This document shows positions 1 through 13,516 of a DNA stretch of 13,516 bases, one piece after another. How positions within the stretch are numbered: position 1 is the stretch's first letter; every line of letters begins with the position of its first letter. The stretch lies in the IMG/VR virus record IMGVR_UViG_2541047764_000010, one strand, 5' to 3'. The notes below the pieces were generated by a model. That model did no database searches. It saw nothing but the letters and a program-made list of their open reading frames with translations, and was not told the DNA's origin. The position numbers and the translations under genes are program-made. This stretch comes from a virus. Its lineage: Duplodnaviria > Heunggongvirae > Uroviricota > Caudoviricetes.

Positions 1-828
1 CTATGCTGTTTTGATATCTACGATAACCCAGTCTTTACCACGATCATCATTGTATCGGTCGGTCATTTTTCTGGATTTATGGCCTAACAACTTTTGCGTA
101 TCCAGACCCTGTTCCCGATATAACCGTTCTGACAGAGATCGCTGCTCATGAAATGTGGGCGCAGTTCCTTGCTCCCATTTTATGCCACATTTTTCCCTGG
201 CCTTTTTAAAAGCCGTTGTCAGAGTATTTGCAGAAACCTGGTCTCCTCTGTTTGCTTGAGAGGTAGTGTGACGGTAATGGACCAGATATTTACTAACAAC
301 AGCATCCCTGCACTGAGATATAACTTCACGAAGGGTAATATTCAGAGCATCGCATTTCAGGTTAAGCGGAATAGCAAGTTTTGAACCGGTTTTTTCCTGA
401 GTAATGTGCAACATGTCGTCCCAGATATCAGAGAATTTCAAATTGCAGATATCACCTAAACGTTGTCCAGTAACAAGAGCAAGTAGCATGCCGCATTTTA
501 AATAGGGCTGCCGTCTGCTTACGCTTTCAAATATTGCCTGCCATTCGGGCAGTGACAATCTTTGGCGGTTTACTCGATTTCGCGGTTGTTTTGTTGCCTG
601 CGCTGGGTTAAATCCTGGCGGAACATGTCCTGCGTGTTGTGCTTCTTTGAAGACGTCGATCAACACCATTCTCACGACTTGCGCCATCCTGTTATGACCT
701 TCAGCCTTTACAGCATCAATTATTTCGGCAATATCAAGTGCGGTAATATCCTTGAGGTGTTGCATTCCACAATGCTCACGGAAAAGACGAATGGGTTTGC
801 CTTTTTGCCGATAGGAGTTGGGTCTTAG
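1..828 (-). pseudogene. int: Tyrosine integrase, 3' (catalytic) portion; separated from its 5' portion by an IS5 insertion
   Basis: Minus-strand ORF ending at TAG (plus 1..3). The translation has the lambda-Int-like C-terminal pattern (TGQRLGD...KFSDI, HEQRSLSERLY, LLGHKS...Y) and joins in frame to the fragment at 2024..2342 once IS5 and one TTAG copy are removed. Confidence 0.88.
825..828. repeat. Left copy of the 4-bp TTAG target-site duplication flanking IS5
   Basis: TTAG immediately precedes the IS5 left end (GGAAGGTGCGAACAAG at 829) and is repeated at 2024..2027; IS5 is known to duplicate YTAR targets. Confidence 0.85.
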
Positions 829-2023
<1,195 letters not shown>

Positions 2024-2027
2024 TTAG
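2024..2027. repeat. Right copy of the 4-bp TTAG target-site duplication flanking IS5
   Basis: TTAG directly follows the IS5 right end at 2023. Confidence 0.85.
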
Positions 2028-2342
2028 TTCATTATGTTGCAGCCTGTCCTCCTGGATAGAAATATATTTATCAAGCCATTCTGTCACCGTAATTTCTGAG
2101 CGCCTGCCTTTCATTCTTTCCAGACGCTCATTGACGCTTAATATTTGTCGGGTACGTTGTTCAGCAATAATGGTATTTGCTTCAGTAGCAACTTGTTTTG
2201 CTTCATTCTCATCAGTTCCTAAGCTATGAAAACGACCGGATAGTGGATGTTTGTATTGCCAATATACCTTTCCGGTTCGCTTATCTAATTTGCAATATAA
2301 ATTGGGTATAGAGATTTTGTGAGATCGGGGTCTAGCAGCCAT
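2024..2342 (-). pseudogene. int: Tyrosine integrase, 5' (N-terminal arm-binding) portion upstream of the IS5 insertion
   Basis: The minus-strand ORF begins MAARPRSHKISIPNLYCKLDKRTGKVYWQYKHPLSGRFHSLGTDENEAK..., resembling the lambda Int N-terminus (RRSHERRDLPPNLY...). After ...RLQHNEL the frame runs into IS5 and stops 12 codons later. Restored int would be about 380 aa. Confidence 0.85.
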
Positions 2343-2568
2343 CAGCGATTATCCGTTGGAGTTTTGGGTTTGCGTTTATTGGGAGTTGCGGTTCTGCAAG
2401 CGTTCCTACAAAACGGGAATTTCGGTCAATCATCCAGTAGCGACCAACTTTTATAGCGGGTGGGGCCATCATTTTCCCTTGCGCGTATTTTTTCAGAACT
2501 CGCTCACTTGGTGCTAAGTCCCCAAATTCTTCTTTAGCCCAGTCCTGTAAAGTGATTAGTCGAGACAT
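2332..2568 (-). CDS. xis: Excisionase (Xis-like)
   Basis: A 78-aa ORF immediately upstream of int, overlapping its start by 11 bp as in lambda xis-int. The N-terminal LITLQDWAKE...PPAIKVGRYWMI resembles the lambda Xis winged-helix region (LTLQEWNAR...PPPVKDGREYLF). Confidence 0.75.
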   Translation of the reverse strand: MSRLITLQDWAKEEFGDLAPSERVLKKYAQGKMMAPPAIKVGRYWMIDRNSRFVGTLAEPQLPINANPKLQRIIADGC

Positions 2569-2707
2569 TTGTCCTCCTCTTAGCTGCTGAGGGAGTTTGT
2601 GACCGATATATCTGACATGATATTAAGCTCATGGCAGGTACATCTCTTGACTGGTCATAGAGATAAATTTAATGCTGAGAAATGCAGTATTGAATTTATC
2701 AATTTTT

Positions 2708-2947
2708 CTATTTCCTGCGTATGGCACGTAACTTCTTAATGTGTTCTGCCGTTTCGATCTCTTCTGCTATCCGATCTGCATCAGCTTTATTCACAGGTTC
2801 AAAGTCATGATTAAAGCGGAACATGCTGGCGATACATGTTCTGCCTTTTCGGATGTAGTGAACTTTGTTGTAGGTAGAACGCAGGATTTTGCAGGGAGTG
2901 CCGTGGTGGTCGACGTACCAGGTGTTAGGAAAAATGATTCTGAGCAT
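2708..2947 (-). CDS. Hypothetical small prophage protein (79 aa), in the position of the lambda ea/b2-region accessory genes
   Basis: ORF with a GAGGTG Shine-Dalgarno 5 nt upstream of the ATG, co-oriented with the early-left operon. No family recognised. Confidence 0.5.
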   Translation of the reverse strand: MLRIIFPNTWYVDHHGTPCKILRSTYNKVHYIRKGRTCIASMFRFNHDFEPVNKADADRIAEEIETAEHIKKLRAIRRK

Positions 2948-2994
2948 TTTTACACCTCAGTTGGACGATGTTGAAATTTGCTGCTTTGAGGCCA

Positions 2995-3213
2995 TCACAA
3001 TCCCCATTGTTTGTTCTTAAGTTCGATCTCCTCCTGGCAACTTGCACAAGTCCGACAACCCTGAACGACCAGGCGTCTTCGCTCATCTATCGGATCGCCA
3101 CACTCACAACAATGAGTGGCAGATACAGTCTGGTAGTTCAGACGACGCATTTTTATTGCTGTATTGCGCTGTAATTCTTCGATTTCTGATGCTGAATCAA
3201 TGATGTCTGCCAT
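2995..3213 (-). CDS. TraR/DksA-family C4 zinc-finger protein (72 aa)
   Basis: Two CxxC pairs (CCECGD...CRTCASC) with the spacing and size typical of phage/plasmid TraR-like proteins. Confidence 0.65.
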   Translation of the reverse strand: MADIIDSASEIEELQRNTAIKMRRLNYQTVSATHCCECGDPIDERRRLVVQGCRTCASCQEEIELKNKQWGL

Positions 3214-3265
3214 CTTCCATTAATCCCTGAATTGTTGGTTAATACGCTTGAGGGTGAATGCGAAT

Positions 3266-3289
3266 AATAAAAAAGGAGCCTGTAGCTCC
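3266..3289 (-). terminator. Candidate rho-independent terminator (minus strand) between the 99-aa ORF and the TraR-like gene
   Basis: On the minus strand, a GGAGC-cuaca-GCUCC hairpin (plus 3275..3289) is followed by UUUUUUAUUA (plus A-run 3266..3274). The stem is only 5 bp. Confidence 0.4.
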
Positions 3290-3311
3290 CTGATGATTTT
3301 GCTTTTCATGT

Positions 3312-3611
3312 TCATCGCTCCTTAAAGACGCCGTTTAACATGCCGATCGCCAGGCTTAAATGAGTCGGTGTGAATCCCATCAGCGTTACCGTTTCGCGGT
3401 GCTTCTTCAGTACGCTACGGCAAATGTCATCGACGTTTTTATCCGGAAACTGCTGTCTGGCTTTTTTGATTTCAGAGTTAGCTTGACGGGCAATGCTGCG
3501 AAGGGCGTTTTTCTGCTGAGGTGTCACTGAACAAGCCCCATGCCGGAAAGCATAAGCACACAGAATATGAAGCCCGCCGCCAGAAAAATGCATTCTGTTG
3601 TTGTCATGCAA
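3312..3611 (-). CDS. Hypothetical protein (99 aa), in the position of lambda orf61
   Basis: The ORF start overlaps the stop of the upstream orf63-like gene (ATGnnTGA arrangement), suggesting translational coupling. I cannot confirm identity with lambda orf61 from memory. Confidence 0.5.
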   Translation of the reverse strand: MHDNNRMHFSGGGLHILCAYAFRHGACSVTPQQKNALRSIARQANSEIKKARQQFPDKNVDDICRSVLKKHRETVTLMGFTPTHLSLAIGMLNGVFKER

Positions 3612-3795
3612 GCTCTCTCTCGTTTGCCTCTGCTTTCGCCGCCATCATTTCCAGCTTTTGTGAAAGGGATGCGGCTAACGTATGAAATTCTTCGTCTGTT
3701 TCTGCTGGTATTGGCACAAACCTGACTCCAATTTGAGCAAGGCTATGTGCCATCTCAATGCTCGTTCTTAACTCAACAGGAGATGCTTTGTGCAT
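3604..3795 (-). CDS. Lambda Orf63-like small protein (63 aa)
   Basis: A 63-aa ORF between orf60a-like and the 99-aa ORF, in the lambda order orf60a-orf63-orf61 upstream of exo. Sequence recalled as lambda-like but not verified. Confidence 0.55.
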   Translation of the reverse strand: MHKASPVELRTSIEMAHSLAQIGVRFVPIPAETDEEFHTLAASLSQKLEMMAAKAEANERELA

Positions 3796-3956
3796 ACAGC
3801 CCCTCGTTTATTATTTATCTCCTCAGCCAGCCGCTGGGCTTTCAGTGGATTTTGGATAACAGAAAGGCCGGGAAATACCCAGCCTCGCTTTGTAACGGAG
3901 TAGACGAAAGTGATCGCGCCTACCCGGATATTATCGTGAGGATGCGTCATCGCCAT
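3768..3956 (-). CDS. Lambda Orf60a-like small protein; likely 60 aa from the second ATG (3950)
   Basis: ORF directly downstream of exo on the same strand, overlapping the exo stop. Starting at Met3 gives exactly 60 aa. Confidence 0.55.
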
Positions 3957-4627
3957 TGCTCCCCAAATACAAAACCAATTTCAGCCAGTGCCTCGTCCAT
4001 TTTTTCGATGAACTCCGGCACCATCTCGTCAAAACTCGCCATGTACTTTTCATCCCGCTCAACCACGACATAATGCAGTCCTTCACGCTTCATACGCGGG
4101 TCATAGTTGGCAAAGTACCAGGCATCTTTTCGTGTCACCCACATGCTGTACTGCACCTGGGCCATGTAAGCCGACTTTATGGCCTCGAAACCACCGAGCC
4201 GGAACTTCATGAAATCCCGGGAGGTAAACGGGCATTTCAGCTCAAGGCCATTGCCGTCACTGCATAAACCATCGGGAGAGCAGGCGGTGCGCATACTTTC
4301 GTCGCGATAGATGATCGGGGATTCAGTAACATTCACGCCGGAAGTGAATTCAAACAGAGTTCTGGCGTCGTTCTCGTACTGTTTTCCCCAGGCCAGCGCC
4401 TTAGCATTAACTTCCGGAGCCACACCGGTGCAAACCTCAGCCAGCAGGGTGTGGAAGTAGGACATTTTCATGTCAGGCCACTTCTTTCCTGAGCGGGGCT
4501 TTGCTATCACGTTGTGAACTTGTGAAGCGGTGATGACGCCGAGCCGTAATTTGTGCCACGCATCATCTCCCTGCTCGATAGCTCTCACGTCGATCCCGGT
4601 ACGCTGCAGGATAATGTCCGGTGTCAT
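3947..4627 (-). CDS. exo: Lambda exonuclease (Red-alpha), 5'-3' dsDNA exonuclease
   Basis: The 226-aa translation [35 protein letters not shown]...GFVFGEQWR is near-identical to lambda Exo as I recall it. The start overlaps the bet stop (ATGA), as in lambda. Confidence 0.95.
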
Positions 4628-5409
4628 GCTGCCACCTTCTGTTCAGTGGCTTTTTGTTTCAGGAATCCAAGAGCTTTCACTGCTTCGTCCTGTGTCAGTT
4701 CTGACGATGCACGAATGTCGCGGCGAAATATCTGGGAACAGAGCGGCAATAAGTCGTCATCCCATGTTTTATCCAGGGCGATCAGCAGAGTGTTAATCTC
4801 CTGCATGGTTTCATCGTTAACCGGAGTGATGTCGCGTTCCGGCTGACGTTCTGCAGTGTATGCGGTATTTTCGACAATGCGCTCGGCTTCATCCTTGTCA
4901 TAGATACCAGCAAATCCGAAGGCGAGACGGGCACACTGAATCATGGCTTTATGCCGTAACATCCGTTTGGGATGCGACTGCCACGGCCCCGTGATTTCTC
5001 TGCCTTCGCGAGTTTTGAATGGTTCGCGGCGGCATTCATCCATCCATTCGGTAACGCAGATCGGATGATTACGGTCCTTGCGGTAAATCCGGCATGTACA
5101 GGATTCATTGTCCTGCTCAAAGTCCATGCCATCAAACTGCTGGTTTTCATTGATGATGCGGGACCAGCCATCAACGCCCACCACCGGAACGATGCCGTTC
5201 TGCTTATCAGGGAAGGCGTAAATTTCTTTCGTCCACGGATTAAGGCCGTACTGGTTGGCGACGATCAACAATGCGATGAACTGCGCATCGCTGGCATCAC
5301 CTTTAAATGCCGTCTGGCGAAGAGTGGTGATCAGTTCCTGTGGGTCGACAGAATCCATGCCGACACGTTCAGCCAGCTTCCCTGCCAGCGTTGCGAGTGC
5401 TGTACTCAT
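4624..5409 (-). CDS. bet: Lambda Bet (Red-beta) single-strand annealing protein
   Basis: The 261-aa translation [66 protein letters not shown]... matches lambda Bet. Confidence 0.95.
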
Positions 5410-5414
5410 CCGTT

Positions 5415-5831
5415 TTATACCTCTGAATCAATATCAACCTGGTGGTGAGCAATGGTTTCAACCATGTACCGGATGTGTTCTGCCATGCGCTCCTGAAACT
5501 CAACATCGTCATCAAACGCACGGGTAATGGCTTTTTTGCTGGCCCCGTGGCGTTGCAAATGATCGATGCATAGCGATTCAAACAGGTGCTGGGGCAGGCC
5601 TTTTTCCATGTCGTCTGCCAGTTCTGCCTCTTTCTCTTCACGGGCGATCTGCTGGTAGTGACGCGCCCAGCTCTGAGCCTCAAGACGATCCTGAATGTAA
5701 TAAGCGTTCATGGCTGAACTCCTGAAATAGCTGTGAAAATATCGCCCGCGAAATGCCGGGCTGATTAGGAAAACAGGAAAGGGGGTTAGTGAATGCTTTT
5801 GCTTGATCTCAGTTTCAGTATTAATATCCAT
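5415..5831 (-). CDS. gam: Lambda Gam (RecBCD inhibitor), 138-aa long form
   Basis: The translation [61 protein letters not shown]... matches lambda Gam. It overlaps kil by 46 bp, as in lambda. Confidence 0.95.
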
Positions 5832-5929
5832 TTTTTATAAGCGTCGACGGCCTCACGAAACATCTTTTCATCGCCAATAAAAGTGGCGATAGTGAATTTA
5901 GTCTGGATAGCCATAAGTGTTTGATCCAT
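5786..5929 (-). CDS. kil: Kil (host-killing FtsZ inhibitor), 47 aa
   Basis: An internal ATG at 5929 gives [47 protein letters not shown], matching lambda Kil. The 89-aa ORF in the track is an artefactual upstream extension. Confidence 0.9.
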
Positions 5930-6062
5930 TTTTTGGGACTCCTGGCTGATTAAGTATGTCGATAAGGCGTTTCCATCCGTCACGTAATTTACGGGTGATT
6001 CGTTCAAGTAAAGATTCGGAAGGGCAGCCAGCAACAGGCCACCCTGCAATGGCATATTGCAT
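5898..6062 (-). CDS. cIII: cIII (protects cII from FtsH), 54 aa
   Basis: Hand translation of the minus strand from the ATG at 6062 gives [54 protein letters not shown], matching lambda cIII. An AAGGAG Shine-Dalgarno lies upstream. It overlaps kil by 32 nt in another frame and is absent from the ORF track. Confidence 0.9.
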   Translation of the reverse strand: MQYAIAGWPVAGCPSESLLERITRKLRDGWKRLIDILNQPGVPKNGSNTYGYPD

Positions 6063-6134
6063 GGTGTGCTCCTTATTTATACATAACGAAAAACGCCTCG
6101 AGTGAAGCGTTATTGGTATGCGGTAACGCCGCGC

Positions 6135-6503
6135 TCAGGCGGCTTTGATAGTCATATCATCTGAATCAAATATTCCTGATGTATCGATATCGGTAATTCT
6201 TATTCCTTCGCTACCATCCATTGGAGGCCATCCTTCCTGACCATTTCCATCATTCCAGTCGAACTCACACACAACACCATATGCATTTAAGTCGCTTGAA
6301 ATTGCTATAAGCAGAGCATGTTGCGCCAGCATGATTAATACAGCATTTAATACAGAGCCGTGTTTATTGAGTCGGTATTCAGAGTCTGACCAGAAATTAT
6401 TAATCTGGTGAAGTTTTTCCTCTGTCATTACGTCATGGTCGATTTCAATTTCTATTGATGCTTTCCAGTCGTAATCAATGATGTATTTTTTGATGTTTGA
6501 CAT
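6135..6503 (-). CDS. ea10: Ea10-like early protein (122 aa; lambda Ea10 is a reported ssDNA-binding protein)
   Basis: A 122-aa ORF immediately upstream of cIII in the lambda order. Size and sequence match my recollection of lambda Ea10. Confidence 0.7.
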   Translation of the reverse strand: MSNIKKYIIDYDWKASIEIEIDHDVMTEEKLHQINNFWSDSEYRLNKHGSVLNAVLIMLAQHALLIAISSDLNAYGVVCEFDWNDGNGQEGWPPMDGSEGIRITDIDTSGIFDSDDMTIKAA

Positions 6504-6523
6504 CTATTCATATCCTCACAGAT

Positions 6524-6549
6524 AAAAAATCGCCCTCACATTGGAGGGC
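6524..6549 (-). terminator. Candidate rho-independent terminator (minus strand) upstream of ea10, in a tL-like position
   Basis: On the minus strand, a GCCCUC-caaugu-GAGGGC hairpin (perfect 6-bp stem, plus 6532..6549) is followed by GAUUUUUUAU (plus A-run 6524..6530). Confidence 0.6.
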
Positions 6550-6763
6550 AAAGAAGATTTCCAATAATCAGAACAAGTCGGCTCCTGTTTAGTTACGAGC
6601 GACATTGCTCAGTGTATTCACTCGTTGGAATGAATACACAGTGCAGTGTTTATTAGTATGCCTGTCTTTTAACCACATCAGGCTCGGTGGTTCTCGTGTA
6701 CCCCTACAGCGAGAAATCGGATAAACTCTATTCACCCCTACAGAGAGCAAAAGAGAAACGCCG

Positions 6764-7345
6764 ATGAACAACTCATGGTGGCAGGAACTAATGCATTTTT
6801 TCCTGCAAGGAATGACACTTAAACAGTTGATTCATATGCTAATCATCCTGATCATATTGATTATTGTTATGCCTGTAAGCGTAAAAGAATGGATAAACCT
6901 GCATAATCCAGAAATCCTTCCTCATTACTGGATGTATTACATCCTGTTGTTTTGCGTTAGCTATGTGCTTAACGGCGTTGTTAATTCCGCTTATCACGCT
7001 GTGACTGTAAGAATTGAGATATTCGCTGCTCAGAAGCGCAAATCTAAAGAAGAGAAATACGTGCAAGATTTGTTTGATTCGTTAACTCTTGGAGAAAGAG
7101 CGTATTTGGCATTCGCTGTAGCCGCTAATAACCAGCTAAAGACAGAAAAGGGAAGCCCTGAAGCAATCTCATTGCTCGAAAAAGGGCTTCTTATTCGGGT
7201 ACCTTCTGCTACTGGATATCCTGAAATCGACCGTTTTGTTATCCCGGAACGCTATAGAAATGAGTGCTACATTAGGTTTGCTGGGAAGAAAGACAGTCTT
7301 ATGGATGAACTTATCGCTCAGGATAAGCATGGCAAAAACAAGTAA
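6764..7345 (+). CDS. sieB: Superinfection exclusion protein B (SieB)
   Basis: A 193-aa ORF on the opposite strand to the pL operon, between ea10 and N, with a hydrophobic N-terminal segment (LIHMLIILIILIIVMPV) and AT-rich composition. Size, position and sequence match lambda/P22 SieB as I recall. Confidence 0.75.
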   Translation: MNNSWWQELMHFFLQGMTLKQLIHMLIILIILIIVMPVSVKEWINLHNPEILPHYWMYYILLFCVSYVLNGVVNSAYHAVTVRIEIFAAQKRKSKEEKYVQDLFDSLTLGERAYLAFAVAANNQLKTEKGSPEAISLLEKGLLIRVPSATGYPEIDRFVIPERYRNECYIRFAGKKDSLMDELIAQDKHGKNK

Positions 7346-7361
7346 TTAGCAAATGAATTTA

Positions 7362-7670
7362 TCATCTCGCCGTCAGTTGTTTTGATTTCCGGTAGCCTGC
7401 CGCGTAAATAGCTACGTTTGGCAGGCAAACACTTCCACTGCATTCATCTACTTTCTTGCAGCGAAGGCTTCCGAGTGATATTGCTTTTTCAGAAAGGCTT
7501 AACCGCTTTCTCGGGTCTTCCTGAACAGGTTCCTCACTGTCTGTGCCGAAGATCGAATCGATGATGTTGCAGATGGAATCACGCTCGATGGCCAGCTTTC
7601 TGCGCCGCTCATGACGGCGAGTTTTGGCATTTCCTGCAAATGTTGATTTTCCGTACACGATTACCGTCAT
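7362..7670 (-). CDS. N: Antitermination protein N, P22-type (gene 24-like)
   Basis: From the ATG at 7670 (GAGGA Shine-Dalgarno 7 nt upstream) the product is MTVIVYGKSTFAGNAKTRRHERRRKLAIERD... (102 aa). The arginine-rich motif matches P22 gp24, and P22-type boxB sequences are present at both nut sites. Confidence 0.88.
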   Translation of the reverse strand: MTVIVYGKSTFAGNAKTRRHERRRKLAIERDSICNIIDSIFGTDSEEPVQEDPRKRLSLSEKAISLGSLRCKKVDECSGSVCLPNVAIYAAGYRKSKQLTAR

Positions 7671-7788
7671 GATGTTTTCCTCATGTGAAATGGCTTTGGT
7701 GGTGATGCGCCAGATGCTGATCTTCTGGTTGCTGTCGTTACTGCTGCAATTCACATCACCCCAAACCCATCTCGTTTGGTATCTGTTC

Positions 7789-7822
7789 GCGCTTTGTCAG
7801 CGCATCATCGAAGTTAAAGAGC
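7789..7822 (-). promoter_or_regulatory. nutL: nutL (boxA + P22-type boxB) on the minus strand
   Basis: The minus strand reads GCTCTTTAA (boxA-like, plus 7814..7822), an 8-10 nt spacer, then GCGCTGACAAAGCGC (plus 7789..7803), a 5-bp stem with GACAA pentaloop identical to P22 nutL boxB as recalled. Confidence 0.85.
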
Positions 7823-7859
7823 CTGCCAATCTGTTCCGTTTGGCTGCCAGCGTCCTGCT

Positions 7860-7915
7860 GATGGCGATTATAATGAACCAATAGTTCGATATTATCAAGA
7901 ACTATAAGTACGAAT
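7860..7915 (-). promoter_or_regulatory. Candidate pL promoter and OL operators
   Basis: A minus-strand TATAAT (plus 7867..7872) lies about 40 nt upstream of nutL; no good -35 hexamer is seen. Two 15-bp sites spaced 24 bp apart, TGAACCaatAGTTCG (7874..7888) and AGAACTataAGTACG (7898..7912), share a consensus with three sites in the cI-cro region. Confidence 0.45.
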
Positions 7916-8080
7916 TGTTTGTGGTTCATTAACTTAATGAGATATGTTTTTGATATGTAAAGGAATTTATTTTTGTAAAGATTGAAGATTGGTCAGTAGG
8001 AGAGAAAGAATTGTTTGCTGGCGTGTTAGTTCGTGGGTTAGCACATGTGCGGATGTTAAATAAGGTAGACGATCGTGAGG

Positions 8081-8106
8081 AAAAGAAAAACCGGCGCTGA
8101 GGCCGG
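8081..8106 (-). terminator. Rho-independent terminator (minus strand) 6 nt downstream of the 299-aa gene; analogous in position to lambda timm
   Basis: On the minus strand, a CCGGC-cucagc-GCCGG hairpin (plus 8091..8106) is followed by UUUUUCUUUU (plus 8081..8090). Confidence 0.6.
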
Positions 8107-8112
8107 GTATAA

Positions 8113-9012
8113 TTATTTGATTATTTCTTTTATAAAGACTTCTTTCGGTTGGTATTTTTTATCTGATGATTTGAGCTGGTACGTTATTGTTATATCAGCA
8201 CGTACAGAAAATTTACCTGCAAAATCTGATGGGTTTACGTTGGGGCCAAGAACCATATTTACTCTTCGATCTATTAATCCAGGGATAACAGCAGCCCAAC
8301 CTTTCTCTGGATTGTCGAGGTCTAATGCACGGATTTCAACATCAACATCAAAATGATCCTGAGTATATGACTCTGGTGTGAAGACAACTTCAGTTGGGGC
8401 TTTTTTAATGGTTTCAGCGGGAATGGTCACTGTACCACCCCCTGTACCTATGACCATCGTAGATCCTTCGTCTGCCCTAGCTGGGGCAAGCGTCTTAATG
8501 GAACTTTTGGCAAGAGTCTTCTTATTGGTTACCGTGCTTTCTATGATTGCTTGAAGACGGTCAGGTGAAATATTAGCCTCACCGGCACCAATATTGATGA
8601 TTGTATTGTTATTTGCTTCAAAGTGGGAGGTGTTGCTTGGAGCCATAGCCTTAGTTGCTAGAACTAAGCCATATCCAACCAGACCAATAACAACAGCACC
8701 AACGAGAGCGTTTCTCATTTTCCCATTTCCGATCTTTGCATGAGCGCCAGCAAGAAACTTGTCCATTTCTTCTTGGCTACCAAAGAGGAGTTTAATAACA
8801 ATATCTTCATAAAGGCTTCCTGCTTCTAATCGCGCAACATGCACCGATATATCAAGGATATTAGCCCCTGTCAGTTCCTGCAAAACACCTTCTGATTGTT
8901 TTGCGATGGCCTCCCACCCTTGAAGGGAGGTAATCACATCTTTGATGCTTACAGGTTCTTTAGTTGAATAATATATGTTTTCGGTAAAGGTTAAAGATAA
9001 TTCTTGGGACAT
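8113..9012 (-). CDS. Unrecognised 299-aa single-pass membrane protein in the cI-distal immunity-region slot (rexAB-equivalent); candidate exclusion/defence protein
   Basis: A long ORF with a GAGGG Shine-Dalgarno 6 nt upstream of the ATG and a terminator after the stop. One strongly hydrophobic segment (NALVGAVVIGLVGYGLVLATKA, about residues 103-125) has K/R on its N-terminal side. The gene looks AT-rich relative to its flanks. No homology recognised. Confidence 0.7.
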   Translation of the reverse strand: MSQELSLTFTENIYYSTKEPVSIKDVITSLQGWEAIAKQSEGVLQELTGANILDISVHVARLEAGSLYEDIVIKLLFGSQEEMDKFLAGAHAKIGNGKMRNALVGAVVIGLVGYGLVLATKAMAPSNTSHFEANNNTIINIGAGEANISPDRLQAIIESTVTNKKTLAKSSIKTLAPARADEGSTMVIGTGGGTVTIPAETIKKAPTEVVFTPESYTQDHFDVDVEIRALDLDNPEKGWAAVIPGLIDRRVNMVLGPNVNPSDFAGKFSVRADITITYQLKSSDKKYQPKEVFIKEIIK

Positions 9013-9141
9013 CCGAGCCCTCGCTGTTTCTTTCGATTTGCTGTGTTAAGCTAATATTTTAATATCCATGTTTCTGTTTGCTTGCAGTGTGTTTCTCACC
9101 ACCATCCAAACGTACTGGTTACTAGCTATGTGATGATGAAG

Positions 9142-9849
9142 TCATGAACTTTTCAGCCATTCCCTGGCCTCGATGTCATCTAGGTGGCGAGATTGCTTCA
9201 GAATACCAGCTACATACTCCACCTTTGCTACTTGATGATAAGGCAACGTTATTGGCCTGTGGTCTTGGTTGATGCTTGTAAATTGGTATTCTCCGTCTCT
9301 GTCATAGCCAAGAACCTTGATCATGTTGTGCCCTTCAATGGTTCTGACAAACACCTCATCACCTGGGAATACTTTGGTGTTAGGCTCAATGAGTACATAT
9401 TCTCCTGATTTTATTCTGGGCCACATGCTGTCTCCTTTTACACGAAGACCAAAGGCATCTGGATCATCGCTATAAATCTTGAGCCACCCATCGCGCTCTT
9501 CGGTCATCTCGATGGCACCATCAACACCAAGAATTGCCTCACCAACCACGCGCACTAACCCTTTTTTTAATTTGCCAACAATTGAAAAAGTATCTTCATC
9601 ATTCGCTCCATTTAACGAAGTGCCGTGCTGAAGCCAAACAACATCAACGTTTAGAAATTTCGCAAGCGCATTCATTTTTTCCTGGCGTGGTAAAGACTCA
9701 GCATTAAACCATTTGCTAACGCCTTTGGACGAAAGAGAAAGGGCACGGGCTATGGCCATTCCCCTACCATGTTCATCAAGACCAGCTTCTTTACAGGCTT
9801 GCGCTAGCCGCTGGGCGAATTCTTTGCGCACTTTTTCATTCTGAACCAT
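9142..9849 (-). CDS. cI: cI-type prophage repressor (N-terminal HTH plus C-terminal S24 LexA-like autopeptidase domain)
   Basis: A 235-aa ORF divergent from cro. The C-terminal region has the S24 signature (GDSMWP Ser nucleophile context, conserved Lys in IKVLGYD). The N-terminal region has an HTH-like segment (GMAIARALSLSSKGVSKW). The sequence differs from lambda cI, so this is a different immunity type. Confidence 0.85.
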   Translation of the reverse strand: MVQNEKVRKEFAQRLAQACKEAGLDEHGRGMAIARALSLSSKGVSKWFNAESLPRQEKMNALAKFLNVDVVWLQHGTSLNGANDEDTFSIVGKLKKGLVRVVGEAILGVDGAIEMTEERDGWLKIYSDDPDAFGLRVKGDSMWPRIKSGEYVLIEPNTKVFPGDEVFVRTIEGHNMIKVLGYDRDGEYQFTSINQDHRPITLPYHQVAKVEYVAGILKQSRHLDDIEAREWLKSS

Positions 9850-9912
9850 GAGTACGATACTAAAGCACTTGCAAAAACTTTCAGTTCAACCATAATGCGT
9901 ACTGAAAGTACG
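9842..9912. promoter_or_regulatory. OR region: candidate pR promoter and three 15-bp operator sites
   Basis: Plus-strand TTGCAA (9869..9874), a 16-bp spacer and CATAAT (9891..9896) give a plausible pR. Candidate operators are TGAACCatgAGTACG (9842..9856, overlapping the cI start codon), AAAACTttcAGTTCA (9874..9888) and the perfect palindrome CGTACTgaaAGTACG (9898..9912, over the predicted pR start). Confidence 0.5.
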
Positions 9913-9927
9913 AAAAAGGACATTCCT

Positions 9928-10155
9928 ATGCAAAATCTTGATGAGCCGATTAAAGGTGTCGGCATCCCTGAAGTTGCGAAGGCTTGTGGAGTTAGCGAAA
10001 GGGCTGTCTATAAGTGGCTCAAAAACGGCTTCCTCCCTAAGACTGAGTTTTTTGGGAAAACGAAATACGCATCAAAAATCGAAGAGATTTCTGGTGGCAA
10101 ATATCAAGCAAGCGAAATGCTTGAAATAAGCAAAAAGAACCTTCTGGCAGCATAA
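9928..10155 (+). CDS. cro: Cro-like HTH repressor (75 aa)
   Basis: The ATG at 9928 has an AAGGA Shine-Dalgarno 7 nt upstream. The product MQNLDEPIKGVGIPEVAKACGVSERAVYKWLKNG... has an HTH and is divergent from cI. The upstream ATG at 9895 lies inside the promoter/operator and lacks a Shine-Dalgarno. Confidence 0.75.
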   Translation: MQNLDEPIKGVGIPEVAKACGVSERAVYKWLKNGFLPKTEFFGKTKYASKIEEISGGKYQASEMLEISKKNLLAA

Positions 10156-10162
10156 GTAACAC

Positions 10163-10197
10163 CGCTCTTTATCAATCTGCACCGCCGACAACGCGGT
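10163..10197 (+). promoter_or_regulatory. nutR: nutR (boxA CGCTCTTTA plus P22-type boxB)
   Basis: CGCTCTTTA at 10163..10171 and ACCGCCGACAACGCGGT at 10181..10197, matching the P22 nutR boxB as I recall it, immediately downstream of cro. Confidence 0.85.
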
Positions 10198-10239
10198 AAC
10201 TAATTAAGAACTCATCGAAAGATGCGTATTAGTGATTAT

Positions 10240-10284
10240 TTACCTATGGAAATAGTAAGAAATGGAACAAACAAATTACAGCAA
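10240..10284 (-). promoter_or_regulatory. Candidate cII-dependent pRE promoter (TTGC-N6-TTGT box) on the minus strand overlapping the cII start
   Basis: The minus strand reads TTGCTGTAATTTGT (plus 10271..10284), resembling the TTGC-N6-TTGC cII recognition repeat, followed about 20 nt later by TACTAT as a possible -10. Confidence 0.3.
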
Positions 10285-10561
10285 ACTATCACAGCGCGAC
10301 GTTGATCGCGCAGAAACAGATTTACTTATCAACCTGTCAACGCTTACTCAGCGCGGTCTGGCAAAGATGATTGGCTGTCATGAATCGAAGATAAGCAGAA
10401 CAGACTGGAGGTTTATAGCTTCGGTCTTGTGTGCTTTTGGCATGGCATCAGACATCAGTCCGATTAGCAGAGCTTTTAAGTATGCGCTTGATGAAATCAC
10501 CAATAAAAAACGCCCGGTGTGCAAGACCGAGCGTTCTGAACAAATCCAGATGGAGTTCTGA
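10262..10561 (+). CDS. cII: cII transcriptional activator (lysogeny establishment)
   Basis: A 99-aa ORF whose C-terminus ...TNKKRP..TERSEQIQMEF matches the lambda cII C-terminus; the N-terminal half is divergent but contains an HTH-like segment. It sits between nutR and O. Confidence 0.85.
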   Translation: MEQTNYSKLSQRDVDRAETDLLINLSTLTQRGLAKMIGCHESKISRTDWRFIASVLCAFGMASDISPISRAFKYALDEITNKKRPVCKTERSEQIQMEF

Positions 10562-10583
10562 GGTCATTACTGGATCTATCAAC
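10503..10583 (-). ncRNA. oop: OOP-like antisense RNA with its pO promoter just upstream
   Basis: The minus-strand sequence from about 10583 (GUUGAUAGAUCCAGUAAUGACCUCAGAACUCCAUCUGGAUUUGUUCAGAACGCUCGG...) matches lambda oop RNA as recalled and ends in a CGCUCGG/CCGGGCG hairpin plus U6 (plus 10505..10533). A minus-strand CATAAT (plus 10591..10596) and TTGCTG (plus 10614..10619) with a 17-bp spacer match lambda pO. Confidence 0.7.
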
Positions 10584-10593
10584 AGGAGTCATT

Positions 10594-11493
10594 ATGACAA
10601 ATACAGCAAAAATACTCAACTTCGGCAGAGGTAACTTTGCCGGACAGGAGCGTAATGTGGCAGATCTCGATGATGGTTACGCCAGACTATCAAATATGCT
10701 GCTTGAGGCTTATTCGGGCGCAGATCTGACCAAGCGACAGTTTAAAGTGCTGCTTGCCATTCTGCGTAAAACCTATGGGTGGAATAAACCAATGGACAGA
10801 ATCACCGATTCTCAACTTAGCGAGATTACAAAGTTACCTGTCAAACGGTGCAATGAAGCCAAGTTAGAACTCGTCAGAATGAATATTATCAAGCAGCAAG
10901 GCGGCATGTTTGGACCAAACAAAAACATCTCAGAATGGTGCATCCCTCAAAACGAGGGAAAATCCCCTAAAACGAGGGATAAAACATCCCTCAAATTGGG
11001 GGATTGCTATCCCTCAAAACAGGGGGACACAAAAGACACTATTACAAAAGAAAAAAGAAAAGATTATTCGTCCGAGAATTCTGGCGAATCCTCTGACCAG
11101 CCAGAAAACGATCTTTCTGTGGTTAAACCGGATGCTGCAATTCAGAGCGGCAGTAAGTGGGGAACAGCAGAAGACCTGACCGCCGCAGAGTGGATGTTTG
11201 ACATGGTGAAGACCATCGCGCCATCAGCCAGAAAACCGAATTTTGCTGGGTGGGCTAACGATATCCGCCTGATGCGTGAACGTGACGGACGTAACCACCG
11301 CGATATGTGTGTGCTTTTCCGCTGGGCCTGCCAGGACAACTTCTGGTCCGGTAACGTGCTGAGTCCGGCCAAACTCCGCGACAAGTGGACCCAGCTCGAA
11401 ATCAACCGTAACAAGCAACAGGCTGGCGTGACAGCCGGAAAACCAAAACTCGACCTGACAAACACTGACTGGATTTACGGGGTGGATCTATGA
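10594..11493 (+). CDS. O: Replication initiator O (origin-binding protein)
   Basis: The 299-aa translation MTNTAKILNFGRGNFAGQERNVADLDDGYARLSNMLLEAYSGADLTKRQFKVLLAILRKTYGWNKPMDRITDSQLSEI... matches lambda O and contains the ori iterons. Confidence 0.95.
   Translation: MTNTAKILNFGRGNFAGQERNVADLDDGYARLSNMLLEAYSGADLTKRQFKVLLAILRKTYGWNKPMDRITDSQLSEITKLPVKRCNEAKLELVRMNIIKQQGGMFGPNKNISEWCIPQNEGKSPKTRDKTSLKLGDCYPSKQGDTKDTITKEKRKDYSSENSGESSDQPENDLSVVKPDAAIQSGSKWGTAEDLTAAEWMFDMVKTIAPSARKPNFAGWANDIRLMRERDGRNHRDMCVLFRWACQDNFWSGNVLSPAKLRDKWTQLEINRNKQQAGVTAGKPKLDLTNTDWIYGVDL
10942..11075. repeat. Lambda-type replication origin inside O: four ~18-bp iterons followed by an AT-rich unwinding region
   Basis: The iterons are ATCCCTCAAAACGAGGGA (10942..10959), ATCCCCTAAAACGAGGGA (10962..10979), ATCCCTCAAATTGGGGGA (10986..11003) and ATCCCTCAAAACAGGGGGA (11009..11027), followed by an A-rich tract to about 11075. 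Confidence 0.9.
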
Positions 11494-12191
11494 AAAACAT
11501 CGCCGCACAGATGGTTAACTTTGACCGTGAGCAGATGCGTCGGATCGCCAACAACATGCCGGAACAGTACGACGAAAAGCCACAGGTACAGCAGGTAGCG
11601 CAGATCATCAACGGTGTGTTCAGCCAGTTACTGGCAACTTTCCCGGCGAGCCTGGCTAACCGTGACCAGAACGAACTGAACGAAATCCGCCGCCAGTGGG
11701 TTCTGGCTTTCCGGGAAAACGGGATCACCACAATGGAACAGGTTAACGCAGGAATGCGCGTAGCCCGTCGGCAGAATCGACCATTTCTGCCATCACCCGG
11801 GCAGTTTGTTGCATGGTGCCGGGAAGAAGCATCCGTTATCGCCGGACTGCCAAACGTCAGCGAGCTGGTTGATATGGTTTACGAGTATTGCCGGAAGCGA
11901 GGCCTGTATCCGGATGCGGAGTCTTATCCGTGGAAATCAAATGCGCACTACTGGCTGGTTACCAACCTGTATCAGAACATGCGGGCCAATGCGCTTACTG
12001 ATGCGGAATTACGCCGTAAGGCCGCAGATGAGCTTGTCCATATGACTGCGAGAATTAACCGTGGTGAGGCGATCCCTGAACCAGTAAAACAACTTCCTGT
12101 CATGGGCGGTAGACCTCTAAATCGTGCACAGGCTCTGGCGAAGATCGCAGAAATCAAAGCTAAGTTCGGACTGAAAGGAGCAAGTGTATGA
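11490..12191 (+). CDS. P: Replication protein P (DnaB helicase loader)
   Basis: The 233-aa translation MKNIAAQMVNFDREQMRRIANNMPEQYDEKPQVQQVAQIINGVFSQLLATFPASLANRDQNEL... matches lambda P. It has ATGA overlap with the O stop. Confidence 0.95.
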   Translation: MKNIAAQMVNFDREQMRRIANNMPEQYDEKPQVQQVAQIINGVFSQLLATFPASLANRDQNELNEIRRQWVLAFRENGITTMEQVNAGMRVARRQNRPFLPSPGQFVAWCREEASVIAGLPNVSELVDMVYEYCRKRGLYPDAESYPWKSNAHYWLVTNLYQNMRANALTDAELRRKAADELVHMTARINRGEAIPEPVKQLPVMGGRPLNRAQALAKIAEIKAKFGLKGASV

Positions 12192-12478
12192 CGGGCAAAG
12201 AGGCAATTATTCATTACCTGGGGACGCATAATAGCTTCTGTGCGCCGGACGTTGCCGCGCTAACAGGCGCAACAGTAACCAGCATAAATCAGGCCGCGGC
12301 TAAAATGGCACGGGCAGGTCTTCTGGTTATCGAAGGTAAGGTCTGGCGAACGGTGTATTACCGGTTTGCTACCAGGGAAGAACGGGAAGGAAAGATGAGC
12401 ACGAACCTGATTTTCAAGGAGTGTCGCCAGAGTGCCGCGATGAAACGGGTATTGGCGGTATATGGAGTTAAAAGATGA
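12188..12478 (+). CDS. ren: Ren (protection from Rex exclusion)
   Basis: The 96-aa translation MTGKEAIIHYLGTHNSFCAPDVAALTGATVTSINQAAAKMARAGLLVIEGKVWRTVYYRFATREEREGK... matches lambda Ren. It overlaps the P stop. Confidence 0.9.
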   Translation: MTGKEAIIHYLGTHNSFCAPDVAALTGATVTSINQAAAKMARAGLLVIEGKVWRTVYYRFATREEREGKMSTNLIFKECRQSAAMKRVLAVYGVKR

Positions 12479-12503
12479 CCATCTACATTACTGAGCTAAT
12501 AAC

Positions 12504-12535
12504 AGGCCTGCTGGTAATCGCAGGCCTTTTTATTT
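12504..12535 (+). terminator. Rho-independent terminator between ren and ninB (tR2-equivalent)
   Basis: An AGGCCTGC-tggtaatc-GCAGGCCT hairpin (perfect 8-bp stem, 12504..12527) is followed by TTTTTATTT. Confidence 0.8.
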
Positions 12536-12551
12536 GGGGGAGAGGGAAGTC

Positions 12552-12992
12552 ATGAAAAAACTAACCTTTGAAATTCGATCTCCAGCACATCAGCAAAACG
12601 CTATTCACGCAGTACAGCAAATCCTTCCAGACCCAACCAAACCAATCGTAGTAACCATTCAGGAACGCAACCGCAGCTTAGACCAAAACAGGAAGCTATG
12701 GGCCTGCTTAGGTGACGTCTCTCGTCAGGTTGAATGGCATGGTCGCTGGCTGGATGCAGAAAGCTGGAAGTGTGTGTTTACCGCAGCATTAAAGCAGCAG
12801 GATGTTGTTCCTAACCTTGCCGGGAATGGCTTTGTGGTAATAGGCCAGTCAACCAGCAGGATGCGTGTAGGCGAATTTGCGGAGCTATTAGAGCTTATAC
12901 AGGCATTCGGTACAGAGCGTGGCGTTAAGTGGTCAGACGAAGCGAGACTGGCTCTGGAGTGGAAAGCGAGATGGGGAGATCGGGCTGCATGA
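12552..12992 (+). CDS. ninB: NinB (Orf homologue; recombination mediator of the nin region)
   Basis: From the ATG at 12552 the product is MKKLTFEIRSPAHQQNAIHAVQQILPDPTKPIVVTIQERNRSLDQNRKLWACLGDVSRQVEWHGRWLD... (146 aa), matching lambda NinB. The track ORF starts 6 codons upstream at a less likely ATG. Confidence 0.9.
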   Translation: MKKLTFEIRSPAHQQNAIHAVQQILPDPTKPIVVTIQERNRSLDQNRKLWACLGDVSRQVEWHGRWLDAESWKCVFTAALKQQDVVPNLAGNGFVVIGQSTSRMRVGEFAELLELIQAFGTERGVKWSDEARLALEWKARWGDRAA

Positions 12993-13516
12993 CTATCAAA
13001 TCAAATACGCCAGCACACGACAAGGACTGCTGGCAAACGCCGCTTTGGCTTTTTGATGCACTGGATATTGAGTTTGGATTCTGGCTGGATTCGGCAGCGA
13101 GCGACAAAAATGCTCTGTGTGCTCACTGGCTAACTGAGGCCGACGACGCGCTCAATTCTGAGTGGGTAAGCCACGGTGCAATCTGGAATAACCCACCGTA
13201 CAGCAATATCAGGCCGTGGGTGGAAAAAGCCGCTGAGCAGTGCATACAACAGCGACAGACGGTAGTTATGCTTGTGCCAGAGGATATGTCAGTCGGATGG
13301 TTCAGCAAGGCTCTGGAGAGTGTCGACGAAGTTCGCATTATCACTGATGGACGGATTAATTTTATCGAACCATCGACAGGGCTGGAGAAGAAGGGAAACA
13401 GCAAAGGCTCCATGCTGCTGATTTGGCGACCGTTCATCAGTCCTCGACGGATGTTTACTACCGTATCCAAAGCGGCATTGATGGCGATCGGGCAGGGCGT
13501 CAGGAGGGCGGCATGA
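12989..13516 (+). CDS. Phage DNA N6-adenine methyltransferase (Dam-like, NPPY motif), 175 aa
   Basis: From the ATG at 12989 (ATGA overlap with the ninB stop) the product is MTIKSNTPAHDKDCWQTPLWLFDALDIEFGF...AIWNNPPYSNIRPW.... NPPY is the catalytic motif IV of amino-methyltransferases. Size and position in the nin region fit the phage N6A-methyltransferase family. The stop is at 13514..13516. Confidence 0.8.
   Translation: MTIKSNTPAHDKDCWQTPLWLFDALDIEFGFWLDSAASDKNALCAHWLTEADDALNSEWVSHGAIWNNPPYSNIRPWVEKAAEQCIQQRQTVVMLVPEDMSVGWFSKALESVDEVRIITDGRINFIEPSTGLEKKGNSKGSMLLIWRPFISPRRMFTTVSKAALMAIGQGVRRAA

Follow-up and report, generated by a model that had tools for sequence, protein, structure and literature searches.

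A lambdoid ea10–sieB control region without the orf28–ral cassette, with predicted PreS, sieB promoter and sas elements

The 260-bp gap between ea10 and sieB (positions 6504-6763) is most probably an ordinary lambdoid ea10–sieB control region that lacks the orf28+ral cassette and carries PreS/tL2a, the sieB promoter and a sas overlap; we put the probability of this reading, which draws on sequence comparison, at about 85%. The window, by which we mean the whole stretch of 13,516 nucleotides that was analyzed, is a lambdoid early region, with int, xis, exo, bet, gam, kil, cIII and ea10 on one side of the gap and sieB, N, the immunity region, O, P, ren and nin on the other. According to the original prediction, the position of lambda ral is occupied instead by a structured non-coding segment containing a terminator hairpin, an inverted repeat and a direct repeat. 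All three features were found where they had been placed, but the segment itself consists of the DNA found on the left and right of ral in lambda, brought together, and every one of the listed features coexists with ral in lambda. Our assignments are based on sequence identity, positions and predicted folds, and the production and action of RNAs in this phage are inferred by homology to lambda and P22. The region consists of elements that are already known, and nothing in the finding as first stated is new. A module composed of a conserved block, a hairpin and a repeat is the single part lacking a prior description, and it is the one lead worth following.

Flanking genes and the ral-less junction

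The gap is bounded by two recognizable genes, and the following features define its edges and the site of the cassette:

6135-6503, minus strand: ea10 (ssb-like, DUF2528), from the ORF list; left neighbor of the 260-bp gap
6504-6522, minus strand: ea10 leader and Shine-Dalgarno sequence (UCUGUGAGGAUAUGAAUAG then AUG), read from the sequence; begins just past the tL2a U-tract
6655-6659, no strand assigned: junction at the site of the 336-bp orf28+ral cassette of lambda, from alignment; only 5 nt cannot be aligned
6764-7345, plus strand: sieB, 193 aa, Pfam SieB PF14163 (3.2e-25)

The Ea10 ORF matches Pfam DUF2528 at 1.8e-47, and ea10 of the window aligned to lambda ea10 (33536-33904); in lambda imm434, the ribosome-binding site of ea10 is annotated at the equivalent place. 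Within sieB, an in-frame ATG at 6836 aligned with the esc start of P22, whose esc coding sequence begins 72 nt into sieB (BK000583), and was taken as the internal esc start. The arrangement is common. Positions 6404-6863 are 100% identical to wild lambda-like phages (1H12, Lambda_2E9, ev087 and others) and 99.6% identical to the Stx1 phage VT1-Sakai, which is among the 12 phage records matching at 99.6-100% identity.

Beyond ea10, toward cIII, a second intrinsic terminator lies at 6092-6111 on the minus strand, which we take to be lambda tL2b. It is accompanied by the cIII thermoregulator Lambda_thermo (6017-6075, minus strand, 88.5 bits), the sole Rfam family in the whole window at the gathering score; both are standard lambda features. 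The thermoregulator sits at the start of a 54-aa minus-strand ORF (5898..6062) resembling lambda CIII. In the RefSeq record of 1H12 (NC_049947.1), this CIII-like ORF is unannotated and an overlapping 89-aa ORF (5786..6055) is labeled 'Kil', which is probably a mis-annotation.

The window was aligned with lambda (J02459) and with ev017, a close relative that carries ral. Window positions 6480-6654 correspond to lambda 33881-34055, and positions ~6660-6743 to lambda ~34397-34475. Between these two stretches, lambda and ev017 hold an additional 336 bp (lambda 34056-34391) comprising orf28 and ral, together with 31 bp beyond the ral stop codon and 34 bp before the orf28 start. HK629 is ral-less at the equivalent place, with a junction variant that differs by one base (TTTATTCGTATGCC), and among 5426 complete E. 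coli genomes, 338 contain the exact 40-mer that spans the junction of the window. As for the origin of the junction, a plain deletion of lambda by microhomology was considered and does not fit the sequences (window TTTATTAGTATGCC versus lambda TTTATTCTGTTATTTATGCC). Homology to other phages often stops at ~6520 (HK140, phiSTEC801), at 6644 (933W) or at 6654 (many others); these sites, at the terminator and at the end of the hairpin module, serve as boundaries in the mosaic.

Given that the terminator hairpin, the inverted repeat and both copies of the direct repeat flank ral in lambda, the segment does not stand "instead of" ral, and on this alignment it reads as the remainder of an ordinary ea10–sieB control region where an optional ral cassette is absent. 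The view implied by the original prediction, namely that a distinct structured non-coding element or new RNA occupies the ral slot as a functional substitute for ral, is consistent with a segment that is non-coding, folds better than shuffled sequences on the minus strand (6775..6504, z -4.0) and matches no Rfam family. It is nevertheless very improbable and is contradicted by the alignment, as all but ~5 junction nucleotides align to DNA beside ral in lambda, so that nothing has been gained for ral, and the 98.9%-identical relatives ev017, ev207 and PhiR57_1 keep identical flanks plus ral. The predicted lack of a coding sequence and of any Ral-like ORF was borne out by tblastn and Pfam: no homologs of Ral (66 aa) or orf28 were detected by tblastn across the whole window (the best value, E 0.096 over 16 aa, came from outside the gap), and none of the five small ORFs in 6504-6763 matched Pfam. 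That the gap encodes a small protein is even less credible. A 60-aa ORF (6589..6771, minus strand) does exist; however, it starts with TTG, has neither a Pfam match nor an evident ribosome-binding site, overlaps both the 5' end of PreS and the sas region, and crosses the junction, so the 336-bp cassette interrupts it in lambda, ev017 and P22.

The repeats themselves are mildly non-random. When 6504-6763 was shuffled 2000 times with dinucleotides preserved, direct repeats of 10 nt or more appeared in 2.3% of the shuffles, and perfect inverted repeats of 9 nt or more with a loop of 3-12 nt in 0.85%. Each is thus modestly unlikely alone, and most of the weight comes from conservation in lambda, P22 and Rac. 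The folding check proposed with the original prediction was run on both strands, and the inverted repeat was steadier on the minus strand. The accompanying Rfam check matched no family in 6504-6763, where a search with E up to 10 returned only sub-threshold chance matches (RyhB, 17.5 bits; S15, 15.4 bits); Rfam has no family for PreS or for sas.

PreS, tL2a and the sieB promoter region

Two of the readings originally offered for the segment, a sieB promoter and a small RNA, agree with elements that are already known: the former matches a promoter mapped in P22 and annotated in its record (BK000583), and the latter corresponds to a homolog of PreS (LPR1) that ends at the predicted terminator hairpin. 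The features concerned are as follows:

6523-6610, minus strand: predicted PreS (LPR1) homolog, 88 nt, identical to lambda at 87/88 nt
6523-6551, minus strand: tL2a intrinsic terminator, the 3' end of PreS; stem 6551..6530, U-tract 6529..6523
6558-6575, minus strand: PreS seed core UGUUCUGAUUAUUGGAAA, the 18 nt deleted in the lpr1-delta-seed mutant (primers P970/P971)
6612-6639, minus strand: 12-bp hairpin with a CAAC loop, originally seen as a 9-bp inverted repeat; 1 nt upstream of the PreS 5' end, from folding
6697-6727, plus strand: predicted sieB promoter with -10 TAAACT at 6722-6727, by homology to the P22 annotation; sequence identical
6734-6763, plus strand: predicted sieB transcription start A6734 and 30-nt leader; BK000583 position 29727 maps to 6734
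6659-6768, minus strand: sas homolog, antisense to the sieB start codon, leader and promoter; 107/111 nt identical to P22A-sas

In the preprint by Silverman et al. (bioRxiv 10.1101/2024.10.31.621285), LPR1 is renamed PreS and its 3' end corresponds to tL2a. Lambda PreS is described there as species of ~88 and ~68 nt that are present only in the lytic cycle and bind Hfq. Its seed pairs with the leader of host dnaN, which opens the ribosome-binding site and raises DnaN; in addition, PreS represses alaS and aids phage DNA replication. We set the ends of PreS in the window (GAGCAATGTCGCTCGTAACT...GAGGGCGATTTTTTA) by primers P1103/P1104 and P810 from Table S5 of that preprint, and the 5' end at 6610 is the one used by its authors. 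The sole difference from lambda is one base in the terminator loop, and the seed core is unchanged at 18/18 nt. PreS nucleotides 36-46 and 51-62 (11 + 12 nt) are perfectly complementary to the dnaA-dnaN leader contained in primers P825/P1150. The predicted RNA lies on the pL strand with its 3' end (6523) 19 nt before the ea10 ATG, and it folds at -28.9 kcal/mol (z -3.85). Every sequence-level mark by which PreS would be recognized is therefore present in this putative homolog. The same 88-mer occurs in 2231 of 5426 complete E. coli genomes.

The hairpin originally placed at 6524-6549 has both the A-run and the GC-rich stem expected of an intrinsic terminator on the minus strand. The terminator scan returned 8 pairs and a 6-nt loop followed by TTTTTTA, and the fold reached -12.9 kcal/mol (z -4.8). 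We identify it as tL2a; this is a pL-operon terminator of the ordinary intrinsic kind and provides PreS with an Hfq-type 3' end, that is, a GC-rich stem plus poly-U. The original suggestion of an RNA element that governs read-through from pL is speculative. Because the ea10 Shine-Dalgarno sequence directly follows the U-tract, ea10 depends on read-through of tL2a.

The perfect inverted repeat GTGTATTCA/TGAATACAC at 6612-6639 was likewise present as described, and on the minus strand it lengthens to 12 contiguous pairs (-14.2 kcal/mol, z -7.1; -11.6 kcal/mol on the plus strand). This hairpin and PreS travel together in lambda, 933W, 434, HK75 and HK629 despite a differing upstream gene (ral, L0079 or nun). 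Additionally, the homology arm of the full-deletion primer P969 in the PreS preprint stops just beyond the hairpin. Within the pL transcript, the hairpin probably marks a boundary of processing or stability. In HK022 (NC_002166.1, ~27657), an IS903 insertion splits the 12-bp hairpin and the PreS side is gone, so intact PreS is absent from HK022 at this position.

On the other side of the junction, from 6659 on, the window is ~95-99% identical to P22, running into sieB. The P22 record BK000583 annotates the sieB promoter at 29690-29720 and a 'sieB RNA start site' at 29727, which places the predicted start on the first base of direct-repeat copy 2. The predicted leader is unstructured (6734-6763, z -0.3). 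The -35 element of P22 is poor (TGTACC), and our promoter scan did not flag the sieB promoter. Ranade and Poteete reportedly identified the lambda sieB promoter in 1993 by homology to the P22 promoter. The scan did return a minus-strand promoter at 6879..6851; it was considered as a sas promoter and rejected, as its RNA would cover the esc start too.

P22 sas is a 127-nt RNA whose sequence was obtained by RNA-seq in a 2026 small-RNA survey (Table 2, PMC13397905), and it shifts translation from SieB to Esc (PMC12197685). The comparison in the feature list was made between the first 111 nt of the 127-nt P22A-sas sequence and window positions 6768..6659 on the minus strand. Since the junction falls within the last 17 nt of P22 sas, the 3' end of any sas-like RNA in the window must differ from that of P22. 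No entry for a lambda sieB-antisense RNA was found in the supplements of bioRxiv 10.1101/2024.10.31.621285. By homology, the gene, the promoter and the sequence of the window would all belong to the sieB/esc/sas type of P22.

A conserved block, hairpin and repeat beside the junction

The part of the region without a prior description comprises a block, a hairpin and a repeat:

6660-6690, no strand assigned: 31-nt conserved block GCCTGTCTTTTAACCACATCAGGCTCGGTGG; two helices, GCCTG/CAGGC and CCAC/GTGG, interleave within it
6691-6715, no strand assigned: hairpin TTCTCG-TGTACCCCTACAG-CGAGAA, adjoining the block; its loop contains direct-repeat copy 1
6700-6709, no strand assigned: direct-repeat copy 1, ACCCCTACAG, within the hairpin loop and over the -35 region
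6734-6743, no strand assigned: direct-repeat copy 2, ACCCCTACAG, the first 10 nt of the predicted sieB mRNA

The direct repeat agrees in sequence and position with what had been noticed at first, and the same architecture recurs widely. At least 120 IMG/VR contigs contain the block (GCCTGTCTTTTNACCACNTCAGGCTCGGTGG), where it precedes about 50 small ORFs that are unrelated to one another (our loci L008-L138). The block is followed at the same position in related loci by a hairpin with at least nine stem versions, all of them fully complementary; examples are TCCTTTTA/TAAAAGGA, TACTGG/CCAGTA, TTCTTGG/CCAAGAA and TTCTCG/CGAGAA. These stems were found sequence by sequence. Applied to the block plus hairpin, MAFFT and RNAalifold missed the hairpin, since its stems do not line up in alignment columns. 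In the short form of the module, the hairpin leads directly into a Shine-Dalgarno sequence and ATG. In the long form, found in lambda, P22, the window, HK629, Rac and Klebsiella phages, the loop sequence recurs 32-35 bp downstream, at the transcription start. The two copies co-vary across three motif families (CCCCTACAG, CCCCAACA and TTCCACAGTCAAA); the joint-change families listed for the long-form loci are ACCCCTACAG, TCCCCAACA... and TTCCACAGTCAAA. In shuffled controls, a match of at least 8 nt between loop and start appeared in only 2% of cases.

Both helices of the block show compensatory changes. The second changes from CCAC/GTGG to CCGC/GCGG in four loci, and the first from GCCTG/CAGGC to GCCCGG/CCGGGC in Rac of E. 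coli K-12 and at least 60 similar contigs. As the two helices interleave, a pseudoknot is suggested. Single-step variants with a G-U wobble are split between the strands, with three contexts pointing to the plus strand and two to the minus strand: GCTTG/CAGGC and GCCTG/CGGGC pair on the plus strand only, and GCCCAG/CCGGGC pairs on the minus strand only. This asymmetry yields no decision on the strand of either the hairpin or the block. The block region is thermodynamically unremarkable (z -0.15 to -0.44). The block is absent from Rfam, and in the literature searched its sequence is quoted only as part of P22 sas. As a sigma-70 or sigma-54 promoter of a leftward RNA, the block gave, by eye, weak matches (7/12) or a spacing off by one, and no LexA, IHF, CRP or DnaA site fits its invariant positions, again by eye. 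In some prophage contigs (L047, with blocks at ~2921 and ~3708, and L084), the block occurs twice at a distance of ~0.8 kb, and each copy precedes a small ORF of its own; the pairs resemble tandem cassettes, and in one copy the first helix is broken (TACTG in place of GCCTG).

The reading that we favor, tentatively, is that the block, hairpin and repeat together make up the structured 3' domain of sas-type antisense RNAs, a general class cut from pL transcripts. P22 sas, as defined by RNA-seq, covers exactly the start codon, repeat 2, the -10 element, the hairpin and the block, and it is this span that led us to the reading. The breadth of the ORFs that follow the block, the co-variation of the hairpin stems, that of the loop with the mRNA 5' end, and the compensatory changes in both block helices all point the same way, and the minus strand is the one that is always transcribed, from pL. 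Under this reading, the hairpin loop (CUGUAGGGGU), being complementary to the first 10 nt of the sense mRNA, may allow fast pairing between loop and 5' end; the pseudoknot-like block of 31 nt may possibly stabilize the RNA end; and many prophages might, on induction, silence accessory genes on the opposite strand by means of this module. The divided wobble evidence on the strand and the unexceptional folding of the block stand against it, as does the short form, in which GGTGGTATNCT resembles an extended -10 element. The block could accordingly be a plus-strand promoter, with the extended -10 look TGgTATNCT in the short form, or it could be a conserved linker that favors module exchange.

A protein-based explanation for the repeat seems unlikely. 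The two ACCCCTACAG copies coincide with the -35 and +1 of the promoter mapped in P22, keep a constant spacing of 32-35 bp and change jointly in three families, as would be expected of an operator through which a DNA-binding regulator controls the sieB promoter. However, there is no known regulator, and the same type of repeat precedes unrelated genes (lambda sieB, P22-type sieB and an HK620p16-like ORF), so that no linked protein co-varies with it. Moreover, the loop that contains copy 1 belongs to a hairpin with many compensatory stem versions, which points to RNA, and the repeats could also have arisen by duplication of a promoter-proximal segment. Returning to the sas-type reading, it is conceivable, though doubtful, that 6657-6743 represents one copy of an undescribed RNA control module widespread in enterobacterial prophages, made up of the block, a hairpin with a variable stem and a loop matching the mRNA, of which P22 sas would be the sole studied member.

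Predicted working of the region and comparison with known systems

In lysogeny, only the plus-strand sieB promoter would be active. It would drive synthesis of the exclusion protein SieB, with some of its inhibitor, Esc, made from the internal start. Once pL fires, the leftward transcript would run antisense through sieB and give a sas-type RNA over the sieB start and leader. If this RNA acts as in P22, translation of SieB would be blocked and that of Esc spared, so that the lytically growing phage would escape its own exclusion. The pL transcript would then pass the 12-bp hairpin and yield PreS at tL2a, and N-modified polymerase would continue past tL2a, allowing ea10 to be translated from the read-through transcripts. 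PreS itself would be expected to act in trans, via Hfq, on host dnaN and alaS.

In ral-less lambdoid phages, of which VT1-Sakai is one and which occur as prophages in about 6% of complete E. coli genomes, PreS, tL2a, the sieB promoter and the sas region are retained intact. These elements are unannotated in the records inspected, and annotators could therefore add them. If the block, hairpin and repeat prove to be a general antisense switch, the module would let pL transcription silence varied prophage genes by loop-to-5'-end antisense pairing. It would thereby explain how many prophage exclusion and accessory genes are shut off when a phage goes lytic, and it would constitute a new Rfam family.

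In IS10, the loop of the antisense RNA-OUT pairs with the 5' end of the RNA-IN mRNA. The module resembles this system in presenting, in an antisense hairpin, a loop complementary to the extreme 5' end of its target mRNA. The loop in the window differs in being a second, displaced copy, 34 nt off the true antisense position, and the window has no transposase context; the likeness serves as a working analogy.

Relative to the sieB/esc/sas system of P22, the window has the same -10 element, the same start base and the same internal esc ATG, along with the 107/111-nt match over the sas stretch. The P22 RNA runs on into the region upstream of ral, whereas in the window the junction and the PreS hairpin replace the last 17 nt of the 127-nt species; the hosts also differ, being E. 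coli for the window and Salmonella for P22. Compared with lambda PreS, the predicted homolog differs in what precedes the hairpin, which is ral in lambda and, after 20 nt, the sieB-antisense/sas region in the window. One terminator-loop base also differs. The strand, the site just upstream of ea10, the seed, the terminator and the upstream hairpin are shared, at 87/88 nt.

The early-left operons of other prophages offer a further parallel. DicF (Qin), KilS (Rac) and STnc100 have no sequence similarity to PreS and, where their targets are known, differ in these too; like PreS, however, they lie on the pL-type strand between a sieB-type gene and the genes on the kil/cIII side. In Rac (NC_000913.3, 1418223-1418670), RefSeq places the sRNA kilS (b4833) between kilR and sieB, and an Rfam E-value scan gave a DicF-like match inside it (39 bits) and an adjoining STnc100-like match (28 bits). 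Rac sieB is preceded by a divergent block with a compensated stem and by the same hairpin and repeat, and kilS and the STnc100-like sequence sit just past this variant block. In short-type prophages, STnc100 (RF02076) starts 11 nt past the block on the pL-type strand (L008, 3445-3667, minus strand; L009, 3043-3265, minus strand). STnc100 thus occupies the slot that PreS holds in lambda-type phages, and this position looks like a hot spot for embedded sRNAs.

What the first reader, a model, noticed from the sequence alone, without database searches (positions are those of the whole stretch)
8113..9012. Unrecognised 299-aa membrane protein occupying the rexAB slot between cI and OL/pL
In lambda the segment between cI and OL carries rexA-rexB, an abortive-infection system expressed in the lysogen, and this slot is known to vary among lambdoid phages. 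Here it holds a single 299-aa gene that I cannot assign to any family. The gene has a strong Shine-Dalgarno (GAGGG), its own terminator 6 nt after the stop, and a 130-bp gap from cI that could hold its own promoter. The protein has an N-terminal soluble region of about 100 aa, one transmembrane helix (NALVGAVVIGLVGYGLVLATKA) with K/R on its N-terminal side, and a C-terminal domain of about 170 aa that is therefore probably periplasmic and includes a Gly/Thr-rich stretch (MVIGTGGGTVTIPAET). That topology is compatible with a membrane-localised superinfection-exclusion or abortive-infection protein. The functional assignment is inference from position and architecture only.
Basis: partly seen in the sequence, partly recalled or inferred. 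Interest (0 to 1): 0.8.

Follow-up and report, generated by a model that had tools for sequence, protein, structure and literature searches.

The report
Uncharacterised prophage gene beside cI repressor
A real, widely conserved but unstudied phage gene sits directly behind the repressor gene, where lambda keeps rexAB. It probably makes a lysogen-expressed anti-phage protein, but that protein looks like one compact fold wrapped around a very greasy helix, not a membrane-spanning protein with a periplasmic domain.

Summary
The 299-aa ORF (8113-9012, minus strand), its GAGGG ribosome-binding site, the terminator after the stop and the 129-nt gap below cI are all real. The gene lies between cI and a PL/OL-like site.

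It belongs to phrog_4506 (function unknown). It has no Pfam, NCBIfam, PADLOC or PDB match and no literature. The family is large: 663 clusters at 50% identity, almost all about 300 aa.

From 100% down to 26% identity (Escherichia, Pseudomonas, Acinetobacter phages), homologues lie directly downstream of, and co-oriented with, an HTH+S24 repressor. No partner gene is conserved. Prophages with the same cI carry other cassettes in this slot, including the defence candidate PDC-S43. So this is a stand-alone accessory gene in a true hotspot, probably transcribed with cI.

AlphaFold gives one rigid body (pLDDT 94, pTM 0.86). Coevolution pairs N-terminal strand 11-17 with strand 184-190, so both halves share a compartment.

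My best guess is a cytoplasmic or membrane-associated single-protein exclusion or abortive-infection factor that uses its conserved hydrophobic helix. That function is inferred, not shown.

The parts
8113..9012 (-). 299-aa ORF, member of phrog_4506 (RefSeq WP_000076840.1, UniProt A0A234Z8H0)
   Evidence: It is identical in 11 coliphage genomes and in about 150 of 5426 complete E. coli genomes.
9018..9022 (-). Shine-Dalgarno GAGGG, 5 nt before the ATG
   Evidence: It is conserved in diverged cassettes.
9013..9141 (-). 129-nt spacer between the cI stop and the ORF. It has no promoter-like or terminator-like site. Only its last ~50 nt are conserved together with the gene.
   Evidence: RNA fold z = 0.36.
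9142..9849 (-). cI-type repressor (HTH + S24 peptidase), upstream of and co-oriented with the ORF
   Evidence: The same cI type occurs in 427 E. coli genomes.
8081..8106 (-). Intrinsic terminator (5-bp GC stem, 6-nt loop, T-run) beginning 6 nt after the stop. It marks the left edge of the cassette.
   Evidence: It is conserved. The flank shared with other cassettes ends at about 8109.
8644..8712 (-). Codons 101-123: conserved, uniformly hydrophobic, Gly-rich helix (NALVGAVVIGLVGYGLVLATKAM)
   Evidence: KD 2.24; conserved in 171/191 homologues. It is helical in both models.
8578..8616 (-). Codons 133-145: the most conserved motif of the family, ANNN(T/V)IINIGAGE, in the helix that follows the hydrophobic one
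8962..8982 (-). Codons 11-17: N-terminal beta-strand that coevolves with residues 184-190
8443..8463 (-). Codons 184-190: strand that pairs with residues 11-17 and ties the two halves of the protein together
   Evidence: segment score 6.2; null 99th percentile 5.7.
7870..7914 (-). PL-like promoter (TTGATA-17-CATTAT) with an operator-like 9-mer shared with the OR region. It bounds the slot on the N side.

Best explanation
What the gene is. It is a self-contained accessory ('moron') cassette of temperate phages: about 50 nt of leader, the ORF and its own terminator. It is inserted in the hotspot between the repressor gene and OL/PL.

Expression. No promoter or terminator separates it from cI. 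It is therefore most likely transcribed with cI from PRM and PRE, and so made in the lysogen, as rexAB is in lambda.

The protein. It works alone; no partner gene is conserved. It folds as one compact alpha/beta body in which the N-terminal third and the C-terminal half touch each other. With no signal peptide, both should be cytoplasmic. A conserved 22-residue helix, as hydrophobic as a transmembrane segment, is followed after a one-residue break by a conserved Asn-rich helix.

Proposed function (inferred). The protein protects the lysogen against other phages. It would act at the inner membrane through that helix in one of two ways. It could be permanently anchored. Or, my preferred reading, the helix is sheathed in the resting fold and is released into the membrane when infection is sensed, causing loss of membrane integrity and abortive infection.

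Shown versus inferred.
- Shown: gene structure, family, synteny, hotspot, compact fold, and contact between the two halves.
- Inferred: co-transcription with cI, membrane action, and the defence role.
For: Gene signals.

Family: phrog_4506, E = 1e-170. It has 663 clusters at 50% identity, nearly all about 300 aa and matched end to end.

Synteny with a repressor:
- Pseudomonas phages at 24% identity.
- Acinetobacter prophages at 26% identity, 59 nt downstream of an HTH_3+S24 gene.
- Of 21 genome loci, 7 have an S24 and 9 an HTH_3 protein among the three upstream ORFs.
- IMG/VR: all 11 near-identical loci that retain upstream sequence, and about 18 of 29 diverged loci.

No partner gene.

Hotspot with alternative cassettes, one a PADLOC defence candidate. 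The literature states that the repressor-to-N region is a common moron site (PMC7067206).

Occurrence at other accessory sites:
- in a Mu-like prophage just before the protease gene;
- after the primase of integrative islands;
- alone on the opposite strand among phage genes (L054 and L062).

Composition: GC 41% against 47% for the window.

Fold: pLDDT 94.2, pTM 0.86.

Coevolution: the ladder 13-186, 11-190, 17-184 ranks within the top 40 of 43,660 pairs by two methods, alongside correctly recovered beta-hairpins that serve as controls.

Hydrophobic helix: conserved.
Against: - No experiment, transcript data or homology links the family to defence. PADLOC v2 has no model for it. It is absent from the held DefensePredictor supplements.
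- Only a few neighbours in non-prophage loci are known defence genes.
- The 'sheathed helix' reading rests on a monomer model whose coordinates I could not inspect. It also rests on helix contacts that reach only about the 95th percentile of the null.
- A 22-residue, uniformly hydrophobic, Gly-rich helix with more K/R on its N-side in 163 of 191 homologues is also what a true transmembrane anchor looks like.
- A weak promoter in the gap cannot be excluded by a consensus scan.
Confidence: 0.5

Rival explanations
1. The protein is a bitopic inner-membrane protein with the N-domain in the cytoplasm, one transmembrane pass and a periplasmic C-domain. It blocks DNA entry of superinfecting phages, i.e. 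classical superinfection exclusion.
For: - A single conserved hydrophobic peak, and a positive-inside bias favouring N-in in 163 of 191 homologues.
- The position behind cI.
- Membrane-anchored exclusion proteins encoded next to repressors are known. P22 SieA is discussed in PMC10883804. Lactococcal Sie2009 is from my own knowledge.
Against: - AlphaFold gives pTM 0.86 for the whole chain. That is hard to obtain if two domains are joined only by a membrane-spanning helix.
- The coevolution ladder between residues 11-17 and 184-190, plus contacts from the N-domain to residues 156-180, put both halves in one compartment.
- The region after the helix is not depleted in K/R.
Confidence: 0.12
2. A lysogenic-conversion factor unrelated to phage defence. 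Examples would be a membrane-associated protein that changes envelope physiology, stress tolerance or virulence of the host, as lambda bor and lom do.
For: - Lysogen-type position and moron features.
- No defence homology.
- Presence in clinical Enterobacterales, Pseudomonas and Acinetobacter.
Against: - The family is also common in environmental Beta- and Gammaproteobacteria such as Nitrosomonas, Accumulibacter and Methylocaldum. That argues against a host-niche-specific trait.
- Characterised occupants of the repressor-adjacent slot are mainly exclusion or abortive-infection genes: rexAB per PMC7067206, BstA per PMC8585504, and 933W Stk from my own knowledge.
Confidence: 0.15
3. A function serving the phage's own lysis-lysogeny control or maintenance. 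It could modulate repressor cleavage or induction, or act as an addiction toxin that stabilises the prophage.
For: - Adjacency to S24-type repressors of unrelated sequence, from 26% to 100% identity.
- Occasional inactivation in strains: an E19* nonsense codon in E2348/69 and an IS1 insertion in EECO1006. This could reflect a cost of the gene.
Against: - The gene also occurs without any repressor nearby: in a Mu-like late region, in primase islands, and alone among opposite-strand genes.
- Prophages with the same cI manage without it.
- No antitoxin-like partner is conserved.
Confidence: 0.13
4. A lytic-cycle or virion function, such as a holin-like lysis protein or a head-morphogenesis accessory protein.
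For: - In an Accumulibacter Mu-like prophage the homologue is co-oriented with, and immediately upstream of, the protease and capsid genes.
- A cyanophage protein sharing the last ~80 residues lies upstream of a lysozyme gene.
Against: - In most loci the gene is on the repressor transcript and outside the PL and PR operons.
- It is dispensable in phages with the same cI.
- It has its own terminator.
Confidence: 0.05

Closest known systems
Lambda RexA/RexB
   Same: Same genomic slot between cI and OL. Expression in the lysogen is presumed to come from the cI transcript. It ends at a terminator before PL. An action through the inner membrane is plausible.
   Different: There is no sequence or profile similarity. 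This is one gene rather than two. It has one hydrophobic helix inside a compact alpha/beta fold, rather than the multi-pass RexB channel plus the RexA sensor.
BstA (Salmonella prophage BTP1; PMC8585504)
   Same: A single gene of about 300 aa immediately downstream of the prophage repressor. It is a stand-alone abortive-infection protein found in diverse Gram-negative prophages.
   Different: BstA localises to sites of phage DNA replication (PMC8585504 abstract). From my own knowledge it carries a KilA-N-type domain and no hydrophobic helix. No similarity was detected here.
Membrane superinfection-exclusion proteins (P22 SieA, SieB, T4 Imm, lactococcal Sie2009)
   Same: Prophage-expressed, single-protein, membrane-associated blocks to superinfection. 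A SieB homologue is also present in this window (6764-7345).
   Different: There is no homology: the Pfam SieB and Imm_superinfect models are not matched. The predicted compact fold with both halves on one side does not fit a protein that presents a periplasmic domain.
Pore-forming proteins with a sheathed hydrophobic helix (colicin pore domains, Bcl-2/Bax, Cry toxin domain I)
   Same: A transmembrane-grade hydrophobic helix appears to be packed inside a soluble fold. That is the architecture these proteins use for conditional membrane insertion. This is an analogy from general knowledge.
phrog_4506
   Same: Full-length match, E = 1e-170, residues 1-299 on profile positions 1-300.
   Different: The PHROG has no annotated function, so membership names the family but says nothing about what it does.

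Membership tests
phrog_4506 (phage protein family, function unknown) | Full-length match to the family profile | tested here: met
   E = 1e-170, 567 bits, residues 1-299 against profile positions 1-300 of 300.
RexA/RexB abortive-infection system | Sequence or profile similarity to RexA or RexB | tested here: not met
   No Pfam, NCBIfam or PADLOC hit.
RexA/RexB abortive-infection system | Two-gene operon: a sensor plus a multi-pass membrane channel | tested here: not met
   Single ORF between cI and the terminator. Only one hydrophobic segment. No conserved partner gene.
RexA/RexB abortive-infection system | Location downstream of cI, upstream of OL/PL, on the repressor transcript | tested here: inconclusive
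   The position is met. Co-transcription is only inferred from the lack of a promoter or terminator in the gap.
BstA | Similarity to BstA or its DNA-binding N-terminal domain | tested here: not met
   No PADLOC or Pfam hit.
SieB / Imm-type superinfection-exclusion proteins | Match to Pfam SieB (PF14163) or Imm_superinfect (PF14373) | tested here: not met
   SieB is matched by a different gene of the window (6764-7345, 3e-25).
Bitopic (type II) inner-membrane protein with a periplasmic C-domain | One conserved transmembrane-grade hydrophobic segment with a positive-inside bias | tested here: met
   Kyte-Doolittle peak >1.6 in 171 of 191 homologues; more K/R on the N-side in 163 of 191.
Bitopic (type II) inner-membrane protein with a periplasmic C-domain | N- and C-terminal domains lie on opposite sides of the membrane and therefore do not touch | tested here: not met
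   pTM 0.86. Coevolving ladder 13-186, 11-190, 17-184, with a segment score above the 99th percentile of the null.
Anti-phage defence gene (generic) | Reduces plating or spread of at least one phage when expressed | not testable with these tools
   This needs plaque and infection assays.
Anti-phage defence gene (generic) | Enrichment at known defence or moron hotspots of mobile elements | tested here: met
   The cI-OL slot holds alternative cassettes, including PDC-S43. The gene recurs behind repressors. It also occurs in a Mu-like prophage and in islands. Only a few neighbours are known defence genes.

The most novel reading that the evidence does not exclude
The family is a new class of single-protein abortive-infection effector. 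In the resting state it would be a cytoplasmic alpha/beta protein that hides a transmembrane-grade helix. On sensing an infecting phage it would release that helix, together with the conserved Asn-rich ANNNxIINIGAGE helix, to oligomerise and breach the inner membrane. That would be a bacterial, non-helical analogue of the colicin/Bax 'sheathed helix' switch, carried next to repressor genes across Proteobacteria.
Probability: 0.2. Interest if true: 0.8.

Novelty: new variant of a known kind. Interest (0 to 1): 0.55.

Why it matters
The repressor-adjacent slot of temperate phages has repeatedly yielded exclusion and abortive-infection systems, including rexAB, BstA and 933W Stk. This gene is one of its commoner unexplained occupants.

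- The exact protein is on at least 1000 contigs.
- It is in about 3% of complete E. coli genomes.
- Relatives occur in Acinetobacter baumannii and Pseudomonas aeruginosa prophages. That bears on phage-therapy host range.

The protein has a confidently predicted fold with no solved relative, and an unusual placement of a transmembrane-grade helix. If it is a defence protein, it would add a stand-alone effector with a possibly new way of reaching the membrane. If it is not, it is a widespread lysogeny-linked function that nobody has looked at.

Tried and rejected
- **Family libraries.** Pfam, NCBIfam and PADLOC scans of the protein and of 137 family members gave only noise on the hydrophobic helix (DUF1206, DUF3082, PycTM).
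- **PDB by sequence profile.** Nothing below E = 0.27.
  - Foldseek against the PDB gave nothing below 1e-3. The weak, recurrent M16-peptidase hits have TM-scores below 0.2, and I do not regard them as meaningful.
  - BFVD returned only uncharacterised proteins.
  - The AFDB library was unavailable.
- **First coevolution attempt.** Mean-field DCA on a quick alignment was dominated by gap artefacts and was discarded. It was repeated on a better alignment with two methods. The pseudo-likelihood run had not converged, but it agreed with mean-field DCA (r = 0.87).
- **More sequences.** A second large protein search added only about 20 sequences, so contacts involving the hydrophobic helix stay at the margin of significance.
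- **Literature.** Searches by accession, PHROG id, UniProt id and topic found nothing on this family.
- **Amyloid or dinucleotide-binding motif.** I considered reading 'INIGAG' as an amyloid/RHIM-like or a dinucleotide-binding motif. I rejected both for lack of support: it is a single copy and is predicted helical with high confidence.
- **Own promoter.** No consensus match lies in the gap, and too little upstream sequence is conserved.

Full report
**1.

The window is the early region of a lambdoid prophage. In order it carries:
- int, split by an IS5 insertion;
- xis, exo, bet, gam, kil and cIII;
- a sieB homologue;
- N;
- the target ORF;
- cI, cro, cII, O, P, ren and ninB.

The target ORF runs 8113-9012 on the minus strand and encodes 299 aa. 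It has GAGGG five nt before the ATG. A GC stem-loop with a T-run begins six nt after the TAA stop. cI ends at 9142, which leaves a 129-nt spacer.

To the left of the terminator lies a PL-like promoter at 7898-7870. A 9-mer there is shared with the OR region. Then comes N. The gene therefore sits exactly where lambda has rexAB.

**2. It is a cassette in a real hotspot**

- The identical cI-gene-terminator segment is in 11 sequenced coliphages, including 1H12 and the 'Lambda_ev' set, and in about 150 of 5426 complete E. coli genomes.
- The same cI type occurs in 427 genomes.
- In E. coli 13E0767 the cI differs by one residue and the left flank is the same. The slot there holds a DUF6978-like gene plus a DUF1828 gene.
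- In Stx2a phages with 97% identical cI DNA, the slot holds DUF3024 plus an NYN-domain gene. DUF3024 matches the PADLOC defence candidate PDC-S43 at 7e-42.
- In diverged copies behind different repressors, only about 50 nt of leader, the ORF and the terminator are conserved.
- The spacer has no promoter-like site, no terminator-like site and no unusual RNA structure.

I infer read-through from the cI promoters rather than an own promoter. GC content is 41%, against 47% for the window. The literature already describes the repressor-to-N region as a frequent moron site (PMC7067206).

**3. The family**

- The protein matches phrog_4506 end to end (1e-170). That family has no known function.
- It has no Pfam, NCBIfam or PADLOC match. 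Scanning 137 family members did not reveal one either.
- A profile search of 1.84 billion representative proteins found 663 clusters at E <= 1e-3, of which 286 are at <= 1e-30. Nearly all are about 300 aa and align over their full length.
- Hosts include Enterobacterales, Pseudomonas, Acinetobacter, Burkholderiales, Nitrosomonas and Accumulibacter.
- Every source name is 'hypothetical'.
- No paper mentions the accessions.

**4. Context of relatives**

The one recurrent neighbour is a cI-type repressor immediately upstream and co-oriented:
- Pseudomonas phages D14C and U9, at 24% identity.
- Acinetobacter baumannii prophages at 26% identity, with a 59-nt gap.
- Seven S24 and nine HTH_3 proteins among the upstream ORFs of 21 genome loci.
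- In IMG/VR, all 11 near-identical loci that retain upstream sequence, and about 18 of 29 diverged loci (one more was confirmed by Pfam).

Downstream genes share nothing. All-against-all BLAST of the neighbours finds no other conserved partner.

The gene also occurs away from repressors:
- just before the protease and capsid genes of a Mu-like prophage;
- after the primase of integrative islands;
- alone on the opposite strand among phage genes (L054 and L062).

A few neighbours are known or candidate defence genes: DUF499/DUF3780, PD-Lambda-3_B and a HEPN-like Ymh protein. This is the behaviour of an autonomous accessory gene that is preferentially placed on the lysogenic transcript.

**5. 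The protein**

The order of secondary structure is the same in both AlphaFold models:
- beta 5-15, alpha 23-48, beta 52-63, beta 67-77, alpha 80-94;
- the hydrophobic helix 101-123;
- after a single non-helical residue, helix 125-146;
- short helices to residue 179;
- a five-stranded beta region, 215-297.

The hydrophobic helix is conserved across the family, and its N-side carries more K/R. The strongest motif is ANNN(T/V)IINIGAGE at 133-145. Other near-invariant residues are G65-S66, F77, P206, R228, D233, W239 and R250.

**6. Topology: the main correction**

With the 137-sequence alignment, AlphaFold gives pLDDT 94.2 and pTM 0.86. A pTM that high requires nearly all of the chain to be in one mutually defined arrangement. 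I could not view the coordinates, so I tested this independently with coevolution.

I used 256 sequences (effective number 188) and two methods, mean-field DCA and a pseudo-likelihood model. Both recover the expected beta-hairpins: 52-63/67-77, 239-243/247-255, 269-281/286-297 and 215-227/269-281. These serve as positive controls.

Among the top 40 of 43,660 pairs, both methods also give 13-186, 11-190 and 17-184. That is an antiparallel ladder between the first strand of the N-terminal part and residues 184-190. Its segment score is 6.2, against a null 99th percentile of 5.7. Weaker contacts link the N-domain to residues 156-180 and 258-267.

Whether these contacts are within one chain or between subunits, they require both halves to be in the same compartment. 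With no signal peptide, that compartment should be the cytoplasm. The bitopic model with a periplasmic C-domain is therefore contradicted.

What the hydrophobic helix does remains open. Its contacts (116-205, 112-135, and 107/111 with 36/40/44) reach only about the 95th percentile of the null. It could be:
- buried in the fold;
- a hairpin anchor together with helix 125-146, which is very polar for a membrane span unless it lines an oligomeric pore;
- or a helix that switches between those two states.

**7. Interpretation**

The best-supported reading is a lysogen-expressed, single-protein function that benefits the prophage. I think anti-phage exclusion or abortive infection is the most likely role, for three reasons:
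- characterised occupants of this slot have that role;
- the gene is autonomous and mobile among hotspots;
- it carries a conserved membrane-grade helix.

I put the defence role at about 0.5. Within it I favour a conditional membrane-insertion mechanism over a static anchor, but that preference is inference. The rivals are listed with their tests: non-defence lysogenic conversion, a role in the phage's own lysogeny control or addiction, the original bitopic exclusion model, and a lytic function.

**8. Verdict**

The feature is real, and it is an uncharacterised family rather than an artefact. The topology and the own-promoter suggestion are not.

It is a good experimental candidate but not yet a surprise. 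Unknown morons in this slot are expected, and nothing here proves function. I score interest at 0.55 and rate the novelty as a new variant of a known kind.

Noticed in passing
window 1-2342: The integrase gene is split by an IS5-type insertion. The transposase ORF is at 861-1877 (+). The int C-terminal part is at 1-843 (-) and the N-terminal part at 1986-2342 (-). This prophage is probably unable to excise normally.
   Followed up: no
window 6017-6075 (-): Rfam match to the lambda cIII thermoregulator RNA element (RF01804, 88.5 bits, E = 6e-21), upstream of the cIII-like ORF.
   Followed up: no
window 6764-7345 (+): A SieB superinfection-exclusion homologue (Pfam SieB, 3e-25). It lies on the opposite strand to the surrounding PL-operon genes and has 40% GC. 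The prophage therefore carries a second likely exclusion gene.
   Followed up: partly
L012 2622-3968; L013 4113-5419: Prophages with the same cI carry other cassettes in the slot. Stx2a phages carry DUF3024 (PADLOC PDC-S43, 7e-42) plus an NYN-domain protein. E. coli 13E0767 carries a DUF6978-like protein plus a DUF1828 protein (weak match to PDC-M24B). Neither pair is characterised.
   Followed up: partly
L011 3114-4013 (E. coli E2348/69); hit H46 (strain EECO1006): The copy in EPEC E2348/69 has a nonsense codon at position 19 (E19*), and RefSeq annotates a shortened ORF. The copy in EECO1006 is interrupted by IS1. This is occasional inactivation and may reflect a cost of the gene.
   Followed up: partly
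L002 6001-6900 (Accumulibacter MAG); L008 6001-6909 (Serratia fonticola): Homologues occur outside immunity regions. One lies directly upstream of the Mu-like protease and capsid genes, in a locus where no portal or terminase was seen nearby. Another follows the primase of an AlpA/AntA island and is followed by three large ORFs (847, 598 and >800 aa) with no Pfam or PADLOC hit.
   Followed up: partly
L007 3281-4279 (Leptolyngbya phage Lsp-JY19): A 332-aa protein of a transposable cyanophage shares only the last ~80 residues (33% identity to residues 220-298). It sits upstream of the lysozyme gene. The C-terminal beta region may therefore be a separable module.
   Followed up: no
window 7669-7884 (+): RefSeq annotates a 71-aa hypothetical ORF on the plus strand between N and the target gene. 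It overlaps the presumed PL/OL region and may be a spurious call.
   Followed up: no
L028 5121-5909; L074 4123-4911: In two diverged loci the gene immediately upstream is a 263-aa Hypoth_Ymh protein (PF09509) rather than a repressor. One upstream ORF in that neighbour set also matched PADLOC Aga_HEPN; I assume, but did not confirm, that it is this protein.
   Followed up: no

What the first reader, a model, noticed from the sequence alone, without database searches (positions are those of the whole stretch)
9842..9912. Family of 15-bp operator-like sites shared by the cI-cro region and the pL region
Five sites fit a common pattern of two 6-bp half-sites separated by 3 bp, with half-site consensus roughly AGT(A/T)CG: CGTACTgaaAGTACG (9898..9912, a perfect palindrome), AAAACTttcAGTTCA (9874..9888), TGAACCatgAGTACG (9842..9856), TGAACCaatAGTTCG (7874..7888) and AGAACTataAGTACG (7898..7912). 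The OR sites lie in the pR spacer, over the predicted pR start and over the cI start codon; the OL sites are 24 bp apart next to a TATAAT upstream of nutL. This defines the likely immunity specificity of this cI, which is not lambda's. The assignment of these sites as operators is inference.
Basis: partly seen in the sequence, partly recalled or inferred. Interest (0 to 1): 0.45.

Follow-up and report, generated by a model that had tools for sequence, protein, structure and literature searches.

The report
Known phage 933W repressor operators
The five 15-bp sites are real, but they are the already mapped operator sites of Shiga-toxin phage 933W, here carried with an almost identical repressor and an identical Cro by a lambda-like phage, so the finding is correct but ordinary.

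Summary
All five 15-mers are at the stated coordinates. The core pattern G-W-A-C-Y-N3-R-G-T-W-C has 4 exact matches in the window against 0.07 expected. With one mismatch allowed it finds exactly the five sites and nothing else.

The sites are operators of a non-lambda immunity, and that immunity can be named: bacteriophage 933W (imm933W). OR3, OR2, OR1, pRM and pR, as annotated in the 933W reference record NC_000924.1, map by exact string match onto window 9842-9856, 9874-9888, 9898-9912, 9857-9884 and 9869-9896. OL1 is identical to the 933W site. OL2 differs at two central positions (7' and 6') that also vary naturally.

The cI is 232/235 identical to 933W cI, with an identical DNA-binding domain that includes S41, K42 and K46. 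Cro is 75/75 identical. The published description of the 933W sites fits site by site: 15 bp, symmetric about a central base pair, three OR sites, two OL sites and no OL3.

The backbone is a lambda-like phage (Jouyvirus, 1H12/Lambda_ev group), a natural counterpart of the laboratory hybrid lambda-imm933W. About 8% of complete E. coli genomes carry this cI/OR block. Novelty: already known. Interest: low.

The parts
9898..9912 (.). OR1, CGTACTGAAAGTACG. Both half-sites are CGTACT. It starts 2 bp after the pR -10 and covers the pR start region. It is the highest-affinity site in 933W.
   Evidence: Exact match to the oR1 feature of NC_000924.1 and to OR1 of GQ499361 and KU238067. Its affinity rank is from PMC3317979 and PMC5977221.
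9874..9888 (.). OR2, AAAACTTTCAGTTCA. It lies in the pR spacer, overlaps the last base of the pR -35 and overlaps the annotated pRM -35. It is the only site with A instead of G at position 2 of one half-site.
   Evidence: Exact match to oR2 of NC_000924.1. The position-2 peculiarity is described for 933W OR2 in PMC3317979.
9842..9856 (.). OR3, TGAACCATGAGTACG. It overlaps the cI start codon and the predicted pRM start. Occupancy represses pRM.
   Evidence: Exact match to oR3 of NC_000924.1. cI ORF 9142-9849 on the minus strand. The role in pRM auto-repression is from PMC5977221 and PMC4848623.
7874..7888 (.). OL1, TGAACCAATAGTTCG. It lies in the pL spacer and overlaps the first two bases of the pL -10.
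   Evidence: Identical to the site in 933W (L088, L004) and to the annotated 'OL1 repressor binding site' of GQ499361.
7898..7912 (.). OL2, AGAACTATAAGTACG. It touches the upstream edge of the pL -35. It differs from 933W OL2 (AGAACTATTGGTACG) at positions 7' and 6'.
   Evidence: Homologous position in the alignment with 933W, phage 32 and P27. The same variant is present in 13 of 73 related viral contigs.
9869..9896 (+). pR: TTGCAA, 16-bp spacer, CATAAT.
   Evidence: Promoter scan. Exact match to the feature 'pR; putative major rightward promoter' of NC_000924.1.
9857..9884 (-). pRM (pM): -10 TAGTAT, weak -35 CTGAAA. The predicted transcript starts at or next to the cI ATG, so the cI mRNA would be leaderless.
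   Evidence: Exact match to the feature 'pM; putative maintenance promoter for cI' of NC_000924.1. The depositors call it putative and I did not verify it independently. The leaderless start is inference.
7870..7898 (-). pL: TTGATA, 17-bp spacer, CATTAT. It transcribes towards nutL and N.
   Evidence: Promoter scan. Both hexamers are present in 933W in the alignment. The start site is not mapped here.
9142..9849 (-). cI repressor, 235 aa, with an N-terminal HTH domain and a C-terminal S24 autopeptidase domain.
   Evidence: Pfam HTH_3 and Peptidase_S24. 232/235 identical to 933W cI, differing only at residues 88, 90 and 171. S41, K42 and K46 are present.
9928..10155 (+). cro, 75 aa.
   Evidence: 75/75 identical to 933W Cro. 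HTH families in Pfam.

Best explanation
These are the operators of the bacteriophage 933W immunity system (imm933W), carried here by a lambda-like phage.

A dimer of the 235-aa cI repressor binds each 15-bp site. Each site is two 7-bp half-sites around a central A/T pair, with specificity in positions 2-6 (G, A/T, A, C, T/C).

At OR, binding to OR1 (start region of pR) and OR2 (pR spacer) shuts off pR and therefore cro, cII, O and P. Binding to OR3, over the cI start and the pRM start, shuts off pRM. At OL, binding to OL1 (pL spacer and -10) and OL2 (upstream edge of the -35) shuts off pL and therefore N. There is no third OL site.

Published work on the identical 933W sites and protein shows that occupancy is set by intrinsic affinities and not by pairwise cooperativity: OR1 binds about 10-fold tighter than OR2, and OR2 binds slightly tighter than OR3. 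OR3 is partly occupied in lysogens, so repressor levels are low and the prophage induces easily.

Shown here: sequence identity of the sites, promoters, cI DNA-binding domain and Cro to 933W; enrichment and clustering of the motif; and evolutionary conservation of the contacted positions.

Taken from the literature: physical binding, affinities, lack of cooperativity, and pRM activation and repression.

Inferred: that Cro uses the same sites, that the two-base OL2 difference has only a small effect, and the exact transcription start points.
For: (1) oR3, oR2, oR1, pM and pR of NC_000924.1 map by exact match to window 9842-9856, 9874-9888, 9898-9912, 9857-9884 and 9869-9896.

(2) The same OR and OL sites are annotated by independent depositors in GQ499361 and KU238067.

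(3) cI is 232/235 identical to 933W cI with an identical N-terminal domain, and Cro is 75/75 identical.

(4) The published description of the five natural 933W sites fits each site here (PMC3317979). The points of agreement are: 15 bp; symmetric about a central A/T pair; positions 4 and 5 invariant; G at position 2 except in one OR2 half-site; T at position 3 in OR1; only T or C at position 6.

(5) Enrichment and clustering of the motif.

(6) Phylogenetic footprint. In 73 viral contigs with cI at least 98% identical, extracted by flank homology and not by motif, the OL1-spacer-OL2 stretch has 14 of 23 non-core columns variable but only 1 of 16 core columns (positions 2-5 and 2'-5'). Fisher p = 0.0007. 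Position 6 changes are T/C exchanges, apart from one locus with a different base at 6' of OL2.

(7) Salmonella phage SF6 (cI 206/236 identical) keeps all five sites at the same spacing, with changes only at positions 1, 1' and 3' (A/T exchange).

(8) Natural negative control. BP-4795 has the same cI C-terminal domain but a different N-terminal domain, and it has no such motif anywhere in 7.4 kb around its cI.
Against: Nothing in the data argues against it.

Caveats:
- Binding was not measured for this phage.
- OL2 differs by two bases from the site that was footprinted in 933W.
- The three primary papers that mapped the sites and promoters (Tyler 2004, Koudelka 2004, Bullwinkle and Koudelka 2011) are not in the held library. 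Their content is known to me only through later open-access papers from the same laboratory and through database annotation.
- With the annotated pRM, OR2 is centred near -32 relative to a start at the cI ATG. This is closer than the -42 I recall for lambda OR2, so how pRM is activated from OR2 is not clear from the sequence.
Confidence: 0.95

Rival explanations
1. The sites are real operators, but the phage is functionally heteroimmune to 933W. On this view the three cI substitutions (residues 88, 90, 171) and/or the OL2 variant change specificity or the set-point of the switch enough to break cross-immunity.
For: cI differs at 3 residues and OL2 at 2 bases from 933W. One base between the pR -10 and OR1 also differs.
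Against: The whole N-terminal DNA-binding domain, the four other operators and Cro are identical. The substitutions lie in the linker and in the C-terminal domain. The OL2 changes fall at positions 6' (C to T, both tolerated according to PMC3317979) and 7' (read indirectly). The same OL2 variant occurs with identical or nearly identical cI in 13 of 73 contigs.
Confidence: 0.03
2. The 15-mers are chance palindromes in AT-rich intergenic DNA and have no binding function.
For: With 1 mismatch allowed, the number of hits alone (5 against 2.75 expected) is not significant.
Against: There are 4 exact matches against 0.07 expected. No random sequence reproduced the clustering. The sites are identical to experimentally characterised sites. 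Core positions are conserved while the centres and spacers vary.
Confidence: 0.01
3. The OR1 palindrome (9898-9912) acts as an RNA hairpin or terminator and not as a protein-binding site.
For: The terminator scan listed it on the minus strand.
Against: The stem has only 3 G-C pairs. The listed tail (CATTATGGTT) is a poor T-run. No transcript is expected to end there. The same half-sites recur in four other sites that are not hairpins with tails. It is the annotated oR1.
Confidence: 0.01

Closest known systems
Bacteriophage 933W immunity region (cI, OR1-3, OL1-2, cro). Reference record NC_000924.1. Biochemistry in PMC3317979 and PMC5977221.
   Same: OR1, OR2, OR3 and OL1 are identical. The spacings are the same (OR3-OR2 32 bp, OR2-OR1 24 bp, OL1-OL2 24 bp). 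The pR and pM annotations match exactly. The cI N-terminal domain and Cro are identical. There are two OL sites only.
   Different: OL2 has two central substitutions (ATT-G to ATA-A). cI differs at residues 88, 90 and 171. One base differs between the pR -10 and OR1, and one in the cro leader. The genes between cI and OL are replaced by one 299-aa ORF of unknown function. The N gene and the sequence left of OL differ. The closest records are lambda-like phages classified in Jouyvirus, whereas 933W is in Sepvirinae, and no stx gene is annotated in 1H12.
Laboratory hybrid lambda-imm933W (used in PMC6989128)
   Same: A lambda-type phage carrying the 933W immunity region.
   Different: The phage here arose naturally and has its own N/nutL and cargo genes. 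I did not compare the sequences.
Phage lambda OR/OL-cI-Cro switch
   Same: Divergent pRM/pR with three operators. pL has its own operators. cI combines an HTH domain with an S24 autopeptidase domain. The gene order N-(cargo)-cI-cro-cII-O-P is the same.
   Different: Lambda has 17-bp operators of unrelated sequence (none found here) and three OL sites. According to PMC5977221, in lambda short-range cooperative binding makes OR1 and OR2 fill at nearly the same repressor concentration, and lambda-type prophages control pRM through long-distance OL-OR cooperativity. The same paper reports that 933W repressor does not bind OR1 and OR2 cooperatively and that 933W has no OL3.
Phage 434 repressor-operator complex
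   Same: According to PMC3317979, the 434 N-terminal domain is the closest structurally characterised homologue of the 933W repressor N-terminal domain and served as its modelling template. That paper also reports indirect readout of the central operator base pairs for 434 repressor.
   Different: 434 has a different operator sequence and length (14 bp, from my own knowledge) and binds cooperatively.
Salmonella phage SF6/SF10 immunity region (Lederbergvirus)
   Same: All five sites are at the same spacing with conserved core positions. cI is 206/236 identical and Cro 67/75 identical.
   Different: About 81% nucleotide identity. The changes are at operator positions 1 and 1' (OR1 and OL2) and at 3' (OR3 and OL1). 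A possible extra one-mismatch site lies 33 bp beyond OL2. The backbone is P22-like.

Membership tests
933W-type (imm933W) operators | A 15-bp site, rotationally symmetric about a central A/T base pair, with conserved positions 2-5 (G, A/T, A, C) and T or C at position 6. | tested here: met
   All five sites fit. The left half of OR2 has A at position 2, exactly as described for 933W OR2.
933W-type (imm933W) operators | Sequence identity to the annotated 933W operators. | tested here: met
   oR1, oR2 and oR3 match NC_000924.1 exactly. OL1 is identical to 933W. OL2 matches at 13 of 15 positions.
933W-type (imm933W) operators | Three sites at OR, only two at OL, and no OL3. | tested here: met
   With up to 1 mismatch the only hits in the window are the five sites. 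Beyond OL2 there is only an isolated half-site, GGTTCA at 7923-7928. The absence of OL3 in 933W is stated in PMC5977221.
933W-type (imm933W) operators | A cognate repressor with the 933W DNA-binding domain, including the recognition residues S41, K42 and K46. | tested here: met
   Residues 1-87 are identical to 933W cI, and S41, K42 and K46 are present. The residue roles are from PMC3317979.
933W-type (imm933W) operators | A cognate Cro. | tested here: met
   75/75 identical to 933W Cro.
933W-type (imm933W) operators | Placement over pR, pRM and pL as in 933W. | tested here: met
   The pR and pM features of NC_000924.1 match exactly. The pL hexamers are found by the scan and are present in 933W.
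933W-type (imm933W) operators | Physical, non-cooperative binding by the repressor in the order OR1, then OR2, then OR3. | not testable with these tools
   Reported for the identical 933W sequences and protein domain (PMC3317979, PMC5977221). Not measured for this phage or for its OL2 variant.
933W-type (imm933W) operators | Cross-immunity with 933W in vivo. | not testable with these tools
   Predicted from the identity of the sites, the cI N-terminal domain and Cro. It needs plating tests.
Lambda immunity (17-bp lambda operators) | Operators matching TATCACCGC..GTGGTA near pR and pL. | tested here: not met
   There is a single 3-mismatch hit at 732-748, far from the control regions, and 40 of 200 shuffles give at least one hit.

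The most novel reading that the evidence does not exclude
This lambda-like phage is a natural counterpart of lambda-imm933W. Its lysogens would supply 933W-type repressor in trans. They would therefore exclude incoming Stx phages of 933W immunity and could raise the repressor level seen by a co-resident Stx prophage. The OL2 variant and the swapped 299-aa cargo gene in the cI operon could slightly shift the set-point of the switch. If so, carriage of such phages, whose immunity block is present in about 8% of complete E. coli genomes, could influence the spread of Stx phages and toxin release.
Probability: 0.5. Interest if true: 0.3.

Novelty: already known. Interest (0 to 1): 0.08.

Why it matters
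The result gives the phage a defined immunity group, imm933W. This is the same group as the Stx2 phage of E. coli O157:H7 EDL933 and many other Stx1 and Stx2 phages. It predicts cross-immunity between this lambda-like phage, whose closest records carry no stx gene, and medically important toxin phages. It is also an example of an immunity module exchanged between unrelated phage backbones (Jouyvirus, Sepvirinae, Lederbergvirus). No new regulatory principle is involved. The operators, the repressor's specificity and the unusual non-cooperative two-OL-site design have been published since 2004.

Tried and rejected
- I tried to read the primary mapping papers (Tyler 2004 PMC524894, Koudelka 2004 PMC524892, Bullwinkle and Koudelka 2011 PMC3133280). 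None is held, so the transcription start sites and the OL affinities could not be checked at source.
- I searched for the lambda operator consensus. There is only one chance-level hit, at 732-748.
- I looked for a third OL site. None is found at up to 1 mismatch. There is only an isolated half-site at 7923-7928, and 933W does not have it.
- I considered OR1 as a terminator hairpin because the scan flagged it. I rejected this: the tail is poor, the context is wrong, and the site is the annotated oR1.
- My first tabulation of OL variants selected loci with a motif regex, which biases core conservation. I redid it with extraction by flank homology, and only that version is used for the statistics.
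- The footprint test on OR alone is not significant: 0 of 24 core columns against 4 of 47 other columns are variable, p = 0.29. The signal comes from OL.
- Pfam and PADLOC searches of the 299-aa ORF next to cI found nothing. PHROGs places it in a family of unknown function.

Full report
**Observation**

OR3 is TGAACCATGAGTACG (9842-9856), OR2 is AAAACTTTCAGTTCA (9874-9888) and OR1 is CGTACTGAAAGTACG (9898-9912). The two left-hand sites are TGAACCAATAGTTCG (7874-7888) and AGAACTATAAGTACG (7898-7912).

I then wrote a core pattern from the published specificity of the 933W repressor: positions 2-6 and 6'-2', GWACYNNNRGTWC. It has 4 exact matches against 0.07 expected. With one mismatch it returns exactly the five sites and nothing else in the 13.5-kb window.

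The count with one mismatch is not significant by itself (2.75 expected). The clustering is significant: none of 2000 Markov-1 random sequences had five hits that each lie within 80 bp of another hit. In the complete 46.7-kb genome of the closest phage record, the only four exact matches are the OL and OR sites.

**Context**

- The ORF at 9142-9849 (minus strand) encodes a 235-aa protein with an HTH_3 domain and a Peptidase_S24 domain, so it is a cI-type repressor.
- The ORF at 9928-10155 (plus strand) encodes a 75-aa HTH protein, Cro.
- cII lies at 10262-10561, and an N-family antiterminator lies at 7362-7754 on the minus strand.
- The consensus scan finds pR as TTGCAA, 16-bp spacer, CATAAT (9869-9896, plus strand).
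- It finds pL as TTGATA, 17-bp spacer, CATTAT (7898-7870, minus strand).

OR2 therefore fills the pR spacer. OR1 starts 2 bp after the pR -10. OR3 sits on the cI start codon. OL1 fills the pL spacer and reaches 2 bp into the -10. OL2 touches the upstream edge of the pL -35.

CATTAT is present in both phages, so CATTAT is the likelier pL -10.

**Identity**

The stretch 7700-10200 is 100% identical to eleven records of lambda-like phages (Escherichia phage 1H12 and the Lambda_ev series, genus Jouyvirus). Some of these records annotate the cro product as 'Regulatory protein Cro of bacteriophage BP-933W'.

The cI-cro block is 96-98% identical to more than a hundred Stx1- and Stx2-converting phages. 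The 933W reference record NC_000924.1 annotates oR3, oR2, oR1, pM and pR. Each of those feature sequences is found by exact match in the window, at 9842-9856, 9874-9888, 9898-9912, 9857-9884 and 9869-9896.

Independent depositors annotate the same OR sites in phage P27 (KU238067), and both the OR and OL sites in phage 32 (GQ499361). OL1 is identical to the 933W site. OL2 differs at two bases: 933W has AGAACTATTGGTACG and the window has AGAACTATAAGTACG.

The window's cI is 232/235 identical to 933W cI. The three differences are at residues 88, 90 and 171, outside the DNA-binding domain. S41, K42 and K46, the residues shown or modelled to read positions 2-5, are present. Cro is 75/75 identical.

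**Fit to published biochemistry**

Bullwinkle et al. 2012 (PMC3317979) describe five natural 933W sites. Every point below holds for the sites in the window.

- Each site is 15 bp long and symmetric about a central A/T pair.
- Position 1 is poorly conserved.
- Position 3 is A in the consensus but T in OR1, and T binds more tightly.
- Positions 4 and 5 are invariant A and C.
- Position 6 is T in seven half-sites and C in three.

The one change is that the OL2 right half-site now has T instead of C at position 6', giving eight T and two C.

Chakraborty et al. 2018 (PMC5977221) give relative dissociation constants for 933W. On separate fragments OR1:OR2:OR3 is 1:10.3:15, with 1 equal to 0.3 nM. 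In intact OR the ratio is 1:13.6:26.4. The paper also states that the repressor does not bind OR1 and OR2 cooperatively and that the phage has no OL3. Partial occupancy of OR3 keeps pRM, and so the repressor level, low at about 34 molecules per cell. This explains the easy induction of these prophages (see also PMC4848623).

**Evolutionary test**

A scan of viral contigs for this cI found 336 relatives, and the best 80 (98-100% identical) were fetched. I extracted the OL region by homology of its flanks, not by the motif. Of the 80 loci, 73 contain it. The other seven are among the shorter loci held (3.8-5.3 kb) and probably end before OL.

Across the OL1-spacer-OL2 stretch, 14 of 23 non-core columns vary. 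Only 1 of the 16 core columns (positions 2-5 and 2'-5') varies, and only in two loci (Fisher p = 0.0007). Position 6 changes are T/C exchanges, with one exception at 6' of OL2 in a single locus. The central three bases vary freely. This is the pattern the binding data predict. The window's OL2 variant occurs in 13 of the 73 loci.

At OR, the four variable columns all lie outside the core positions, but that test alone is not significant (p = 0.29).

Salmonella phage SF6 is about 81% identical in DNA, with cI 206/236 identical. It keeps all five sites at the same spacing, with changes only at positions 1, 1' and 3'.

BP-4795 has the same cI C-terminal domain fused to a different N-terminal domain. 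It has no such motif anywhere in 7.4 kb around its cI, and its OR carries different repeats. This is the expected behaviour of a modular immunity determinant.

**Mechanism**

The most likely mechanism (confidence 0.95) is the 933W switch.

- cI dimers at OR1 and OR2 block pR.
- cI dimers at OL1 and OL2 block pL.
- cI at OR3 blocks pRM.
- Occupancy is governed by intrinsic affinities, without pairwise cooperativity and without an OL3-OR3 loop.
- RecA-stimulated self-cleavage by the S24 domain relieves repression.

The identity and conservation evidence was obtained here. Binding, affinities and promoter regulation come from the literature on identical sequences. Three points remain inference: that Cro uses the same sites, the size of the effect of the OL2 variant, and the transcription start points.

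The OL2 effect is expected to be small. C to T at position 6' is tolerated, and the published symmetric C-for-T change alters affinity about 2.5-fold. Position 7' is read indirectly.

One detail is unresolved. With the annotated pM and a start at the cI ATG, OR2 is centred near -32. From my own knowledge lambda OR2 is centred at -42. The geometry by which OR2-bound repressor stimulates pRM is therefore not evident from the sequence, and I could not read the primary papers.

**Rivals**

- Chance is excluded by the statistics and by the identity to characterised sites.
- A terminator reading of the OR1 palindrome (flagged) is rejected on context.
- Functional heteroimmunity despite the sequence identity is unlikely (0.03), because the DNA-binding domain, four of the five sites and Cro are identical.

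**Comparison and novelty**

The finding belongs to the 933W immunity group. Every sequence-level defining feature was tested and met. Physical binding and cross-immunity cannot be tested with these tools.

It differs from 933W only in the following respects:
- the two OL2 bases;
- three cI residues outside the DNA-binding domain;
- one base between the pR -10 and OR1, and one in the cro leader;
- the cargo gene between cI and OL;
- the N/nutL-side flank;
- the phage backbone, which is a lambda-like Jouyvirus with no stx gene annotated in the closest record, whereas 933W is in Sepvirinae.

A laboratory lambda-imm933W hybrid already exists and is in routine use (PMC6989128). The cI N-terminal domain plus OR block is present at 95% identity or more in 427 of 5426 complete E. 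coli genomes. The finding is therefore correct, well read by the first stage, and already known.

**Verdict**

Observation confirmed. Interpretation supported and made specific (imm933W). Novelty: already known. Interest 0.08.

Noticed in passing
window 8113-9012 (-), with the terminator-like hairpin at 8091-8106 (-): A 299-aa ORF lies between OL and cI. It has no Pfam or PADLOC hit and falls in PHROG 4506 (unknown function). It has one hydrophobic stretch (ALVGAVVIGLVGYGLVLA). It replaces the four 933W genes found at this position (DUF3024, RuvC-like, stk and a small ORF). It is followed by a hairpin that differs by 1 nt from 933W's annotated tM terminator. It is therefore probably co-transcribed with cI from pRM in lysogens, in the position that rexAB occupies in lambda, and could be an exclusion or lysogenic-conversion gene.
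   Followed up: partly
window 7789-7803 (boxB) and about 7814-7822 (boxA-like), minus strand: The nutL boxB hairpin GCGCTGACAAAGCGC is identical to the start of 933W's annotated nutL, although the surrounding sequence and the rest of nutL differ. A boxA-like GCTCTTTAA lies upstream on the transcribed strand.
   Followed up: partly
window about 7846-7950 and about 9114-10174: Homology to 933W-type Stx phages is confined to two blocks, OL and cI-OR-cro, separated by unrelated cargo. This is a mosaic immunity module with recombination joints just left of OL and just right of cro.
   Followed up: partly
L006 (Salmonella phage SF6) 2122-2136: A one-mismatch match to the operator core (TGTCCTTTTAGTACG) lies 33 bp beyond OL2 in the diverged Salmonella relative. 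It may be a third OL site, which 933W and the window lack.
   Followed up: no
L004, L003 and L002 (933W-type phages), for example L004 1309-1323: A conserved one-mismatch site, AGTACATCTAGTACG, lies about 630 bp from OL2 towards cI in 933W, P27 and phage 32. That region is replaced in the window. It may be chance.
   Followed up: no
window 6764-7345 (+): A 193-aa ORF in PHROG 1301 ('superinfection exclusion; inhibits SieB') is transcribed opposite to the pL operon, between N and the ORF at 6135-6503 (the homologue of a hypothetical protein of 1H12).
   Followed up: no
window 7362-7754 (-): The mechanical ORF for N starts at a GTG and is 130 aa long. The Pfam N_peptide match begins at residue 29, and the 1H12 record annotates a 102-aa product, so the true start is probably internal.
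   Followed up: no
L005 (phage 1H12 genome) 21757-25206: The closest phage record carries a sitABCD manganese/iron ABC transporter operon in the b-region, outside the window. This is an unusual metabolic cargo for a lambda-like phage.
   Followed up: no
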